From a virus (lineage: Duplodnaviria; Caudoviricetes), in IMG/VR virus record IMGVR_UViG_2824233761_000002, positions 7,054-71,053 of that record: a stretch of DNA of 64,000 nt; one strand, written 5' to 3'. Both the position numbers and the translations under genes were made by a program. Of the stretch, positions 1 through 64,000 are shown piece by piece (positions within the stretch are counted from its first letter, which is position 1; the number at the start of each line of letters is the position of its first letter). The notes under the pieces are model-generated. The model was not told where the DNA came from. It worked only from the letters and a program-made list of their open reading frames with translations, and did no database searches.

Positions 1-1
1 G

Positions 2-1390
2 GCCGAGGTCCTCGGCGAGTTCGACGACAAGGACGGCGTGCGGCACTCCAGGTCCGCCGCCGTGGACGGCGCCGCCGTCGTCCTCAAGCCCGCCTTCCCG
101 GGCGCCCACATCACCAGCGTCGCGGCGTCGGCCGCACAGGAGGAGAACACCATGGAGTGCACCAAGTGCAGCAAGGTCCACGCCGAGGGCGTGACCGAGT
201 GCGCGACCCAGGCCGTGGCTGCCGCGTTCACCAAGGCCGACGGCGACCAGCTCATGGAGCAGGTCCAGGGCCTGTCCGAGAAGCTCGCCGAGCTGGAGAA
301 GATCAAGATCCCCGTCGGCCCGGGCGCCGCGCAGTTCCATGTGACCGAGGAGCCGATCTACCGGTTCGCCGGCACCGAGCCTGCCCCGTCCGGTCACGAC
401 TTCGCCACCGACCTCCTGGCCGCCGCCCGTGACGGCGACGCCGCCGCGTTCGCGCGGGTCCAGGAGTTCACCGGGCAGTACCTGGCCCCGACGTTCGCCG
501 ACCAGCCGACCACGACCGCCGACACCGCGGCGCTCAACCCGTCGCAGTACCGACCCGACATGTTCCTCGGCCAGGCGCCGATCCCGGCGAGCCCCCTGTA
601 CGACTTCTTCTACAAGGGGACGCGGACCGACGTCACCCCGTTCTTCTGGTCCAAGCTCGACCGGGCCAACACCGACATCGGGATCGCCGACCACACCGAG
701 GGCGTCGACCCCGAGGACCGCGACCTGGTGACCGTGGTCGGCGACACCGTCACCCCCAAGCCCGTCTCCGGCAAGGTCCACATCACCCGCGAGGTCGCCG
801 ACCAGGGCGGCAACCCCGTGGTCTCCGGGCTGGTCTGGTACGACTTCGAGCGCTCGTTCAAGGTCGCCCTGGAGGCCCGGACTGCCGCGCTGATCCAGGC
901 CGCGACCATCGCCGAGCTGGGCACCGCGATCCCGGCTGGCTCGACCGGCACCGTCGCGGGCGCGGCCGTCGAGGACGGTCTGATCGGGCTCCAGTTCCTC
1001 GCCGACGGCTACCGGTTCCAGCGCGCCTTCGGCCACGTCGACCTCTACAAGGCCCTCGCTGGCGCCACCAAGGGCGACGACAACGCCGACAAGCTGTACC
1101 CGATCATCAACCCCGAGAACGCCACCGGGCAGGCCGCCAGCAAGTGGGCCCACCTGAACATCGGCGGCTACGGCATGTACCCCGCCGCCAGCCTCGGCGC
1201 GACCGACGTCAACCAGAAGTCGATCGTCGCCGACCCCACCGCCGTGCACGTGTGGAACTCCGGCCTAACCCGGCTCGACAAGCTCCAGGAGTCCGTCGAG
1301 GGCTGGGACCTGGGCGTCTTCGCCTACTGGGCCGGGATCGTCTACGACGCCACCGGCCTCCGCAAGATCACGTTCGACAAGAGTGCCTGA
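2..1390 (+). CDS. Prohead protease-major capsid fusion protein (5' partial)
   Basis: Frame is open from nt 2; VVLKPAFPGAHITSVAAS resembles the end of an HK97-type protease and runs without a stop into a capsid-like region; internal ATG at 152 with AGGAG could give a capsid-only product. Confidence 0.75.
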   Translation, partial: AEVLGEFDDKDGVRHSRSAAVDGAAVVLKPAFPGAHITSVAASAAQEENTMECTKCSKVHAEGVTECATQAVAAAFTKADGDQLMEQVQGLSEKLAELEKIKIPVGPGAAQFHVTEEPIYRFAGTEPAPSGHDFATDLLAAARDGDAAAFARVQEFTGQYLAPTFADQPTTTADTAALNPSQYRPDMFLGQAPIPASPLYDFFYKGTRTDVTPFFWSKLDRANTDIGIADHTEGVDPEDRDLVTVVGDTVTPKPVSGKVHITREVADQGGNPVVSGLVWYDFERSFKVALEARTAALIQAATIAELGTAIPAGSTGTVAGAAVEDGLIGLQFLADGYRFQRAFGHVDLYKALAGATKGDDNADKLYPIINPENATGQAASKWAHLNIGGYGMYPAASLGATDVNQKSIVADPTAVHVWNSGLTRLDKLQESVEGWDLGVFAYWAGIVYDATGLRKITFDKSA

Positions 1391-1665
1391 TGAGTGCCGA
1401 TGGGGTCAGCACTGCTGACATCACAGACCAGGCAGGTGCGACATACGTCGCACCTGCGAGCACGTCGCCGAAGCAGCGGGCCGCGAAGGTCGGCACCACG
1501 ATCACGGTCGATGTCCCCAAGGGCGCCGACCGGGTCGAGGTGGTCCGGCCCGACGGCTCCACGGTGAGTGTCCGGGCCCGCCGTGGCCGGGCGGTCTACG
1601 TGCTCGACCGGCCCGGGGTCCACGTGGTGGCCGGCGAGACGGTGCATGCGAAGGCCGGGGGCTGA
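1390..1665 (+). CDS. Small virion-associated protein
   Basis: TGATG coupling to the capsid gene; 91 aa; position in head module. Confidence 0.65.
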   Translation: MSADGVSTADITDQAGATYVAPASTSPKQRAAKVGTTITVDVPKGADRVEVVRPDGSTVSVRARRGRAVYVLDRPGVHVVAGETVHAKAGG

Positions 1666-1668
1666 GCC

Positions 1669-2016
1669 TTGGCCGCCGACCTCTACCTCTACCCGGTGGA
1701 TCGCATCCGCGACTACGTCGGAGAGAGCGTCATCACCAAGCACGGTGCGGCGGCGTTCGACGCCGCCGTCCGCGCCGAGCAGATGACGCAGGCAGGCGCC
1801 TGCCGAGTCCCCGCTGACGATGACGAGACTCCCGAGGCCCAGCAGATCCGCGAAGTCCTGGCCGAGGCACTGTGTCGGCGGGTGGCGGTCAACCTGGCGC
1901 GGCGCGGCCTGCCGCTGGGCATGCAGATGAGCGACGTCGGCCCGGCCCGGCTCACCACCAACGACCCTGAGGTCCGTCGCCTGGAGGGCCCGTACCGAAA
2001 GCTGGTCGTCGGATGA
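1669..2016 (+). CDS. Head-tail connector protein
   Basis: Synteny; EALCRRVAVNLARRGLPLG and DPEVRRLEGPYRKLVVG are typical of actinophage adaptors. Confidence 0.7.
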   Translation: MAADLYLYPVDRIRDYVGESVITKHGAAAFDAAVRAEQMTQAGACRVPADDDETPEAQQIREVLAEALCRRVAVNLARRGLPLGMQMSDVGPARLTTNDPEVRRLEGPYRKLVVG

Positions 2017-2360
2017 GCGCCGCCGAGATCCGGGCCGCGCTCGCCGAGGCGGCCTCCACGGTCGAGGGGGTCGTCTGCACCCCGACCTATGTGCAGCTAT
2101 CTGCCCTCGGCGAGTCCTGCGTGCAACGCGAGCGGATCACCTACCCCAACGTCTTCGGCGGCGTGGGGAGCTGGAACGTCGTGGTCTGCCTGGGCCAGGA
2201 CATGGCGGTCGCAGAGACCTTCTTCGACGACAAGGTGCCTGCCGTCGTCGAGGCGCTGGGGCCGGTCATGCAGGTCAAGAGCGCGGCCCTCAACAAGCTC
2301 AACCTCGTCGACGGCGCGACCGCGCTGGCGGCATTTATCAACGGCTTCCGGGAGGAATGA
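2013..2360 (+). CDS. Head-tail joining / tail terminator protein
   Basis: ATGA overlap; position before the major tail gene. Confidence 0.55.
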   Translation: MSAAEIRAALAEAASTVEGVVCTPTYVQLSALGESCVQRERITYPNVFGGVGSWNVVVCLGQDMAVAETFFDDKVPAVVEALGPVMQVKSAALNKLNLVDGATALAAFINGFREE

Positions 2361-2782
2361 CCATGGTTGCACTCGGCACACGCGAGCTCGAGCTGTCCAT
2401 CGGTGGCGAGGACGTCACCGCGCAGATCACCAACTGCGAGATCCTGTCCAACCCCGCGGAGTCGGAGCAGACCACGTTCGCCGAGGCGAAGACCGGCGGC
2501 CCCCGGAGGTACTCGCTCAAGGGCGTGCTCCTTCAGGACACCTCCGACGGCAGCTTGTGGGATCAGATCTGGTCGGCGGCCGGCACGACCGTCGCGGTGC
2601 TCCTCAAGCCCTACGGCGGTGCCGCGACCGCGGACAAGAAGCACTACTCCGGCAACGTCGTGATCAAGGATCCCGACGGCACCCTGCTCGGTGGCGACGC
2701 CGACGCGTCGACCACCGGCCGGTGGACCGTCGAGATCGAGTGGGACTTCACCGCGAAGCCCACCGCGGTCACCGGCCCCTGA
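2357..2782 (+). CDS. Major tail protein
   Basis: 141 aa beta-rich protein (DVTAQITNCEI...WTVEIEWDFTAKP); synteny. Confidence 0.75.
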   Translation: MTMVALGTRELELSIGGEDVTAQITNCEILSNPAESEQTTFAEAKTGGPRRYSLKGVLLQDTSDGSLWDQIWSAAGTTVAVLLKPYGGAATADKKHYSGNVVIKDPDGTLLGGDADASTTGRWTVEIEWDFTAKPTAVTGP

Positions 2783-2797
2783 TCAGGGGCGGCTGAC

Positions 2798-3181
2798 ATG
2801 GCACGGGCGGCCGGGTTCAAGGTCGAGGGCCTGAACTCGGTCGTCCGCGCCCTCCAGCAGCTCGGCGCCGACGTCGAAGACCTCAAGGACGTCTTCAGCG
2901 AGATCGCCGCCACGGGCGCCGACATCGCCGCCGACCACATCGATAGCGACACCGGTCGCGCCGCCTCCACGGTGCGCGGGAACCGCGCCAAGAACAAGGC
3001 CGTTGTCGCCGCCGGCTCCGCATCGGTGCCCTACCTCGGAGTCATCAACTACGGCTGGCCCGAGCGCGGCATCGAAGCCCAGGAGTTCATGCAGAGCGCC
3101 GACGACCAGCTCCAGCCCATCGCCGTCCAGCTCCTCGAGGACGGCATCAACGCCAAGATCAAGGAGAAGAACTTCCGATGA
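2798..3181 (+). CDS. HK97 gp10-like neck protein
   Basis: VEGLNSVVRAL, DTGRAASTVR and PYLGVINYGWP motifs. Confidence 0.7.
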   Translation: MARAAGFKVEGLNSVVRALQQLGADVEDLKDVFSEIAATGADIAADHIDSDTGRAASTVRGNRAKNKAVVAAGSASVPYLGVINYGWPERGIEAQEFMQSADDQLQPIAVQLLEDGINAKIKEKNFR

Positions 3182-3537
3182 CCACCACACCCCAGTCCAC
3201 CGCCCCCGCTCCGCAGACCGAGCTGTCGCTGTCGGAGGTCATCGACGGCATGGACGGCTTCGACGAGCTGGCCGTGGAGAAGCACTTCGACGACTTCAAC
3301 GTCTACGACGTCGTCGGCGCCCAGGGCGGCGCCCGGCCCCGCGACATGGTCAAGGCCCTGCGTGTCGGGGTCTTCCTGGTCCGCCGCACCGAGGGCGCCA
3401 ACGACAAGGACGCCTACCAGGCCGCGATGAAGATGCCGGGCAAGAAGCTCCACGAGTTCTTCCCCGACGACCCCGAGGAGATCGACCCCGACGACCCGGA
3501 CACGGACGCGGGAAAAGACGACTCCGAGCCCGCCTGA
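3178..3537 (+). CDS. Tail assembly chaperone (short form; -1 frameshift product ends at 3668)
   Basis: Lies before TMP; slippery G_GGA_AAA at 3510-3516; -1 frame open to 3668. Confidence 0.8.
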   Translation: MTTTPQSTAPAPQTELSLSEVIDGMDGFDELAVEKHFDDFNVYDVVGAQGGARPRDMVKALRVGVFLVRRTEGANDKDAYQAAMKMPGKKLHEFFPDDPEEIDPDDPDTDAGKDDSEPA

Positions 3538-3667
3538 GGGCCTACGACACGGGGATGTGGTGCTTCATCACCCGACAGCCCCCCGAGGTCTACCAGCGGC
3601 TCACCCGGCTGGAGCGTGAGCAGTTCGCCAAGGCCGCGATCGACGCGGCGAAGAAAGGGTGGGTGTG

Positions 3668-6430
3668 ATGGCCGGTCCGATCCGGATCTCCGTCCTGGCG
3701 AACGCCTCCCAGGCCAACCGCACGTTCGCCTCGGTCGGCACCACCGTGAACGGCGTCTCCGCCCGCGTCGGCCGCGCCGGCAAGGTCATGGGCCTGGCCG
3801 TTGCCGCCGGTGCAGCGGTGGCCGGCGTCGCGGCGCTGAAGTTCGGCAAGGACTCGGTCAAGGCCGCCAGCGACGCCCAGCAGTCCCTCGGCGCGACCGA
3901 GACCGTGTTCGGCCGGTACGCCGACACAGTCATCGCCCGCTCCAACAAGGCTGCCCGCGCGATCGGCCTCAGTGCGAACGAGTACCGCGAACTGTCCAAC
4001 GTCGTCGGCGCCTCACTGACCGGTGCCGGCGTGCCGCTCAAGAAGACGACGGCCCTCACCGACCAGCTCAACCGCCGGGCCAGCGACATGGCCGCCACGT
4101 TCGGTGGCACCACCCGCGAGGCCGTCGAATCGATCTCCTCGCTGATGCGGGGCGAGGCCGACCCGATCGAGCGCTACGGCGTCTCGATCAAGCAGGTCGA
4201 CGTCAACGCCCGACTCGCGGCCAAGGGCCAGGACAAGCTCACCGGCGCCGCGCTCAAGTCCGCCGAGATGCAGGCCCGGCTCGACCTGCTGATGCAGAAG
4301 ACCGCCCGCACCCAGGGCGCGTTCGCCCGCGAGGGCAACACCCTGGCCCACCAGCAGCAGGTGCTGGGCGCCCAGTGGGAGAACCTGAAGGCCCGGGTCG
4401 GGTCCGCGCTGCTGCCCGTGCTGACCCGGCTGCTGACCCTGGTCAACGACAACCTCGGCCCCGCGTTCAACGCCGTCGTGGGCTACCTCGCGCCCCTGGT
4501 CGCCCGGTTCAAGGACCTCACCGGAGGCGCCAACGGCAGCAACGCCGCAGTCGCGGCCATCACCGCGTTCTTCACCGGCCGGCTGATCCCCGCCGTCCAG
4601 GCCGTCATCGGCGCCTACCAGCGGTTCTACGCCACCTTCATCCCGATCATCGAGCAGGTCGCCGCGGCCATCGCCGCGAAGTGGTCGACCATCGCCCCGC
4701 AGGTCCAGGCGATCTGGGACTCGGTGAAGAACATCATCACCAGCGCCCTGTCGATCGTGCAGTCCGTCGTCACGGCCGCGACCGCCGTGGTGCTCGCAGT
4801 GTGGGGCAAGTTCGGCGCGACCATGACGAAGTTCACCGCCACCGCGCTCGGGAACCTCGTCACCACCCTGCGCGGCGCGTTCAAGATCATCGAGGGCGTC
4901 TTCAAGGTCGTCTCCTCCGCGCTGCGGGGCGACTGGAAGGGCGTGTGGGACGGAATCAAGAAGATCCTGTCCGGCGCCCTGACGGTCATCAAGGGCAGCC
5001 TGGCGCAGGCATGGAACCTGATCCGCACCGCCGCCTCGGTCGCCTGGTCCGCGCTGAAGGTCATCATCGCCAAGGCGTGGGAGGGTGCCAAGGCCGCGGT
5101 CCGCAACGGCATCCGCGGCTCGGTGCAGCTCGTCACCGCGCTGCCCGCCAAGATCGTCGGCGCGATCCCCAAGCCGCGGACCATCCTGTCCGAGGTCGGC
5201 GGGTTCATCATCGAGGGCCTGCGCAACGGCATCTCCGCCGCCGGTCACCTCGTCACCGACGCGGTCGAGGCGATCGTCAACAAGATCCCCAAGAAGATCC
5301 GCCAGATGATGGGGATCGCGTCCCCCTCGAAGGTGATGCGTGCCCTGGCCCGGTGGATCCCCGCCGGCATCGCCCGCGGCATCCTCGACGGCCTCGACGG
5401 CATCAAGGCCGCGATCGACGCCGTCGGCCGCTTCATCACCAAGACCCTGGACCGCCAGCTCGCCGCCCGCGAGAAGGCGATCAAGAAGCGGCTGGACGGC
5501 AAGGCCGAGACCAAGGCCCTCAAGCGGATCCGGATCGAGTGGGACCGCCACTCCAAGACCGTCGTGCGGTCGGTGCGCGACGAGAACGCCGCGCTGGCCG
5601 CCAACGGCCGCGCCCAGGACCGGCTCACCGCACGACTGGAGAAGGCCACGACCGCGCTCGACGCGGCCCGGCAGGCGTACTTCGACTACGCCGCCGCGGT
5701 CAAGGACGCCGTGGTCGACACCGGGGGCCTGTTCGCCCTGGCCGAAGCCGAGGGAAGCGACGGGTCGCTCGCCTCGATCATCGCCGGCCGCACCGAGGCA
5801 CTCGCCAAGGCCGAGCAGTGGGCCAAGGTCATCAACTCCCTGCGCGGTCGGCTCAACGACACCGACCTGCGCGAGCTGATCGACAAGGGCGTCGCCGGGC
5901 TCGCCACCGCCGAGGCCATCGCCTCAGGCGGACCCGACGCCATCATCGCGCTCAACGCCCTGCAGGACCGCCTCTCCGCGGTCGGGAAGAGCGTCGGGCT
6001 CAGTGCAGCGGACCAGTTCTACGGCGCCGGAGTCGAGGCCGCCCGCGCCACCGCCGCCGGCCTGGAGTCCCAGGCCGACAAGCTCGACAAGGCAGCTAAG
6101 AAGCTCGCCAAGGCCCTGATGAAGGCCGTGAGGAAGGCCCTGGCCGAGGAGCTGAACGGCAAGACCGGCGGCAAGAAGACCCAGGGCCTCCAGATCGACG
6201 TCGACCAGACCCACGCCCGCCGTCAGGGCGCCGCGCTGGCCACCAGCCTCCGCAGGGGCTTCGGCGTCCCCGCCCTCGACGCCTGGGCCACCAGTGGCGG
6301 CGCACAGGCCCGCGAGCAGCGCTTCTCGATCCAGTTCACCGCCGACCAGGTCGACCAGCTGATCCGCGGCGGCCGCGTCGACGCCGACATCACCGCCTAC
6401 CACCGGGCCGGAGGAAGGACCCTCACGTGA
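3668..6430 (+). CDS. Tape measure protein
   Basis: ~920 aa Ala-rich helical protein; MAGPIRISVLANASQA start; GIASPSKVM motif. Confidence 0.9.
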   Translation: MAGPIRISVLANASQANRTFASVGTTVNGVSARVGRAGKVMGLAVAAGAAVAGVAALKFGKDSVKAASDAQQSLGATETVFGRYADTVIARSNKAARAIGLSANEYRELSNVVGASLTGAGVPLKKTTALTDQLNRRASDMAATFGGTTREAVESISSLMRGEADPIERYGVSIKQVDVNARLAAKGQDKLTGAALKSAEMQARLDLLMQKTARTQGAFAREGNTLAHQQQVLGAQWENLKARVGSALLPVLTRLLTLVNDNLGPAFNAVVGYLAPLVARFKDLTGGANGSNAAVAAITAFFTGRLIPAVQAVIGAYQRFYATFIPIIEQVAAAIAAKWSTIAPQVQAIWDSVKNIITSALSIVQSVVTAATAVVLAVWGKFGATMTKFTATALGNLVTTLRGAFKIIEGVFKVVSSALRGDWKGVWDGIKKILSGALTVIKGSLAQAWNLIRTAASVAWSALKVIIAKAWEGAKAAVRNGIRGSVQLVTALPAKIVGAIPKPRTILSEVGGFIIEGLRNGISAAGHLVTDAVEAIVNKIPKKIRQMMGIASPSKVMRALARWIPAGIARGILDGLDGIKAAIDAVGRFITKTLDRQLAAREKAIKKRLDGKAETKALKRIRIEWDRHSKTVVRSVRDENAALAANGRAQDRLTARLEKATTALDAARQAYFDYAAAVKDAVVDTGGLFALAEAEGSDGSLASIIAGRTEALAKAEQWAKVINSLRGRLNDTDLRELIDKGVAGLATAEAIASGGPDAIIALNALQDRLSAVGKSVGLSAADQFYGAGVEAARATAAGLESQADKLDKAAKKLAKALMKAVRKALAEELNGKTGGKKTQGLQIDVDQTHARRQGAALATSLRRGFGVPALDAWATSGGAQAREQRFSIQFTADQVDQLIRGGRVDADITAYHRAGGRTLT

Positions 6431-8331
6431 GCAGCCAGACGTTCCACACCCTCGACGTGCTCCGCCTCGAGGTCGAGCAGCCACCCGCCACCGGCCTGCG
6501 GAACCGGATCAAGAACCCCGACGGCGTCGGCGGCGGCTGGGGCTGGATCACCCCCCAGACGAACCAGAACATCGGCGGCCTGGTCGACGGCTCCGGCCCC
6601 TACCTGTCGTTCGCCTCGATGGACACGTTCATGCCCGGGGAGTTCGGGTCCGAGCCCATCCCCGCCCGGCCCGGCCAGTGGGTCAACTGGCGCGCCGAGG
6701 TCCGGTCCACCAACCGCAGCTACCAGATCGGCCTCCAGCACCTCAACGCCGACGGGACCGTCGTCGGTGGGTTCATGCTGCTGGCCTCTACCGCCACCGG
6801 CGTCCGGTCCGGGTCCGCACACCAGATCACCGACCCCACCGTCGTCGCCGTCCGCCTCCGCGCCTACCAGGTCGGCGGAGGCGCGCCGCCCTGGGGCTTC
6901 TCCTGGCGCAAGGCGATGGTCGCGGTCGAGGACACCAACACCGGCATGACCGGCATGGCCTACACCGAGACCCAGTGGGTCAACATCCTCGGCAAGTCCC
7001 ACAGCGTCCAGATCGAGCGGTCAGAGCTCAACCTCGGCATCCTCGCCGCGGTCGTCTACGACGCCGACCTCGACCCCGCCCAGGCCGGCGTCCACCTCGG
7101 CCAGGGCATCCGCGCCCACGCCCTCGTCGCAGGCTCCTGGGAGCCCCTGCACGTCGGGTCGCTGACCAACGCCCGCGCCGAGTACAACCCCCTGGCCACC
7201 GACGTCGACAAGCGCGCCAAGATCACCCTCACCGCCACCGACGCCGCCGGCACCCTGGGCCGGGTCCCGCGCCCCGACGGCGTGGCCACCATCCCCGACC
7301 TCATCGGCGTCCTGGAGGGCGCCGGAGTCCCGTGGAACATCAACGGCTCCACCAGCCAGCGGTTCCCCGGACCCACCGTCTCGACCAACCCCGACGCCCG
7401 CGCGATCGACCAGGTCGCGATCACCCGCGACACCGTCCACGGCTACGCCTGGATCTCCCGGGCCGGGGTGCTCACCGCCTGGGACGCCGACCAGCTCCCC
7501 ACCGGCGTGGCCGCGGTCCTCGACGAGGACGACATGACCGCCCTCTCGATCGACTACGACACCGACCGGTGTATCAACATCGTCACGGTCAAGTACCTCC
7601 GGCCGGGCGGCGAGGAGGTCACCTACGGCCCCTACGTCGACCAGGCCAGCCGCGAGCAGTGGGGCGAGCACACCGCCGAGTTCACCGTCCACGGCATCCC
7701 CGAGACCGAAGCCAACATGGCCGCGTTCGCCAACGCCGTGTTCGCCGCCAACGCCACACCCCAGCGGCGCGTCAACACCGTCACCCTCCCGGTCCGCACC
7801 CCGGCCGAGCTGCCCAAGACGCTGCTCGACCTCTACGACCTCGTCACCGTCCAGAACGCCGACCTCGACCTCGACCAGTCGATGCGGATCACCGGCGTGC
7901 GGCACCAGATCGCCACCGACCGATGGTCGGTCACCCTCGAGTTCGCCGCCCAGGGCGGGGTCGCACCGCCCCAGCAGACCCCATCAGCGGGCCCGACGGT
8001 GGCTGCCGGAGCGGGTGAGTGGGTCGCCGCGGCTCCGACGAACGGGTGGACCGGCGCGGTCTACTACAACGTCGCGGACGGCATGTGCACGGCGATCCTC
8101 GACCTGTTCAAGACGGCGTGGGGTGCCGAGGTCATGGCCCAGCTCCCACCAGGCGCCATCCCCAAACCGGCGTTGCCCGCGGGCATGTACTTCTACGGGC
8201 TGTCGCGGGACACCGGCGCGCAGGCGCCGTTCTGGGTGGGCGTCGGCGGTGACATCGGCTGTGTCTTCGGGTCCGCCGTCACTGGTGGCGGCGGGATCAC
8301 CGGAACCATCACCTACCCCGTGCGCCGATAA
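6427..8331 (+). CDS. Minor tail protein
   Basis: 634 aa directly after TMP; C-terminal GTITYPV tail-fibre-like end. Confidence 0.75.
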   Translation: MSSQTFHTLDVLRLEVEQPPATGLRNRIKNPDGVGGGWGWITPQTNQNIGGLVDGSGPYLSFASMDTFMPGEFGSEPIPARPGQWVNWRAEVRSTNRSYQIGLQHLNADGTVVGGFMLLASTATGVRSGSAHQITDPTVVAVRLRAYQVGGGAPPWGFSWRKAMVAVEDTNTGMTGMAYTETQWVNILGKSHSVQIERSELNLGILAAVVYDADLDPAQAGVHLGQGIRAHALVAGSWEPLHVGSLTNARAEYNPLATDVDKRAKITLTATDAAGTLGRVPRPDGVATIPDLIGVLEGAGVPWNINGSTSQRFPGPTVSTNPDARAIDQVAITRDTVHGYAWISRAGVLTAWDADQLPTGVAAVLDEDDMTALSIDYDTDRCINIVTVKYLRPGGEEVTYGPYVDQASREQWGEHTAEFTVHGIPETEANMAAFANAVFAANATPQRRVNTVTLPVRTPAELPKTLLDLYDLVTVQNADLDLDQSMRITGVRHQIATDRWSVTLEFAAQGGVAPPQQTPSAGPTVAAGAGEWVAAAPTNGWTGAVYYNVADGMCTAILDLFKTAWGAEVMAQLPPGAIPKPALPAGMYFYGLSRDTGAQAPFWVGVGGDIGCVFGSAVTGGGGITGTITYPVRR

Positions 8332-8368
8332 GTGCTGCTCACCCCGTCCCCCCGAGAGAGGAACCCGC

Positions 8369-8620
8369 ATGACCTGGTACACCCGCCGCAGCTGGCGAGC
8401 CCGATCCGGGTCCGCGTGTTCATCGACGGCATCCAGATGGGCGACGCGGTCATCATCCCGGCCAGCACCGGTCAGCACCGGTCAGCACTACGCGGTGATC
8501 CCGCTCACCGGCCGAGTCCAGGTCTCTGCCGGGACCCACTACGTGCAGTTCGTCTCCGCCGGTGGGTTCTCCAACGGCGACGACTTCGGGTCCTTCTACG
8601 GCGTCGTCACCCCCACCTGA
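8369..8620 (+). pseudogene. Chimeric remnant: amidase-like endolysin N-terminal stub joined to a tail-fibre C-terminal fragment
   Basis: RBS GAGAGG then MTWYTRRSWRARSG (PGRP/amidase-like start); abrupt switch at ~8410 to VRVFIDGIQMGDAVIIPASTGQH; 10-bp duplication at 8463-8482. Confidence 0.55.
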
Positions 8621-8622
8621 CC

Positions 8623-9342
8623 ATGACCGCCACCGTCGCCGAGACCGCCACCCTCGCCTGGGGCTACACCATGGCCGACGTGGACAGGCTCGCCCGCTTT
8701 ACGGCACGCATCCGCAACACCTCGCTCGTCGGCTTCGATGAGCGCTACGAGACGGCCTGGCTCGCAATCATCGAGCGCCTGTACGACGGCCCGGAGATGC
8801 CCACCAGCGAAGACCTCATCCAGGTCGGCAAGGGCGCCATCCGCGACGAGGTCAACGCGCTGCTCCATCACCGCGGCATCAACAACTACACCTACCAGGA
8901 CACGCCGAACTCCTGGAAGTACTGGAGCGTCATCTCAGCCGCCGACGAAGACTTCACAGGCCGACTCGTCGAGCGCCTCGCGCTCCCACAGGTGCTCGCC
9001 CTGCTCACCCCTGGCGAGTACGAGGCCATCGCCGCCCTAGCCGCCAACGGCACCCAGGCTGCTGCTGCCGCTGCGGTCGGGATCAAGCCGTCGGCGTTCA
9101 CCGCCCGTATCGCTCGGGCGCGCCAGCGGATCATTGAGGCGTGGTTCGAGCACGAGACCCCGCGAAAGTCGACCACGAAGGGCAACGACATCGCGTGTAG
9201 CGCCGGACACCCGCGGGCCACTCACAGCACGAAAGACAGCCTCGGCCACTGGGATTGCCGCACCTGCCGTCGGAGACGAGACCTAGCGGGCTACCACCGC
9301 CGCAAGCCGCTGGCCAAGACGTCTGCCGCCGCCCTGGACTAG
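8623..9342 (+). CDS. Sigma-70-like factor with C-terminal Cys/His zinc-binding motif
   Basis: ERYETAWLAIIE (region 2-like); LALLTPGEYEAIAALA...AAVGIKPSAFTARIARARQRI (region 4 HTH); C-x2-GH...CRTC tail. Confidence 0.65.
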   Translation: MTATVAETATLAWGYTMADVDRLARFTARIRNTSLVGFDERYETAWLAIIERLYDGPEMPTSEDLIQVGKGAIRDEVNALLHHRGINNYTYQDTPNSWKYWSVISAADEDFTGRLVERLALPQVLALLTPGEYEAIAALAANGTQAAAAAAVGIKPSAFTARIARARQRIIEAWFEHETPRKSTTKGNDIACSAGHPRATHSTKDSLGHWDCRTCRRRRDLAGYHRRKPLAKTSAAALD

Positions 9343-9450
9343 CCGGCCCGCGCCACTGGTCGGCGTTTCATGGGATCCCATGAGGTGCTGGTCGGCGTAC
9401 AGCCCACGCTCAGCGCACGCGTTTGCGCAGGTCAGAACCGGCGTACACCA

Positions 9451-9482
9451 AGAACGCCCCCGGCCGAAGCCAGGGGCGTTCT
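9451..9482. terminator. Intrinsic terminator-like hairpin
   Basis: AGAACGCCCC...GGGGCGTTCT 10-bp stem between convergent genes. Confidence 0.6.
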
Positions 9483-9528
9483 GGTGAGGTGACCAAGGGG
9501 TGTACACACTGCGTACCCCCTCTCTCGG

Positions 9529-10092
9529 TCAGCGCGTCGCGTAGGCCAGCCCGAGCTTGCCCTCCACCGCTGTGCCACACGTCAGGTCCCGCCACAGCTG
9601 CTCCAGCGGGCCATGCAGCCTGTCCAACGGCTGGCGCTCGTCAAGCTCGACCACCCAGCGGTCGCCCTCGTCGAATCGCCTGAGCAGCCCGGCGTGACGT
9701 GCCCCCGGCGGCGGACACTGCCCCACGCAGGTGCACTCCGGCAGCGGGGCATCGGGGTTCTGGAAGCGCCACCCCAGCGAGACGCAGGACTCCTCGCGCG
9801 GGTCCAAGCACCACGGCATCACCGACCACCGCACGTCCACGTCACCCCGGTCCTCCAGCAGCCGCAGGTAGCGCTGCGTCTCGGCACACGCGGCCCGGAG
9901 CGCGTCCTCCCTGACCCCATAGTGTCCGTCGACGCCGGCCTGCACGTGCCGGTACGTCTGACCGCACCCGGCGCAACGCAAGGCGTCCCGATACAGCCAG
10001 ACGTACCCGCGCCCATGATCTCGCGCCTTCGCACTTCGGGCCGTCCCGCACGCCAGGCACATCGCCACCACCTCGACGATCTGCACGCTCAT
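9529..10092 (-). CDS. Hypothetical protein with N-terminal zinc ribbon
   Basis: CxxC...CxxC motifs; ATGA overlap with the upstream ORF. Confidence 0.55.
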   Translation of the reverse strand: MSVQIVEVVAMCLACGTARSAKARDHGRGYVWLYRDALRCAGCGQTYRHVQAGVDGHYGVREDALRAACAETQRYLRLLEDRGDVDVRWSVMPWCLDPREESCVSLGWRFQNPDAPLPECTCVGQCPPPGARHAGLLRRFDEGDRWVVELDERQPLDRLHGPLEQLWRDLTCGTAVEGKLGLAYATR

Positions 10093-10499
10093 GCCTGGGC
10101 CTCCAGACGCGCGATGACGCTAGGACGGCAGTTCGGGCAGACGTCAGCGGTGTCTGCCGCCGTCCGGATGCGAATCACTGCCCTCGGCTTCGGCCAGGCC
10201 CAGCGCCCGCAGAATGCGAGGTACTGCACCCCCATTTCACGGGCAACCGTGATACGTCCCACCGGCGCAGAGTGCAGCCAGGCGTCCGGCTCGACCATGT
10301 TGTCGGCGCCGGCAATATGGTCGGTGGTCTGCGGCTGCGCGGGCTTCCCCACCCGCGAGCCGCCCTGAGATGATTCGGTCACGATGTTGCCTCCTTGGAA
10401 GGCGATGTCGAGGCCCTCGGCTGGTGTTCCCGCACCACCGGGGGCCGCTCTTGCATGTTGACAAATCGAGACGCTACTACCGCCCTTGCAGTTTGACAA
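10089..10499 (-). CDS. Hypothetical Cys-containing protein (start uncertain, possibly 10298)
   Basis: ORF coupled to 9529-10092; FCG...CPNC motif. Confidence 0.4.
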   Translation of the reverse strand: MSNCKGGSSVSICQHARAAPGGAGTPAEGLDIAFQGGNIVTESSQGGSRVGKPAQPQTTDHIAGADNMVEPDAWLHSAPVGRITVAREMGVQYLAFCGRWAWPKPRAVIRIRTAADTADVCPNCRPSVIARLEAQA

Positions 10500-10513
10500 G
10501 TAGGATGGCGCTC

Positions 10514-10696
10514 ATGCCTGAACACCTGATGGGCGCGACCGAGATCGCGGAGTTGCTGGGCGTCACCAGACAGCGCGTGCAGCAGCTCGCCAAGACCGCC
10601 GGCTTCCCGGCGCCCTACGACGTCCTCACAATGGGAGCCGTCTGGCTCAAGGCCGACATCGAGCGCTGGGCGCGGGAGACGGGTCGGATCGAGTAG
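10514..10696 (+). CDS. AlpA/excisionase-like HTH protein
   Basis: LMGATEIAELLGVTRQRVQQLAKTAGFPAP...VWLKADIERW; TAGGAT -10 box 7 nt upstream (leaderless). Confidence 0.75.
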   Translation: MPEHLMGATEIAELLGVTRQRVQQLAKTAGFPAPYDVLTMGAVWLKADIERWARETGRIE

Positions 10697-10821
10697 GGCG
10701 GTCCGCAGACAGTCCGCAGGACACTCACCAACTGCCGTCAACCACAGTCACTCCCCATGCACCATCGATGCAGGTCAGAGCGGCGTTTGTGGCCAGATCA
10801 CGCTGGACGGAGCCCCTGCGT

Positions 10822-11580
10822 GCGGTCAACATCCGCAAGTTCGTGGTCCGCGCCGGCCGGCTCGGCGAGCTGGTCGAGCTGGGCAGCCTGACCCCCACCG
10901 CGGCGACGTTCCTCGAGGCGTCGGTGCGCGCCGGCCTCAACATCATCACCACCGGAGGAACGCAGGCCGGCAAGACGACCATGCTCAACTGCCTGGCGGC
11001 CGCGATCCCCGGCGGCGACCGGGTGGTGTCGGCCGAGGAGGTGTTCGAGCTGCGCTTCCCCCACCCCGACTGGGTCGCCCTGCAGACCCGGCAGTCCGGC
11101 CTGGAGGGCACCGGGGAGATCCGGCTGCGCGACCTGGTCAAGGAGAGCCTGCGGATGCGGCCGAGCCGGATCATCGTCGGCGAGGTCCGGGCCGAGGAGT
11201 GCCTCGACCTGCTGCTCGCGCTCAACGCCGGGCTGCCGGGCATGTGCACGATCCACGCCAACAGCGCCCGCGAGGCGCTGGTCAAGATGTGCACCTTGCC
11301 GCTGCTGGCCGGCGAGAACATCTCGGCCCGGTTCGTGGTGCCCACCGTCGCCGCGTCCGTCGACCTGGTCGTGCACCTGGGCGTCGACGAGCGCGGCGTA
11401 CGCCGGGTCGACGAGATCGTCGGGGTGCCGGGCCGGGTGGAGCAGCACGTGATCGAGACCGAGACGGTCTTCGAGCGCCGCGGCGGCGAGCTGCGGCGTA
11501 CCGGCGGGCTGCCTCCCCATCTGGAGCGGTACGAGCGGGCCGGCATCGACCTGCACCGGATCCTGGCCGGCGCGTCCTGA
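10822..11580 (+). pseudogene. tadA: TadA/CpaF pilus assembly ATPase, 3' fragment
   Basis: AVNIRKF, Walker A GGTQAGKTT, EEVFEL, LRMRPSRIIVGEVR, CTIHANS; N-terminal domain absent and replaced by phage DNA (ORF 10768-11580 begins in the prophage). Confidence 0.85.
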
Positions 11581-12431
11581 TGGGCGCGCTCGTCGGCCTC
11601 GGGGTGGGCATCGGCCTGCTGCTGGTCTGGAGTGCATTCTTCCTGCCGCGGCGCGGCCCCACCGCGCCCCGCGCCCGGCGGACCACCGACCTGCTGGCGC
11701 GCGCCGGGCTCGGCCAGGTGTCGGCGACCGGGTTCGTGCTGCTCTGCGCCGCGTGCGGGGTGGGCACGACCCTGGTGATGCAGGTCGTCTCCGGCACGCC
11801 GCCGGTGGCGCTCGCCTTCGGCGCGATGGGCGGCTGCCTGCCGGTCGCCGTGGTGTCCGGCCGCGCCCGGCGGCGCCAGCGCGAGCTCGCCGAGGTCTGG
11901 CCGGAGGCCGTCGACAACCTGACGTCGGCCGTGCGCGCGGGCATGTCGCTGCCCGACGCCCTGGCCGGGCTGGCGGTGCGCGGCCCGGTGCCGCTGCGGG
12001 CCGCCTTCGACCAGTTCGCGCTCGACTACCAGGTGACCGGCCGGTTCGGGGAGTCGCTCGACCGGCTCAAGGAGCGGCTCGCCGATCCCGTCGGCGACCG
12101 TGTCGTCGAGGGCCTCCGGGTCGCGCGCGAGGTCGGCGGCGGCGAGCTCGGCCGACTGCTGCGCAACCTCTCGACGTACCTGCGCGAGGACCTGCGCACC
12201 CGCTCCGAGATGGAGTCGCGCCAGGCCTGGACGGTCAACGGCGCCCGGCTGGCCGTCGCGTCGCCGTGGCTGGTGCTGCTGCTGATGTCGCTCCAGCACG
12301 ACGTGATCCGGCGCTACGCGTCGCCGGTCGGCGTGGTGGTCCTCGTGGTGGGCGCCGGCATCTGCCTGGTGGCCTACCGGCTGATGATGCGGATCGGCCG
12401 ACTGCCCGTCGAGCGACGGATCCTGTCGTGA
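11580..12431 (+). CDS. tadB: Tad pilus assembly protein TadB (T2SS F family)
   Basis: N-terminal TM; WPEAVDNLTSAVRAGMSLPDAL; two C-terminal TMs; coupled to tadA. Confidence 0.9.
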   Translation: MGALVGLGVGIGLLLVWSAFFLPRRGPTAPRARRTTDLLARAGLGQVSATGFVLLCAACGVGTTLVMQVVSGTPPVALAFGAMGGCLPVAVVSGRARRRQRELAEVWPEAVDNLTSAVRAGMSLPDALAGLAVRGPVPLRAAFDQFALDYQVTGRFGESLDRLKERLADPVGDRVVEGLRVAREVGGGELGRLLRNLSTYLREDLRTRSEMESRQAWTVNGARLAVASPWLVLLLMSLQHDVIRRYASPVGVVVLVVGAGICLVAYRLMMRIGRLPVERRILS

Positions 12432-13363
12432 CACCGGCCTGGTGGGGAGCCCTGCTCGGCGCGACCGCCGCCGGCGGGCTGCTGCTCGTCGCGGTCCGGG
12501 TCCGCGCCATCCGGCGCCCGCAGCTCGCGCACCGGGTGCTGCCCTACCTCCGCGACCTGCCCTCGCTCGACGGCGCCGGCGACCGGCCCGGACCCACGCC
12601 CGTGCCGGCCGCGGTCGGCGTCTTCGGCCCGCCCCTGCGCTCGGCGGCCGACGCGGTCGAGCGGGTACTCGGCGGTGCCACCGCCGTCGAACGCCGGCTG
12701 GCCCGGGCCGGCATCGACCGGTCGGTGCACGAGTTCCGGGTCGAGCAGGTCGTGTGGGGGCTGGTCGCCTTCGCGGCGACGGCGGCCCTCGCGCTGCTGC
12801 GCACCCTCACCGACCCCGGCAGCCTGCTGCTGTGGGTGGTCGCGTGCGCGATCGCGTTCGTGGCGGGGGTGCTCGCCCGCGACAGCCACCTGACTGGCCA
12901 GGTGCGCAGCCGCGAGCGGCGAATGCTCGCCGAGTTCCCGGCCGTCGCCGAGCTGTTGGCCCTCGCGGTCGCCGCCGGCGAGAGCCCGGTGATGGCGCTC
13001 GACCGCGTCGTACGACGCAGCGGCGGCGAGCTGTCCCGCGAGCTGGGCCGGGTGCTGGCCGCCGTGCGCACCGGCGAGCCGGTCGCGGCGGCCTTCGACG
13101 GGCTCGCCGCGCGCAGCGGGCTGCCGGTCGTCTCGCGCTTCGCCCAGGGTGTCGCGGTCGCCGTCGAGCGCGGCACCCCACTCGCCGATGTGCTGCACGC
13201 CCAGGCCGCCGACGTCCGCGAGGCCGGCCGCCGCGAGCTGATCGAGTCGGCCGCCCGGCGCGAGGTACTGATGATGACGCCCGTCGTCTTCCTGGTGCTG
13301 CCGGTGACCGTGATCTTCGCGTTCTGGCCCGGGGTGGTCGGGCTGTCGCTGACCACCCCCTGA
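12428..13363 (+). CDS. tadC: Tad pilus assembly protein TadC (T2SS F family)
   Basis: EFPAVAELLALAVAAGES; ERGTPLADVLHAQA; C-terminal TM; GTGA overlap with tadB. Confidence 0.9.
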   Translation: MTPAWWGALLGATAAGGLLLVAVRVRAIRRPQLAHRVLPYLRDLPSLDGAGDRPGPTPVPAAVGVFGPPLRSAADAVERVLGGATAVERRLARAGIDRSVHEFRVEQVVWGLVAFAATAALALLRTLTDPGSLLLWVVACAIAFVAGVLARDSHLTGQVRSRERRMLAEFPAVAELLALAVAAGESPVMALDRVVRRSGGELSRELGRVLAAVRTGEPVAAAFDGLAARSGLPVVSRFAQGVAVAVERGTPLADVLHAQAADVREAGRRELIESAARREVLMMTPVVFLVLPVTVIFAFWPGVVGLSLTTP

Positions 13364-13384
13364 CGTCCCACAAGGAGGAACCCG

Positions 13385-13492
13385 ATGAACGACCTGGTCC
13401 TGGCCCTGATGGCCCGGCTCTCCCCACGCGAGCGCGACGAGCGCGGCGACGTGCCGGGGTGGGTGATGATTTGTGTCGTGAACGGGCCCTGA
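13385..13492 (+). pseudogene. flp: Flp-type pilin gene, 5' fragment truncated by prophage 2
   Basis: RBS AGGAGG; MNDLVLALMARLSPRERDERG|DVPGWVMI (class III signal) then CVVNGP-stop in place of the hydrophobic helix. Confidence 0.75.
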
Positions 13493-13495
13493 TGC

Positions 13496-14995
13496 CTACC
13501 GCTCCCAGACGCCCTTCACCACAACGTCCGCGCGCGGCCGCCCCGTCCACACCCGCACCGGCCGGATCAAGTCACGCAGCACCTCCCGCCGGTGCTCCAC
13601 CGGCCGGTCATCCCACGACCCCAGCAGATCCTGCGCGATCCCCACCGGATCCGACGGCCCCCGCCGCGCCGACACCGCAGCGTCCTCATGCGCGGCCTGC
13701 AACTGATCCCGCTTCTCCACCAGGCCCGCCACCGTCTTGGCGTAGACCTCCGGCGGCAGCGGCGCCGACGCGTTCGACAGGGCCAGCTGCTGCAGCTCGG
13801 CATCGACGCGCGCGACAGCCCGGGCGAGTCGGTCCGCCTCCGACCTCGAGGCGGTGACGCGGGCCTCGGCAGCCAGGGCGACGTTGCGCCGCTCGTCGAC
13901 CTCGCCGGCGAGGTCGACGAGCCAGGCGTAGACCTTGTCCTCGACGTGCGACGCCATCACGTACCCGCCCTTGCACACGGCTGGGCCGATCTCCTTGCCG
14001 TTCTGGCACCGGTACTTGGGGACCCGATAGGCGCCGAACTGGCCGGCGACCATCGATCCTCCGCACCGACCGCAGCGGATCAACCCGGAGAGCAGGTACT
14101 GCGACCGGATCGTCCGGGCCGGCCTCGCAGCCCTGAGTCGCCGGGCGTCGAGGTATGCCTGCCACAGCTCTTGGTCGATGACGGGCTCGTGGACGCCAGG
14201 ATGCAGGGTCGGCTCGATCTTCCGGGCCCGGTCGCCGCCGGCGAGGAAGGACCCGGTCGCGAAGCCGGAGTCGAGGACGCGGCGCAGCGTACGGTCCGAC
14301 CACGGCCCGGGGTCCTTCTTCCCGTACCCACCGACGGTCAGGTGGCCATGAGCGTTGAGCCACCGCACCAGCTGGTAGACGGACTCGCCGGCGACGTAGC
14401 GGCGGTACATGTCCGCGAGGACGGGGGCGGTGACCGGATTAGGAACGTGGAGCTTCTTCTCGCGGTCGTAGACGTAGCCGAACCGATCTTTCCCGGTCGG
14501 CGGCCGGCCGGCGCGAACCCGTGAAGCGTGGACCTCCTTCCACACCTCCCCGATGCGCTCGGCCTCGAACGCCTGGAGCTCGGCGAGCATCCCGCGGGCG
14601 AGCCGGCCGCTCGAGGTGGTGGTGTCGAACTGCTCAGTGGCGGACTCGAGCCGGCCGCCGGCCTCTTCGACGCGGTCGATCGCGACGGCCCACCGGAGCC
14701 GGTGGCGTGCCGCGCGGGAGTACTTCCAGACGACGAGGACGTCGTACTCCCCCGCTTCGATGGCGGCGACGGCCTGGTCGAGGCGGGGCCACCAGGCGGA
14801 GCGGGCGCGGGATCCGGACTCGTCGATGCCTTCGAGCCAGCCGGCGATCTCGTAGCCGCGGGTGGCGGCATAGTCGATGATCGCGGTGCGCTGGACCTCC
14901 GGGGAGATCATCCCTTCACGTTCCTGGGAGACCCGCACGAGCCCGAGCGCCCTCGGTGGGGCTTCGGGGACGACGCGCAGCTGACGCCCGGTCAT
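13496..14995 (-). CDS. Large serine recombinase (integrase)
   Basis: LVRVSQ catalytic Ser; VWKYSRAAR; recombinase domain; LSGLIRCGRCG zinc ribbon; coiled coil. Confidence 0.95.
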   Translation of the reverse strand: MTGRQLRVVPEAPPRALGLVRVSQEREGMISPEVQRTAIIDYAATRGYEIAGWLEGIDESGSRARSAWWPRLDQAVAAIEAGEYDVLVVWKYSRAARHRLRWAVAIDRVEEAGGRLESATEQFDTTTSSGRLARGMLAELQAFEAERIGEVWKEVHASRVRAGRPPTGKDRFGYVYDREKKLHVPNPVTAPVLADMYRRYVAGESVYQLVRWLNAHGHLTVGGYGKKDPGPWSDRTLRRVLDSGFATGSFLAGGDRARKIEPTLHPGVHEPVIDQELWQAYLDARRLRAARPARTIRSQYLLSGLIRCGRCGGSMVAGQFGAYRVPKYRCQNGKEIGPAVCKGGYVMASHVEDKVYAWLVDLAGEVDERRNVALAAEARVTASRSEADRLARAVARVDAELQQLALSNASAPLPPEVYAKTVAGLVEKRDQLQAAHEDAAVSARRGPSDPVGIAQDLLGSWDDRPVEHRREVLRDLIRPVRVWTGRPRADVVVKGVWER

Positions 14996-15053
14996 TGCAG
15001 CGACGACGACCCGGCTACGGCGGATCGGTCCGCCACCCAACCCCGCGACCGAC

Positions 15054-15275
15054 TCATGCCGTCTCGTCCTCGTCGGCGGACTCGAACAGCCGATGGAGGT
15101 ACTCCTCGTGGTTGGCATACCGCATGCCGACGACCACGCCCTGCCCGATGATCCCGATGCCCCCGACGATGCTCGCGAGCACCAAGATGACGGTGCCGAT
15201 CGCTTGACCGTCCTCGGCTGCTGCGATGAGCCCACCGAGGATAGTCAGACCCACGCCAACGTAGATGTACGTCAT
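15054..15275 (-). CDS. Small two-TM membrane protein
   Basis: MTYIYVGVGLTILGGLIAA...VILVLASIVGGIGIIG; typical int-adjacent membrane gene. Confidence 0.6.
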   Translation of the reverse strand: MTYIYVGVGLTILGGLIAAAEDGQAIGTVILVLASIVGGIGIIGQGVVVGMRYANHEEYLHRLFESADEDETA

Positions 15276-15326
15276 CGGCGTCCCCGGCCTCGGCCGCAGG
15301 TCACCTGCTTCTCTCATTCCAGGCTC

Positions 15327-15791
15327 CTAGATGGTGATGGTCGCGAGCTGCTCGTCGAGGTACGCCCGCTCGCGGGGCGTGAGGGAGCTGAGCCGGACGG
15401 CGAGCGTGTCGTCGTCGACCCAGAGCTCCCAGGCTGCCTTCTCGTGGTCGGCCTGATGCCAGGCCAGCGCGTGCCCGATCCACCGGATGCTCGGCGCCAG
15501 GAGCCGGCCGACCTTGCGGTCGATGATCAGCTCCTCCCTCATCCGCCGATCCGGAGCGCACGGGCCCCGAACGATGTGCTGGGTCTCGTGGGCGATGGTG
15601 CACCGGCGCTCGGCCTCGTCGAGGCCGTTTGCGAGATACACCCGCCGCTCGTCGAAGCTGGTCAGCCCCCACTGCCCGTCCGGAAGGTCGTCGGTCCAGA
15701 CCAGCCGCCAGTCGCGGTAGGTCCCGAAGACGCGCCACGGATGGTGCCGGTGGCGGCGGGGATCGCGGAAGACGTGGATGGGGTCGACCAT
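15327..15791 (-). CDS. ImmA/IrrE-family zinc metallopeptidase (putative antirepressor)
   Basis: RRCTIAHETQH (HExxH) and E...DRKVGRLL; located between integrase and repressor. Confidence 0.85.
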   Translation of the reverse strand: MVDPIHVFRDPRRHRHHPWRVFGTYRDWRLVWTDDLPDGQWGLTSFDERRVYLANGLDEAERRCTIAHETQHIVRGPCAPDRRMREELIIDRKVGRLLAPSIRWIGHALAWHQADHEKAAWELWVDDDTLAVRLSSLTPRERAYLDEQLATITI

Positions 15792-15799
15792 GACCCGGG

Positions 15800-15821
15800 A
15801 CCGTAGAGCCGACCGCCGACA
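15800..15821 (-). promoter_or_regulatory. PafBC-type (RecA-NDp) DNA-damage promoter of the ImmA-like gene
   Basis: Minus strand TGTCGG-cggtcggctc-TACGGT, 8 nt before the ATG at 15791; exact TGTCGG-N10-TANNNT. Confidence 0.75.
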
Positions 15822-15837
15822 CTCGCTGTCCGGATGT

Positions 15838-16308
15838 CTAGCGGGGCTCCATGTCGTCGGGGTCGTCCGGTTCGGGCTCCCCCGCGCGTTCGGCGTTTCG
15901 CTGGCGCTGCTGGTTTTTCGAGACCTTCCCGGTCGTACGCGCGGCTGACCGTAGTCCGGTCAGTGCAGGCGCGCTGGTGGCGGCGGTGTCTCCACCGTGC
16001 TCACCCCTCTCCTCTGCTCGTCGGAGGATCTCCTTGATGAGCTCCACCTCGTCGAGTGAGCTGAGGGACGGCACCGCCGTCGGCCGCACCCGGGCCTCTT
16101 CCTCGGTCAGGAAGTCCGCCGCCACGAATGCCTCAAGGATCGGGCGGCCGTAGGCACGAGCGAACGCTGCCACCTGCTTGGCGTCCGGCGACTTGATGCC
16201 GCCGTTCTTCCATCGCGCGATCGACGGCTCAGTGACGCCGACCTTCTGCGCGATGACGCGGTTGACCTCGCCGCTGCTCCAGCGTGCGACGTACTCGCTC
16301 CAGCTCAC
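15838..16308 (-). CDS. Prophage immunity repressor (XRE HTH)
   Basis: NRVIAQKVGVTEPSIARWKNG; divergent from cro; TACGGT 6 nt upstream of the GTG (leaderless). Confidence 0.85.
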   Translation of the reverse strand: MSWSEYVARWSSGEVNRVIAQKVGVTEPSIARWKNGGIKSPDAKQVAAFARAYGRPILEAFVAADFLTEEEARVRPTAVPSLSSLDEVELIKEILRRAEERGEHGGDTAATSAPALTGLRSAARTTGKVSKNQQRQRNAERAGEPEPDDPDDMEPR

Positions 16309-16562
16309 GGCATGACCGTATTGCGGGTTCGGGGCGCATCCACGTCCCCAATCATGCCTTGCGTTGACGCAAGTGCGCAGGTGGCGGCATTACACGCGTG
16401 TCTTTCTGCACGTCAGGAGCCATTCGGGCTTGCGCAAGTGCCGCGTTGCCAAACCGTGACCTTCGTGTATTGCGTTCGCGCCAGTCTCGTGCGTATTGTT
16501 CACGCATTGCCGCAAGACAGCAGGTCAGCGGCCCAGACACGCAGAAGGAAGGAGGCGAGGTG
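16309..16562. promoter_or_regulatory. Divergent repressor/cro control region with operator-like repeats
   Basis: Palindrome TTGCGT-TG-ACGCAA at 16359-16372 plus several TTGCG/CGCAA half-sites; more AT-rich than flanks. Confidence 0.65.
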
Positions 16563-16799
16563 ATGACCGCCGTTCTCCGTCTCAAGCTCGACCAGCTCGG
16601 CAAGATCCGAGGCTGGACCGGGCTCAAGACGGACGCCGCGCTCGCCGCGGCCATGGGCATCGACGCGGGGAACCTCTCCCGCGTCCTCAAGGGCAAGCAG
16701 CAGCCCGGCCCCAAGTTCATCGCTGCCCTGTGCACGGCGCTCAAGGCCGACCTCGAGGACCTCTTCGAGATCGTCGACGACGCCGAGGACGTGGCGTGA
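16563..16799 (+). CDS. Cro-like HTH protein
   Basis: DAALAAAMGIDAGNLSRVLKGKQQPGPKFIAALC; RBS AGGAGG. Confidence 0.85.
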   Translation: MTAVLRLKLDQLGKIRGWTGLKTDAALAAAMGIDAGNLSRVLKGKQQPGPKFIAALCTALKADLEDLFEIVDDAEDVA

Positions 16800-16993
16800 T
16801 GCCGTCGCGTGAGGAGGCGATCGCGTCGGCCGGGGCGAAGCTCGCGGCCTCCGACATCGCCTGCGCGCAGATGACGCCGCGCGAGCAGGCCGAGGCCGCC
16901 TGGACCCCGACGTCGCCGTACTCGGTGGACGAGATCGAGGACCGCATTCGTGCCCGCCGCGGGATGGCGCCGGTCCACCGGAAGGCGTCCTGA
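16799..16993 (+). CDS. Hypothetical phage protein
   Basis: TGATG coupling to cro; 64 aa. Confidence 0.6.
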   Translation: MPSREEAIASAGAKLAASDIACAQMTPREQAEAAWTPTSPYSVDEIEDRIRARRGMAPVHRKAS

Positions 16994-17069
16994 CCCACCC
17001 CTAGAAAGCCGCAGGGCCCCGTCGCTGCCGAGCGAAGACCGGGACCCCACGAACGAGAGGAATCCTCGC

Positions 17070-17531
17070 ATGAGCGAGACCAGCACCACCATCACCCAGG
17101 CCGCGGCGTTGCGCGCCGCCGCCGACTTCATCGACACCCACCCCGGGCTCCCCCTGCCCTTCGCCACGTCGTACTCCACCGGTCGCGTGAAGCTCAACTA
17201 CTTCCTGCACATCAACGACTTCGGCGGCCTCGCCGAGCAGAAGGCCACGGCCGCCGCGATCGTGCGAGCAGTCGGCGGGGACTGGGACAAGCAGCCCTGG
17301 GGCGACGAGTTCCGCTTCACCGCCAGCCTCGACGCCCTCACCTTCGAGGTGCAGGTGAAGCGCGAGGCCGTCTGCGAGCGGGTCGTCACCGGGACCGAGA
17401 CGGTCACCGTCCCGGCCGTCGAGGCCCAGGAGGCGCAGCCGGAGCGGACCGAGGTCGTGGAGGTCGTGGAGTGGCACTGCCAGCCGCTGCTCGCCGACGA
17501 GCCGGTCGACGCTGAGGCGGTGTCGTCGTGA
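17070..17531 (+). CDS. Hypothetical phage protein
   Basis: RBS GAGAGG; GC3-rich codons. Confidence 0.65.
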   Translation: MSETSTTITQAAALRAAADFIDTHPGLPLPFATSYSTGRVKLNYFLHINDFGGLAEQKATAAAIVRAVGGDWDKQPWGDEFRFTASLDALTFEVQVKREAVCERVVTGTETVTVPAVEAQEAQPERTEVVEVVEWHCQPLLADEPVDAEAVSS

Positions 17532-17872
17532 GCGCGCGTCGTACGCCGGTGCCCACGATCGCGTTCCTCGCGGTCGCCCAGCACGCCGCCGACCACGCAC
17601 TGCCCTTCCACGGCATCGACACCCCCATCACCCCGGGCGGCCCGTTCGTGGTCAAGGTCGCCGCCGACGACATGGAGGCCTGGCTCGACACCCTCACCGA
17701 CCTCTCCCCCGGCGTGACCAAGCCGGTCGGCGACGGCCCGGCTGCGGTGCTGCGTCACCGCGGTGTCGTCCCTGGCGCGATCGGCGGCGTGCCGGTCGAG
17801 GTCCTCTGCATCCTCCGCCGTCCCGCTCCCCAGGCGGCTGGGCTGCGGCTGCTGGTCGGGAGCGCGTCGTGA
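17528..17872 (+). CDS. Hypothetical phage protein
   Basis: GTGA overlaps on both sides. Confidence 0.6.
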   Translation: MSARRTPVPTIAFLAVAQHAADHALPFHGIDTPITPGGPFVVKVAADDMEAWLDTLTDLSPGVTKPVGDGPAAVLRHRGVVPGAIGGVPVEVLCILRRPAPQAAGLRLLVGSAS

Positions 17873-18243
17873 CCGCCCCGGAGATCGGGGGGACGTACGT
17901 CGACCCGTGCACCGGCCGCTCGTACCGCGTCGTCGACGTCACGGCCCTCCACGCGGTCGTGGTCCGTGTCGACGTCCACGAGCCCGGCGTCTCCTACGTC
18001 GCCGCGCGCGAGCGGTTCGGCGACCACTTCGTGCCGGCCGACGACCTGACCGAGCTGGCCGAGGCAGTGGGTGTGCTCGTGGACGCGCTGCGTCGGCCGG
18101 GTGACCCGCTGGCGGTGGAGTTCTCGACGGGCCCGTCGTCGTACGGGCCGTTCTGGTCGGACGCCCGGCTGGGGCAGTTGGTCGAGGTGTGGGCGCGTGA
18201 GGTTGCGGCTGCGGATGGTGCTGACGGCGGTGACCCCTCATGA
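17869..18243 (+). CDS. Hypothetical phage protein
   Basis: Translational coupling within the early operon. Confidence 0.6.
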   Translation: MTAPEIGGTYVDPCTGRSYRVVDVTALHAVVVRVDVHEPGVSYVAARERFGDHFVPADDLTELAEAVGVLVDALRRPGDPLAVEFSTGPSSYGPFWSDARLGQLVEVWAREVAAADGADGGDPS

Positions 18244-18614
18244 CCACCACCGAGACCTGTGCCCACGGCTGCAACCACGTGGAGCCCTACGGCTGGGCGG
18301 TCACCGTCGGTTGTCCCGCCCACGATCCTGACGCCCGGGTCCGCGCGCTGGTCGCGCAGATCGACCCCGCCGACGTTCTCCCCGTCCTGATGCGGCTCGC
18401 CGCCGACCCGGCGATTGACGAGTACCACTCGTGTGTCGTGTGCGGATCGCACGCGGTGATCGAGCGTGGGGTCTCGATCGTCTCGTCAGTGAAGCCCGAG
18501 GGCCAGCTAGTCGGAGTCGCCTGGTGCGCGAGCGAGCGGTGCCAGACGGACCGGCGCTCCACACGTGCTCTCGTCGAGAAGGTCGGACGCGTCACGGCTG
18601 GTGGTGACGCGTGA
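18240..18614 (+). CDS. Hypothetical Cys/His-rich phage protein
   Basis: ATGA overlap; CxxxC/CxxC motifs. Confidence 0.55.
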   Translation: MTTTETCAHGCNHVEPYGWAVTVGCPAHDPDARVRALVAQIDPADVLPVLMRLAADPAIDEYHSCVVCGSHAVIERGVSIVSSVKPEGQLVGVAWCASERCQTDRRSTRALVEKVGRVTAGGDA

Positions 18615-18874
18615 TGACCGCCACCGAGACCCTCCGCCTCCCCGGCCACCCCACCACCACCCGACCGGCCCCGGCCGAGCCCACCAAGGTCCTCGAGCCG
18701 CCGCCGGCGTACGACCCGTGCGACCACCTCGACACCACCCGCCCCCACGACCTCGACACCTGCCCCTCCTGCCAGGGCCAGTGCCTCGTCGAGGTCCGCG
18801 ACTGGATGACCGGCCTCGACGTGTGGATCACCTGCCCGGCCTGCGCCGGCACCGGAGAGCGAGGCACAGCATGA
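18614..18874 (+). CDS. Zinc-finger phage protein
   Basis: CPSCQGQC...CPACAGTG (DnaJ-type Zn-finger repeats). Confidence 0.6.
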   Translation: MTATETLRLPGHPTTTRPAPAEPTKVLEPPPAYDPCDHLDTTRPHDLDTCPSCQGQCLVEVRDWMTGLDVWITCPACAGTGERGTA

Positions 18875-19905
18875 GCGACCCGTACGAGGCCGAGCAGACC
18901 GGCCCGCTGCACGTACAGAGCGACGACGCACCCGCCATCCCCGACCGGCGGCCGATGGACCACAAGCTGCAGAAGAAACAGCAGACCCGCGGCCCCATCC
19001 CCGCCCGCCAGACCAACGGCTACTACGCCGACCACGCCACCGGCGACCGGCTCCGCTCCGTCACCACAATCCTCGGCGGCGGCGTCCCCAAGCCGGCGCT
19101 CGTGCACTGGGCCGGGAACACCTGCACCGACGCCGCGATCGAGGCCGTGCCGCTGCTGGTCGCCGCGCTGCGGCGGCCCGAGCAGCTCGCCGAGCTGCGG
19201 TCGTGGATCACCCGCGCGCACACCAGGAAGAAGGACGAGCGCGCCGAGGTCGGCAAGGCCGTCCACGCCATCATCGAGTCCCGCCTCCTCGGCACCCCGC
19301 CGCCCGCGAGCGTGCGCGTCGGCGACCAGGAGTGGGCGCTCAACGGGCCCGAGCTCGCGCCGTTCATCGAGCACTTCCACCAGTTCGAGACCGACTGGCA
19401 GCCGGTCTGGAAGGCCTCGGAGATGGTCGTCGCGAACCCCGTCCACGGGTACGCCGGGACGCTCGACTACATCATCGACGGCGCCGGCCTGATCGGCGAC
19501 ATGCTCCGCGGCCGGGGCTACGCCGTGGACCCGGGCGTCGACGTCATGGGCGACACCAAGACCGGCGGCGAGTGGAACCGGGTCACGTCCGCCGGTCACG
19601 TTCACGGCGTCTACCCGGAGGCGGGCCTGCAGATGTCGGCCTACCGGAACGCCGAGGTGTGCTGGCTCCGCTCCGGTGAGCGGGTCCCGATGCCGGCGAC
19701 CGCGGAGGTCGGCGTGATCCTGCACCTGCGCCCGGAGGGCTACCGGGTCTACCCGGCGCGGTGCGGGGACCTGGAGTACTCCTACTTCCGTCACGCACAG
19801 ATGGTCGATGAGTGGTCCTCGCGGATCGCGTCGGCGAAGGCCGACGAGTCGGTGATCGGGAAGGCGCTCGTCGCGCCGGCCGAGGCCCGCGGGGCGGTGG
19901 CCTGA
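18871..19905 (+). CDS. Cas4/RecB-like PD-(D/E)xK exonuclease
   Basis: SVTTIL, GKAVHAIIE, GYAGTLD, GDTKTG, EAGLQMSAY motifs. Confidence 0.85.
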   Translation: MSDPYEAEQTGPLHVQSDDAPAIPDRRPMDHKLQKKQQTRGPIPARQTNGYYADHATGDRLRSVTTILGGGVPKPALVHWAGNTCTDAAIEAVPLLVAALRRPEQLAELRSWITRAHTRKKDERAEVGKAVHAIIESRLLGTPPPASVRVGDQEWALNGPELAPFIEHFHQFETDWQPVWKASEMVVANPVHGYAGTLDYIIDGAGLIGDMLRGRGYAVDPGVDVMGDTKTGGEWNRVTSAGHVHGVYPEAGLQMSAYRNAEVCWLRSGERVPMPATAEVGVILHLRPEGYRVYPARCGDLEYSYFRHAQMVDEWSSRIASAKADESVIGKALVAPAEARGAVA

Positions 19906-20207
19906 TGTACGACCACACCGACCTGGGCGTCGACCTGATCCGCGCCGAGCGCGAGCGCCAGATCGTCGACGAGGGCTACACACCGGACCACGACCGCGCG
20001 CACTCGCACAGCGACTTACTCGACGCCGCCCTCGCCTACATCAAGGTCCAGCCGCACCTGTGGCCCTGGCACCTCTCCACGTTCAAGCCGGCGCACGACG
20101 AGCCGCACGACGACTGCGACGACCGGTGCATCCGCGACCTCGTCAAGGCCGGCGCGCTCATCGCGGCCGCCATCGACCGACTCCTCGACGACCAGAAGGA
20201 CTCCTGA
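19905..20207 (+). CDS. Conserved phage hypothetical protein
   Basis: IRAERERQI..EGYTPDHD, WPW and RDLVKAGALIAAAIDRL, a recurrent phage motif. Confidence 0.7.
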   Translation: MYDHTDLGVDLIRAERERQIVDEGYTPDHDRAHSHSDLLDAALAYIKVQPHLWPWHLSTFKPAHDEPHDDCDDRCIRDLVKAGALIAAAIDRLLDDQKDS

Positions 20208-20209
20208 TC

Positions 20210-21322
20210 ATGCCCATCCTCGACCTCCAGAAGCGCTCCCGCACCCTCGGCCGAATCCGCCTCGGCCAGAAGGGCGACCGCGGCCAGCCCCAGAAGCTCG
20301 ACCGCTTCCGCCTCACCTCCGCCAGCGAGCCACTCCTCAACAAGGTCGCCGAGCTCTACGGCGGCGAGGTCCACCCCTGGACCCCTGCCGGCGGCTCCCC
20401 CGCCTTCGAGGTCATCACCGACTCCCGCCGCCTCCCGATCATGGTCCCGCCCCAGCCCGTCACCCAGTGGTTCGAGGCCTGGCGCAAGTCCGGGTGCGTC
20501 CACCGCTGCGACGGCCGCACGAACGTCTTGACCGACGAGCCGTGCGACCCCGAGGACGCGCTCCACCAGGAGGCCACCGAGAAGCCCACCACCCGCCTCA
20601 ACGTCGTCCTCCGCGACGTCGAGGGCGTCGGGGTCTGGCGCGTCGAAACAAAGGGCTGGAACGCCGCCGCCGAGCTGCCCGACGTCGCTGAGTTCCTCGC
20701 CCAGGCCGGCGGCTACGTCGACGGCTGGCTGGCGCTGGAGCAGCGCACCAGCGTGGACAACTCCGGCTCCAAGGCGGTCACGCGGCACTTCATGGTGCCG
20801 ATCATCGAGATCGACGTGACCCCCGCGCAGCTGATGGCCGGCCGCGGTCGGGTGGCGGCGCCGGTGCTGACGGGTGGTCCGGTCGGGGACCGGCCGGCGC
20901 TCGCTGCCGCGGGTCCGGACTACGTCGCGCTCGCCGCCGACGCCACGACGGTCGAGGAGGTCCGGGGGCTGTGGACTCGCGCGAACGATGCGGGGCACCT
21001 CACCCAGGGCCTGGACGAGCACCTCAAGCGCCGTGCGCACGAGATCACGGCCTCCGGCGCTCCTCAGGCCGGCGCGGCCGCGCGCGTCGAGGAGCCGCAG
21101 CCGGACGCCGAGGGTGTCGCGGACGCGGTGGTCGTCGACGAGGATGCGGACGCGGTGTGGCAGCAGATCGTGCTCGAGGCCGGCCGGCAGGGCATGACCG
21201 CCAGCCAGCTGCAGGACGACTTCCCTGCCCGGATGGGCGGGCTGATCCCGGACGACGCGTCGGCGGGCGAGCTGCGGCACTACCTGGGGCTGCTGCAGGG
21301 CGGGACGGGGGCCGCAGCATGA
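20210..21322 (+). CDS. phiC31 gp3-like recombination directionality factor domain protein
   Basis: LDRFRLTSASEPLLNKVAELYGG, HRCDG and TRLNVVLRDVEGVGVWRVETKGW parallel phiC31 gp3 motifs; C-terminal extension. Confidence 0.7.
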   Translation: MPILDLQKRSRTLGRIRLGQKGDRGQPQKLDRFRLTSASEPLLNKVAELYGGEVHPWTPAGGSPAFEVITDSRRLPIMVPPQPVTQWFEAWRKSGCVHRCDGRTNVLTDEPCDPEDALHQEATEKPTTRLNVVLRDVEGVGVWRVETKGWNAAAELPDVAEFLAQAGGYVDGWLALEQRTSVDNSGSKAVTRHFMVPIIEIDVTPAQLMAGRGRVAAPVLTGGPVGDRPALAAAGPDYVALAADATTVEEVRGLWTRANDAGHLTQGLDEHLKRRAHEITASGAPQAGAAARVEEPQPDAEGVADAVVVDEDADAVWQQIVLEAGRQGMTASQLQDDFPARMGGLIPDDASAGELRHYLGLLQGGTGAAA

Positions 21323-21633
21323 CGCGGCCGTCGTACGTCGCAACCCCGCTCGAGCGGGTGCTCTGGGACTCCCGCAACCGGGACCGGCAGGCGATCCTCG
21401 CCATGCAACGACGCCAAGACGTCTGGTGGCGAGGCTGGGGCATCCTGCGGCGCAAGCCCTGGCGGGCGAGCCATGGCCCCCAGATCCGTGGCCGATCACC
21501 CCGCGTCGCGCTGTCCAACCTCCGACGCTGGCTCCGAGCCGCCCACGACTGCCAAGACCCCGCCGTCGCGTGCACCTGCGCAGGCAGCTTCCGCTTCCCC
21601 ACTCCGGACCTGCGGCGGGGGGTGCAGTCCTGA
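21319..21633 (+). CDS. Hypothetical phage protein
   Basis: Coupled on both sides. Confidence 0.5.
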   Translation: MTRPSYVATPLERVLWDSRNRDRQAILAMQRRQDVWWRGWGILRRKPWRASHGPQIRGRSPRVALSNLRRWLRAAHDCQDPAVACTCAGSFRFPTPDLRRGVQS

Positions 21634-22556
21634 TGGCCGCCACGAAGTGGTGGGAGCAGCCGTTCGCCGCGCTCGACACCGAGACCACCAGCCCCGACCC
21701 CACCCAAGCCCGCATCGTCACCGCCGCCGTCGTCCACCGCATCCCCGGCCAGAGGCCCAAGCCGATCCGCTGGCTCATCGACCCCGGCGTCGACATCCCG
21801 GACGAGGCTGCCGCCGTCCACGGCTACACCAACGACCGCATCCACGCCACCCTCGCCCAGCACGGCGCGAAGCCCGGATGGGCACTCCAGGCCGCCCCCA
21901 CCGGCGCCGTCCGAGCCATGCCCGCTGAGGCCGCCATCTTCAACCTGTGCATGCAGACCGCCGGGTGCATCCTGCGCGAGCAGGCGCTGGTCGTGCACAA
22001 CGCCGCGTACGACCTCACCCTCCTCGAGCACGAGGCGGCCCGGTACGACGTCGACCCGCTGTCGGTGCGGCCGGCCGGGCTGCGGGGCGTGGTGGACCCG
22101 ATGGTGATCGAGAAGGCCTTCGACCAGTACCGCAAGACCTGCTACCGCAAGAGCCCGGACGGTGCGGAGTGTGACCGGGAGACCCCGGTGCACGTGTGCG
22201 GCGGCTGCCGTGGCGGCAAGTGGAAGTGTGGCGGCTGCGGGACCACCGACCGCACCCTGACCAGCCTCTGCGCGCACTACGGCGTCGTGTTCCCCGCCGA
22301 CGCCGCGCACGACGCCGCCGCCGACGCGATCGCCTGCGTCCGGCTGCTGTTCAAGCTGCTCGGCGCGTGGCCGGAGATGGCGCGGTGGCGGCTCCCCACG
22401 CTGCACGCGCATCAGGAGACGTGGCGCCGGCAGCAGCAGAAGGGGCTGCGGGAGTTCTTCGACAAGGTCGGGAAGGACCACGACGGCTGCTGCGGGGCGT
22501 GGCCGGTGCACACCGACGCGTGCGCGGGCGCGCACCGAGAGGTGGTGGCGGCATGA
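21633..22556 (+). CDS. DnaQ-like 3'-5' exonuclease (DEDDh)
   Basis: ALDTETT, VHNAAYDL, VVDPMVIEK, AHDAAADA. Confidence 0.9.
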   Translation: MAATKWWEQPFAALDTETTSPDPTQARIVTAAVVHRIPGQRPKPIRWLIDPGVDIPDEAAAVHGYTNDRIHATLAQHGAKPGWALQAAPTGAVRAMPAEAAIFNLCMQTAGCILREQALVVHNAAYDLTLLEHEAARYDVDPLSVRPAGLRGVVDPMVIEKAFDQYRKTCYRKSPDGAECDRETPVHVCGGCRGGKWKCGGCGTTDRTLTSLCAHYGVVFPADAAHDAAADAIACVRLLFKLLGAWPEMARWRLPTLHAHQETWRRQQQKGLREFFDKVGKDHDGCCGAWPVHTDACAGAHREVVAA

Positions 22557-22777
22557 GCGCCCTCGCCGTCCCCCTGCACTGCCAGGAGACCGCCGCCGCG
22601 GTGGCCACCCGTGACCGGGCCGCGACCGCCGACCAGCTCATCGACGTCGCCTGCAAGGACGCCATCCGCCTCCTCCGCGGCGGCCGCGCCGGGATGGCGG
22701 AGTACCGGCTCGCCCGGGCCGGCACCGCCGCCGACCGGATCCTCGGCACCACGACCACGAAGGACGGCGCCCGATGA
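22553..22777 (+). CDS. Hypothetical phage protein
   Basis: ATGA coupling. Confidence 0.5.
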   Translation: MSALAVPLHCQETAAAVATRDRAATADQLIDVACKDAIRLLRGGRAGMAEYRLARAGTAADRILGTTTTKDGAR

Positions 22778-23448
22778 GGTACACCACCCGCCCCCTCTCG
22801 GACCGCACCTGGTTCAACACGTCCCGGCGCTCCAGGTCCCAGTTCACCTCCACTTGGGCCGACACCCTCACTCTCCTCGAGCGCGAGATCGAGCACCTCA
22901 AGGGCCGCGAGCTCGTCATCGAGGTCGACGTCCGTGAGCAGGACATCCGTCTCGACGGGATGCTCCGCGCATCCGCGGTCGCCTCGGACCCCGCCGTCGT
23001 GCTCGCCATGGAGTCCAAGCACGGGCCGCTGCTCTACCGGTGCGACCGGTACAACGCGCTTCCCTACCGACGGTCCACCGAGCGCGGCGAGGTCGCCCCG
23101 AAGGTCTGGATGCACAACGTCCGCGCGATCGCGCTCACCCTCGAAGCGCTCCGCGCTGTCGACCGGTACGGCGCGACCGAGACCGGCCAGCAGTACGCCG
23201 GGTTCAAGGCACTCCCGGCCGGCCGCGCGATACCCGCCTCCCACATGACCTCCGACGAGGCGTGGTCGATCATCGGCTCCTACCAGCTGGAGCCGGTTGC
23301 GAAGTTCCGCGCGGAGGCGTGCACGGACGAGGTCCGCGCGGCCTACCGCCGAGCGCGCGCCGCCGCCCACCCCGACCGCCACCGCGGCGACCGCACGCTG
23401 TGGGACCAGGTCGAGCAGGCCGCCGCCGTCCTGGGGGTGGCCCGGTGA
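22774..23448 (+). CDS. J-domain (DnaJ-like) phage protein
   Basis: C-terminal AYRRARAAAHPDRHRGD (HPD motif). Confidence 0.75.
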   Translation: MRYTTRPLSDRTWFNTSRRSRSQFTSTWADTLTLLEREIEHLKGRELVIEVDVREQDIRLDGMLRASAVASDPAVVLAMESKHGPLLYRCDRYNALPYRRSTERGEVAPKVWMHNVRAIALTLEALRAVDRYGATETGQQYAGFKALPAGRAIPASHMTSDEAWSIIGSYQLEPVAKFRAEACTDEVRAAYRRARAAAHPDRHRGDRTLWDQVEQAAAVLGVAR

Positions 23449-23702
23449 AGAACCCCGAGAACTGCGGCTACTCCGAGGGCGTCATCCACTCCCACACCGA
23501 GCACTGCCACCAGGCCGGCATCCAGCTCGGCCGCGAGCAGGAGCGCGGGCGCATCCTCGCCTGGCTCCACGACCAGGCCGCCCTCCACCACCACGCCCAC
23601 GGCGACGCCGCGCGCCGCGGCGCCCTCAACCACGCCGCCGACCGGCTCCGCGACGGCCGTGCGCCGGGCCGGGCCGAAGGAACGGAGACGACCGATGGCT
23701 GA
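23445..23702 (+). CDS. Hypothetical His-rich protein
   Basis: GTGA coupling. Confidence 0.5.
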   Translation: MKNPENCGYSEGVIHSHTEHCHQAGIQLGREQERGRILAWLHDQAALHHHAHGDAARRGALNHAADRLRDGRAPGRAEGTETTDG

Positions 23703-24129
23703 CCTCAACTCGGCCGAGACTGCCCACGTCGGCAAGACGGGTGGAGGGGGCGGCAAGTGGGTCGCCTACGACAGCCCGAAGCCGCCCGCGGTCGCGGACC
23801 ACTACGCGTTCTGGGGTGACGCCCCGCCGACCCGCTCCGAGCGGTGTGCGTGGTGGGTTCGGCAGATCGAGCGCGGGTGGCGACCCAACCGGCGGATCGC
23901 CGGAGAGTGCTACGACTGCTCCGCCGAGTGGTACGGCGTCTACATCTGGGAGTACCTGAACGTCATCGCCCCTGCGCTGTCCAGTCCGACCGCACCCGAG
24001 TTGAGCGCCGACCACGCTCGCTGTCGGCGCTGCGGCGCGGTGGTTCACCTGCTGCTGATCGCGCACCACGACCGTGACTGCCCTGTCGCCACACCGACCG
24101 GTGCGTCGACGGGCGGCAACCCGACATGA
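23695..24129 (+). CDS. Hypothetical phage protein
   Basis: RBS GGAG; overlaps both neighbours. Confidence 0.55.
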   Translation: MADLNSAETAHVGKTGGGGGKWVAYDSPKPPAVADHYAFWGDAPPTRSERCAWWVRQIERGWRPNRRIAGECYDCSAEWYGVYIWEYLNVIAPALSSPTAPELSADHARCRRCGAVVHLLLIAHHDRDCPVATPTGASTGGNPT

Positions 24130-24227
24130 ACCCCTACCTCGGCCTCGCCATCATCCTCACCGCCATCGCCATCTCCTGGTGGGCCGCCGGCGGCTTCCGC
24201 AACCCACCAGGAGGAGACCCACGATGA
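24126..24227 (+). CDS. 33-aa single-TM peptide
   Basis: MNPYLGLAIILTAIAISWWAAGGF; ATGA coupling at both ends. Confidence 0.5.
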   Translation: MNPYLGLAIILTAIAISWWAAGGFRNPPGGDPR

Positions 24228-24739
24228 ACATCCTCGCCATCGACCCCGGCAACACCGAGTCCGCCTACGCCCTCATCCACGCCACCACCCACCGACCCAT
24301 CCACGCCGCGAAGCTCCCCAACGAGCAGCTCCGCATCGGACTCCAACGCAACGCACTCGGCCAGGCCGCCGAGCACGTCGCGATCGAGATGATCGCCTCC
24401 TACGGCATGTCCGTCGGCGCCGACGTCTTCGAGACCTGCGTCTGGATCGGCCGGTTCGCCGAGTCCAGCCGACTCCGCACCGGCCACGAGCCCGACCTCG
24501 TGAAGCGCCACCCGATCAAGCTCCACCACTGCCACTCCTCGAAGGCCAAGGACTCCAACATCATCCAGGCCCTCGTCGACCGGTTCGCGCCTGGCGAGCC
24601 CAACCGCGGGAAGGGCACCAAGGCCAACCCGGGCTGGTTCCACGGCTTCGCCGCCGACATGTGGCAGGCCTACGCCCTCGCCGTCTACGTCGCCGACCAG
24701 CTCGAGGCGAGCCCAGCCGGCCATGCAGCGGGGTTCTGA
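24224..24739 (+). CDS. RuvC-like Holliday junction resolvase
   Basis: ILAIDPG, VAIEM, SKAKDSNI, ADMWQAYALA. Confidence 0.8.
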   Translation: MNILAIDPGNTESAYALIHATTHRPIHAAKLPNEQLRIGLQRNALGQAAEHVAIEMIASYGMSVGADVFETCVWIGRFAESSRLRTGHEPDLVKRHPIKLHHCHSSKAKDSNIIQALVDRFAPGEPNRGKGTKANPGWFHGFAADMWQAYALAVYVADQLEASPAGHAAGF

Positions 24740-26373
24740 TGGTCACCAACCTCGGCAACGCCACCGCCTACGTCGCCGGTACCGGCCACCGACCCCTCCC
24801 CAAGGCCGACGAGCACGGCTACCGCCGCGCCCACCAGCCACGCGCGAAGAAGCCCAGCGGCCTCGACTGGGACGCCCTCACCCCCCACTGCAAGACATGC
24901 GGGCAGAAGTCCGGCCAGCTCGACAACAACGACACCTGCCCCACCTGCCGCGGCGACGCCCCGAAGACCACGCCGAAGACCGCCCGCCGACACGGCCCCT
25001 ACCAGCAGCTCCCCGACGACGAGATCGAACGCCGCTTCACCGCACCCGCCTCCGCACCCGACAACACCCGCCTCGGCGCCGACCTCGCCGACCTCGAAGC
25101 CACCGACCCGAAGGTCACCGCAGCCGCCGCAGCACTCGATGACGCCACCGACCGCATCACCCGCCCCGACGACCACGTCCACGCCGATGCTCTCCGCGTC
25201 GACGACACCCCAGAACTGCCCACGGAGGGTAAGCAGGGCCAGCCCACGACGCGGATTAGCGCACCGCGCGTAGCGACCAGCGCGGATCCAGCCGAGGCGG
25301 CTGGCGCTGGTTCCTCCACCGCCGAGATGAAGGACCCGGCGGTCGCCCAGGAGACGCGCCCTGCGGCGACCGCCGGCCCGACCAACACCAGCCCGGCCTA
25401 CACCCCCGAGGGCAACCTCGACGCCCAGATCCAGCACGCCGCACGCGTCCTACGCGACACCGCCACCCACCACCACCCCGCCATCAAGCTGCTCCGCCTC
25501 AACGCAATCGCCGCGATCGAGGCCCTCCACCTGTTCGTCGAGATGAACCACCCACAGACCCCCGCGCCGGCGCCCGCCCTCCCCCGTGACGGCGCCGGCG
25601 CGGGCCCCGACCGGCCGGCCGCCGACCCGGAAGGGGAAGCCGGACGGCGGCCGGCCGCCCGCCGCGCCCCACGCTCGCGCCGATCGAGCGCTGTCACCGT
25701 CGACGAGCAAGCCATCATCCGCGAGTACAAGGCCGGCGACACCGCGCCCACGATCGCCCGCCGCCACGGCATCGGCCCGAAGCGGGTCCGCGACATCCTC
25801 GACCGCCACGGCATCGCACGCCGCGACGACCGAGCCACCCACTCAGGCGGCCGCAACAAGCTCCACCTCACCGACCAGCACCGCGAAACCATCGTGCGCC
25901 GCTACGTCGTCGACCAGGCCGCCATCGGCAAGATCTCCCGCGACACCGGTCACGGACGCCACACCATCACGGCCATCCTCAAGGACGCCGGCGTCACCAT
26001 CCGCCCAGCCGCGCACCTCGCCCGAGCAACCGTCCTCACCGACACCCAGCGCGCCGAGATCGTCACCGCGTACATCGACGGCGGCGAGTCCAGCCACGTC
26101 CTCGGCACCCGGTACCGGATCCGCGCCGAGACCGTGCGCCAGATCGTCGTCGACGCCGGCTACCAGGTCCGGCCCAGAGGCGGCGAACCGGGCACCGACC
26201 GCCTGACGGCGCTCGGCGTGACCGCGGCCCAGGTCAAGGCATGGGCACTCGCCCAGGGGCTCATCGACCAGATCCGCACTGGTCGCGTCCCGGGCCGGCT
26301 CATCGACGCCTACGAGCAAGCACACCCCACCACCACCGCAACACCCGACCAGTCAGGAGACACCGCAGCATGA
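24739..26373 (+). CDS. Multi-HTH protein with C-terminal Lsr2-like DNA-binding domain
   Basis: N-terminal CxxC..CxxC; three HTH repeats; VTAAQVKAWALAQGLIDQIRTGRVPGRLIDAYEQAH resembles the Lsr2 C-terminal domain. Confidence 0.7.
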   Translation: MVTNLGNATAYVAGTGHRPLPKADEHGYRRAHQPRAKKPSGLDWDALTPHCKTCGQKSGQLDNNDTCPTCRGDAPKTTPKTARRHGPYQQLPDDEIERRFTAPASAPDNTRLGADLADLEATDPKVTAAAAALDDATDRITRPDDHVHADALRVDDTPELPTEGKQGQPTTRISAPRVATSADPAEAAGAGSSTAEMKDPAVAQETRPAATAGPTNTSPAYTPEGNLDAQIQHAARVLRDTATHHHPAIKLLRLNAIAAIEALHLFVEMNHPQTPAPAPALPRDGAGAGPDRPAADPEGEAGRRPAARRAPRSRRSSAVTVDEQAIIREYKAGDTAPTIARRHGIGPKRVRDILDRHGIARRDDRATHSGGRNKLHLTDQHRETIVRRYVVDQAAIGKISRDTGHGRHTITAILKDAGVTIRPAAHLARATVLTDTQRAEIVTAYIDGGESSHVLGTRYRIRAETVRQIVVDAGYQVRPRGGEPGTDRLTALGVTAAQVKAWALAQGLIDQIRTGRVPGRLIDAYEQAHPTTTATPDQSGDTAA

Positions 26374-27005
26374 CCGACACCCACGGCAGCATCGGCACCA
26401 AGGGCCTCGACGGCACCGGCTTCACCGAAGACCTCATCGGCGACCACTTCCACGGCGTCGGCACCCACATCATGGCCATCGTCGACCTCCAGGTCGTCGA
26501 CAAGGCAGGCCCCAACCTCAAGGGCAAGCGGAAGGTCACCTACGTCATCGACGGCATCGAACCAGCCACCGACGACAACCTCGCCGAGCACCTCCGCGAG
26601 CTCCAGCGCACCGTCTACCTCAACCGGCAGAAGACCGGCGCCCAGGCCACCATCGACCAGGAGCTCGACGGCACCGGCGCCGAGCCGACCGTCGCCGGCG
26701 TGGTCGCCGCCGGCGCCGCCCACCGGCCGCACCCGTTCCTGCCCGTCGACGCCTCCCAGGACAACCCGATCTGCGACGTCTGCGGGCTCCTCGAAGCCGC
26801 ACCCCGACACAGCGTCCAGGACCAGCTCCCCGACGGCGAAGGCGAGGAGCACGACCCGGACGGCGAGGAGCACGAGGACGACCTGGAGGGAGACGAGCCG
26901 CACGACGACGCGGAGCCCTGGGAGTACGAGGCCCCGGAGGGCCAGCTCCCCGCCACCGCGATCCCCGACCCCTTCACCACCCCCGAGCCCGACCCGGCCG
27001 CCTGA
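26370..27005 (+). CDS. Hypothetical protein with acidic C-terminus
   Basis: RBS AGGAG; ATGA coupling; HPF...CDVCG...H motif. Confidence 0.65.
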   Translation: MTDTHGSIGTKGLDGTGFTEDLIGDHFHGVGTHIMAIVDLQVVDKAGPNLKGKRKVTYVIDGIEPATDDNLAEHLRELQRTVYLNRQKTGAQATIDQELDGTGAEPTVAGVVAAGAAHRPHPFLPVDASQDNPICDVCGLLEAAPRHSVQDQLPDGEGEEHDPDGEEHEDDLEGDEPHDDAEPWEYEAPEGQLPATAIPDPFTTPEPDPAA

Positions 27006-27218
27006 GACCAGCGCCCGGGGAGTCAAACCCAGCCGGCCCGGCCCGCGACACCCGGAACCCGGCAGGCAAGGACGCCCACCAAGCCCGCGACCCCTTTCCC
27101 GCGGGCGGCGCACCTGCTCCCCGGGCGCACCCCAGCACCACCCCGCAACACCGAGCACCACCCGCCGGACTCCCCCACCGCCGGCCGGGACACATCACGC
27201 CAGGCACGGAGGCACCGC

Positions 27219-28811
27219 GTGACCCACGACGGACCACCACCCCGTCACCTCCACCCAGTGGACCCACCGTTCGACCCCGACTACGACGGCCGCCGCGCCC
27301 CCCAAGACCTCGGAGCCGAACGCGCCATCCTCGCTGCCCTCCTCGCCCCCACCCGCGACCACGAAACCCACCCCGGCGAGCTCCTCGCCACCGAACTCGA
27401 CCCCGACGACTTCTACCTCCCCGAACACCAGCTCATCTGGGAGACCTGGCACCAACTCCACACCCGCGACGGCGTCCCACCCGACTCCGTCCTCCTCAAC
27501 GAAGCCATCGTCCGCACCCGCGACGTCAAAGCCATCCGCGCCCTCACCGACATCGTCGCCGACCGCGCACGCGACCTCCCCAACGACACCCTCGCGCCCC
27601 AGCACGCCCGCATCGTCCGCGACACCGCACGCCTCCGCGACGTCGACGAACTCGCCACCGGCCTCCGCCAGATCGTCAACAACGCCCGCATCGACCAGAT
27701 CGACGCCTACCTCGGCGAAGCACTCCAACGCCTCGACCAGACCGTCATGCGGTTCGGCGCCACCACCACCAGCGCCGCCTCCGGCTACAAAGACCTCTCC
27801 TGGGTCCTCACCGGCCAAGCACCCGAGATCGAACCACCCCGCTGGGTCCGACACGACGCCGGCCACGCCCTCTTCTACGCCGGCAAGGTCAACGGCGTCT
27901 TCGGCGACCCCGAGACCGCCAAGACCTGGCTCGCACAGTGCGCCATCGTCGAAGCCCTCAACACCGGCGGCACCGCCGCCATGGTCGACGTCGACCACAA
28001 CGGCGAGAACCACACCGCCGCACGCCTCCTCCTCCTCGGCGCCCACCCCGAAGCCATCGCAGACGGCACCCGCTTCCGCTACTACGACCCCGAAGACGGC
28101 GACCAGCTCCGCAACGCCATCACCGAGATCACCACCAACGCCCCCGACGTGTTCCTCCTCGACTCCCTCGGCGAGGTATTCCCCATGCTCGGCCTCAACT
28201 CCAACGACGGCGACGAACTCACCGGCGGCCTCCGCCTCATCTCCCGCCCCGCCGACGCCGGCACCTGCGTCATCTTCATCGACCACCTCCCCAAGTCCAC
28301 CGAAGCCCGCGCCACCGGCTTCGCCATCGGCTCAATCGCCAAGAAGCGCGCCGTCCGCGGCTCCTACATCCGCGCCGAAGAACGCATCAAGCCCGCCCCC
28401 GGCCAGGTCGGCAAGATCAGCCTCTTCGTCGAGAAGGACACCGCCGGCGAGCTCCGCAAGCAGATCCCCGGCGGGAAGTACCTCGGCACCTTCGTCCTCG
28501 ACTCCCGCGAACCCCACGTCAGCCGCTGGGCCGTCGTACGCGAAGACGCCCCCACCGACGCCGACGGCCACAAGCGCTACACCCGCGTCATGGAGCGCAT
28601 CTCGCGCTACGTCGAGGACAACGACCAGTGCACCGGCAACGAGATCAAGGACGCGATCGGCGGCAAGCCGACCATCGTCGCCGAAGCCATCAAGACCCTC
28701 GTCTCAGAGGGCTTCGTCTCCGTCATGAAGGGCCGCAACCGCAGCCACCTCCACCACTCCATCGCCCACTACCGAGAGGCCGAGGACGACCATGTCCAGC
28801 ACCACGACTGA
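27219..28811 (+). CDS. Replication helicase: DnaB-like N-domain plus RecA-like AAA domain
   Basis: AERAILAALL, DDFYLPEHQLIWE; Walker A-like GDPETAKT; Walker B FLLDS; C-terminal winged helix. Confidence 0.8.
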   Translation: MTHDGPPPRHLHPVDPPFDPDYDGRRAPQDLGAERAILAALLAPTRDHETHPGELLATELDPDDFYLPEHQLIWETWHQLHTRDGVPPDSVLLNEAIVRTRDVKAIRALTDIVADRARDLPNDTLAPQHARIVRDTARLRDVDELATGLRQIVNNARIDQIDAYLGEALQRLDQTVMRFGATTTSAASGYKDLSWVLTGQAPEIEPPRWVRHDAGHALFYAGKVNGVFGDPETAKTWLAQCAIVEALNTGGTAAMVDVDHNGENHTAARLLLLGAHPEAIADGTRFRYYDPEDGDQLRNAITEITTNAPDVFLLDSLGEVFPMLGLNSNDGDELTGGLRLISRPADAGTCVIFIDHLPKSTEARATGFAIGSIAKKRAVRGSYIRAEERIKPAPGQVGKISLFVEKDTAGELRKQIPGGKYLGTFVLDSREPHVSRWAVVREDAPTDADGHKRYTRVMERISRYVEDNDQCTGNEIKDAIGGKPTIVAEAIKTLVSEGFVSVMKGRNRSHLHHSIAHYREAEDDHVQHHD

Positions 28812-28834
28812 CCACCTCGACGCCACCCTCTCAG

Positions 28835-28980
28835 GTGGTTCCCTCAGTGGTTCCCCAAGTGGTTCCCTAACCGGTCCCAGGGCATCCAGCGAGCAAGTGG
28901 TTCCCCGGTTCCCCTCTCCTCCGGAGGGGAACCACTTGCGAGCCCTCCGCGCGAGTGGTTCCCGTCGGCACGGGAACCGC
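28835..28980. repeat. Iteron array, putative phage replication origin
   Basis: GTGGTTCCC at 28835, 28847, 28859 (12-bp period), 28897 and 28955; inverted copy at 28927; 14-bp IR GCAAGTGGTTCCCC/GGGGAACCACTTGC. Confidence 0.75.
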
Positions 28981-29027
28981 CGGGACTCACTGCTCCGTGA
29001 GGGCGCGATCGGCCGCAAGGACGGTGC

Positions 29028-29726
29028 GTGATGGTCGGCGCCCTCAAGGACGGGCCGTGCTCGTCGCGTGCTCATGGTCAGGCCGCGCCCGGCGGCGGGC
29101 CGTGCCCGCTGTGTGGCCGGCCTCGGTGCTCGGCGGCGGCGAAGACTCGGGCTGGTGAGCGGTGTCGGAAGAACCCGCACCCGGGCGCGTCGATCTGCAC
29201 GAACCATGGGCTGACTGCTGCTGGTCGGGCGAAGGCGGCGGAGCGGCGGACGGAGGCGGCTGCGGAGGAGCTGCGGTCGCGGCTGATCTGGAACACCAGC
29301 GCGGCGCCAGTCAGCGACCCGATCGGGGAGTTGCAGCTGCTGGCCGGGCAGATGCGTCAGGCGGTGGATCTGCTCGGCGCGATGCTCGGTCCGGGTGACC
29401 CGTGCGAGTCGTGTGGGCGTGGGCCGTTGCCGTTGGACTCGCCGGCGGGTGTCGCGTGGTTGAAGCAGCAGCGTGAGCTGCGTGGGGTGTTGGAGGCGAT
29501 GGGTCGTTTGGGGATCGCCAGCCGTGCTGTGGAGGTGCAGCAGGGTCAGGCGGATCTGGTGTTGGGGTGGTTGCGGGATGCGCTCGAGGCGGGCCGCGGC
29601 ATGCCGGCCGGGAGCACGCCGGCGCAGGTGGTGGAGGTGGTGCTGGCTGCGTTCGTCGACGCAATGCGCCGCGGCCGCGGCGGGTCGGTCATCGCGGGCG
29701 AGCTCGACCAAGGGACCGCGTCGTGA
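29028..29726 (+). CDS. Zn-finger (HGGxSTG-like) protein, possible terminase small subunit
   Basis: RCSAAAKTRAGERCRKNP...CTNHG followed by helical domain. Confidence 0.6.
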   Translation: MMVGALKDGPCSSRAHGQAAPGGGPCPLCGRPRCSAAAKTRAGERCRKNPHPGASICTNHGLTAAGRAKAAERRTEAAAEELRSRLIWNTSAAPVSDPIGELQLLAGQMRQAVDLLGAMLGPGDPCESCGRGPLPLDSPAGVAWLKQQRELRGVLEAMGRLGIASRAVEVQQGQADLVLGWLRDALEAGRGMPAGSTPAQVVEVVLAAFVDAMRRGRGGSVIAGELDQGTAS

Positions 29727-29887
29727 CCCGGCCGTTGACCGCGCGCCGGGTCCGCCGGGCTCGGCGGCTCATCGCCCGCGAGGCATGCCCAGCCCGCTGG
29801 GGCATCCGCCACCGCTGGGGTGGCATGTCCGGCCTCTCGGGTGCCGGGCTGTTCGTCAGGTGCCGGAACTGCGGGGAGGTCGAGTAG
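29723..29887 (+). CDS. Small hypothetical protein
   Basis: Coupled at both ends; CRNCG end. Confidence 0.45.
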   Translation: MTRPLTARRVRRARRLIAREACPARWGIRHRWGGMSGLSGAGLFVRCRNCGEVE

Positions 29888-30471
29888 TGGCGCTCTCCGG
29901 CTTCCGCGCCCAGGCGCATCCGCAGCAGACCTCGCGACGCTGGCCGGCCGACGTCGACGAAGTGGACGACCGCGCGACGCACCCGCTCGACTTCGCCGAC
30001 TTCAGCGACCGGTACGGGCCGTTCACGGTCGACGTCGCCGCCGCGGCCCACAACACGAAGTGCGACCGCTACTGGACCCGCAAGGACGACGGCACCGCTC
30101 AGGACTGGTCCGGAGAGCGCGTCTGGTGCAACCCGCCCTACTCCGACATCGCGCCGTGGATCCGGAAGGCATGGGCGTGCTGGGCGTCGACGTCGGGGAT
30201 CACGATGCTGCTGCCGGCGAACCGGACCGAGCAGTCGTGGTGGCAGCTGATGGTCGAGCCGTACCGCGACCGGCCCGGGTCTCCGCTGCGGTGCGAGTTC
30301 CTGCCCGGCCGGATGAGGTTCCTCAAGCCCGGGCAGACCGCCGTCGGGCCGAACCAGCGGCCGCCGTTCGGGTGCGTGCTCCTGGTCTGGGACGCCGGCG
30401 TCAACGCCACGCTCACGTACTCGGCCGACCGGATCCCGGCCGGCGGCCTGTTCGAGGAGGCCACGTCATGA
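29887..30471 (+). CDS. Phage N6-adenine DNA methyltransferase
   Basis: FTVDVAA, DDG..QDW, VWCNPPYS, LLPANRTEQSWW. Confidence 0.9.
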   Translation: MALSGFRAQAHPQQTSRRWPADVDEVDDRATHPLDFADFSDRYGPFTVDVAAAAHNTKCDRYWTRKDDGTAQDWSGERVWCNPPYSDIAPWIRKAWACWASTSGITMLLPANRTEQSWWQLMVEPYRDRPGSPLRCEFLPGRMRFLKPGQTAVGPNQRPPFGCVLLVWDAGVNATLTYSADRIPAGGLFEEATS

Positions 30472-30767
30472 GCCGCCCCCTGCCGGTGTGCCCGGCGTAC
30501 GACGTCTGGGGCGGCTACCGGCTCCGGTGCGTTCTTCCGGTCGGCCACGACGGCGACCACCTGGCGTCCGAGCTCGAGCCCGTCCTTAGTGGGGCCAGCG
30601 CTGACACTGGCCCTACCGAGACGGCTGCGGGGCCGGACGTCCGCACAGAGGCTTCGGTAGGGCCGCGCACTTCTCTCTCCTCCGGTGTCAGCGCCGAAGG
30701 TCCGTCGATGTTACCGGGCGCGAGACAGTCGCGGCTCGGACAGGTCCGCGACGGGAGTGGCGTCTGA
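30468..30767 (+). CDS. Hypothetical protein
   Basis: ATGA/TGATG coupling; C..CVLPVGHDGDH motif. Confidence 0.45.
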   Translation: MSRPLPVCPAYDVWGGYRLRCVLPVGHDGDHLASELEPVLSGASADTGPTETAAGPDVRTEASVGPRTSLSSGVSAEGPSMLPGARQSRLGQVRDGSGV

Positions 30768-31147
30768 TGCCGATCCGTCCTGAGAACCGCGGCCGCTACC
30801 CCGCCGACTGGCCCGCGATCAGCCAGGCGATCAAGGACCGCGCCGGCTGGCGGTGCGAGTGCACCGGCGAGTGCGGCCGCCCCTACCTGCACCTCGACAC
30901 CGACGACCGCTGCCGGAACCGGCACGGCGAGCCGGCGTACGGCACCGGCTCCCGCGTGGTGCTCACCACGGCGCACCTCGACCACACGCCGGAGAACTGC
31001 GACCCCGGCAACCTGCGGGCGATGTGCCAGGGGTGCCACCTGCACTACGACCGCGCTCACCACGCCCAGACCCGCGCGGCGACACGTCGCGCCGAGGCCG
31101 CCGCGCTGGCCGGCCTGTTCGACCTCGACGTCCAGGAGACCCCGTGA
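30767..31147 (+). CDS. HNH-like zinc-binding endonuclease
   Basis: RAGWRCEC, VLTTAHLDH..ENC...NLRAMCQGCHLHYD. Confidence 0.8.
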   Translation: MPIRPENRGRYPADWPAISQAIKDRAGWRCECTGECGRPYLHLDTDDRCRNRHGEPAYGTGSRVVLTTAHLDHTPENCDPGNLRAMCQGCHLHYDRAHHAQTRAATRRAEAAALAGLFDLDVQETP

Positions 31148-31409
31148 CTCACCCCAGGCCCAGCAGCCGCAGCAGGGCTGCGACGACACTCCCAGCGAAC
31201 TCCGCTCGGTCTATCCACCGCTCGAGCTTCCTCACGGTCCGGGGGCTCTCCGGGCTGTTGTGCGGGATCCACTCCGCTACTCGGGTGGCGAACAGGTACA
31301 GGTCGGCGCGTGCACGTCGTATGGTCACGCATCTCGGGTGTGCGGCGTGGACCCGGTGGGCTGACGACGAGGCTCAGTGGACTAGTCCGGTTCGCGCGGC
31401 GGTGACCCG

Positions 31410-31938
31410 ATGAAGGCGTTGACGGTGCAGCAGCCGTGGGCGTGGGCGATCGTGCACGGCGGGAAGGACGTCGAGAACCGGACTCAAGCGTGGTCGTATC
31501 GGGGCCTGCTCGCCATCCACGCCGGTGCGCGCTGGTCCGATCGAGGCGGACGCTCAGGGCTCGTGTGGGACGCGCTGCGGGACCCGCTACGGCTGGCCGA
31601 CCGGGGCGGTCACTGCGCGTGACGACCGGCGGCCCGGGTTCGACGTGATCCGCCCACTTGGCGCGATCATCGGCGTGGTCGACTTGGTCGGCGTGCACGC
31701 AGCGCAGTCGGTCGCCCGCTGGCCTGAACAGCCCGCCTGCTGTGACTCGCGGTGGGCCGAGACGTCGTACGCCGAGCACGGCGGCCGCACCCGCCGCGAC
31801 GTCGTGCACCTGGTGCTGGAGAACCCGCGGCCGCTCCCCGAGCCGATCCCGTGCAAGGGCCGGCTCGGGCTGTGGACGCCGCCGGCCGATGTGCTGGCGC
31901 AGCTGCTCGCTGACGCCGGATGGGAGCGCACCGAATGA
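31410..31938 (+). pseudogene. ASCH-domain protein, frameshifted
   Basis: MKALTVQQPWAWAIVHGGKDVENR...AIHAG stops at 31622; PLGAIIGVVDL...LENPRPLPEPIPCKGRLGLW continues in another frame to 31938. Confidence 0.7.
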
Positions 31939-32120
31939 GCGGCACCGCCGACCCGCACGAGCCTCCCCCGCTGCCCGCTTTCCAGTGGCGGGTGACCCGC
32001 ACACCGTCGGTCGTCAGGTCGGGTGGGCCGGAACGGATCTACGACCAGGCGGCCGCGGATCCCGCCTACGAGACGCCGCGGGTCCGGGGGTTCTCGGTCG
32101 CCGACGTCGACCCAAGCATG
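31935..32120 (+). pseudogene. Small early gene apparently interrupted by the antisense cassette
   Basis: Coupled ATG at 31935; phage-like codons until ~32120, then reads antisense through the cassette to 32831. Confidence 0.35.
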
Positions 32121-32127
32121 ACCCTGC

Positions 32128-32292
32128 TTAGACGAGGTGTCCTCTGCCCTCGATGTGCCCCGAGCACTTTGGGTTGGTGCACACACGCTGCTCACCGAAC
32201 GACTGCTCACGCTCAGCCATCTTCCGTGGCCGGGCGACCTGGTCGATCCGCACGGGTTTGCCGCAGAGCCCGCACGGCCTGTCGTCGCTCAT
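32128..32292 (-). CDS. 54-aa zinc-ribbon protein
   Basis: MSDDRPCGLCG...CTNPKC; ATGA coupling to the upstream bactofilin-like gene. Confidence 0.6.
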   Translation of the reverse strand: MSDDRPCGLCGKPVRIDQVARPRKMAEREQSFGEQRVCTNPKCSGHIEGRGHLV

Positions 32293-32783
32293 CGCTGACC
32301 GGCTTCGATGTCGGCCTGCATCTGAGCCTGGGGGACGAATCTCCGTTGCTCGGAAACCCAGATGCACAGCCTGTTGCTGTCGACCGTCAGGTCTCCGCCA
32401 CGTACGAACGACTCAAGGGATCCGTCCTCGTGCACGACCTTGGAGTGCTCAACCAGCGAGCCGACCGCAACGGCAAAGGTTCCCATGTCGTCCAACTGGG
32501 AGAACGCGACCCCGGTTACGCCCGCCACCATGATGACGCCGTCGTTGGAGACGTCTCCAGGCTCGAAGGCCCCGTTGACGCTGAGCACGGCGTCATCCTC
32601 GACGACCAGGCGCCCTGCGAACGCGCCGTTCACGGTGAGGGCTGCTCCGCCGTGGATCGTCGCACCGCGCACACCGCCGTTGACCGTGACCGATCTGGTG
32701 ACGTCCAGATTCTCGAACTCGCCGTAGAGATCGCCAGCGCTCATCTCGCCGCCCTTCCTCCTCGTGCGACCCGACTGCCGCAT
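32289..32783 (-). CDS. Bactofilin-like / beta-solenoid protein (alternative start 32744)
   Basis: Repeats VTVNGGV, LTVNGAF, LSVNGAF, VSNDGVI; leaderless ATG 7 nt after the -10 box. Confidence 0.6.
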   Translation of the reverse strand: MRQSGRTRRKGGEMSAGDLYGEFENLDVTRSVTVNGGVRGATIHGGAALTVNGAFAGRLVVEDDAVLSVNGAFEPGDVSNDGVIMVAGVTGVAFSQLDDMGTFAVAVGSLVEHSKVVHEDGSLESFVRGGDLTVDSNRLCIWVSEQRRFVPQAQMQADIEAGQR

Positions 32784-32790
32784 CCACCCG

Positions 32791-32812
32791 ACCGTAGCCA
32801 CGCTCGCCGACA
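32791..32812 (-). promoter_or_regulatory. PafBC-type (RecA-NDp) DNA-damage promoter
   Basis: Minus strand TGTCGG-cgagcgtggc-TACGGT, 7 nt before the ATG at 32783. Confidence 0.75.
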
Positions 32813-32827
32813 GCCGCAGGAGAACCG

Positions 32828-33070
32828 ATGACCCTGCCCGCCACCTGCCGGCACGCCGACACCGTCCCGGTCGAGGTCCGTGACTCGCTCGACGCCGGCA
32901 CCGTGCCCACCACCGTGCCCACCACCGTGGTCGCGCACATCTGCCGTGGCTGCCACGAGACCCTCCCCGCGGCGTGGGGCTGCACGGACTGCTCGTGGGT
33001 CGAGGAACGCGCGATGTGCGAACCGGTGCCGCGGCTGCTGCTCGCCCACCCCTGCCAGGAGCACGCATGA
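32828..33070 (+). CDS. Zinc-binding hypothetical protein
   Basis: RBS AGGAG; CRH, CRGCH and CTDC motifs. Confidence 0.55.
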   Translation: MTLPATCRHADTVPVEVRDSLDAGTVPTTVPTTVVAHICRGCHETLPAAWGCTDCSWVEERAMCEPVPRLLLAHPCQEHA

Positions 33071-33291
33071 CCGAGATGTCCGACGAGCTCCGCGCCGCCG
33101 TGCAGGCCGCGCTGCGGCGGCAGGCCGACGACCTCGTCCGCCGAGCGTACGCAGCAGCACCGATCCGGCCCATGCCCGGCTGCGTCCTCCCCGAGCCGGA
33201 CGCCGACGGCGTGTACCGCATCACCAACCTGCCGCACCACCCACGCAAGCCCGAGACCGGCACCAGCTCGACCTTGGAGGGACCCGCGTGA
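33067..33291 (+). CDS. Hypothetical protein
   Basis: ATGA coupling. Confidence 0.5.
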   Translation: MTEMSDELRAAVQAALRRQADDLVRRAYAAAPIRPMPGCVLPEPDADGVYRITNLPHHPRKPETGTSSTLEGPA

Positions 33292-34856
33292 CCACCCGCC
33301 ACACCCCGGCAACCAGCACCGGCGACCGGACGACCCCGGCCTGCCACTACGACCGCGAGACGAAGACCCGCGTCATCCGCGTCCGCCGCCCCGACGACCA
33401 GGGCGCCGACCCCGACGAACTCATCCCCTGCGAACAGCCGCACTGCGTCATCTGCCAGCGCGAACACACCACCCACGCCCAACCCCTCACCTGCCCCACC
33501 TGCATCGGCGAGGTCAGGCGCGACCTCGAGGACATCCGCTGGCTCGCCCGCCACCTCCGCTGGCAGGCCGCACGCGGCGACGGGCTCGCGGTCCCCTCCG
33601 CTCGGATCCCCGGCGGCGACGCCATGGTCGTCATGGCCCGCGCCGGCGCCGACGGGCCCGACCTCATCTGGTCCCCCGACCTCAACGAGACCCACCGCCC
33701 CGACGACGTGGTCCCCCTGCTGCTCCCACTGGTCAGCTGGGAGCACCAGTGGCGCGCCCACTTCGGCCACACCGCCAGGTCCACGGACCGGGCGCCGGTC
33801 ACCGCGATCACCCACTACCTCGCCGACCACCTCAACGACATGGCCCAAGCCGGCGCCCACGGCACCGCGGCGGGCCCGGACTGGCCCGGGTTCGCCGCCG
33901 ACATCACCGCGCTGCGCCGCCAGCTCGAGGCGATCCTCCACGACGAGCACGAGCCCGACCGCGGCGTGCCGTGCTTCGAGTGCGACCGCCCCCTGGTCCG
34001 CCGCTTCGGCGACCCGCGGCCGTGCCGCCACACCACGCCCGCCCGGGCGCACCTGGTCGCAGTGGAGGCCCGGGCCGCGGCCGGCCGCGCCATCCTCGCG
34101 GCGATCGCGTCGTACCCCGAGCTCCGCGGCCGCGACTATCCCCACGGCTGGACCCCTCACGAGCTCGCCGCCGCTCGGCCGCCGTCCACCGCGGAGATCT
34201 CCGCGGCCCGCCGGCCGTGCGACGCCTGCGCTGGCCGCGGCCAGGGCGGCATCGAGGACCCCAGCGTGGGCCAGTCCTGGGAGTGCCTGGGGTGCCGGCG
34301 CCGGTACACGCCCGGCGAGTACGCCCACGCGGTACGCCGCCACCTCCTCACCTCGGGCCCGAACGGCGACGGGTGGACCCACATCACGATGGCCGCGGAG
34401 GCGGCGTCGACGCAGACCGGTGCGGTGATCGCGCCGGGCACGGTGCGGAAGTGGATGGACACCGGGAAGGTCCGGGCGTGCTGTCGCTGGTCGTCCACGG
34501 TGGACGGGAAGAGCACTGGGCGGGTGCCGGCGTACGACGAGCCCGCCGGCCGTGGCCATGCCGCGGTCGTGCGGGCGTTCGCCGGGCGGGTGCAGTCGGT
34601 CCGTGGTCTTGCGCTGGTCTACTGGCCCGACGTGGCCGACCGTGCAGCGGATCTCGTCGTACGGCAGGCCGAGGTCGAGCGGGCCCGGCGTGAGCGGGCG
34701 GAGCAGGCGCGGCGGTTCTACGCAGCGCTGGCCGCGAAGGGCATCACCAAGACCAAGCCGGCGCTCGCGCTGGGGAAGAGCATGGGCATCCACCCGAACC
34801 GCGTGCGAGCATTCCTCGACGAGCTCGACGCGGCCCGCGAGAAGGAGACGGCATGA
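33288..34856 (+). CDS. Putative late-gene transcriptional regulator (multi Zn-ribbon plus HTH)
   Basis: CVIC, CPTC, CFEC, CDAC and CLGC motifs; APGTVRKWMDTGKV HTH; last large gene before the packaging module. Confidence 0.6.
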   Translation: MTTRHTPATSTGDRTTPACHYDRETKTRVIRVRRPDDQGADPDELIPCEQPHCVICQREHTTHAQPLTCPTCIGEVRRDLEDIRWLARHLRWQAARGDGLAVPSARIPGGDAMVVMARAGADGPDLIWSPDLNETHRPDDVVPLLLPLVSWEHQWRAHFGHTARSTDRAPVTAITHYLADHLNDMAQAGAHGTAAGPDWPGFAADITALRRQLEAILHDEHEPDRGVPCFECDRPLVRRFGDPRPCRHTTPARAHLVAVEARAAAGRAILAAIASYPELRGRDYPHGWTPHELAAARPPSTAEISAARRPCDACAGRGQGGIEDPSVGQSWECLGCRRRYTPGEYAHAVRRHLLTSGPNGDGWTHITMAAEAASTQTGAVIAPGTVRKWMDTGKVRACCRWSSTVDGKSTGRVPAYDEPAGRGHAAVVRAFAGRVQSVRGLALVYWPDVADRAADLVVRQAEVERARRERAEQARRFYAALAAKGITKTKPALALGKSMGIHPNRVRAFLDELDAAREKETA

Positions 34857-35053
34857 GCGCACCCACCCGACTGCCCCAACGGAAGCCGATCGGCACGTGC
34901 CCGGTGTGCGGCGACCCGGTGCTGTCGATCGAGGGCGAGACGGTGAAGATCGACGTGCCGCCGATCTCGCCCGACTCGCCACCGAACACCACTGCGATCC
35001 CGGGCCCGTCCCACCGGGTGTACTGGCCGTGTGGTCACCGGGAGGACCTGTGA
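34853..35053 (+). CDS. Small zinc-ribbon protein
   Basis: CPVCG...WPCGH; ATGA coupling. Confidence 0.55.
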   Translation: MSAPTRLPQRKPIGTCPVCGDPVLSIEGETVKIDVPPISPDSPPNTTAIPGPSHRVYWPCGHREDL

Positions 35054-35105
35054 CGATCGCGGATTCGTACGCCGACATCCTGCCTACTGACTGGAGCACC
35101 CGCCC

Positions 35106-35249
35106 ATGAGCGTCAACGTCATTCCCTGCGTCGTCAAGGACTGCCCCAACGAGACCGCTGGGTTCGAGGCCGGGGGTCGGTTCCTCGACCACGCCGGCAC
35201 CCGTTGGCTCTGCGCCGAACATAAGGACACGCCCCCGTCCGAGCGCTGA
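35106..35249 (+). CDS. Small Cys-containing protein
   Basis: MSVNVIPCVVKDC...WLCAEH; 47 aa. Confidence 0.4.
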   Translation: MSVNVIPCVVKDCPNETAGFEAGGRFLDHAGTRWLCAEHKDTPPSER

Positions 35250-35314
35250 CCCGGGGGGCTGCATCTCCGCTACTAGCAGTTGAGCTGGCGAGCGCCGCGA
35301 CGCACCATGGAGGC

Positions 35315-35458
35315 GTGACCCAGTCGCAGCCAGAGCAGAGGCCCGACGTCGAGCCAGTCGGCGTCGACGACGTCGAGGCGTGGCGCGACCTCCAGGACGT
35401 CCTCGAGGAACGCGACCGCGAGTACTGGGCCCGGACGTACGCCGACGACGAGTCCTAG
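35315..35458 (+). CDS. 47-aa acidic protein
   Basis: GGAGG / CACCAT upstream; MTQSQPEQRPDVEPVGVDDVEAWRDLQDVLEERDREYWARTYADDES. Confidence 0.4.
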   Translation: MTQSQPEQRPDVEPVGVDDVEAWRDLQDVLEERDREYWARTYADDES

Positions 35459-35515
35459 CAGGACCGCGTTCCTGGAACGCCTGCGGCTGTCCGTGCTCAC
35501 CGGCATCATGGCCGC

Positions 35516-36226
35516 GTGACCGGCGACATGGCTCCATGGCCCAGTACTCCGCGTCCCCGCCGCTGGCGCGTAGCGCTGGGCCTCAGCCTGGCTGCAGTCG
35601 TCGCCACAGCCGCGCTCGCCGCACTCGGCTGGTGGTGGGCCGGCACGACCCGGACCGAAATGGCCCAGTGGTTCATGGCTGGCGCCTCGATGCTGACGCT
35701 CGTCGCAGCTGTGGTCGCGGGCGTCTATGCGGCAGGTGCGTTCAGGCTGGAGAGCGATCGCGAGGAGCAGTGGTCCGTTGCTCAGCGCCGTGCACAAGCC
35801 AGGCTGATCGCGGCCTGGCCAGATAGCGTGCACCCGTATCACGAGTCGAACATCCATGACTCGGCGTCGAGTGAGCCTGCGCTGGTGTTCGTCGCATTCC
35901 GAAACGCTTCGGATCTGCCAGTCGTCCAGGTCAAGGCCGACGTCTACGTGAACGTCCGGCCCAAGTACGCCGGGCGCTACGAGGTGACGACCTACTCACT
36001 CGGCGGCGCGTCGATGCCGGTGCTCCCACCCGACCTTGAGCCGAAGCTGGTTGGGGTTCGCACCGACCGGCCTGAGGGAATGCCTCAGCGACTCGGCCTT
36101 GCTGGGGAGGTCGAGTACGACGTGACGATTGAGTTGACGTTCACCGATTCCGCCGGCGTTCGCTGGTCCCGGTCGACCGAGGGACTGCTGATCGACCTTG
36201 GCGACGCGTGGCGGGGCGTTGCTTGA
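35516..36226 (+). CDS. Accessory membrane protein (two N-terminal TMs)
   Basis: Two hydrophobic segments then soluble domain; lower-GC codon usage. Confidence 0.65.
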   Translation: MTGDMAPWPSTPRPRRWRVALGLSLAAVVATAALAALGWWWAGTTRTEMAQWFMAGASMLTLVAAVVAGVYAAGAFRLESDREEQWSVAQRRAQARLIAAWPDSVHPYHESNIHDSASSEPALVFVAFRNASDLPVVQVKADVYVNVRPKYAGRYEVTTYSLGGASMPVLPPDLEPKLVGVRTDRPEGMPQRLGLAGEVEYDVTIELTFTDSAGVRWSRSTEGLLIDLGDAWRGVA

Positions 36227-36297
36227 CAAGCGTGAACCTCTTGTTGTCTCATTCCCTCAAGAACCCGTATGCCCAGACACTGGCGCAGCGGGTTCTT
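36223..36297 (+). promoter_or_regulatory. Putative late promoter with downstream hairpin
   Basis: TTGACA at ~36224-36229; AAGAACCCG...CGGGTTCTT stem at 36259-36297, just before terL. Confidence 0.45.
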
Positions 36298-36337
36298 GTG
36301 CGTCAGGAGTAGATCACGCGAGGTAGGTGACCACCTC

Positions 36338-37939
36338 GTGTCCACCGCCGCCCGTGACGACCTCTGGATCGACTTCCTCGAAGACGGCCTCGTCGGCCTC
36401 CGCGGCCGCGACCCCGACCCCGCCGACACCGGCGCCCCGGTCAAGACCTGGACCACGCCCGGCGAGCTCGCCCGCGACCTCGACCCCACCACCCGCCAGA
36501 CCCCCGCACTCGACGCCATCGACTCCGCTCTGGTGGACGTCGACGCAGGCCGATGCGACCGGCTGATCATCACGATGCCCCCGCAGGAGGGGAAGACCAC
36601 CCGCGTCAAGGCCGGCGTGCTGTGGATGATGACCCGCAACAAGCGCCGCCGCGTCGTCGCCGTCTCCTACGGCAAGGACCTCGCGATCGAGTTCGGCCGC
36701 GACGTCCGGTCCTGGATCACCACCTCGACCGGCGTCGACGGCGCCGCGAACCTCGGGATCCGCATCGCACGCGACAACGGGTCCGTCTCGAACTGGACCC
36801 TCGAAGGGCACCGCGGCGGCCTCCGCAGCGTCGGCATCGGCGGCGGCATCACCGGCCGGCCCGCCGACGTGATGGTCATCGACGACCCGATCAAGAACCG
36901 CGAGGAAGCGGACTCCGAGGTCTACCGCGCGAAGGTCCAGCGGTACTGGACCAGCACGCTGTCCACCCGCCTGGCCCCCGGCGCGCCGGTGATCGTGATC
37001 CTCACCCGCTGGCACGAGGAAGACCTCGCCGGGTGGCTGCTGAAGCGGCCCGACGGGCACCGGTGGCGGGTCGTGAACATCCCGGCCCAGGCCGACCACG
37101 ACCCGAACGCCGGCGAGACCGACATCCTGGGGCGCGAGCCGGGCGAGTACATGGTCTCGGCGCGGATCGACGAGCGCACCGGACAGCCCCGCACCGCGAA
37201 GGACTGGGAGCAGATCAAGGTCCAGGCCGGGTCGGCGGACTGGGAGTCGCTGTACCAGGGCAACCCGTCCCCGCCGTCGGGCAACATCGTGCACCGCGAC
37301 TGGTGGAAGTACTACGCGAGCCCGTTGTGGATCGTCCGCGATGACGGTGCGCACATCGTGACCGAGTACGACGTGATGCTGATGTCGTGGGATATGGCGT
37401 TCAAGGACACCGACGCCTCCGACTACGTCGTCGGGCAGGTCTGGATGCGCCGGGGCGCCCGGGCGTACCTGCTCGACCAGGTCCGCGGCCGGATGTCGTT
37501 CGTCGAGACCCGGCGCCGGTTCAAGTCGTTCGCCGCGAAGTGGCCCCAGGCGATCGCGAAGCTGGTCGAGGACAAGGCCAACGGCACGGCGGTCATCAAC
37601 AGCCTCGAGATGACGGTCGGCGGGATCATCCCCGAGGACCCCGGGAACAAGGGGAAGTCGGCGCGGCTGCAGGCGGTCTCGCCGTTCATCGAGGCCGGGA
37701 ACGTGTGGCTCCCGGATCCGGCGCTGCTCAACCCCTCGACCGGTGAGCCGTGGGCGCCGTGGGTGGACGGGTTCGTCGAGGAGCACGCCGCGTTCCCGTC
37801 CGGGTCGAACGATGACCAGGTCGACGCGGACTCGCAGGCGCTGAACCGGCTGCTGCTGCAGCCGCTGCTAACCGGCGAGACGTACGACGAGGACGACCTC
37901 GACGACGAGCTGGCGGACTACGCGATCAGCCACTGGTGA
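36338..37939 (+). CDS. terL: Terminase large subunit
   Basis: MPPQEGKT Walker A, VIDDPIK Walker B, ILTRWHEEDLAG, SWDMA, VEDKANG, NDDQVDA. Confidence 0.95.
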   Translation: MSTAARDDLWIDFLEDGLVGLRGRDPDPADTGAPVKTWTTPGELARDLDPTTRQTPALDAIDSALVDVDAGRCDRLIITMPPQEGKTTRVKAGVLWMMTRNKRRRVVAVSYGKDLAIEFGRDVRSWITTSTGVDGAANLGIRIARDNGSVSNWTLEGHRGGLRSVGIGGGITGRPADVMVIDDPIKNREEADSEVYRAKVQRYWTSTLSTRLAPGAPVIVILTRWHEEDLAGWLLKRPDGHRWRVVNIPAQADHDPNAGETDILGREPGEYMVSARIDERTGQPRTAKDWEQIKVQAGSADWESLYQGNPSPPSGNIVHRDWWKYYASPLWIVRDDGAHIVTEYDVMLMSWDMAFKDTDASDYVVGQVWMRRGARAYLLDQVRGRMSFVETRRRFKSFAAKWPQAIAKLVEDKANGTAVINSLEMTVGGIIPEDPGNKGKSARLQAVSPFIEAGNVWLPDPALLNPSTGEPWAPWVDGFVEEHAAFPSGSNDDQVDADSQALNRLLLQPLLTGETYDEDDLDDELADYAISHW

Positions 37940-37996
37940 CCTGCTGAAGATCCCCCACTCTCAGCCCAGATCCTCCGAAGTTGCGCACGAGAGGCG

Positions 37997-39652
37997 GTGA
38001 CTGCGGTGACGCTCGTCGAGACCACCCCCGAACCGTCGTACGACGACCTCGTCGTCGAGCTCGGCGCCGTGCGCGAGTGGAACGGCGTCCTCGAAGAGGC
38101 AATCTCCGACCTCGAGCTCGCCGCCGACGAACGCGGCTGGCGGCTCGCCTCGATGCAGCTCGAGCAGGAGTTCTCCCGCCAGGGCCTCGAGCGGATCGTG
38201 GAGAACTGCCGCGTCGCCGCTATCGCCTCGCCGCTGATCAAGCGCGGCATGAAGCTCCGCGTCGGCTACGTGTGGTCCCAGGGCGTGTCCGTGCAGGCGC
38301 GGGCCGGCGAGGCGGAGGCCGCGAAGGGCGGCCAGGACGTCAACGCGGTCGTGCAGGCTTTCTGGGATGACCAGTCCAACCAGGTCTCCCTGACCTCGTC
38401 CGAGGCGGCCGAGACCAACGAGTGGGGGCTCGGCACCGACGGCCAGATCGTGTTCGCGTTCTTCACCGACCCACTCACCGGCCGCGTGCAGGTCCGCACC
38501 ACGCCGTTCCAGGAGATCACCGACAAGATCTCCAACCCGAACGACCGCGACGAGGTGTGGTTCTACGCCCGCTCCTACACGGTCCGCGTGATCGAGCCCG
38601 GCTACTCCGGCCTGACCCGGTCCAGGGTGGAGACCCGCCGGGTGCTGCACCCCGACCTGCGGTTCTGGCCGGCGCAGCGGCCGAAGAGCATCGACGGGAT
38701 CCCGGTGCTGTGGGACCAGCCGCTGCTGCACGTGACGGTGAACCGGCCGGCGCACTGGAAGTGGGGCATCCCGGACGTCTACGCGGCGCTGCCGTGGGCG
38801 CGGGCGTACGAGGGGATCCTGACCGACTGGGCGAAGCTGGTGAAGGCCCTGTCGAAGTTCGCGTGGCGGCTCACCGGCGACCGGTCCAGCAAGGCGCGGC
38901 GGGCGGCGGAGAAGCTCGCGCACGCGCTCCCCACGCGCATCGACGCCGACGCGGCGCTGCTCGGCGCCGGCACCGTCGGCGACGTCGCCGCGATGGGCCC
39001 GGGCGTGAACCTCGAGGCCATCCCGAAGTCCGGGGCGACCATCGACGCCGACGCCGGGAAGCCGCTCGCCAGCCTCGTGGCCGCGGCGCTCGGGGTCTCG
39101 GTGGTCGACCTGCTCGCCGACCCGGGCGTCACCGGGGCGCGCGCGGTCGCCGAGACGATGGACAAGGGCATCGTCGGGGAGATGAACCTGCGCCGCGCGA
39201 CGTGGCGGTCGGTCATCCAGACCATCACGACCTACGTGATCGAGCAGGCCGTCCGGGCGCCGCGCGGGCCACTGTCCGGGACGGTGGTGCGGGACCCGCG
39301 GACCGGGGTGGAGACCATCACCCTGGCCGGCGGCACCGAGTCGACGGTCGAGGTCGTGTTCCCCGACCTCAACGAGCTGGACCCGGTGAAGCTCGTCGGG
39401 GCGATCGTCGAGGCCGACTCCACCGGGAAGCTCGGCACGCCGCGGCTGGTCGCGCAGCTGCTGATGCGGGCGCTGCAGGTCGACGACGTCGACGAGCTGC
39501 TCGACGCGATGTTCGACGAGGACGGCCAGTGGCTGCCGGGGATGGACCCCGCGCCCCGCTCCCGCACCGCGGGCGAGGAGCTGCTGCGGCGTCACGACCG
39601 CGGCGAGGACCCGCTCGACGACCCCGACGGCGGGCCCGAGGACGAGCAGTAG
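37997..39652 (+). CDS. Portal protein
   Basis: 551 aa directly after terL; SPLIKRG; KWGIPD motif. Confidence 0.85.
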   Translation: MTAVTLVETTPEPSYDDLVVELGAVREWNGVLEEAISDLELAADERGWRLASMQLEQEFSRQGLERIVENCRVAAIASPLIKRGMKLRVGYVWSQGVSVQARAGEAEAAKGGQDVNAVVQAFWDDQSNQVSLTSSEAAETNEWGLGTDGQIVFAFFTDPLTGRVQVRTTPFQEITDKISNPNDRDEVWFYARSYTVRVIEPGYSGLTRSRVETRRVLHPDLRFWPAQRPKSIDGIPVLWDQPLLHVTVNRPAHWKWGIPDVYAALPWARAYEGILTDWAKLVKALSKFAWRLTGDRSSKARRAAEKLAHALPTRIDADAALLGAGTVGDVAAMGPGVNLEAIPKSGATIDADAGKPLASLVAAALGVSVVDLLADPGVTGARAVAETMDKGIVGEMNLRRATWRSVIQTITTYVIEQAVRAPRGPLSGTVVRDPRTGVETITLAGGTESTVEVVFPDLNELDPVKLVGAIVEADSTGKLGTPRLVAQLLMRALQVDDVDELLDAMFDEDGQWLPGMDPAPRSRTAGEELLRRHDRGEDPLDDPDGGPEDEQ

Positions 39653-39661
39653 CCGCCGGCG

Positions 39662-41314
39662 ATGGCGAGCAGGCGTGAGACCCGGCGCCTGCAGCGTCAG
39701 CTCGACGCGCAGCTGCGGAGGCTGACCGATCAGGTCGAGCGGGACCTGATCCGTGCGTGGGCGATGGCGTGGGACGAGACGTCGACGGACCTGACGGCGC
39801 TGCTGGTCGACCTGCTGACCGCCGGCGAGCAGGTCACCGTGGCCCAGCTGCTGATGGCGACCCGGCTGCGGCGGGCGCTGGCCGAGGTCGCCGACCGGCT
39901 GGAGCGGCTCACGGCGTACGCCGGCGTCCGGGTCACCCAGGATCTGCGGCGCGTGGTCGACATGGCCGGCGGCGCGCAGGCCTCGATCATCGACTCCCAG
40001 CTCCCCTCGGGCAGCGGCTTGGTCGACCTGGAGTCGTGGGCGCGTGTCGACCCGCGGCAGGTCGAGGCGATCGTGGCCAGGTCGACGCAGCAGATCACCT
40101 CGCGGATGCGGCCGGTGTCGGCGTCGGCGTACGACGTGATGCGGCGCGAGCTGATCCGTGGCGTGGTCTCCGGGTCGAACCCGAGGGTCGTTGCGCGGCG
40201 GATGGTGGCCCGGGCGCGGGAGCCGTTCGCTGGCGGGCTGACGCGGGCGCTGACGATCGCGCGGACCGAGATGCTCGACGCGCACCGGGCCGGCGCCCGG
40301 GCCGGGCAGGCGCGGCACGCCGAGGTCCTGCGGGGCTGGATGTGGCTCGCGTCGCTGTCCACGCGGACCTGCCCGGCGTGCCTGGGCATGCACGGGCAGG
40401 TGTTCGACCTCGACGTGCCGGGCCCGGACGGTCACCAGAACTGCCGGTGCGCGCGGATGCCCGTTGTGCGGCCGTGGACCGAGCTCGGGTTCGACGGGAT
40501 CGAGGAGCCGGGCCCGTTGGCGCCGGACGCGGACGGGTTCTTCGCCGGGCTGACCCCGCGGGAGCAACAGGCGATCCTCGGGCCGCGTGGCTACCAGGCG
40601 TGGCTGGCGGGCCGGTGGCCGCGGTCGAAGTGGGGCGTACGTCGCTCGAACGACGGGTGGCGGGACTCGGTGGTGCCCGGGAAGCCGCCGCGGCTGCCGG
40701 GCGGGACCGCTGGGCGGCCGCCGCTTCCGCCGGCTCGCGCGCCGCGCGGGCTCGACGACGATCCGGCCCAGCGCGCGGCGGACGCGATCATCGCGCGGGC
40801 GACGAACGCCGAGCCCGCGGTGACGAAGCTCGTTCAGGAGGTCGCAGCCACCGCGGGCGGGCGGCTGGAGCGGCTGGAGTTCCGGCTGAAGAGTCGGGCG
40901 TCGATCGTCGACAAGCTCACCCGCCCCGGCGTCGACCTCGCGGAGGCCGCCGAGAAGATCAAGGACTCGCTGCGCTACACGATCGTGATCCCGCGGCGGA
41001 AGTACGCGCGCGGCGGGCAGAGCGCCCGCGACGCGCTGGCCGAGGCCGGGTACGTGCTCGTCAAGTCACCGGCCGGCTGGCCCGGGGCGGGCTACCGCGG
41101 CGTCAACCTCGCTGTGCGGGCGCCCGACGGGACCGTGTTCGAGGTGCAGCTCCACACCGCCGCGAGCCTGCGCGCCGCCGAGGCCGCACACCTGATCTAC
41201 GAGGAGCAGCGGCGTCTGCCAGTCGGATCGAAGCGGTGGCTGGAGCTGGAGGCGGAGATGGCGAAGATCTTCAACTCGGTGCCCTGGCCGCCCGGCCTGC
41301 CGCGGATAGACTGA
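39662..41314 (+). CDS. MuF-like minor head protein fused to a RelA/SpoT-like (SAS) toxin domain
   Basis: MuF: TIARTEM, WLASLSTRTCPAC..MHG, HQNCRC; C-terminus: RLKSRASIVDK, DSLRY, GYRGVN, FEVQLHT. Confidence 0.85.
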   Translation: MASRRETRRLQRQLDAQLRRLTDQVERDLIRAWAMAWDETSTDLTALLVDLLTAGEQVTVAQLLMATRLRRALAEVADRLERLTAYAGVRVTQDLRRVVDMAGGAQASIIDSQLPSGSGLVDLESWARVDPRQVEAIVARSTQQITSRMRPVSASAYDVMRRELIRGVVSGSNPRVVARRMVARAREPFAGGLTRALTIARTEMLDAHRAGARAGQARHAEVLRGWMWLASLSTRTCPACLGMHGQVFDLDVPGPDGHQNCRCARMPVVRPWTELGFDGIEEPGPLAPDADGFFAGLTPREQQAILGPRGYQAWLAGRWPRSKWGVRRSNDGWRDSVVPGKPPRLPGGTAGRPPLPPARAPRGLDDDPAQRAADAIIARATNAEPAVTKLVQEVAATAGGRLERLEFRLKSRASIVDKLTRPGVDLAEAAEKIKDSLRYTIVIPRRKYARGGQSARDALAEAGYVLVKSPAGWPGAGYRGVNLAVRAPDGTVFEVQLHTAASLRAAEAAHLIYEEQRRLPVGSKRWLELEAEMAKIFNSVPWPPGLPRID

Positions 41315-41318
41315 GACC

Positions 41319-41531
41319 ATGCGGTACTGGCGGACCCCCCTCGTGAGCGGTGGCCATCTGTACGCGCGCACGTATCCCAGCGGCTACCGGGCCGATCGGA
41401 AGTCCCCAGGCGGCGACTGGGTCCGCGACGACTACCTGTGGTCGGAGATCCGGAACACCGGCGAGTGGGAGCCCGCCGCGGCCGCTGAGGTCGCGGCGTT
41501 CGAGGCTGCCCGGCTCGCGGCTGCGTCCTGA
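41319..41531 (+). CDS. Candidate immunity protein of the MuF toxin
   Basis: 70-aa ORF 4 nt after the toxin stop; aromatic/acidic. Confidence 0.55.
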   Translation: MRYWRTPLVSGGHLYARTYPSGYRADRKSPGGDWVRDDYLWSEIRNTGEWEPAAAAEVAAFEAARLAAAS

Positions 41532-41550
41532 CCGGGGTCTGACCCGGGTT

Positions 41551-41724
41551 CTAGAGCGGCGGCCGGCGGGGGTCGTCGCCGGCTGACGGCATGTAGGCCG
41601 TCGCGTCGCACCACTCACACTTCTCGACCATCGCGAGCCCGCCACGCCCGCCGGGCGCGAGCTCGGCGAGCACGAAGTTGTGCGCGCCCGTCGGCGACGT
41701 GCACTCGCCGTCGTCGTATCCCAC
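41551..41724 (-). CDS. Small antisense zinc-binding protein
   Basis: TAGCGT 7 nt before GTG (leaderless); C..H..CEWC motif. Confidence 0.4.
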   Translation of the reverse strand: MGYDDGECTSPTGAHNFVLAELAPGGRGGLAMVEKCEWCDATAYMPSAGDDPRRPPL

Positions 41725-41769
41725 CCGCCGCACGCTACCCGCCATGCCCTCGACAAGGGAGGTCCCGTC

Positions 41770-43068
41770 ATGCCCAAGCTCGTCCAGGAGACCGGCCGCA
41801 TCACCGAGGCCGCCGTCGCCGCGGCGAAGAAGACCGGCCGCCTCCCCGTCCAGCTCGTCTCCCCCGGGATGGGCTCGTCCGGCTACTACTCCGCCGAGGT
41901 CCTCGAGCAGGCCGTCACCGACGGCCTGTTCCCCGCCGGGATGCAGATGTTCGCCGACCACCCCACCGCTGAGGAGGCCAAGGCCCGCCCCGTGCGGTCG
42001 ATCAAGGACCTCGTCTCGGTCAGCGTCACCGAGGCCCGGATCGCGACCGACGACGACGTCGCATCGTGGGGCGCCGACCCGGGCGCCGTGGTCACCGAGG
42101 CCGACATCGCTCCGGCCTGGCGCGACCTGGTCGAGAACTTCTCGACCGCGATCGGGCTCTCGATCCGCGGCGACGGCGAGCTGGCCGAGGGCGTCATCGA
42201 CGGGAAGCAGACCAAGATCGTCGAGTCCCTGGTGCACATCCAGTCCACCGACTGGGTCACCCGGGCCGGCCGCGGCGGGAAGGTCCTCTCCCTCGTCGAG
42301 TCCGCTCGCGCGAACGCCCGCGCGATCGAGCACGGCATCGACGAGGCCACCGTCAACGACACCCGCGAGGCCCTGCAGACCGCGCTCCGCGACGCATACG
42401 CGGCCGCCGACCGCGTCTGGGTGTACGTCCGCGACTTCGACGAGTCGACCGTCTGGTTCGAGATCGAAGGCGCGGGCGCCGGCGACAACGCCGGCACCTA
42501 CGGCCAGGCGTACGCCACCGCGAGCAACGGCGCGATCGCGCTGTCCGGGACGCGCACCGAGGTGCGGGTCCAGACCCAGTTCGTCCCGGTCACCCGGCCG
42601 GGCAGCACCACACCCACCACCGAGGAGTCCGAGGAGGACACCATGGGCAAGATCCAGCTCGAGGAGGCGGAGCACTCCGCGCTCACCGAGAAGGCCGGCC
42701 GGGTGGACGCTCTCCTGGAGGAGAACGCGACCCTGAAGGCCGAGAACACCTCCCTCAAGGAGGCCGACGCCACGCGCACGCGGAACGCGCGCGCCGGCGA
42801 GATCGTCGAAGCGCGCGCCAAGGAGGCTGGCGTCTCCTACTCGCCGCTCGAGGTCAAGGGCCTGTGCGTCGACCTCCCGGTGACGGAGGACGGCGCGCTC
42901 GACGAGGCGGCGTTCACGAAGGCCGTCGACGAGGACGCCGCGGGCCGGAAGGCCGCTGGCGGCGCCGGCAAGGTCATCGGGCACGGCGGGGCACCGTCCG
43001 GCGGCGGCACCGTCACGTGGGCGGAGATCGACGAGGCCGCAGGCCTCAGTGAGAAGAAGGGGGCCTGA
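41770..43068 (+). CDS. Capsid maturation protease / scaffold
   Basis: MFADHPT, IGLSIRG, STDWVTRAGRGG; helical scaffold-like C-terminus. Confidence 0.8.
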   Translation: MPKLVQETGRITEAAVAAAKKTGRLPVQLVSPGMGSSGYYSAEVLEQAVTDGLFPAGMQMFADHPTAEEAKARPVRSIKDLVSVSVTEARIATDDDVASWGADPGAVVTEADIAPAWRDLVENFSTAIGLSIRGDGELAEGVIDGKQTKIVESLVHIQSTDWVTRAGRGGKVLSLVESARANARAIEHGIDEATVNDTREALQTALRDAYAAADRVWVYVRDFDESTVWFEIEGAGAGDNAGTYGQAYATASNGAIALSGTRTEVRVQTQFVPVTRPGSTTPTTEESEEDTMGKIQLEEAEHSALTEKAGRVDALLEENATLKAENTSLKEADATRTRNARAGEIVEARAKEAGVSYSPLEVKGLCVDLPVTEDGALDEAAFTKAVDEDAAGRKAAGGAGKVIGHGGAPSGGGTVTWAEIDEAAGLSEKKGA

Positions 43069-43070
43069 TC

Positions 43071-43475
43071 ATGGCCAAGAACTGCATCCTCGCCCCGACC
43101 GAGCCGGCCCGGGTCCTCCCGGTCCCCGCCGGCACGGTCTCCGGGGCACCGGTGAAGGTCGGCGGGTTCGTCGGCGTCGCCGCGGCCGACCGCGCCGACG
43201 CCGCCACGAAGAAGGGCGCCGTGGGCTGCCCCGACGGGTACGCCCCGGTCGAGGTCACCGGCCTGTGGGAGGTCAAGGTCCCCGAGGTCGTCGCCGCGGC
43301 CGGCACCGCGATCTACATCAAGGCCGACCAAACCCTCACCACCACCGCGACCGACAACACCCTGTTCGGTCACACCGAGCCCATCATCCAGCGCGGCGTC
43401 CCCATCGGCGCGACCAAGGTCGTCGACTCCGGCGGCGTACAGGGCACCGTCTACGTCCGTCCCGTGAAGGTCTGA
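43071..43475 (+). CDS. Capsid decoration (DUF2190-like) protein
   Basis: VSGAPVKVGGFVGVA, VTGLWEV, AGTAIY. Confidence 0.75.
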   Translation: MAKNCILAPTEPARVLPVPAGTVSGAPVKVGGFVGVAAADRADAATKKGAVGCPDGYAPVEVTGLWEVKVPEVVAAAGTAIYIKADQTLTTTATDNTLFGHTEPIIQRGVPIGATKVVDSGGVQGTVYVRPVKV

Positions 43476-43487
43476 GGAGGCCCCGCG

Positions 43488-44618
43488 ATGAACATGTCCC
43501 TTCTCGAGATCGCCGAGTCGATCTCCCAGGAGACCTCCGGCACCACGCCGGCGTCCTACCGGCGCCGCCTCGAGGCCCGCCCGGGCCTGATGGAGACCGC
43601 GCTCGGCATGGCCAAGCTCATCGGCCACTACCGCGAGGGCTCCTCGCGGGCCGCGCTGGAGATCAACGAGGCCCTCACCACCAGCGACCTGGCGCAGTAC
43701 GCGTCCGGGATGCTGATCGACCGGGAGATCCAGCAGAACTACCCGGCGCTGCCCACGCAGTGGCCGAAGTTCCTGACCCCGACCACGGTGAAGGACTTCA
43801 AGCCGAAGTACATGAGCGAGCTCGTGCTCGGCGCGCAGGTCTTCAAGGATGTCCCGGAGCGGACCGGCTATCCGATGGCGAAGGGCCCGCGGCTCGCGGA
43901 GTACCCGATCAGCGCGAAGAAGACCGGTCTGATGTACGGCTGGTCGTTCGAGGCGCGGATCAACGACGACCTCGACCAGTTGCTGATGGTGCCGAACGCG
44001 TTCCCGCAGATGGCGGTGGACACCGAGGACGACCGTGGCCTGCGGCTGCTGATCAACCTGGAGACCGGTGCGCTGAACACCGGCTTCTTCAACGCCGGGA
44101 ACGGCAACGTCGGCACCCTGAAGCTGAACCCGACGAACCTGCAGACGGTCGTGACGTCGCTGCGGACGAAGCGGGATCCCGACACCGGCACGATCATCCC
44201 GTCGGGTCGGCTGCAGCTGGTGGTCGGCTACGCCCTGGAGGCGGAGGCCGAGCGGATCCTCGCGGCGGAGAAGCTGCTGGTCTCCGACGGGAACGGCGGC
44301 TACCGCGAGGAGCCGAACCCGCTGCGCGGCAAGGTCGACCTGGTCGTGAACGAGAAGCAGCTCGGTGAGTCGTGGATCGTGATGCCGAAGCCGGGCACCG
44401 CGATCCGGGCGCCGTTCTGGTTCGCGAAGCTCCGCGGCTACGAGTCGCCGGACTTCCGCTACAAGGCGGACGGCGGCCGGTCGATGGGCGGCGGGGACGT
44501 CGTGGCCACGGAGGGGTCGTTCGACGACGACACCGTGTGGTTCCGCGGCCGGCACATCATGGGCGCCGCGCACGGCGACCCGACGCTGACCTACGGGTCC
44601 GACAACAGCGGCGTCTGA
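43488..44618 (+). CDS. Major capsid protein (Mu gpT-like)
   Basis: EALTTSDL, VKDFKP, SFEARINDDL; position after scaffold and cement genes. Confidence 0.85.
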   Translation: MNMSLLEIAESISQETSGTTPASYRRRLEARPGLMETALGMAKLIGHYREGSSRAALEINEALTTSDLAQYASGMLIDREIQQNYPALPTQWPKFLTPTTVKDFKPKYMSELVLGAQVFKDVPERTGYPMAKGPRLAEYPISAKKTGLMYGWSFEARINDDLDQLLMVPNAFPQMAVDTEDDRGLRLLINLETGALNTGFFNAGNGNVGTLKLNPTNLQTVVTSLRTKRDPDTGTIIPSGRLQLVVGYALEAEAERILAAEKLLVSDGNGGYREEPNPLRGKVDLVVNEKQLGESWIVMPKPGTAIRAPFWFAKLRGYESPDFRYKADGGRSMGGGDVVATEGSFDDDTVWFRGRHIMGAAHGDPTLTYGSDNSGV

Positions 44619-44628
44619 GGAGGACGGC

Positions 44629-44916
44629 ATGGCTGAGAAGAAGATCGAGGGTCGGCACCTGCTGACGGAGAAGGACTTCCGTGAGGTCGTCGGCCCGGAC
44701 GGCGAGGAGCTGCCGTCGGTGCCGAAGCACTGGGGCGAGGACCAGCTCGCGCCGGGCGCGAAGTTCAAGGCGAGGTCCGGGCGGTCCAGCGGCTCCGGCT
44801 CGTCGGGCTCGGGCGGCAGCGGCAGCACGGGCGCCACCGGGGCGACCGGCGCCACCGGCGCGACCGGGGCGACCGGCGCCACCGGCTCGTCGGGCTCGGG
44901 CGGCAGCGGCAGCTGA
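44629..44916 (+). CDS. Small virion protein with (GAT)n / Gly-Ser tail
   Basis: RBS GGAGG; C-terminal TGATGATGATGATGATGATG flanked by GSSGSGGSGS. Confidence 0.7.
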   Translation: MAEKKIEGRHLLTEKDFREVVGPDGEELPSVPKHWGEDQLAPGAKFKARSGRSSGSGSSGSGGSGSTGATGATGATGATGATGATGSSGSGGSGS

Positions 44917-44995
44917 CCGCACCCCCCTTTGGTGGGCGGAGTGGTGACCCGCCCCGCCCACCAGCACCACCCACGACTCTCGAGAGGAGGCCGCC

Positions 44996-45391
44996 GTGGC
45001 CGAGTCGACCTACACCTACGTGCTGACCGAGCCGGCCGGCCAGGTCCGTCTCCTCCTCAACGACATCCCGGTCGGCGACCCCGCCACCGCGGTGTTCTCT
45101 GACGCCGAGATCGACGCGTTCCTCGCCCTCGAAGGCGACAGCGTGAAGCGCGCGGCCGCGCAGGCGATCGACACAAACGCCACCAACGAGGCGCTCGCCT
45201 CGAAGGTGCTCCGCACCCAGGACCTGCAGACTGACGGCGCGAAGCTCGCCGACGCCATGCGCAAGCACGCCGCCGCGCTGCGCGCCCAGGCCGACGACGA
45301 GGACGAGAACGACGGGTTCTTCTTCGAGGTCCTCCCCCTCACCGGCGCCCCGTGCCGCACCGAGCGCACCCAGTACCCCTACGGCTGCTGA
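44996..45391 (+). CDS. Head-tail connector protein
   Basis: GQVRLLLND, VFSDAEIDAFL, KVLRTQDLQTDG. Confidence 0.8.
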   Translation: MAESTYTYVLTEPAGQVRLLLNDIPVGDPATAVFSDAEIDAFLALEGDSVKRAAAQAIDTNATNEALASKVLRTQDLQTDGAKLADAMRKHAAALRAQADDEDENDGFFFEVLPLTGAPCRTERTQYPYGC

Positions 45392-45828
45392 TGCCCCGCC
45401 CGACGCGCGCCCACGGCCGTCCCGACACCGAGGTCATCCCCACCGACTGGGCTGCGTCGCATCGGCCGGTCGCGGAGAAGACGATGCGCGCCGCGACCGT
45501 CGAGCTGCGCCACCCCGGCACCACTCAGGCATGGGACCCGGGCGCCGAGCAGATGGTCGATGTCCCGCGGGCGCCGTACTGGACCGGCACGGCGCGGGTG
45601 CAGATGCTCGCGACCCGAGACCAGGTGAACGTCGTCGTCGGCGACGTCGAGTACGTCGCCCAGTACCGGATCGTCGTCCCGGCCGCCGTGGCGCCGACGC
45701 CGGCGGATCTGTGCACGGTCACGGTCGTCGACGACGCCGTGCTGGCCGGCCGGACGCTCACCGTCGGGCTGGTCGCGACGGGGTCTCTGATCTGGGAGCG
45801 CGACGTGTACGCCGCGCTCGTCTCCTGA
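45391..45828 (+). CDS. Head-tail adaptor (DUF6093-like)
   Basis: YWTGTARVQ, YRIVVPA, TVTVVDD...GRTLTV; synteny. Confidence 0.7.
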   Translation: MPRPTRAHGRPDTEVIPTDWAASHRPVAEKTMRAATVELRHPGTTQAWDPGAEQMVDVPRAPYWTGTARVQMLATRDQVNVVVGDVEYVAQYRIVVPAAVAPTPADLCTVTVVDDAVLAGRTLTVGLVATGSLIWERDVYAALVS

Positions 45829-45841
45829 CCTCCTTCCGTCC

Positions 45842-45886
45842 ACGGCTCCCCCGGCTCCCCCGGCTCCCGCGGCTCCCGCGGCTCCC
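45842..45886. repeat. 9-bp tandem repeat CGGCTCCC(C/G) x5
   Basis: Directly visible in the intergenic region. Confidence 0.85.
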
Positions 45887-45934
45887 GTGCGGGCCGGGTT
45901 GCACGCGTCCCGACCAGTCCTGAGGAGGGCCGTG

Positions 45935-46282
45935 ATGGGTGCACACCTCGACGTCTCGCAGCTCGCCGCGCTAGGCGTCCGCATCGCCGGCGCCGGCCCC
46001 GCCGTGCAGGCCGGCGCCCGGACGGCGCTCACGCGGACCGCGTACGCCATCGAAGGCGACGCGAAGGTCCTCTGCCCGGTCGACACCGGCAACCTCATGG
46101 GCTCCATCTCCACCGACGTCGACGGCACCACGGCCGAGATCGGCCCGACCTCGGACTACGGGATCTACGTCGAGCTCGGGACCTCGCGGATGGCCGGGCA
46201 GCCGTTCATGGCGCCCGCGTTCGAGCGCCGTGTCCCGGAGTACGTCGACGCGCTGGCCACGATCGCGACGGCGGCGTTCTGA
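45935..46282 (+). CDS. HK97 gp10-like neck protein
   Basis: AKVLCPVDTGNLMGSI, YGIYVELGTSRMAGQPFMAPA. Confidence 0.9.
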   Translation: MGAHLDVSQLAALGVRIAGAGPAVQAGARTALTRTAYAIEGDAKVLCPVDTGNLMGSISTDVDGTTAEIGPTSDYGIYVELGTSRMAGQPFMAPAFERRVPEYVDALATIATAAF

Positions 46283-46284
46283 CG

Positions 46285-46776
46285 ATGGCGATCAGCAGGC
46301 GGCTCGTCCTCGACGCGGTCGCCGGCCGGCTCGCGGCCGTGACGAACGCGACCGGCTACCGCGGGCAGATCGGCGCGCGGTACGGCCTGCCTGGCGTGGT
46401 CGGCACGCCGGACGAGCCGCCGACGAAGACGGGCACGGACCTGCGAGTGCAGCCGTACTTCATCCTCGAGCCCGGCGTCGGCCGGCCCCTGCCCGGCGAG
46501 GGCTCACTCGGCGGGCCTACTGATCCTTTCCGTGACGTCGACGCGCCGTACGTCGTGCGCGCGGCCGCCGGCGACCACGACGACCTCCTGGCGCTCGTCG
46601 ACCGCATCGACGCCGTCCTCCGACCGCCCGGCGGCTGGGCACCGACCGTGGCCGGCGCGGTATGCGGGCCGCTGGTACCGCAGCCGGGCTACGAGCCGCC
46701 GCTGCTCACCGACAACGGCGTCACGCCGCCGCGGCTCTACGTGCCGCTGCAGTACCGGCTCATCGCCCACACCTAA
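46285..46776 (+). CDS. Tail terminator protein
   Basis: Synteny between gp10-like and major tail genes. Confidence 0.65.
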   Translation: MAISRRLVLDAVAGRLAAVTNATGYRGQIGARYGLPGVVGTPDEPPTKTGTDLRVQPYFILEPGVGRPLPGEGSLGGPTDPFRDVDAPYVVRAAAGDHDDLLALVDRIDAVLRPPGGWAPTVAGAVCGPLVPQPGYEPPLLTDNGVTPPRLYVPLQYRLIAHT

Positions 46777-46842
46777 GCCCCCGGAAGGCACTGCCTCCCG
46801 GGGGTTCGTCATGCCCTCACCCAGACCCATCAGGAGGCACCC

Positions 46843-47103
46843 ATGTCCGTCGACGGACTCACCTCGGCCTACCGGGTCGACACCGGCGAGAAGGTCCGCA
46901 TCCCGCCGCACTGGCTCGACCACCCGACCCTCGGGAAGCCGTTCCGGCGGACCCCGAAGTCCCGCGCCGCCGACCAGGCCCACGCGGGCTCCACCAGCAG
47001 CGACCCCGACAGCGGCACGCCGGCGGGGTCGGACCTCGACACCCCCACCAGCGGAGACGGCGACCCGGCCGCTCCCACCGAGACCCCGGCCGCCGGGGAC
47101 TGA
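46843..47103 (+). CDS. Small hypothetical protein
   Basis: RBS AGGAGG; DTGEKVRIPPHWLDHP. Confidence 0.65.
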   Translation: MSVDGLTSAYRVDTGEKVRIPPHWLDHPTLGKPFRRTPKSRAADQAHAGSTSSDPDSGTPAGSDLDTPTSGDGDPAAPTETPAAGD

Positions 47104-47112
47104 GGAGACACC

Positions 47113-47628
47113 ATGCCCAAGAGCCTGGCCGACGGCCACTCCAAGCTCACCCTGCTCACCGCCAAGCCCGTCGACCCGTTCAACCCGACGGTGACCGAGC
47201 TCAACGCCGGCGTCGACGTGTCATGCGCGGTCCTCGCGTCCGACTTCACGTGGTCGGCGACCGACTCCGACAAGGTCAACGAGAAGGCGCTGTGCACCAC
47301 GAACAACGCCAACGCGATCGGCGCCAGCAACTTCCAGGCCGGCCTCACCATCTTCCGCGAGTTCGATGAGGCCGACGGCGCCGTCGACCCAATCGCGGAC
47401 GTCGCCTACCAGACGGTGAAGGAGAAGGGCACCACCGTCTACGGCTACCTCCGTGAGGACGGGAAGCTCGCCACGCAGCCCTGGGTCGCCGGTGACGAGG
47501 CGCTGTACCTCGAGGTGCTGACGGACAACCCGCAGCGGCCGCAGAACGCGGGTGGCTACATCAAGCGGCGGGTGCCGATGGAGCCGCAGAACGGTGGCGA
47601 CGTGACCGTCGCGGCCGCGACGCCCTGA
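47113..47628 (+). CDS. Major tail protein
   Basis: NPTVTELNAGVDVSC, EKALC; actinophage tail-tube pattern. Confidence 0.85.
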   Translation: MPKSLADGHSKLTLLTAKPVDPFNPTVTELNAGVDVSCAVLASDFTWSATDSDKVNEKALCTTNNANAIGASNFQAGLTIFREFDEADGAVDPIADVAYQTVKEKGTTVYGYLREDGKLATQPWVAGDEALYLEVLTDNPQRPQNAGGYIKRRVPMEPQNGGDVTVAAATP

Positions 47629-47649
47629 TCGGCGGCTGCCCCACGAACG

Positions 47650-47685
47650 GGGTGGCGGGCGCTACGTCGAGGTCGCCCGCCACCC
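47650..47685 (+). terminator. Hairpin after major tail gene
   Basis: GGGTGGCGGGCG / CGCCCGCCACCC 12-bp stem. Confidence 0.55.
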
Positions 47686-47759
47686 TCCCCTCGCTTCACC
47701 TATCTCGATGACCTCACCTCGACGACCAGCTGCACACCAACCTCGACAGGAGCACGACC

Positions 47760-48440
47760 ATGAACGACCACACCGACCAGGCCCTCGGCGACACCACCCC
47801 CGACCAGCCGACCCCCTCGAGCACCATGACTCCGTTCGGTGACCCCGCCGGCGCGCCCATCCAGCCCGAACGGCCCGCCCCCGACGCGACCGTGCGGCAG
47901 TGGACCCTCGAGCAGATCCTCGACACCGCGAAGCGGCCCCGCCGCCGCGCCAAGATCTGCCTGCGCGCCGACCTCCAGGCCGAGTACGACCAGTGCATCT
48001 ACGAGCTCTCCGGACTCATCGACGCCCAGGGCCGCGTGATCGTCGACGACGAGCGGCCGGTCGGGGAGCAGTCGGCGAGGGCCCGCGCGAGCGAGCTGGC
48101 CGACCGGATGGTCGCCCTGCGCCGCGAGATGGCCGCGTTCATGTGGTACCCGCTGTTCGAGGGGCTCGACTCCGACGCGCTGCAGGCGTTCAACTCCAAG
48201 CACCGGCCGAAGCCGAAGAGCAACGGCGAGGGCCCGGACATGACGGAGTACAACACGCTGCTGATCGCGGAGTGCTCGGTCGAGCCGCGCCTGTCCGTGG
48301 ATGACGTGCGGGCGCTGCGGAAGAAGCTCGGGGCCGCGGCGATGGGCGAGCTGTCGGCGACCGCGAACGAGGTCTGCGCGAAGGGCGGCGTGGATTTTCC
48401 TCAGCTGCCGAGCGGCTTGGCTCGGCTGCAGGAGCGGTAG
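47760..48440 (+). CDS. Tail assembly chaperone (short form; -1 frameshift product ends at 48856)
   Basis: G_GAT_TTT at 48392-48398; -1 frame open from there to 48856. Confidence 0.8.
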   Translation: MNDHTDQALGDTTPDQPTPSSTMTPFGDPAGAPIQPERPAPDATVRQWTLEQILDTAKRPRRRAKICLRADLQAEYDQCIYELSGLIDAQGRVIVDDERPVGEQSARARASELADRMVALRREMAAFMWYPLFEGLDSDALQAFNSKHRPKPKSNGEGPDMTEYNTLLIAECSVEPRLSVDDVRALRKKLGAAAMGELSATANEVCAKGGVDFPQLPSGLARLQER

Positions 48441-48934
48441 CCCGCCGGATCGTCGCGACCGCCCGCGGCCTGGGTGTCGCGCCGACGGTGTTCGCGGGCC
48501 TGCGGCAGGTGACGACGACGTACCTGTACGAGGACCCGGAGCACCCCGACCGGGCCACGGGGTCGTTCGAGTCGGTGGCGTACACGCCGGAGGACCAGGC
48601 GCTGCTGCTGGGTCTGGCGGCGTACGAGCACCAGCAGCAGCACGGGGGCATGGGTTCGTGCTCGTGTGGGTGGCCGATCGAGGTGGCGTGGCACTCGGAG
48701 ATGGACGGCTGGTTCGGGACGCTCGACGTCGTTTGTCACGTGTGCACGGCGCGTGCTGGGAAGACGGTCACGCACACGATCGTGCGTGACACCCGGCCGG
48801 CTGGGCATCCGGCGTTGCCGCCGTTCGTGCTCGGTGTGACCACCACCGAAGCCTGACTTCTCCCCGTCCCCGTCTCCGTTCTGGCCCCGCCGTTGTGCGG
48901 GGCCCTTCGTCGTTCATGAGAGGCGGTGGGCCCG

Positions 48935-51900
48935 ATGGGTGCTGAAGCACGCTCTGTTGTCGTCAGGCTCACCGCCGAGACCGCGCAGTACATCGCGCAG
49001 ATGCAGGCCTCGGGCCGCATGACGGTCAACGCGATGAAGCCGGCCGAGGCCGCGGTCATGCGGCAGTCCGCGGCGATCGACGACCTCGGCGGGAAGGCCG
49101 GAAAGCTCGGTCTCGCCGCAGCGGCTGGCGTCGCGGCGATGGGCAAGGCCGCGATGGACTGGGAGTCCCAGTGGGCCGGCGTCGAGAAGACCGTCGACGG
49201 CACGGCATCGCAGCTCAACGGGCTCGAGGACGACCTCCGCGGGCTCGCCCGCACGATGCCCGCGACGCACCAGGAGATCGCCGCCACCGCCGAGGCCGCC
49301 GGCCAGCTCGGCGTCGCCACCGAGGACATCACCGACTTCACCGAGGTCATGGTGAAGATGGGCGAGACGACGAACCTGACCTCCGACGAGGCGGCCACGT
49401 CGATCGCGCAGTTCATGAACGTGATGCAGACCGCGGCCGGTGACGTCGACGAGATCGGCAACACGATCGTCGACCTCGGCAACAAGGGCGCGTCGACCGA
49501 GGCCCAGATCGTGAACATGGCGCAGCGGGTCTCCGGCGCCGGCACGACCATCGGCGCGACCGAGCAGGACGTCCTAGGCCTGTCGGCGGCGATGGCGAAC
49601 CTCGGTATCCAGTCGGAGCTTGGCGGCGGGGCGATCCAGCGCGTGCTTCTGGGCATCAACACGCAGGTCGCCTCGTCCGGGGACAAGCTCGAGCGGTACG
49701 CCGAGGTCTCGGGGATGTCGGCCGAGGCGTTCGCGCAGGCGTGGCGTACGTCGCCGGTGGAGGCGTTCGATCAGCTGGTTCAGGGGCTCGGTCGGATCCA
49801 GGCCGAGGGTGGCGACGTCGCCAGTGTCCTGGACTCGATGGGCATCAAGGGGACCCAGAACCTGCAGGTCATGCTACGGCTCGCCGGGTCTGGGGACATG
49901 CTCACTCGGTCCCTGAACCAGGCGAACGATGCGTGGGACCAGAACTCGGCCCTCACGGAGGAGTTCGCCAAGCGGCTGGGCACCACGGCCGCTGAGGTCC
50001 AGATCGCGTGGAACAACATCAAGGACGCCGGGATCGAGGGTGGCCAGGTCCTCCTCCCGATCATCTCCGAGATCGCAGCACACGTTGCCGACATGGGGGC
50101 AGCGTTCGGCGAACTTCCGGACCCCGTCAAAGACATCACCACCGCGGGTCTCGCGCTCACCGCGGTGCTCGGCGGGGGCCTGTGGTTCGGCGCGAAGGTC
50201 ATCGGGGGCATCACGTCGACCAGAGCGTCTCTGGCGGCGCTGCGGCCCGAGATCGCCCGAGTCGGAACCGACCTCGCGACCCGCTCCGGCGTCCGACAGT
50301 TCACCAGCGACCTGGCCATCATGGCGACCACCTCGCGGACCGCCGGCGCCACGAGCGCGCGCGAGCTCGAGCGGACCGCGGCCGCCTCGCAGCGACTCCG
50401 GGGCCAGCTGGGCACCGCGGCGCTGCGCGGCGGGGCGCTCCTCGCGGGCCTCACCCTCGCGACAACCGACCTCGCCGACGGCATGGGTCTGGCCAACACC
50501 GCGTCGTACGCCCTGATGGGCAGCATCGCCGGCCCCTGGGGTGCCGCGATCGGCGGTGGCATCGGCCTCATGTCCGACTTCCACGCCGAGTCGCGCTCCG
50601 CGAGCAAGGCCATCGACGGCTTCAACGACAGCCTCGACGACACCGACGTCGCCAAGATGCTCGCCGGGTTCCAGGCGCTCCAGTCGAAGACGACCGACCT
50701 GAACGCGGACCTCGAGGACACCCACTTCATCCTCAGCCGAGGATTCCTTGACGGCATCTCCGACACCTGGTCCGGGATCGTCGACGTGTTCGGCGACGGC
50801 GCGACCGAGCTGAACCAGGCCAGCGGCGAGGCGACCGACCAGCTGGTCAACCTCACCGGCGTCCTCCAGGGCGTCGCCCAGGCGAACGGGGACTTCATCG
50901 CCTCGGCCTCCAACGGGCTGCAGAACCTCCCCTACGGTGACCTCGAGGACCTCGCCCGCGTCGGGGAGAAGGTCCAGCCGATCCTCGACGACCTCGGGTA
51001 CTCCCTCGACGACCTGATGTCGATGAAGCCCGGATCGCCAGAGGCGGTCAAGGCGATCCAGGAGATCACCGACGCGCTCGCGCACGCCGACAGCCCGGCC
51101 GGTCGAGTCGAGGCGCTCGGGGACGCGATCGATGGTCTCGGGAACGACATGGAGACCACGGCCGACAAGGCCGAAGGCCTCGCCGACGCGCTCGACGCGC
51201 TGCTCGACCCCGGGATGAACCTCTCGGAGGCCACCGACCAGTGGACGACCGCGCTGAGGCACCTGTCCGACGACCTCGACAAGAACAACCGGACGCTCCG
51301 GGGGAACAGCGACGCGGCGATCAAGAACCGCGACGCGGTCCGCGAGCGGGTCGGGCAGATCAAGGACCTGCTCGTCGCCGAGGCTGACGCCGGCGCGTCG
51401 TCGGCGCGGCTGTCGAAGGTGCTGGGCAGTCAGCGGAAGGCGCTGATCGACGCCGGGGCGGCCGCAGGCATCAGTCGCGACGAGATGCGGGCATACCTCA
51501 AGGAGCTGGGGCTCACTCCGAAGCTGATCCGTACGGTCATCGACGCCGACACGCGGCAGGCGTTGAGCGCGATGGACCAGGTCAAGCGGATGCTCGACCA
51601 GCTCGACGGGAAGCGCGCCCAGACCGTCGTCGAGACCGTCTACCTCCAGACGAACAAGCCCAAGGCGACCCCCGGCAGCCCCGATGGGCTCAACAGGGCC
51701 AGCGGTGGCCCGATCTACGGGCCCGGGACGAAGACCTCGGACTCGATCCCGGTGATGGCCTCCAACGGCGAGTTCATGATGTCGGCCGCGGCGGTCGACC
51801 ACTACGGCCTCGACACCATGTTCGCGATGAACGCCCGTCACCTCGCATCCGGCGGCGATGTCGCCGGACGCGTCGCCCCGCAGGGAACCCTGGACGACCG

Positions 51901-52852
51901 ACTCGCGATCGCGCAGGCCATGCAGTCGATCCGTGACCTCACCCGCGACCTCAACGAGCGGGTGCAGAAGGGCAAGCACAAGGGCGACCTGGTCACCACC
52001 GGTATCGACCGGGAACTCCTCGAGCTCCAGCTGAAGGCTGCCCGAAAGGAGCTTGAGAACGCCGAGAGCCGTGAGAAGCGGGAGAAGCGGGAGGCGGCCC
52101 GCGAGGCCCGCCGGGAGGCGCGGGAGGCCAAGCAGGCCATCAGGGACGCGAAGGCGGGGCTGGGTATCGCTGCCGGCCTGTCGACGCCGTCCGCAGGTGA
52201 GGCCGCCGGCATGGCGACGTGGGACGCGATCGCGGGGTTCCGCGACCAGATCCGCGACGCCGGTGGGAAGGTCGGAGCGAACTTCGACATGCTCGCGCTC
52301 AAGAGCGCGATCCTGACTGCCCGCTACACCACGAACGCGGAGAAGATCGACGACCTCAACAACCAGATCGACTCGATCCGGACCGCCGCCGCCGGCTCGT
52401 TCATGCACGACCCATTCCAGGGCGGCCTGGCTGACTTTGACCTTCAGGTCGCGGCCGACACCAACGACACCAACGCCATGACCGAGGCGCTCGCCGCGGC
52501 GGCCGCGAAGGGCCTCGACGGGCCGCTGGCAGCGGCGCTGGCGTCGAGCGGGAACCTGCTGCTGGCGCAGGCGTTCGCCGGCATGGACGCGGCCGGGATC
52601 GAGCGGCGGGAGCGGGCGTACGCGGCGCGCGATGTGGCGGGGAAGGCATTGGGGGACATGGCGGTGCAGGTGTCGGGGCTCGCGACGCAGGTCAGCAGTC
52701 TCGTTGCGGAGAACGCCAAGCTCATCGGGCAGATCAACCAGATGGAGGGCAAGATCAAGAACGGGGTGTACGCCGGCGCGTACGACGGGACTGCGCAGCG
52801 AGAGCGGGACAGGGACAAGAAGCTCAGGGGCCGTACAGGAGCTGGCCGATGA
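48935..52852 (+). CDS. Tape measure protein
   Basis: ~1305 aa; WESQWAGVEKTVDG TMP domain; GGPIYGPGTKTSDSIPVMASNGEF motif. Confidence 0.95.
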   Translation: MGAEARSVVVRLTAETAQYIAQMQASGRMTVNAMKPAEAAVMRQSAAIDDLGGKAGKLGLAAAAGVAAMGKAAMDWESQWAGVEKTVDGTASQLNGLEDDLRGLARTMPATHQEIAATAEAAGQLGVATEDITDFTEVMVKMGETTNLTSDEAATSIAQFMNVMQTAAGDVDEIGNTIVDLGNKGASTEAQIVNMAQRVSGAGTTIGATEQDVLGLSAAMANLGIQSELGGGAIQRVLLGINTQVASSGDKLERYAEVSGMSAEAFAQAWRTSPVEAFDQLVQGLGRIQAEGGDVASVLDSMGIKGTQNLQVMLRLAGSGDMLTRSLNQANDAWDQNSALTEEFAKRLGTTAAEVQIAWNNIKDAGIEGGQVLLPIISEIAAHVADMGAAFGELPDPVKDITTAGLALTAVLGGGLWFGAKVIGGITSTRASLAALRPEIARVGTDLATRSGVRQFTSDLAIMATTSRTAGATSARELERTAAASQRLRGQLGTAALRGGALLAGLTLATTDLADGMGLANTASYALMGSIAGPWGAAIGGGIGLMSDFHAESRSASKAIDGFNDSLDDTDVAKMLAGFQALQSKTTDLNADLEDTHFILSRGFLDGISDTWSGIVDVFGDGATELNQASGEATDQLVNLTGVLQGVAQANGDFIASASNGLQNLPYGDLEDLARVGEKVQPILDDLGYSLDDLMSMKPGSPEAVKAIQEITDALAHADSPAGRVEALGDAIDGLGNDMETTADKAEGLADALDALLDPGMNLSEATDQWTTALRHLSDDLDKNNRTLRGNSDAAIKNRDAVRERVGQIKDLLVAEADAGASSARLSKVLGSQRKALIDAGAAAGISRDEMRAYLKELGLTPKLIRTVIDADTRQALSAMDQVKRMLDQLDGKRAQTVVETVYLQTNKPKATPGSPDGLNRASGGPIYGPGTKTSDSIPVMASNGEFMMSAAAVDHYGLDTMFAMNARHLASGGDVAGRVAPQGTLDDRLAIAQAMQSIRDLTRDLNERVQKGKHKGDLVTTGIDRELLELQLKAARKELENAESREKREKREAAREARREAREAKQAIRDAKAGLGIAAGLSTPSAGEAAGMATWDAIAGFRDQIRDAGGKVGANFDMLALKSAILTARYTTNAEKIDDLNNQIDSIRTAAAGSFMHDPFQGGLADFDLQVAADTNDTNAMTEALAAAAAKGLDGPLAAALASSGNLLLAQAFAGMDAAGIERRERAYAARDVAGKALGDMAVQVSGLATQVSSLVAENAKLIGQINQMEGKIKNGVYAGAYDGTAQRERDRDKKLRGRTGAGR

Positions 52853-54279
52853 GCCCGGAGCCCGGCCCGGTTCTGCAGTTCGTCGACGCTCCCGACGTGA
52901 CCGCCACCGTCCGGCTCGATCTGTCCCAGCCGGGCGAGGTGTACGTCCTCGCCGACGGGTTCACGATCGGACACCCGTCGTTCACCGGCGGCCCGGAGTC
53001 GGTCGGCGTGGACTACGGCTACCGCAGCCTGGCGCTCACCATCACCGTCGCAGGAGACGAAGCGTTCGCTCTCGGCGTGATGCAGGCCCTGGCTCGTGAG
53101 CTGCTGCGGCCGTCGAACTGGTTGCTGTTCCGGCTCACCCCCACGACGGAGCCCGTGTGGTTCAAGACCTACGCGGGCGAGCCCGGCGACCTGTCGTTCG
53201 ACCATGTTGGGTCCAAGCTGTGGCGCATCACCGTGCCCCTCACCGCCGCCGCCTTCGCATACGGTGCGGCGGAGATCGTGGGCCCGTTCACGGTCAACAA
53301 CAACCCAGCCGCCGGCTCTCACGCGTGCCGCTACGTGATCCCGACGCCGATCAAGGGAGACGCCCCCTCGCCGTGCTCGGTGCAGATCGCGCCATCCGTG
53401 ATCTGGGTTGACCAAACCGCTCTCTTCGCCACCGTCAGCCACGATGGTCCAGCACCGGCCGCGCACGTGTGGCAGACCGGGTCGTTCACAGCCGGCGCCG
53501 ATACGACTCACGACAACGCGGCCGGGTCCACCTTCTCCGGTGGATCCCGGTCGATCGTGACCTTCGCTGGCACCCCCGGACTTGCGACCCGTCTTTCCGG
53601 CGTCGCACCCACCAGTCCCGAGCCCGGCAGGTACCGCGTGTTCCTCCGCGCTGCGCGCTCCGACACCAGCACGCGGTTCACCGCCAGGATGACGCTGCGG
53701 TACATCGGCTCCACCGTCGACGTCGCCACCAACGGCGTCGTGGCGGCCCTCGACCGGCCGCCGTTCTCTGCCAACGGGTACGCCTGCCTGCTCGACCTCG
53801 GGGACTTCTCCATCCCGCTCGGTGGCGCCGGCTGGGATGCCTCGGACCTACCGGCCGGCGGTACCCCACCCGACATTGCCGTCAAGCTCCAGCGCACCAC
53901 CGGCACAGGCGCCGCCTGGCTTGACTACCTGCTGCTCATCCCGATCGACACAGTCACCACCAGCCAGACGCGGATGATGCGGTCCTACTTCAAGAGCTGC
54001 GACATCCAGGCCAGCCGGTACGGGGTCTGGGACGCCGAGAGGGAGCTTTTTCGGGCGATGAACACCGGCGACGTGTTCGCCGGGATGATCACGCCTCAGC
54101 TCTCGGGAGGTTTCCCGATGCTCGAGCCCGGCAAGAGCAACGTCTTCCACCTTCACCACCAGGTTGGATGCACCACGAACCCCGTCGACCTGAACGCGCC
54201 GAACTTCGATGCGATCGCCTCGACTGCGGACGTGACGCTGACGTACCACCCGCGCTACCTATACCTGCGAGGAGACTGA
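52849..54279 (+). CDS. Distal tail / minor tail protein
   Basis: ATGA coupling to TMP; C-terminal YHPRYL. Confidence 0.75.
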   Translation: MSPEPGPVLQFVDAPDVTATVRLDLSQPGEVYVLADGFTIGHPSFTGGPESVGVDYGYRSLALTITVAGDEAFALGVMQALARELLRPSNWLLFRLTPTTEPVWFKTYAGEPGDLSFDHVGSKLWRITVPLTAAAFAYGAAEIVGPFTVNNNPAAGSHACRYVIPTPIKGDAPSPCSVQIAPSVIWVDQTALFATVSHDGPAPAAHVWQTGSFTAGADTTHDNAAGSTFSGGSRSIVTFAGTPGLATRLSGVAPTSPEPGRYRVFLRAARSDTSTRFTARMTLRYIGSTVDVATNGVVAALDRPPFSANGYACLLDLGDFSIPLGGAGWDASDLPAGGTPPDIAVKLQRTTGTGAAWLDYLLLIPIDTVTTSQTRMMRSYFKSCDIQASRYGVWDAERELFRAMNTGDVFAGMITPQLSGGFPMLEPGKSNVFHLHHQVGCTTNPVDLNAPNFDAIASTADVTLTYHPRYLYLRGD

Positions 54280-55928
54280 TGCGCGCCCCGCTGGCTGTTC
54301 GTCTTAGTGACGGCATGACCGACCAGCATGTGACGAAACATCTCTCCCGGCTCCGGTTCCGCAAGACCGCTCCCGGTGGCCACGCGGACGCCTCGTGTCA
54401 GCTTGACGCCTCGTCGCGTTCCTTCCCTGACCTTGGCCCAACCGACCGCCTCTGGATCTACGACACCCGCACCGGTAGCACCACCTGGGAGGGGTACGTC
54501 AACAACCCCGGCACCCGAAGTGGCCAGGACGGGCAGGGTTACGACATCACCGCCCTCGGCGGCCAGTCCCGCATGGCCGACCATGCCGACAGGTACGGCT
54601 ACATTGACCGCGACCTCGGCAACTGGCGGCCAAGTAGCTACAACGTCCAGAAGCCCAACGCCACCCGCCAATCAGGCAACGTCCCCGGTGCCGGCTGGTA
54701 CGGCGGCGAGCCCGCCCTCCAGCTGCAGTTCGTACCCGGCACCCCAGTTGGCGCCAGCGAAGAAACCTCGTTGATGTACACAGGGTTCCTTGGTGGCTCG
54801 ATGACCCTCGGCGGATACATCGGCTGCTACGACGCTGGAGCTGTCGATCCCAACTACGCGGTCTCCTGGTTCGGTGCGTTCTGGAACCCCGGCGATCCCA
54901 AGCACACCGTCTCTCTCGGCACTGGGATGGGCGCCGTCGCCGTCCTCACCGGAAACCCCTCGCTCCTCGCTGGCCGCGGGTCCCTGGTCTTTCAGCTCTA
55001 CCGCGCCACCTCTGCCGGCAACGTCGGTCAGGACAACGTCTGGGCGGTGTTCGGGCGCATCGCGGTCCTCGGACACCTCATGGACCGCTACGGCGCGCTG
55101 AAGAACATGCCCTCGGCTGCTCACCTCATCGCCGGCACAAGCCCCGGAGTCCCTGGGGTGTCCCCTGGCGGCGGCTCCTACTACACCGCCTACGTCCTCG
55201 CCCACGAAGTCGTCGAAGACCTCCTCGGCCGCAGCCTCACCTTCTGCGACCCCGCCACCGCGCAGATCGACGGCACCACGTTCAAGATCGACCAGCTTGC
55301 CTACCCGGACTCGGTCAAGCCCGCGCGGCTCCTCGATGACCTCACCAGCTTCGAGCCCGACATGATCTGGGAGGTCCTCGAGACCACGCACAACTCCACT
55401 GGCCGACACCGCTTCAACTACCGAGGCTGGCCCACCACGCCGCGCTACATGATTCCCCCATCCATCCCTACCGAGCAGCTCGGCTCGGACCTCGACCTCT
55501 GCAACCGAATCGTCGTGAAGTGGACCGACGAGCGAGGCATCGAGCAGTCCACGGTGATCACCTCCACCGTGCCCGCCCTCGACGCGGTCGGACGTATCCG
55601 AGACGCTGACCCAGTCACTCTCCGTGCTGGCCTGGGTTCCCTGGCCAACGCGGAACGGGTCGGCGGCCGGATCCTCGAAGCGAAGGCGTCGCCGCCGAGG
55701 GCTGCCCGGGTCGTCGTGGATCAGCCGATCATGGACCTCCAGACTGGATGTCTGGTGCATCCCTGGGAGATCGAGCCTGGGTACCTGGCTCGGGTCGTTG
55801 CGACCGGGGACGACCTGCGAGTTACCGAGATGGAGTACGACGACGACTCGTGCGCGGCGCACCTGCAGCTGGGGACGCCGGCGTTGACGACCGAGCAGTG
55901 GATCGCTCAGGCGGTTGGTGCTGTATGA
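54279..55928 (+). CDS. Minor tail (tail tip) protein
   Basis: LRFRKTAPGGH..ASC start; variable lower-GC middle; conserved ends. Confidence 0.75.
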   Translation: MRAPLAVRLSDGMTDQHVTKHLSRLRFRKTAPGGHADASCQLDASSRSFPDLGPTDRLWIYDTRTGSTTWEGYVNNPGTRSGQDGQGYDITALGGQSRMADHADRYGYIDRDLGNWRPSSYNVQKPNATRQSGNVPGAGWYGGEPALQLQFVPGTPVGASEETSLMYTGFLGGSMTLGGYIGCYDAGAVDPNYAVSWFGAFWNPGDPKHTVSLGTGMGAVAVLTGNPSLLAGRGSLVFQLYRATSAGNVGQDNVWAVFGRIAVLGHLMDRYGALKNMPSAAHLIAGTSPGVPGVSPGGGSYYTAYVLAHEVVEDLLGRSLTFCDPATAQIDGTTFKIDQLAYPDSVKPARLLDDLTSFEPDMIWEVLETTHNSTGRHRFNYRGWPTTPRYMIPPSIPTEQLGSDLDLCNRIVVKWTDERGIEQSTVITSTVPALDAVGRIRDADPVTLRAGLGSLANAERVGGRILEAKASPPRAARVVVDQPIMDLQTGCLVHPWEIEPGYLARVVATGDDLRVTEMEYDDDSCAAHLQLGTPALTTEQWIAQAVGAV

Positions 55929-56224
55929 CGGCGATCCGCGCGCAGCTCGGTTTCGGGCAGTCCATCGGTCCGGCGTCGTTCGTTGATCTCACCGATGCCG
56001 AGGTTGAGGTGCGGTTCGGTGATGGTGGTCTGCTCGAGGTGACCCTCACCCCGGACGTGTCGGGTGAGGTTGCGGCTGCGGTGCGGTGTCGGGTGATCTC
56101 GCAGGGGCCGGAGGACGAGGCGGTCCGCCGGGAGATCGCAGGGCTGCTGGCCGAGGAGCCGGGGCCGGGGCGGACGGCGGCGCTGGTGGAAGCGCTCGGC
56201 CGGCTCGCGGTGCTGGTGCCGTGA
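55925..56224 (+). CDS. Hypothetical tail-module protein
   Basis: ATGA coupling. Confidence 0.55.
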   Translation: MTAIRAQLGFGQSIGPASFVDLTDAEVEVRFGDGGLLEVTLTPDVSGEVAAAVRCRVISQGPEDEAVRREIAGLLAEEPGPGRTAALVEALGRLAVLVP

Positions 56225-56268
56225 CGATCCACGACCCTTCGCGGGTCTGACCAGAGGGAGAGCACCGC

Positions 56269-56613
56269 GTGATGGATGCCGGTACCCGCGAGGCGATCAC
56301 CTGGACACTCGGCACGCTGATCGCAGGGTTCGCGATCCTCGGCGTGCTGGTGCGGCTCGTGCTGCTGCCCTACCTGCGCGAGCACCTGATCGCGCCGGTC
56401 AAGCAGGTCGAAAAGCAGGTCTCGGAGAACCACCACTCCAACGAGCCACCCACCGTGCTCGACCGCCTCGACGACGTGCAGCAGGAGGTCAAGGTCCTCG
56501 GCCGGATGCTCGAGGGCCACATGGAGTGGTCAGAACGCTGGGTCAAGCTCATCGAGCGCGAGGTCGACGTCGCCCGCCGCGACCGCGGCACGCCACCGCC
56601 TGCCGGCTCCTGA
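56269..56613 (+). CDS. Single-TM coiled-coil protein of the lysis module (DUF2746-like)
   Basis: N-terminal TM then ENHHSNEPPTVLDRLD. Confidence 0.6.
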   Translation: MMDAGTREAITWTLGTLIAGFAILGVLVRLVLLPYLREHLIAPVKQVEKQVSENHHSNEPPTVLDRLDDVQQEVKVLGRMLEGHMEWSERWVKLIEREVDVARRDRGTPPPAGS

Positions 56614-56690
56614 CCTGACCCACCTCGTCCCCTCTCCCCCGCGTCGCGCTGCTGCGTGGCGCCATCTCTGCCTGCCCGAAGGAGGCACCC

Positions 56691-57053
56691 ATGCAGGGAC
56701 GACGCCTGCCGGACACCGTGCTCAGCGAGCTCCCGGTCGACTACGACGACCTGCAGCCCGGCGACTACTGGAAGGTCATGTCCCGCAAGGACCCCGCTGT
56801 GCCATTGACGCCCGACGTGCTCAAGCACGGGACCAGTCCGGAGAACGGGAATCTGACCAACACCGTCTGGGGGATCGTCACGCCGTTGGGCCAGTACGCC
56901 ATGCTCAGCATCCACACCGTGCGCGAGCACGAGGACGGCACGATCAGCATCCGCCCGGGCGACGGCAGCTCCAACAGCGTTCTCGTTCGGGGCGGACCGC
57001 ACGGGCTGTCCTGGCACGGCTACGTCGACCACGGCGTCTGGGAGCCCTGCTGA
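56691..57053 (+). CDS. Hypothetical protein (DUF6527-like motif)
   Basis: RBS AGGAGG; HTVREHEDGTISI...SVLV...WHGYVDHGVW. Confidence 0.6.
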   Translation: MQGRRLPDTVLSELPVDYDDLQPGDYWKVMSRKDPAVPLTPDVLKHGTSPENGNLTNTVWGIVTPLGQYAMLSIHTVREHEDGTISIRPGDGSSNSVLVRGGPHGLSWHGYVDHGVWEPC

Positions 57054-57757
57054 TGGCCGCCCACACGGTTCGCCGTCGCGGCACCGACTCCAGTGGCCGC
57101 GGCATCTACGCCAGCGACTACATGTGGTCGTGGTGGCAGCAGGTCCTCGCCGACCCCGCCGTAGCTCCATTCGCGCACCTGATCGTCATCACCCAGGGCG
57201 CATGGATGACCGTCGCGGGCGGCGGCGCTCGGGCCAGCGCCGGCTACCACGACGGCGGCGGGTGCTTCGACCTTCGCGTCTGGAATCTGACCTCCCGCCA
57301 GGTGGTCACGCTGGTATGGGCGATCCGCCGACACGGCGGCGGCGCCTGGCTGCGGAACCTCGCTCACGGCGGGTTCACGGACCCGCACATCCATCTGGTG
57401 CTCGGCACCGACTACGACCTCGACTCCGGCGCCGCGTGGCAGTGGTCGGAGTACATCGCCGGCCGTAACGGCCTCGCGTCCAGCGGCCGCGACTACCACC
57501 GCCGCCCGAACCCGCTCATCACGACCCCACCGGAGGACGACATGGCCAACGCCGACGAGGTACTCGCAGCCGTCGAGAAGCTGACGAAGCGCGTCGACCG
57601 GATGGGGAAGAACACCGCGGCCCGCGACCGCCGCATCCGGGACATGCTCCTCAGCCGCATCGACCAGTACGGCGAGAAGGGCGCGACCGCCGCACAGCTG
57701 AAGCGCCTGCGCGCCGACGTCGCTCTGGCGCTCGCTGACGAGGACAACGAGGCCTGA
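57053..57757 (+). CDS. Endolysin, M15/LAS-type zinc peptidase
   Basis: ITQG, SAGYHDGGGCFD (H-x6-D), PHIH (HxH). Confidence 0.8.
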   Translation: MAAHTVRRRGTDSSGRGIYASDYMWSWWQQVLADPAVAPFAHLIVITQGAWMTVAGGGARASAGYHDGGGCFDLRVWNLTSRQVVTLVWAIRRHGGGAWLRNLAHGGFTDPHIHLVLGTDYDLDSGAAWQWSEYIAGRNGLASSGRDYHRRPNPLITTPPEDDMANADEVLAAVEKLTKRVDRMGKNTAARDRRIRDMLLSRIDQYGEKGATAAQLKRLRADVALALADEDNEA

Positions 57758-57762
57758 CCGCC

Positions 57763-58548
57763 GTGCTCGTCGCGCCGCTCCGCAAGTCCCGCCGAGCGGC
57801 GCACCGGGCTGCCCACTGGGCCGACCTGCGCGCGGTCCACCTCTCCGGCCGCTACGACCGCTCCCCCGAGTCGTTGCGCGAGCAGCTCGAGGCCGCGGCA
57901 CGGCGCGCGGACGTCATCACCGTCACCGAGGTCGACCGGCCCCAGCGCGGCGACGTGCTCCGGGGACTGGCCGGGTTCCGGCTGCTGCGCCGCGGCAACG
58001 GCCAGCGGGGCGAGTCCGCGATCCTGGTCCGCACCGCGGTGTGGGAGGTCGTCGCCTGGGACGCGGTCATGCTCGTCAAGGATCTCGACGGGCAGCGCGG
58101 TGGCCAGGTCGCGCCGATCGCGCTGCTGCGGCACCGCGCCACCGGCTGCACGCTGCTGGTCTCGACCACGCACACCTCCGCCGGCGTCGAGGCCGGTTGG
58201 GCCGCGTCCGCTCGGGCGCGGGAGCACCGCGATGCCGTCGCAGTGTGGCGGCACACCGTGCTGGCCTGGCGCCGCCGGTACCGGCCGGACGGCGAGCTGG
58301 TCGTCGCGGACTGGAACCTCGACGCGCTCCGGCCGTGGGTCCGCGCCTGGATCCGCTCGGCGTGGCCGGGCCTGACGCTCCCGAAGCGGCTCCCGAAGAA
58401 GGGGACGCACGGGCGCCGGCTCATCGACTGGTGCCTCACCCGCCGCATCCACCGGCCCCGGATCCGGGTCATGGCCCTCACGCCCGCCTCGGACCACCGC
58501 GGCATCCACATCACCGGCACCATCCGACCCCGCAAGGAGCACCGATGA
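57763..58548 (+). CDS. Endonuclease/exonuclease/phosphatase (EEP) family protein
   Basis: ITVTEV, VSTTH, VADWN, LIDW, ASDH motifs. Confidence 0.75.
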   Translation: MLVAPLRKSRRAAHRAAHWADLRAVHLSGRYDRSPESLREQLEAAARRADVITVTEVDRPQRGDVLRGLAGFRLLRRGNGQRGESAILVRTAVWEVVAWDAVMLVKDLDGQRGGQVAPIALLRHRATGCTLLVSTTHTSAGVEAGWAASARAREHRDAVAVWRHTVLAWRRRYRPDGELVVADWNLDALRPWVRAWIRSAWPGLTLPKRLPKKGTHGRRLIDWCLTRRIHRPRIRVMALTPASDHRGIHITGTIRPRKEHR

Positions 58549-58745
58549 ACCTCTCCACCATCCGCAAGTCCCTCGTCGCCGCCGGCGGCTCCGCGTTGTT
58601 CGCTGGCGTGGCCGGCCTGGCCGCCGGCATGTCCGACGGCACCCTCACCGGCGCCGAGACCGTGATCGCCGGCGGGCTCGCGCTCGGCGCGTTCGCCGCC
58701 GTGGGCCGGGCGACCTGGCGCGTCTCCAACGCCGACGCCGAGTAG
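58545..58745 (+). CDS. Holin
   Basis: 66 aa, two TMs, IRKSLVAA start, TWRVSN end. Confidence 0.75.
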   Translation: MNLSTIRKSLVAAGGSALFAGVAGLAAGMSDGTLTGAETVIAGGLALGAFAAVGRATWRVSNADAE

Positions 58746-58749
58746 CGCC

Positions 58750-58851
58750 GTGTCCCGCCGTCGTCGTCGTTGGCTGCTGGTCGCGGCGTACGCCGCCGCG
58801 GCCTGGCCGCTCGTCGACTACCTCCGCTGGCACCGCGCCCGCCGCCCCTGA
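58750..58851 (+). CDS. 33-aa basic single-TM peptide
   Basis: MSRRRRRWLLVAAYAAAAWPLVDYLRWHRARRP. Confidence 0.3.
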   Translation: MSRRRRRWLLVAAYAAAAWPLVDYLRWHRARRP

Positions 58852-58881
58852 CCCCACCCCGCGCTCGTAGGAGGACCCATC

Positions 58882-59262
58882 GTGGCCGGATTCGACGACC
58901 TCATCGCCGCCGGACTGCCGTACCTGGCGACCGAGTACATCACCGCCACGGCCGGCACCAGCTGGACCATCGGTTACGACCTCGAGGACGACGCCGGCGC
59001 GCCGGTGGATCTGACGGCGGGGTTCACGGCGACGTGGAACGTCTACGACAAGGCGGGCGCGGCGAAGCTGTCGACGGGGTTGACGGTGTCGCGGACGGCG
59101 ACGGGTGTGGTGGTCACGGCGACGGCTGCGGCGTCGGCAGGTCTCGCGGCTGGGGCCTACTTCCACGAGCTGCAGATCGTCCGCCCCAGCGACTTGGCGA
59201 CGCTCGTGGTGGTGGGTGCCGGCGACTCCCAGTTCGTGGTGAAGCGGAAAGCGGCCGCGTGA
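58882..59262 (+). CDS. BppU-like tail-fibre adaptor
   Basis: RBS AGGAGG; GTSW...DDAGAPVDLT, YFHELQI. Confidence 0.65.
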   Translation: MAGFDDLIAAGLPYLATEYITATAGTSWTIGYDLEDDAGAPVDLTAGFTATWNVYDKAGAAKLSTGLTVSRTATGVVVTATAAASAGLAAGAYFHELQIVRPSDLATLVVVGAGDSQFVVKRKAAA

Positions 59263-60419
59263 TGGCTGGGTTGCGGGTGAATCGGTCGAGTGGTCGGCCG
59301 CATGTCGTACGCGGTGTGGAGGGGACGCGGGCGACGTTCAGGCCGGTGTCGTTGGCGACGGCGGAGGCGTTGAACGCGGCCGCGGAGGCGGCTCGGGCTG
59401 GTGCTGAGGACGCGCGCGACGAGGCGGAGGCGGCTCGGGATCAGAGTCTGGCGGTGCCGCAGCTGGTCGACGCGAAGGGGGACCTGCTGGTCGGCACAGC
59501 TCCCGACACGGCGGGTCGCCTCCCGGTCGGCGTGAACGGCGCATTCTTGAAGGCCGACTCCACGAAGACGTCTGGCCTGGCATGGGTGGAGGGCGAGACG
59601 ACTCTGGCCACCTATCGGCCCGCTCAGGATCTCAACACTCTCGTCACGCCGGGGTTCTGGACCGTCGACTCCACATCGGCCAACCGTCCCGCTTCGGGGC
59701 TATCAGGCAACGTGCATGTGATGTTCCAGGCGACCTACGTCAGCCAACGATTCGTCGCGGGGCAGCGGTCGTTCTTCCGGTCGAGTGGCGATGGCGGGGC
59801 AACGTGGACGCCATGGATCGAGGAGCGGACATCTGCCGCCCTGCCGGGCAACACCATCACCGGCACTGGCTCCCCCGAGGGCGTCATCACGGCCCCAGTG
59901 GGATCGCGCTACATCGACACCAACGCGACCAACGGCGCGGTCGAGTGGATCAAGGCCACCGGCTCGGGCGCCACTGGCTGGAAGGTCGTCTACGGGGACA
60001 CGGGCTTCAGGTTCTTGTCTCGATGGGACCCCGCCGGTGTGGTGACAGGCTGGCCCCTCTCTCAGTCGTGGGCGCCCGTCCTCGGCGCCACCGGATGGAT
60101 CGCCGCTCAGCGCACCGGTCCCATGGTGCAGATCTGGGTTCGAGCGCTCCGCAAGTTGAACCACACGACGGACCGGGTCCACGCCGATGGCTACAACCTG
60201 CCTCCCGGCATGACGCCCTACCAAGCCACCCCGGTGTTGGCGCAGATCGGCGTTGGCACGGTGATGACGATCAACGTGTCGACGGGAGGCTCGCTTACGC
60301 GGGGCTACGGGAACCAGGGCGCGCCAACAACCGGAGACATCAACCAAGACGTGGCCTGGTCGTACCCGGCGTCGTCCACGGCACCGTGGCCGACCACCCT
60401 TCCCGGCACCGCCGCCTAG
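59262..60419 (+). CDS. Tail fibre / receptor-binding protein with pyocin-knob-like domain
   Basis: DAKGDLLVG, DLNTLVTPGFW...FFRS..GATWTPW, GSPEGVITAPVGSRY, WKVVYGDTG. Confidence 0.75.
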   Translation: MAGLRVNRSSGRPHVVRGVEGTRATFRPVSLATAEALNAAAEAARAGAEDARDEAEAARDQSLAVPQLVDAKGDLLVGTAPDTAGRLPVGVNGAFLKADSTKTSGLAWVEGETTLATYRPAQDLNTLVTPGFWTVDSTSANRPASGLSGNVHVMFQATYVSQRFVAGQRSFFRSSGDGGATWTPWIEERTSAALPGNTITGTGSPEGVITAPVGSRYIDTNATNGAVEWIKATGSGATGWKVVYGDTGFRFLSRWDPAGVVTGWPLSQSWAPVLGATGWIAAQRTGPMVQIWVRALRKLNHTTDRVHADGYNLPPGMTPYQATPVLAQIGVGTVMTINVSTGGSLTRGYGNQGAPTTGDINQDVAWSYPASSTAPWPTTLPGTAA

Positions 60420-60434
60420 ACAGGAGCACCATCC

Positions 60435-60632
60435 ATGGACGACCTCACGACCCTCACCGACAACGACCTCGACCAGCTCCGCATCGACGTCACCAACGAG
60501 CTCGAACGCCGCCAGCGGCTTGCGTCCGCGCCTGCCCAGGTCGCGGACATCGCCCGCCGCTACACCGACGACGGCGGCGACCCCACCGACCTCGCCACCG
60601 CCCTCGAAGGGATCATCACCCCAGCGCCGTAG
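60435..60632 (+). CDS. Small tail-fibre-associated protein
   Basis: RBS AGGAG; follows the fibre gene. Confidence 0.6.
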   Translation: MDDLTTLTDNDLDQLRIDVTNELERRQRLASAPAQVADIARRYTDDGGDPTDLATALEGIITPAP

Positions 60633-60657
60633 CGACGTCACACGGACCCGGACAGAC

Positions 60658-60873
60658 CTACAGCGGGCCTCTCAGCGGGTAGACCCCGTCCAGCGCCCCC
60701 ATCCACGTCGTATGCCGAAACACGCTCCGCCACAGCGCCAGAGCCGCAGCCGCCTCCTCACCGGTCTCGACCCCGAGCTCCTCGCAGAAGCGGGCGAACT
60801 CGGCCAGCGGGTTTCCCCTTGTCGGCCGCGGGCAGTCCGGAGATGGGCCGTCGAGAGTCGCCATGTCGCCCAT
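60658..60873 (-). CDS. Hypothetical protein
   Basis: 71-aa ORF converging on the late operon. Confidence 0.35.
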   Translation of the reverse strand: MGDMATLDGPSPDCPRPTRGNPLAEFARFCEELGVETGEEAAAALALWRSVFRHTTWMGALDGVYPLRGPL

Positions 60874-60952
60874 CGTCGCCCCACAGCGATCCGGGCCAAA
60901 CCGACCCGGCGAAACCCAACCCAGAACTTGTCACCCGCGTGAGCAACAACCC

Positions 60953-60986
60953 CGCCCCGCCACCCAACCCGGGTGGCGGGGCGGCT
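60953..60986. terminator. Hairpin downstream of the multi-HTH gene
   Basis: CCGCCCCGCCACC / GGTGGCGGGGCGG 13-bp stem. Confidence 0.6.
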
Positions 60987-60989
60987 TCG

Positions 60990-62294
60990 TCATGCCCGGC
61001 CGAGGTCGGCGCGCCGCCGACGCACGGTCTGCGCTGAAACCCCGATCGCTCGCCCAGCCGCCGCGGCGTTCAGGTGCGTCGTCTGCTGGATCCCGTCATC
61101 GAGATCCCGGTACCCGGCCTGTCGGGCGGCCTCGTCGAGCTTCGCGACCCGCGCCGCGACCATCCGCCGCACCGCCCGCTCCTGCCCGGGGCGCCGGTTC
61201 GCACGGACGTGCTGCTCGTTGCGGCTGCCCGCGGACGCGTCGATCCCCGGGACGGCCATCTCCCGCAGCCGCTCCGGGCCCTGCCACGGCTTGAGGTGCC
61301 CCAGCTCTCCGGCCGCGTGGCGCTCCCGGCCGATCTCCTGCGACCGCAGCCGGGTCACATCGGCCGCGAGAGCGGCCGTCGCCGGCAGGCCGTGCGCCGC
61401 CCGGTACTCCGCGGCCGTGACGCCGTGGGCCCGGCTCAGGTGTGTCCCCAGGTGCCGGAACCGGCGACCGTCCCCGCACTCCAGGCACGGGATCAGCCCG
61501 TCGCCGTCCGAGACCGTCGACCCGGCCCCGATCCGCGTCGACCTCGCCTCGACGACGCCGGCCGCGGCACGCAGCTCGTCGAGGACCCACAGGTAGACCC
61601 GGCCGCGGCCGTTGCCGGCCGGCCGGTGCGCGACCGGCGTGGGCCACCGCTCGGGGTGTCGATTCATCAGCGTCGCCAGCGACGAGACCGAGTAGCCGAG
61701 CTCGGCCGCCGCCTCGGCACGGGTCACCAGCACCGGCCGCCCACCGGCAACGATCTGGGAGACCCGCGACCGGCTGATCCCGAACTCGCTGGCGATCTCG
61801 CCCCGAGGGACTCCCGCTTGTGCCCGGACGATCACCCACGCAGCCCGCTCGAGGCTCGCCCGCCGCGGCCGCACGGTCGGGGCAGCGGGCGCCGCCGCGT
61901 CCTTCCTCCGCGCGCCCCGCACGCCCAGACGCGACCGCAGGTTCCCCACCGCGCGCTCGCTGCGGCCTGGGAGCCGGAGCGCGACCTGCTCGACCGAGAG
62001 CCGCAGATCCCGCACCAGGCGCAGCTCCTCCTCGCTCCACCGCGGCCTCCGGTCCCGCGGCGGCCCCAGCACCTGGGCCGCCGCCGCGAGCAGCTCGGCG
62101 CGGTCGTAGAGGAACGAGGGCTTCTTCGCGCCGTCGACGCGCTGGCGGGTCACCGGCTTGGGCCATCGGTCCGGGTGCGCCCGCATCGAGACCCGGAACG
62201 CGCCATCGGTGTGGCCGGTCAACTCCGCGGCCTGACGCAACGAGACCAGCGCGGGGCGGTCTTGCTTGCTCTCCCCGTCCTCGGCCGCGCTCAC
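60990..62294 (-). CDS. Multi-HTH protein with MucR/Ros zinc finger
   Basis: Two AAEL(T)G...HP(D/E)RWP repeats; WSEEELRLV; RGEIASEFGISRSRVSQI; CLECG...FRHLGTHLSRAHGVTAAEYRAAHGL. Confidence 0.7.
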   Translation of the reverse strand: MSAAEDGESKQDRPALVSLRQAAELTGHTDGAFRVSMRAHPDRWPKPVTRQRVDGAKKPSFLYDRAELLAAAAQVLGPPRDRRPRWSEEELRLVRDLRLSVEQVALRLPGRSERAVGNLRSRLGVRGARRKDAAAPAAPTVRPRRASLERAAWVIVRAQAGVPRGEIASEFGISRSRVSQIVAGGRPVLVTRAEAAAELGYSVSSLATLMNRHPERWPTPVAHRPAGNGRGRVYLWVLDELRAAAGVVEARSTRIGAGSTVSDGDGLIPCLECGDGRRFRHLGTHLSRAHGVTAAEYRAAHGLPATAALAADVTRLRSQEIGRERHAAGELGHLKPWQGPERLREMAVPGIDASAGSRNEQHVRANRRPGQERAVRRMVAARVAKLDEAARQAGYRDLDDGIQQTTHLNAAAAGRAIGVSAQTVRRRRADLGRA

Positions 62295-62688
62295 GACTCG
62301 TCGGCGTACACCACGCGCAGACCGTCGACCCGCTCGACGATCCGGGCCGCGAGCGCGCGCCACCAGCTCGCCGGCCACCCGTCCCGCTCGCCCTCCCGGG
62401 GGATCACCAGCACCGGCTCCGCCACGTCGAGCAGCCGCGTCGCCCAGGCGTCGACCTGCGCGTCCGCCTGGTCGGTCAAGTCCCCGACCTGCTCGGCCAC
62501 GCCGGCCGGGATCCGGCTCGTTCCCGCCTCCCACCGCCGCACGGTGCGCTCGGCGACACCGAGCCGGGCCGCGACGTGCTCCATCGTGAGCCCGAGGTCC
62601 TCCCGCGCGATCCGGAACTCCGCATCGGTCAGGGCCTCGCTCAACGAGCCGAAGCCCTCGCCCGTGACGGGCGAGGGCTCCCGGGTCA
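62291..62688 (-). CDS. Aca2/YdiL (DUF1870)-like HTH protein (start 62688 or 62644)
   Basis: LTDAEFRIAREDLGLTMEHVAARLGVAERTVRRWEAGTSRIPAGV...WPASWWRALAARI. Confidence 0.65.
62653..62679. other. Perfect 13-bp inverted repeat (RNA stem-loop)
   Basis: AGCCCTCGCCCGT-G-ACGGGCGAGGGCT. Confidence 0.8.
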
Positions 62689-62699
62689 CGCTCGGGTGC

Positions 62700-62861
62700 T
62701 CAGGCACCGAACGTCTCGCGGACGATGGCCTCGTCGTCGGCATCCAGGACGGTGTCCGGGGTGAGGGCGGGCAGGTGCCCCAGGAAACCACAGATGGCGT
62801 TCGCGGTGGCACCGGTGTCGTTGCTGTCCAGCTCGGCGGCCAGGTCGGCGATGGTGATCAT
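62700..62861 (-). CDS. 53-aa acidic protein upstream of the aca2-like gene (Acr / anti-defence candidate)
   Basis: RBS AGGGGA; MITIADLAAELDSNDTG...VLDADDEAIVRETFGA. Confidence 0.6.
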   Translation of the reverse strand: MITIADLAAELDSNDTGATANAICGFLGHLPALTPDTVLDADDEAIVRETFGA

Positions 62862-62915
62862 GATCGTTCCCCTACGGGTCTCGGTCTGGGCCTGTGCCCT
62901 GACCTCGTGACACAC

Positions 62916-62944
62916 ACTGTATGTCCTAAAACCGGACACGGGAA
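62916..62944 (-). promoter_or_regulatory. Promoter with palindromic operator in the spacer
   Basis: TTCCCG-N17-TACAGT; the spacer is TGTCC-N7-GGACA. Confidence 0.6.
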
Positions 62945-63002
62945 GGGGAAGGTCTGAAGTCGCCACCTTCGTCTAGACCGCCCCGGACATAGGCTGCGAC
63001 CC

Positions 63003-63164
63003 GTGAAGCTGCGTAGCATGATCCGGCCCAAGACCGACGTCGACGGCGAGCAGAAGCACACGATCGAGGTCGAGGGCAGCTCCTACGACGACTGCGTCGC
63101 GCAGGTCGACGCCCAGACCCCCGACGGCTGGATCAAGCTCTACGTCATGCCACTCGAGCGCTGA
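63003..63164 (+). CDS. 53-aa hypothetical protein, paralog A
   Basis: TAGGCT 7 nt before GTG; MKLRSMIRP...AQVDAQTPDGW. Confidence 0.6.
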   Translation: MKLRSMIRPKTDVDGEQKHTIEVEGSSYDDCVAQVDAQTPDGWIKLYVMPLER

Positions 63165-63212
63165 CGCCCGCCGAGCGGTTTCGTCACGCCCAATCGGGGG
63201 CATCCGATCCAC

Positions 63213-63422
63213 ATGCCCGACCGTCCACCAGACGACACCACCGTCTGGCTCGACGCCACCACCACCGGCCTCGTGCTCGGCTGGACACCCCAGTACATCC
63301 GGCGCCTCGCCGCCCACGACCGACTCCCCGCCGTCCGCCACGGCCGCTCCTGGTGGCTCCGCCGCGCCGACGTCGAGCGCTACGCCGCCGCCCGCGCGTT
63401 CACCGCACGCCACCGCGCCTGA
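63213..63422 (+). CDS. Excisionase-like (HTH_17) protein
   Basis: WLDATTTGLVLGWTPQYIRRLAAHDRLPAVRHGRSWWLRRADVE. Confidence 0.75.
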   Translation: MPDRPPDDTTVWLDATTTGLVLGWTPQYIRRLAAHDRLPAVRHGRSWWLRRADVERYAAARAFTARHRA

Positions 63423-63457
63423 TCGGCCGGTCGGCGTACCGCCGTAGGCTGCGCCGC

Positions 63458-63625
63458 GTGAGGCTGCACTCCACGATCCGGCCCGACCCGGACACCGGCG
63501 ACCGCCGCGACATCTACACCGACGCACCCACCTGGGAGCAGGCTACCGCCCAGCTCGACGCCCAGCGGCCCGAGGGCTGGCTCGAGATCCACATCACCGT
63601 CATCCCCGGCGAGGCCACGGACTGA
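63458..63625 (+). CDS. 55-aa hypothetical protein, paralog B
   Basis: TAGGCT 7 nt before GTG; MRLHSTIRP...AQLDAQRPEGW. Confidence 0.6.
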   Translation: MRLHSTIRPDPDTGDRRDIYTDAPTWEQATAQLDAQRPEGWLEIHITVIPGEATD

Positions 63626-63676
63626 TGCCTGCCTGCGCCCAGTGGATCGCTACGGCGATGGACTAGGCCGAATCGC

Positions 63677-64000
63677 TCAGACCGAACGCGGCCTCCGGCC
63701 GTCCCGGACCCCCCGATCGTAGTTCTCGATCCCGCCCTCGAACCACGCGTGGGTCGCGAGCTGAACCATCGCGATACCGACGTCCATGCCGGCGTCGATC
63801 GACGCCTTCGCCTTGTGCAGCAGGAACCGCAGCATCGGATCGTCGGGTGCGGGCCACGGCTGCTCGGGCATCCGCGTCTCGCGGGGACTGGGCCAGTCGC
63901 CGCGCTCGGCATCCTGGGCCTGCATCTTCGCGACCGCTGGCTGGACGACCTCCTCCGGTATCGACAGGGAGTCCTCGATCTCGTCCGGCGTGCGGTCCAT
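63677..64000 (-). CDS. Hypothetical protein (may be 5' partial)
   Basis: ORF reaches the window edge. Confidence 0.45.
   Translation of the reverse strand: MDRTPDEIEDSLSIPEEVVQPAVAKMQAQDAERGDWPSPRETRMPEQPWPAPDDPMLRFLLHKAKASIDAGMDVGIAMVQLATHAWFEGGIENYDRGVRDGRRPRSV

Follow-up and report, generated by a model that had tools for sequence, protein, structure and literature searches.

A locus in a prophage of the soil bacterium Nocardioides is very probably the MuF polymorphic toxin cassette of a temperate siphovirus. The cassette is composed of a 550-aa MuF head protein with a C-terminal small alarmone synthetase (SAS) domain and a directly following gene for a 70-aa candidate immunity protein, P0002. 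The prophage is of the serine-integrase type, is roughly 47 kb in length and lies inside a 2.1-Mb chromosomal contig. Its Nocardioides host agrees with the actinobacterial phage setting proposed in an earlier note that was made by eye from the sequence. Positions are those of the window, the whole stretch of DNA that was analysed (64,000 nucleotides). In addition to the integrase, the prophage encodes an RDF-like protein, DnaB, a capsid gene and a tape measure, and the gene order is terminase, portal, MuF, scaffold/protease, decoration, capsid and tape measure. This gene order and the serine integrase place the locus in the head and packaging module of a temperate phage or prophage, as for other MuF polymorphic toxins. 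The features of the region are as follows:

13496–15235, serine integrase, which marks the temperate setting
36269–37939, plus strand, large terminase, the start of the head and packaging module (PHROG 38 terminase large subunit, E 6e-98)
37997–39652, plus strand, portal protein, directly 5' of the MuF gene (PHROG 10963 portal, E 1e-99)
39662–40690, plus strand, MuF or SPP1-gp7-like core, residues 1–343 (PF04233 and TIGR01641, both above cut-off)
40691–40765, plus strand, proline-rich linker, residues 344–368, where the alignment of P0001, P0005, P0040 and P0036 loses similarity
40766–41314, plus strand, small alarmone synthetase (RelA/SpoT SYNTH) toxin domain, residues ~369–550 and the stop codon, assigned by sequence, profile and fold matches
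41319–41531, plus strand, candidate immunity protein P0002, 70 aa, IapK/Tis1-like, assigned by GC3, dN/dS, fold and profile comparison
41551–41745, minus strand, conserved 64-aa ORF (C...H...CxxC), GC3 0.92, the right-hand boundary of the slot and outside the cassette
41770–43068, plus strand, next head gene, scaffold or maturation-protease-like (PHROG 15531 head maturation protease, E 1e-21)

The last of these genes is likely to start at ATG 41770 and not at GTG 41680, and the GC3 of its frame climbs only past ~41720.

The head protein is encoded by a single stop-free ORF (39662–41314, plus strand) with a GC3 of 0.95 across both halves. Pfam Phage_Mu_F (PF04233) matches residues 160–264 with an E value of 2.4e-13 and 51 bits against a cut-off of 29.6, and TIGR01641 (phageSPP1_gp7) scores 43.2 bits against a cut-off of 39.65. 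The core is also kept in MuF-only homologues of ~353 aa from Nocardioides prophages. In the alignment, conservation among the homologues extends to the motif GWRDSxVPxxPP and they diverge thereafter, the proline-rich linker being the junction at which their C-terminal domains are swapped. In the SPP1 model, a small number of MuF molecules are presumed to be located at the portal and to exit the capsid along with the DNA.

The C-terminal domain of ~180 aa is identified as an alarmone synthetase with all catalytic residues intact. Pfam RelA_SpoT matches residues 408–516 with 21 bits (E 4e-4), below its gathering cut-off of 27. The identity of the domain is nevertheless secured by other matches: the closest solved structure, PDB 8vx3 (SaEAS, labelled 'SaSAS'), is found with an E value of 2e-19 by sequence and 2.4e-55 by profile search, and the last ~200 positions of the NCBIfam model XopAD (NF041399) match residues 353–549 with an E value of 4e-30. 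The four synthetase motifs that the earlier note had read behind the MuF domain are all present, as RLKSRASIVDK, DSLRY, GYRGVN and FEVQLHT. Residues D435, R438, Y439, G480, N482, E494, Q496, H498 and T499 are invariant among 29 relatives, and the position of D435 is occupied by alanine in the D121A crystal form of SaEAS (8vx3), which is catalytically dead; mutation of D121 inactivates that enzyme (PMC12691689). The AlphaFold model of the domain, starting at residue 361, has a pLDDT of 95.3, with only the N-terminal ~10 residues less confident. Foldseek aligned the model with 8vx3 at a TM-score of 0.78–0.81 and 35% identity, with Tas1 at 0.63 and with CapRel at 0.51 (E 1e-4), CapRel ranking below SaEAS, Tas1, RelQ and RelP. 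The domain shows a dN/dS of 0.36 in comparison with locus L001, and ratios above 1 in shifted frames. The toxin domain is apparently active.

The ORF of P0002 begins 4 nt past the TGA of the synthetase, where the earlier note had placed it, and it is a real gene under purifying selection. It has a GC3 of 0.87 in the correct frame. Measured against a homologue of 81% identity, its dN/dS is 0.19, whereas the two shifted frames give 2.8 and 1.5. The predicted fold has a pLDDT of 92.7, obtained from only six sequences. A hairpin between the two ORFs was no more stable than in shuffled sequence (z 0.56). No family was found for P0002 in Pfam, PHROG or NCBIfam, and a word-based search retrieved only two close homologues. 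An exhaustive profile search of 1.8 billion cluster representatives, which stand for ~15 billion proteins, gave a family of six members. Two of these six hits, P0130 and P0131, were set aside as spurious, being long repeat proteins (DUF7034, FG-GAP) that match over a short stretch.

All members of the P0002 family with known context lie directly 3' of a synthetase domain with a gap of 1–14 nt. The carriers represent four settings: a synthetase fused to MuF, one fused to a VG15-like protein, a free-standing one of 188 aa and a free-standing one of 231 aa, the last length being that of the stop-to-stop frame. Five genomes of a sister genus contain P0002-like ORFs without a nearby synthetase, which could be orphan immunity genes against a virion-borne toxin.

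The relationship of P0002 to known immunity proteins is visible in profile comparison. In hhalign, the P0002 family matched 16 small ORFs downstream of SAS domains with a probability of 94.5–95.2% (E 2.7e-8 to 7.6e-8), and IapK from five Apk2 phages matched the same set with 90.3% (E 1.5e-6). Reversed, column-shuffled and unrelated controls scored 6–12 with E values of 0.07–0.8. The direct comparison of P0002 with IapK is weak (E 0.013–0.03, collinear over 63 columns), and the homology of the two therefore rests on the intermediate ORF set. BLAST clustering had split the small ORFs downstream of SAS domains into many apparently unrelated families, which only profile comparison joined. In structure searches, Foldseek against the PDB gave no match to the P0002 model with an E value below 0.2, and nothing significant was found across VIA; Tis1 (6ox6 chain B) appeared in VIA-align at rank 34 with a non-significant Z of 2.8 and an rmsd of 3.7 over 55 residues. 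In Atlas, the model resembles three unnamed clusters of Bacillota proteins of 66–72 aa (TM 0.59–0.65).

The size and place of P0002 agree with these proteins. IapK has 69 aa in IPP34 and 72 aa in a Mannheimia phage and directly follows apk2, and P0002 likewise falls within the ~65–90 aa of IapK/Tis1-like proteins and lies immediately 3' of the toxin. IapK neutralises Apk2 by occlusion of the acceptor site (PMC12226406). The controlled profile comparisons support the placement of P0002 in a broad IapK/Tis1-like set of small proteins encoded behind alarmone-synthetase toxins. The earlier note had held that the immunity family could not be assigned by eye; profile methods now resolve this in part. 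The highly divergent proteins behind synthetase toxins, P0002 and IapK included, appear to form one superfamily that is visible only to profile methods.

The locus is a classic swappable toxin–immunity slot. Close MuF homologues, with a core identity of 56–68%, are either ~353 aa without an extension or 468–628 aa with CdiA_C, Gln_amidase, SAS or unknown extensions. The MuF-only locus L057 is without a plus-strand small ORF, and differing small ORFs lie behind the differing C-terminal domains, namely behind CdiA_C in L058, Gln_amidase in P0040 and other types in L003 and L059. Among L058, L059, L003, L001 and the window, the downstream small ORF differs as well. The locus thus shows both traits of MuF polymorphic toxins, a varying toxin-bearing extension and a covarying small ORF that is present only with a toxin domain. 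The slot is closed in every case by the same conserved minus-strand gene, and homologues of this 64-aa ORF occupy the same position in L001, L003, L057, L058 and L059. This ORF was ruled out as the immunity gene because it is kept beside MuF whatever the C-terminal domain, including at MuF-only loci.

The nearest published counterparts are the Apk2–IapK(–Aph1) MuF modules of prophages in Bacteroides caccae, S. pneumoniae, Mannheimia haemolytica and Pasteurella multocida (PMC10083569, PMC12226406). The window shares with them a temperate phage setting, a MuF head protein right behind the portal, a C-terminal SAS domain with an intact set of SYNTH catalytic motifs and a gene of ~70 aa immediately 3'. 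Its SAS domain, however, is only ~33–36% identical to that of Apk2 and belongs to a separate actinobacterial clade. Aph1, an HD-domain (p)ppApp hydrolase, is a second immunity gene that is variably present in the Apk2 family. No hydrolase of this type was found beside the toxin in the window, where the 70-aa ORF is alone in the slot ahead of the minus-strand gene, and the sole match of a genome-wide search with PF13328 (HD_4) was a long Rel protein on contig 3. Published MuF–SAS sets are said to come mainly from Streptococcus (PMC12691689), but the host here is an actinobacterium of high GC content.

Other carriers of the synthetase module differ more. SaEAS of Streptomyces albidoflavus is an exported alarmone synthetase that acts outside the cell (PDB 8vx3; PMC12691689); it has the same catalytic residues and is the best sequence and structure match to the domain, but it bears a Sec signal peptide and lacks both a MuF domain and a neighbouring immunity gene, in contrast to the MuF carrier and the immunity-type partner of the window. 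Tas1/Apk1–Tis1 of the Pseudomonas aeruginosa T6SS (6ox6) has the SYNTH fold and an immunity protein of similar size (Tis1, 76 aa in the crystal), and its principle, in which a toxin domain is delivered and a small immunity protein occludes it, is by analogy proposed for the window; the carrier there is a PAAR/T6SS protein and not a phage head protein, and the toxins are 21% identical. The XopAD/skwp type III effectors (NF041399) resemble the window in their terminal Rel-like domain only, their SKWP repeats, T3SS carrier and biological setting being entirely different. They have been counted as one more carrier of the same synthetase module in a published survey (PMC12691689).

In a maximum-likelihood tree with phage Apk2, SaEAS-like and actinobacterial sequences, the synthetase domain of the window falls in a separate actinobacterial clade with a support of 100/96. 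It is excluded from the 100/100 clade that unites five Apk2 or Apk2-like phage sequences, and the SaEAS-like sequences form a different clade. Other members of the window's clade have a T7SS signal domain (L070) or VG15-like carriers as fusion partners, or are free-standing. Apk2 makes (p)ppApp only, and motif swaps left its specificity unchanged (PMC12226406). SaEAS produces both alarmones, whereas AaEAS is restricted to (p)ppGpp, and VpEAS is likewise (p)ppGpp-specific. Since the domain lies outside the Apk2 clade, the product of Apk2 cannot be transferred to it. To call it an adenosine 3'-pyrophosphokinase would be premature. The product may be (p)ppApp, (p)ppGpp or both; as the earlier note had cautioned, sequence cannot decide between them, because the motif swaps were without effect. 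A tentative proposal is that the domain represents a third, uncharacterised actinobacterial clade and that the product of this MuF toxin may be (p)ppGpp, with or without (p)ppApp, given that both characterised actinobacterial exported synthetases, SaEAS and AaEAS, accept guanine nucleotides.

As an interbacterial toxin, the synthetase domain would pyrophosphorylate purine nucleotides at the 3'-OH, with ATP as the donor. With the very high turnover that characterises the clade, it would exhaust ATP/ADP (or GTP/GDP), overload the cell with (p)ppApp and/or (p)ppGpp and arrest growth. The MuF part is presumed to be packaged and to carry the toxin domain out of the capsid with the DNA, as the whole MuF-toxin field infers for virion delivery (PMC10083569, PMC5576092). 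The 70-aa protein, translationally coupled, would bind the toxin domain and block its acceptor-nucleotide site, protecting the virion-assembling cell and probably lysogens too.

The enzyme could also be directed at the phage's own host, as a virion-delivered or late-expressed device for metabolic shutdown, lysis–lysogeny bias or superinfection exclusion, with P0002 as a timer or off-switch. Own-host roles for MuF toxins were proposed by Jamet et al. (PMC5576092), and Apk2 of Bacteroides is bacteriostatic, not bactericidal (PMC10083569). The toxin–P0002 pair is located inside the late head operon, and around P0002 a sigma-70 consensus scan detected neither a terminator nor a separate promoter that could drive the immunity gene in a lysogen, the consensus being poorly suited to actinobacteria. 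The rapid swapping of unrelated domains in one slot (CdiA_C nuclease-type, glutamine deamidase and SAS) nevertheless fits an arms-race weapon better, and the T7SS fusion within the same SAS clade represents an interbacterial delivery route, which makes an own-host device unlikely.

Slightly less probable again is a reading that the earlier note had raised, a tRNA 3'-CCA pyrophosphokinase of the CapRel/PhRel/FaRel2 kind that blocks translation and has P0002 as a type II antitoxin. In mycobacteria and Nocardioidaceae, free-standing relatives (L004, L005 and L062; 189–231 aa) do resemble toxSAS toxin–antitoxin pairs, a small ORF of ~73 aa accompanies the synthetases of L004 and L005, and CapRel is detectable by fold. 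The nearest solved enzymes by both sequence and fold, however, are the nucleotide-acting SaEAS and Tas1; CapRel is far below them and gave no PDB sequence match to the domain with an E value below 1. PhRel of Mycobacterium phage Phrann is a known tRNA-acting phage toxSAS (named in PMC12691689), and it is not a close relative, because among 50,697 phage records searched by tblastn none from a Mycobacterium phage was matched at E ≤ 1e-5. The grouping of P0002 with IapK-like proteins that occlude the nucleotide acceptor site also argues against this reading. That the synthetase domain has decayed to an inactive relic and that the small ORF is a chance frame is very improbable and effectively already refuted: many spurious ORFs do arise in high-GC genomes and the Pfam match is below threshold, but the catalytic residues are intact, selection and GC3 are specific to the frame in both genes, the fold of P0002 is confident from six sequences and its homologues adjoin SAS domains in unrelated contexts.

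For Firmicutes and Pasteurellaceae, MuF toxins have been catalogued well. The class has been described since 2017 (Jamet et al.) and characterised in 2023–2025, and the toxin–immunity pair described here is a real, fairly ordinary example of the known MuF polymorphic toxin or Apk2–IapK kind, which leaves the current picture of the class unchanged. What is new is the under-sampled host group and the separate branch of the synthetase family. If the product does include (p)ppGpp, this would be the first guanosine alarmone toxin borne on a head protein, and 'MuF-SAS' would not be synonymous with Apk2. The product of this branch would also help to map the determinants of adenine versus guanine specificity. 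Within one Nocardioides phage lineage, the empty slot and at least five toxin–immunity fillings are found between the same two flanking genes, and this series is therefore well suited to experiments on packaging, delivery and the specificity of immunity in a soil actinobacterium that is not a pathogen.

The window sits within a 2.1-Mb contig of a 5.8-Mb genome of 72% GC, whose Rel protein clusters at 90% identity with those of named Nocardioides species. The element is a temperate siphovirus prophage with the MuF gene in the canonical post-portal position, and its principal genes occur in the following order.

Gene order of the prophage
13496-15235, minus strand: serine integrase
between integrase and terminase: RDF-like protein, exonuclease and DnaB
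from 36269: terminase
from 37997: portal
from 39662, plus strand: MuF-SAS
next after MuF-SAS: scaffold/protease-like gene
between the scaffold/protease-like gene and major capsid protein: decoration protein
from 43488: major capsid protein
from 48926: tape measure protein

The mechanical ORF call starts the scaffold/protease-like gene at GTG 41680; the frame-specific GC3 and the overlap of the GTG-started ORF with a conserved minus-strand ORF suggest that the true start is ATG 41770 (MPKLVQ...). That minus-strand ORF (41551-41745) separates the MuF slot from the scaffold gene, antisense to the late head operon that surrounds it, and encodes 64 aa with a C...H...CxxC pattern, a GC3 of 0.92 and no Pfam family. 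Homologues of 53-61 aa occupy the equivalent place at five related phage loci regardless of the MuF C-terminal domain. The scaffold-capsid region (42546-44764) shares 77.5% nucleotide identity over 2.2 kb with 'Microcystis phage MinS1' (MZ923504), whose MuF core has 57.6% protein identity to that of the window, a likeness that is surprising for a high-GC Nocardioides prophage given the cyanobacterial host assigned to MinS1.

The MuF-SAS ORF (39662-41314, plus strand) encodes 550 residues and is a single continuous gene, since a GC3 of 0.95 spans both halves. The MuF domain proposed in the earlier note is borne out by a Phage_Mu_F match at residues 160-264 (E 2.4e-13) and a score above the curated cut-off of TIGR01641 (SPP1 gp7). 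The C-terminal part is sub-threshold for Pfam RelA_SpoT (21 bits vs 27); despite this, it is unambiguously a RelA/SpoT-type synthetase, because it matches PDB 8vx3 ('SaSAS', the exported synthetase SaEAS of Streptomyces albidoflavus) with E 2e-19 as a single-sequence query and 2.4e-55 as a 29-sequence profile, matches the last 200 positions of NCBIfam XopAD (E 4e-30), and yields an AlphaFold model (residues 361-550, mean pLDDT 95.3) that superposes on 8vx3. The latter is the best structural match of this predicted model (TM 0.78-0.81, 35% identity), followed by the Pseudomonas aeruginosa effector Tas1 (TM 0.63) and then RelQ/RelP, while the tRNA-modifying CapRel is far more distant (TM 0.51). 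All four synthetase motifs reported earlier were found, and D435, R438, Y439, G480, N482, E494, Q496, H498 and T499 are invariant across 29 relatives. D435 aligns with the residue that alanine replaces in the crystallised, inactive form of SaEAS (PMC12691689).

In a maximum-likelihood tree of 40 synthetase domains, the domain falls within a well-supported actinobacterial clade (100/96) together with L001 (a metagenomic contig), L043, L044, L006, L026 and free-standing mycobacterial pairs (L004, L005). Neither the Apk2 sequences of Streptococcus and Pasteurellaceae phages, which form a clade of their own (100/100), nor the SaEAS-like group falls within it; the tree gives no firm branching order among the three. 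Nocardioidaceae carriers of the same clade include a fusion to a T7SS signal domain (PF21725, E 1e-26; L070) and VG15-like phage proteins, with a weak VG15-like N-terminus in L068 and a strong VG15 domain (PF25310, E 3e-50) in L019. An IapK-superfamily small ORF follows each of the fusions at L068, L070 and the IMG/VR contigs L019-L021 and L039. At L006 (3254-4531, uncultured Actinomycetota) the synthetase domain shares one open frame with a complete RecR (Toprim, RecR_ZnF), which reflects either an unusual fusion or an ORF extended artefactually by read-through. Elsewhere in the host genome, DUF429 and RelA_SpoT (59-64 bits) are joined in a protein of 769 aa or more, located at two contig ends (L047, contig 6, 62871-66215; L048, contig 22 end) and bearing no relation to the toxin of the prophage.

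The products of characterised relatives range from (p)ppApp alone (Apk1, Apk2) through both alarmones with guanine acceptors preferred (SaEAS) to (p)ppGpp alone (the exported synthetases AaEAS and VpEAS) (PMC12691689); syn motif swaps left Apk2 specificity unaltered (PMC12226406). Given these mixed products, the motif-swap result and the separate clade, the product cannot be called from sequence, as the earlier note had held of reading by eye. The acceptor is more probably a nucleotide than tRNA, because CapRel is far more distant than SaEAS and Tas1, because the partner protein is IapK-like, and because a tblastn search (E<=1e-5) of 50,697 phage records matched the toxin to no Mycobacterium phage, and hence to no close PhRel-like relative.

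The 70-aa ORF (41319-41531, plus strand) begins 4 nt past the MuF stop codon, as first noticed, and is a real gene. Its GC3 of 0.87 is seen in its own frame only, and dN/dS against the 81%-identical homologue at L001 is 0.19, compared with 2.8 and 1.5 in the shifted frames. The predicted fold of its product, P0002, comprises four short strands and two helices (pLDDT 92.7 from just six sequences).

Hundreds of MuF core homologues exist at 55-68% identity, chiefly in Nocardioides, the majority of about 353 aa without an extension and a minority of 468-628 aa. Likeness ends past a conserved GWRDSxVPxxPP motif near residue 343, where the following types are found.

MuF C-terminal domain and plus-strand small ORF downstream
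L057: none; none
L058: CdiA_C; 105 aa
L059: unknown type; 64 aa
L003: another unknown type; 88 aa
window and L001: SAS; 70 aa

All five types close with a homologous minus-strand gene (about 55-64 aa) and then the scaffold gene. Since domain and small ORF covary between the same flanking genes, they move jointly as a cassette, the trait by which polymorphic toxin-immunity systems are defined (PMC5576092, PMC3482391). A glutamine-deamidase toxin domain is found in a further MuF protein, on the truncated contig L002.

When 1.8 billion cluster representatives were searched exhaustively with a profile, four credible clusters of P0002 relatives emerged and no more, and every relative with readable context lies directly 3' of a relative of this SAS domain. 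The upstream protein is a MuF-SAS 83% identical to that of the window (L001), a free-standing 188-aa synthetase 55% identical (L043), or a 459-aa protein encoded after the portal, which joins a weakly VG15-like N-terminus to this SAS domain at its C-terminus (L044); on the P0128 contig the upstream ORF is truncated and the arrangement is as in the other loci. Of 401 Nocardioidaceae genomes, 11 have SAS relatives and 8 have P0002-like ORFs; the two are adjacent in both further genomes that have them together (G274, G302), and the remaining synthetase loci have an IapK-superfamily small ORF downstream. P0002-like ORFs (E 3e-10 to 2e-4) are also present in a single sister genus, in five genomes (G226, and G300, G262, G268 and G368 at L061, L063, L064 and L065). 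No synthetase domain was found within 1.5 kb in the four of these five examined, the neighbouring ORFs match no Pfam family, and these may be orphan immunity genes.

The immunity family was earlier thought not assignable by eye; searches of Pfam, PHROG and NCBIfam indeed gave no family for P0002, but profile comparison did provide a placement. In Apk2 phages the toxin gene is directly followed by that of IapK (69 aa in S. pneumoniae phage IPP34, 72 aa in Mannheimia and Pasteurella phages), which neutralises Apk2 through acceptor-site occlusion (PMC12226406), and then by the HD hydrolase Aph1. By BLAST, the small ORFs downstream of 40 synthetase loci split into many families; a common collinear pattern links them, with N-terminal [KR]-Y-[YWF], central W-[VI]-x-D and C-terminal E-[IV]-[ST]-E-x-E-A.

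Profile comparisons (hhalign)
P0002 family against 18 SAS-downstream ORFs: probability 94.5%, E 7.6e-8, 63/70 columns
P0002 family against that set minus two IapK rows: 95.2%, E 2.7e-8, 63 columns
five IapK proteins against the reduced set: 90.3%, E 1.5e-6, 63 columns
P0002 family against IapK directly: 2-3%, E 0.013-0.03 (weak), collinear over 63 columns with five IapK proteins
controls (reversed, 20 column-shuffled, unrelated-family): E 0.07-0.8, score 6-12

As the P0002 family and IapK both match the same ORF set, P0002 is placed by this transitive evidence as a probable member of a broad IapK/Tis1-like superfamily. Structural comparison speaks neither for nor against this placement (the Tas1 immunity protein Tis1, Z 2.8, rank 34), and three unnamed Atlas clusters of ~70-aa Bacillota proteins reach TM ~0.6 to the P0002 model. 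Unlike the Apk2 modules, the window has no Aph1, since the sole HD_4 domain genome-wide belongs to Rel; this absence is inside the known variation of the Apk2 class (PMC10083569).

SPP1 gp7-type MuF proteins occur in the head in low copy, bind portal and DNA and are thought to exit with the DNA (PMC10083569, PMC5576092). Most likely, the fusion would be produced late in infection, restrained in its toxin domain by the co-translated 70-aa protein, packaged by way of its MuF part, and active in the next cell entered, whether a new host or a non-immune competitor. The gene-level parts of this scheme alone are demonstrated; toxicity, binding, packaging and product we infer by homology. MuF toxins, RelA-like ones included, were described in 2017 (PMC5576092), characterisation of Apk2, IapK and Aph1 followed in 2023-2025 (PMC10083569, PMC12226406), and a 2025 survey listed 39 MuF-linked synthetases, 'primarily' from Streptococcus (PMC12691689). 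The novelty of the present case is modest, and consists of the Nocardioides host, a distinct synthetase clade, and a putative immunity protein divergent enough that profile methods alone link it to IapK.

Follow-up and report, generated by a model that had tools for sequence, protein, structure and literature searches.

A three-gene prophage operon joins a 53-aa acidic protein to a regulator of the Aca2/YdiL fold behind a conserved promoter and leader. We consider it probable that this is a self-limiting accessory operon of the Aca2 type, whose first gene would most likely encode a counter-defence or host-takeover factor with a target other than CRISPR-Cas of the host. The regulatory system is already known in kind from the published Aca2 type; the first gene, hereafter called the cargo, is a candidate anti-defence gene and not a new kind of system. 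In the window, i.e. the whole stretch of 64,000 nucleotides that was analysed, the operon forms the right end of a prophage that has integrase, RDF, terminase and tape-measure genes, the integrase being of the serine type. The prophage resides in a soil actinobacterium of the Nocardioidaceae with a 5.8-Mb genome (99% complete).

On the minus strand, the promoter with its palindromic spacer is followed by the cargo gene, the translationally coupled HTH gene, a gene for a 434-aa MucR/HTH protein and a strong terminator (Table 1). The operon thus extends beyond the HTH gene, and its genes overlap by 8 nt (cargo and HTH) and 4 nt (HTH and third gene). The C-terminal 245 residues of the third protein are 57% identical to the product of the MucR-like gene in a sister operon, L108. 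Two independent contigs that encode the same HTH protein are 100% identical to the window, so dN/dS is uninformative from those two contigs.

Table 1. Features of the operon, with positions in the window
Feature	Position	Strand	Details and basis
-35 hexamer	62939..62944	(-)	TTCCCG, weak match; sequence; position conserved in locus alignments
Operator palindrome	62922..62938	(-)	TGTCC-GGTTTTA-GGACA (TGTCCGGTTTTAGGACA), fills the 17-nt promoter spacer; sequence, arm covariation
-10 hexamer	62916..62921	(-)	TACAGT; aligns with TAGAGT, TAGACT or TACACT in 22 other loci
Hairpin 1	62883..62904	(-)	GGUC-A-GGGC-ACAG-GCCC-A-GACC (4 bp, conserved A-A mismatch, 4 bp); MFE and centroid folds
Hairpin 2	62869..62878	(-)	CCC-loop-GGG; 3' arm is the Shine-Dalgarno (AGGGGA, 62873-62868); fold prediction, locus alignment
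Cargo gene	62700..62861	(-)	53 aa; Shine-Dalgarno AGGGGA 6 nt upstream of ATG
Aca2/YdiL-fold HTH gene	62291..62707	(-)	138 aa from GTG 62707 (alternative start 62692); start overlaps cargo stop by 8 nt (GTGCCTGA)
Third operon gene	60990..62294	(-)	434-aa multi-HTH protein with MucR/Ros zinc finger; domain searches; GTG start overlaps HTH stop (GTGA)
Intrinsic terminator	60952..60984	(-)	15-bp G+C-rich stem and T-rich tail; 6 nt past the third gene's stop

An earlier note on this DNA had likened the HTH protein to Aca2/DUF1870 and named PF08965 as the model to check. HTH_3 and HTH_31 exceed their Pfam cut-offs in this protein, whereas PF08965 (Aca2_YdiL, DUF1870) reaches only 16.4 bits against a cut-off of 23.8 and covers the HTH half only; the score in a genome-wide search was 16.2 bits. 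Yet 19 of the 27 members of its family match PF08965 (E<=0.01), and the family profile matches the Aca2 structures 7vjo, 8w35, 7ezy and 7b5j with E values of 2e-11 to 6e-10 over positions 15-109, and YdiL with 5e-4. The AF2 model (pLDDT 91) has two domains, an N-terminal HTH and a C-terminal alpha/beta dimerisation domain. Its Foldseek neighbours are 2ox6, 7ezy, 7vjq (TMt 0.76, rmsd 2.9), 7b5j and 1s4k over about 120 columns, and in comparisons with SO3848, Aca2 (TM 0.69-0.76) and YdiL both domains are matched. SO3848 and YdiL are the sole two-domain neighbours that have been reported for Aca2 (PMC8434428). Furthermore, an arginine that is invariant in the family (R49 if the 133-aa form is numbered) falls on R30 of ZF40 Aca2 in the alignment, the recognition-helix arginine of that protein (PMC8434428). 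At the level of profile and modelled fold, the HTH protein is a distant but real relative of Aca2 and YdiL, so that the resemblance claimed in the earlier note stands even if the protein's own PF08965 score does not reach the cut-off. By analogy, it is predicted to be an autorepressor. The VC1465/XafT Xer-activation family was considered as well (NCBIfam, 36.5 bits against 70) and judged to reflect superfamily-level similarity; the integrase of the prophage is a serine integrase.

The promoter with its 17-bp palindromic spacer had been described before, and comparison with 22 other loci supports it. In these loci a -35 element (TTGCGC or TTGACG, with TTGACA also among the counterparts), a spacer palindrome and a TAGAGT-like -10 element occupy the same positions as in the window. 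A strict scan with the E. coli consensus detected no promoter at the locus, and the promoter call is therefore based on the comparison of loci only. The palindrome TGTCC-N7-GGACA by itself is unremarkable in the window, with 3 matches at up to one mismatch against 2.9 expected; the whole 5.8-Mb genome contains just two exact copies. However, its arms co-vary across loci (GTCA/TGAC, GTCC/GGAC, GTCG/CGAC, GCCCG/CGGGC and GTACCGG/CCGGTAC), with changes on both sides in 7 of 8 arm pairs in the locus alignments. The inverted repeat overlaps the core promoter at a conserved position, as the acr-aca2 architecture demands. We infer that the Aca2-like protein binds this palindrome as a dimer.

Downstream of the promoter, the two-hairpin 5'UTR of the window is common to the same 22 loci (23 in total with the window). 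Hairpin 1 shows compensatory changes in 3 of 8 pairs (GC<->CG, CG<->AU and UA<->GC) plus one G-U. The stem of hairpin 2 is almost invariant, so its covariation says little, but its location over the Shine-Dalgarno is kept in all loci. When the operator palindrome and both hairpins are taken together, 91% of positions are paired, compared with 26-54% when the partners are slid. [quoted passage not shown] The leader of the operon is probably this published motif; the motif is not represented in Rfam 15. The operator varies between loci and the hairpins are constant, which is an awkward fit for one HTH surface reading both.

By analogy to these operons, the promoter would fire upon phage entry or induction and yield a single mRNA for the cargo, the Aca2-like HTH protein and the MucR/HTH protein. 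The HTH dimer would then bind the spacer palindrome and shut off transcription. On the model of ZF40 Aca2, it may also bind both hairpins of the 5'UTR and so block translation, the Shine-Dalgarno being contained in hairpin 2. The cargo would most likely act as a phage counter-defence or host-takeover factor, with a non-CRISPR-Cas target in this host.

The 53-aa acidic ORF with its ribosome-binding site was called correctly in the earlier note: the protein has a pI of 4.05 and a net charge of -9.4 (10 D+E against 1 K+R), and the GC content by codon position (0.67/0.48/0.89) is that of a coding sequence, compared with 0.48/0.66/0.87 for the antisense ORF. It is predicted to form three helices (single-sequence AF2, pLDDT 81.5). 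The protein has no match in Pfam, PHROG, PADLOC or NCBIfam, its model has none in the PDB by Foldseek at E<=0.001, and tblastn against 50,697 phage records found none; throughout these searches no known Acr or other anti-defence protein resembled it. A word-indexed search of 5.8 billion proteins returned only the protein itself, and no relative emerged when 300 genomes of the host family were searched in six frames. In the ESM Atlas, only unnamed actinobacterial clusters at 0.90 were obtained. An exhaustive HMMER search, in contrast, recovered three remote relatives (P0039, P0033 and P0035), for which reason "orphan" would be too strong a word. They share 14 invariant residues, which in two of them lie in the N-terminal domain of longer proteins. 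Each stands first in an accessory operon; an Aca2-like regulator is present in two of these operons, a solo Cas5d lies next to one relative and a RecG-like helicase next to one. A kinship of the cargo with the commonest cargo family, characterised by a DIDAI motif, is not supported (hhalign probability 0.2); identities of 29-34% reflect a forced alignment.

These data also bear on whether the 53-aa ORF is a protein-coding gene at all or a mere leader that couples translation to the HTH gene. The very small number of homologues would agree with a leader, but the coding-type GC pattern, the invariant residues in the three relatives, the pLDDT reached by the single-sequence model and the conserved Shine-Dalgarno and ATG of the motif, which feed this ORF, make a mere leader very improbable.

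Listing the genes upstream of HTH homologues, as the earlier note had suggested, showed that the cargo slot is occupied in related loci by at least eight unrelated protein families, most of them small and acidic. Behind such unrelated cargos stand HTH proteins that are 75-80% identical to one another. The sister operon L108 encodes a cargo homologue and carries the same operator half-sites, TGTCC..GGACA, as the window, together with a solo Cas5d. The variable slot and the two-hairpin leader strengthen the acr-aca2-like architecture with its autoregulatory promoter palindrome, which is now well supported. The assignment of the cargo as an Acr or other anti-defence factor has fared less evenly: an anti-defence role is plausible and stays guilt by association, and its anti-CRISPR version is weakened because neither Cas1, Cas2 or Cas3-HD (Cas3_HD) nor a CRISPR array was detected in the host genome and, among 100 genomes of the host genus, only 3 yielded Cas1. 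There is likewise no basis in the host genome for the types I-E, I-G and II-C that had been named as CRISPR targets. Anti-CRISPR activity of the cargo in the host of the prophage is thus unlikely; the protein may instead have a non-CRISPR anti-defence role or an anti-CRISPR activity that matters only in other hosts. In the literature and libraries examined, we came across no anti-defence protein of this host group that had been characterised.

The latter possibility, a genuine anti-CRISPR directed against, for example, type I-C or I-E systems in other hosts of the lineage, is an unlikely one in our view. It would agree with the Aca2 architecture and with the Cas5d gene next to the cargo homologue of the sister operon, since Cas5-derived Acrs exist; however, besides the scarcity of CRISPR-Cas noted above, the cargo is unlike known Acrs, and a known acr lies upstream of only 3% of genes for Aca2-like proteins (PMC9410906). 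We also find it improbable that the operon is a developmental or host-silencing module of the phage, in which the HTH and MucR-like proteins would regulate prophage or host genes and the cargo would have a modulating role, for instance that of an anti-repressor or partner. In its favour, DNA-binding proteins account for two of the three gene products, the trio of cargo, HTH and MucR-like genes recurs in L108, and in other phages the module adjoins the integrase or immunity region (L010). On the other hand, the near-identity of HTH proteins behind unrelated cargos makes a specific protein partner unlikely. The host genome yielded no additional copy of motif or operator; the promoter-UTR motif is present once, so that no regulon is visible, and family members in mycobacteriophage clusters E and O lie outside immunity positions.

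A toxin-antitoxin, abortive-infection or superinfection-exclusion module, with an upstream effector and, as in HigBA or MqsRA, a downstream antitoxin of the Xre type, would account for the gene order, for the moron-like position in the prophage and for weak matches of the HTH protein to MqsA, HigA and Xre antitoxin models. Yet the cargo is short, strongly acidic and devoid of a toxin domain, unrelated proteins take its place beside conserved HTH proteins, PADLOC yields a generic HTH and no system, and the full-length fold neighbours of the regulator are Aca2, YdiL and SO3848 rather than antitoxins. We therefore regard such a module as quite improbable.

If our preferred reading, an Aca2-type accessory operon with a counter-defence or host-takeover cargo, is true, the locus makes an Aca2-type DNA-plus-RNA switch of a high-G+C Gram-positive host accessible to experiments. 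The motif of promoter and UTR, being conserved, also serves as a search handle: it retrieved cargo genes of at least eight unrelated families and the sister operon with its solo Cas5d. The apparent lack of CRISPR-Cas in the host has a wider bearing, in that Aca2-type control may serve counter-defence or accessory genes generally, beyond anti-CRISPRs. A bolder version, which we put forward tentatively as possible rather than probable, is that the 53-aa "LGHL" protein founds a new counter-defence family against non-CRISPR immunity of Nocardioidaceae, and that the actinobacterial Aca2 motif marks at least eight unexplored anti-defence families, including a Cas5d-derived anti-CRISPR.

Among known systems, HigBA and MqsRA pairs share with the locus a small upstream gene, a downstream Xre-type HTH gene and an autoregulatory palindrome, but the upstream protein of the window has a non-toxin fold and is exchanged for unrelated proteins elsewhere. 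The solo Cas5-family gene of L108 resembles AcrIB3, which in Listeria phages is an anti-CRISPR derived from Cas5 (Katz et al.), in lying in a mobile-element accessory operon outside a cas locus; unlike AcrIB3, the Cas5d candidate belongs to the type I-C and not the I-B family, and it is absent from the operon of the window. YdiL of Salmonella (1S4K) and SO3848 of Shewanella (2OX6) have the same two-domain fold and no known acr link. Both are chromosomal and non-prophage, and YdiL stands alone, whereas the gene of the window belongs to a prophage operon with conserved operator and UTR. The locus comes closest to the acrIF8-aca2 operon of Pectobacterium phage ZF40 and to the Aca2 family, which has RNA motifs named "actino" and "proteo" (Birkholz 2019, 2024; Feussner 2026). 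The HTH protein is only about 21-23% identical to ZF40 Aca2, with PF08965 below the cut-off, neither operator nor hairpins resemble their ZF40 counterparts in sequence, binding and repression are predicted for the locus, and the cargo has no relationship to AcrIF8 or AcrIF9 in a host in which CRISPR-Cas genes were not found. Nevertheless, both operons place a small cargo first and a two-domain HTH regulator with a C-terminal dimerisation domain second, and in both the promoter contains an inverted repeat and the 5'UTR a pair of hairpins, of which the second lies at the ribosome-binding site. In further agreement with operons of the Aca2 family, extra genes may follow aca2, the cargo is variable and the setting is a prophage or mobile element.

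The acidic gene and its helix-turn-helix (HTH) neighbour lie on the minus strand of the window in a three-gene operon, as delimited by overlapping genes and a terminator (table). The earlier note had described a promoter with a palindromic spacer, a 53-aa acidic ORF with a Shine-Dalgarno sequence and an HTH gene. All of these are present, but the third gene and the terminator had been overlooked. Of the two large multi-HTH proteins of the prophage (60990-62294 and 24661-26373), the former, the product of the third gene, has a MucR/Ros zinc finger as well as an internally duplicated VTRAEAA..RWP.PV module.

Features of the operon, the surrounding prophage and the sister operon L108 (window positions unless stated)
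Feature	Position	Strand	Remarks
-35 element TTCCCG	62944-62939	-	read from sequence
17-nt palindrome TGTCCGGTTTTAGGACA	62938-62922	-	read from sequence
-10 element TACAGT	62921-62916	-	read from sequence
Leader	ends before ATG 62861	-	~48 nt, then SD AGGGGA, then ATG; read from sequence
Hairpin 1 (predicted)	62904-62883	-	8 pairs around a conserved A-A mismatch
Hairpin 2 (predicted)	62878-62869	-	CCC paired with GGG of the Shine-Dalgarno sequence
Cargo ORF, 53 aa	62861-62700	-	pI 4.05; 10 acidic vs 1 basic residue; coding-type GC pattern
HTH gene	62707 or 62692 to 62291	-	GTG 62707 overlaps the cargo stop; alternative start GTG 62692
Third gene	62294-60990	-	GTG start overlaps the HTH stop as GTGA
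Terminator	60984-60952	-	G+C-rich, 15-bp; downstream of third gene
Serine integrase	13496-15235	-	prophage gene
Gp3-like recombination directionality factor			prophage gene
DnaB-like helicase			prophage gene
Large terminase	36269-37939		prophage gene
Tape-measure gene (putative)	48926-52852		1308-aa ORF; from size and position
Solo Cas5d-family gene	L108:748-1413		Logan SRR31724280 contig; PF09704, 83 bits; between Aca2-like and MucR-like genes

The HTH protein exceeded the Pfam cut-offs for HTH_3 and HTH_31. Its resemblance to Aca2, proposed in the earlier note, was not borne out by its own PF08965 (Aca2_YdiL) score, which reached 16.4 bits in the HTH half only against a cut-off of 23.8, but it was by the family profile and the fold. 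We found 31 homologues, whose alignment (A2) shows a conserved C-terminal GWPASW(W/H)R motif, and PF08965 was matched by 19 of 27 family members. The best matches of the A2 profile to solved structures were four Aca2 crystal structures (E 2e-11 to 6e-10, positions 15-109), with YdiL next. An AlphaFold model of the HTH protein (pLDDT 91.1) matched SO3848, Aca2 (TM up to 0.76 on target) and YdiL over the whole length; only SO3848 and YdiL have been reported to match both Aca2 domains (Usher et al., PMC8434428). Residue R30 of Aca2, an arginine required for autoregulation (PMC8434428), aligns with an arginine that is invariant across the regulator family. Profile match, whole-length fold match and aligned R30 place the HTH protein in the Aca2/YdiL superfamily, of which it is a distant member despite its low Pfam score. 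The regulator family is sporadic (6/400 genomes of the host's family and 0/57 other genomes of the host's genus), as expected of a mobile accessory gene. The NCBIfam family of VC1465/XafT Xer-recombination activation factors matched 62291-62707 over nearly the full length with 36.5 bits (cut-off 70), which suggests that this family may also belong to the Aca2/YdiL superfamily. A related locus (L082:460-1266) encodes a 268-aa protein in which an Aca2-like domain follows a ~140-aa N-terminal extension with repeated CPGCGR zinc-ribbon motifs; the same promoter-UTR motif precedes this fusion gene.

Upstream of homologous loci nucleotide conservation was strong, and further loci were collected by leader-sequence pattern searches of viral and metagenome contigs. 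Across the 23 non-identical copies aligned (A3 and A6), the palindrome always fills the spacer between a -35 element (TTGCGC, TTGACG or TTGACA) and a -10 element (TAGAGT, TAGACT or TACACT). Its arms vary between loci and are always symmetric (GTCA/TGAC, GTCC/GGAC, GTCG/CGAC, GCCCG/CGGGC, GTACCGG/CCGGTAC), with changes on both sides in 7 of 8 arm pairs, a pattern that would be expected of the operator of a dimeric repressor. The leader follows the consensus (T)CACGAGGUCAGGG-loop-CCCAGACCG-RR-ACCC-loop-GGGGA, ends 5-9 nt upstream of the start codon and contains two predicted hairpins. Hairpin 1 shows compensatory changes in three pairs and a G-U pair in one locus. In A6, which was fitted to the model and holds related sequences, paired cells amounted to 91% overall compared with 26-54% when partners were slid, and no shuffle reached the observed covariation. 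The host genome contains exactly one copy of the motif, and Rfam 15 holds no family matching it.

Word-indexed protein, phage and genome searches with the cargo, the 53-aa product of the first gene, returned no relatives. An exhaustive HMMER search identified three: P0039 (54 aa, 54% identical), P0033 (118 aa, N-terminal 52 residues 59% identical) and P0035 (189 aa, N-terminal 51 residues 49% identical). Their alignment (A5) contains 14 invariant residues, including the G and H of an (L/C)GH(L/M) stretch, so the ORF encodes a conserved small domain. A single-sequence AF2 model is three-helical (best pLDDT 81.5, other models 56-76), and no structural neighbour of it was found. P0035 is encoded by the first gene of an operon whose last gene encodes another Aca2-like protein, and the gene for P0033 has a RecG-like helicase as its neighbour. 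Feussner et al. (PMC13551039) mention helicases in a position downstream of aca2.

P0039 heads a sister operon, L108, with promoter and leader as in the window (71.7 bits), identical operator half-sites (TGTCCGG-TTA-CCGGACA) and a second gene for an Aca2-like protein (40% identical). A solo Cas5d-family gene follows, then a gene whose MucR-like product shares 57% identity with the third protein of the window's operon over the latter's C-terminal half, and a Fic gene lies downstream. The 3.6-kb contig carries no other cas genes. Since anti-CRISPR action has been demonstrated for AcrIB3, a Cas5 homologue of Listeria phages, L108 plausibly carries an anti-CRISPR as well, and its Cas5d is by analogy a candidate for an anti-CRISPR that derives from Cas5 and resides on a mobile element of actinobacteria.

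In related loci, the slot between leader and HTH gene is filled by one gene or by two, with products of 53-150 aa and, in nearly every case, a pI of ~4.1. All-against-all BLAST grouped their products into a "DIDAI" family (L008, L010, L020, L026, L073, L075 and the second gene of L077), a second family (L012, L068, L069) and at least six singletons, among them the window's protein; none had a Pfam match above cut-off. HTH proteins that are 75-80% identical to each other sit downstream of unrelated cargos, which argues against a toxin-antitoxin or other fixed-partner pair of cargo and HTH protein. A variable cargo beside a conserved regulator is the pattern used in guilt-by-association discovery of anti-defence genes. 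The DIDAI proteins are acidic, are encoded upstream of Aca2-like genes and share the motif (E/D)(F/Y)D(I/L/V)D(A/G)(I/L) and a C-terminal FWA.V..H; they are a candidate anti-defence family in their own right. Their profile matched no solved structure, and kinship with the window's cargo was not supported by profile comparison. The HTH protein also has homologues in mycobacteriophage clusters E and O (33-40% identity), each behind a tiny Cys-rich zinc-ribbon-like ORF. In Typha (L015), where covariance-model hits were weak, the 38-aa gp47 precedes the homologue gp48, and in Dylan (L017) the 58-aa acidic Cys-rich gp74 precedes gp73.

The earlier note had proposed the cargo as an anti-CRISPR or other anti-defence factor. 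The host genome gave no match to Cas1, Cas2 or Cas3-HD profiles, a k-mer scan of it found no CRISPR array, Cas1 was found in only 3 of the 100 genomes sampled from the genus, and a known acr lies upstream of only 3% of Aca2-like proteins (Shehreen et al., PMC9410906). An anti-CRISPR role in the present host is therefore unlikely; the protein could counter a different defence system or be active in other hosts. What stands of the proposal is a candidate for an anti-defence or other early accessory function. Tandem arrays of ~70-75-nt units elsewhere in the genome (G000:C1:76599-77131, 1296236-1296745, 1517817-1518296 and others) carry the inverted repeat GCGGTGAG..GCAACC...GGTTGC..CTCACCGC; they are not CRISPR arrays, since the whole unit repeats.

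The host genome is actinobacterial (5.8 Mb, 71% G+C, 99% complete; the window is G000:C1:923573-987572), and the HTH gene has its nearest named relatives in Aeromicrobium and other actinomycetes. The prophage occupies ~13.5 kb to 64 kb of the window and host-type genes (DUF3263, NlpC/P60, HAD hydrolase, two-component system) lie beyond ~65 kb, so the operon is at the integrase-distal prophage end. It is convergent with the late operon, and its position is accessory and moron-like. Nearby on the plus strand, two paralogous small genes (62990-63164 and 63446-63625; 53 and 54 aa, 34% identical, E 7e-11), without a family match, flank an excisionase-type HTH_17 gene (63213-63422). In both, the start codon is GTG and TAGGCT precedes it by exactly 7 nt, an arrangement resembling that of leaderless mRNAs. 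A third copy (L002, G000:C1 ~822.4-822.7 kb; DNA 87% identical) has the layout TAGGCT-N6-GTG.

Overall, the predicted autoregulatory Aca2-type architecture put forward in the earlier note is supported and now extends to an RNA motif, a third gene and a terminator. Aca2 of ZF40 binds an inverted repeat overlapping its own promoter (Feussner et al., NAR 2026, PMC13551039), and the architecture in the window agrees point for point with the system as described there. The same paper cites Birkholz et al. 2024 for two RNA motif classes of aca2 operons, "actino" and "proteo". Given this agreement and the actinobacterial origin, the promoter and leader motif is most probably the published actino-motif. 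The operon is of a kind already known from recent publications, and its cargo is almost an orphan.
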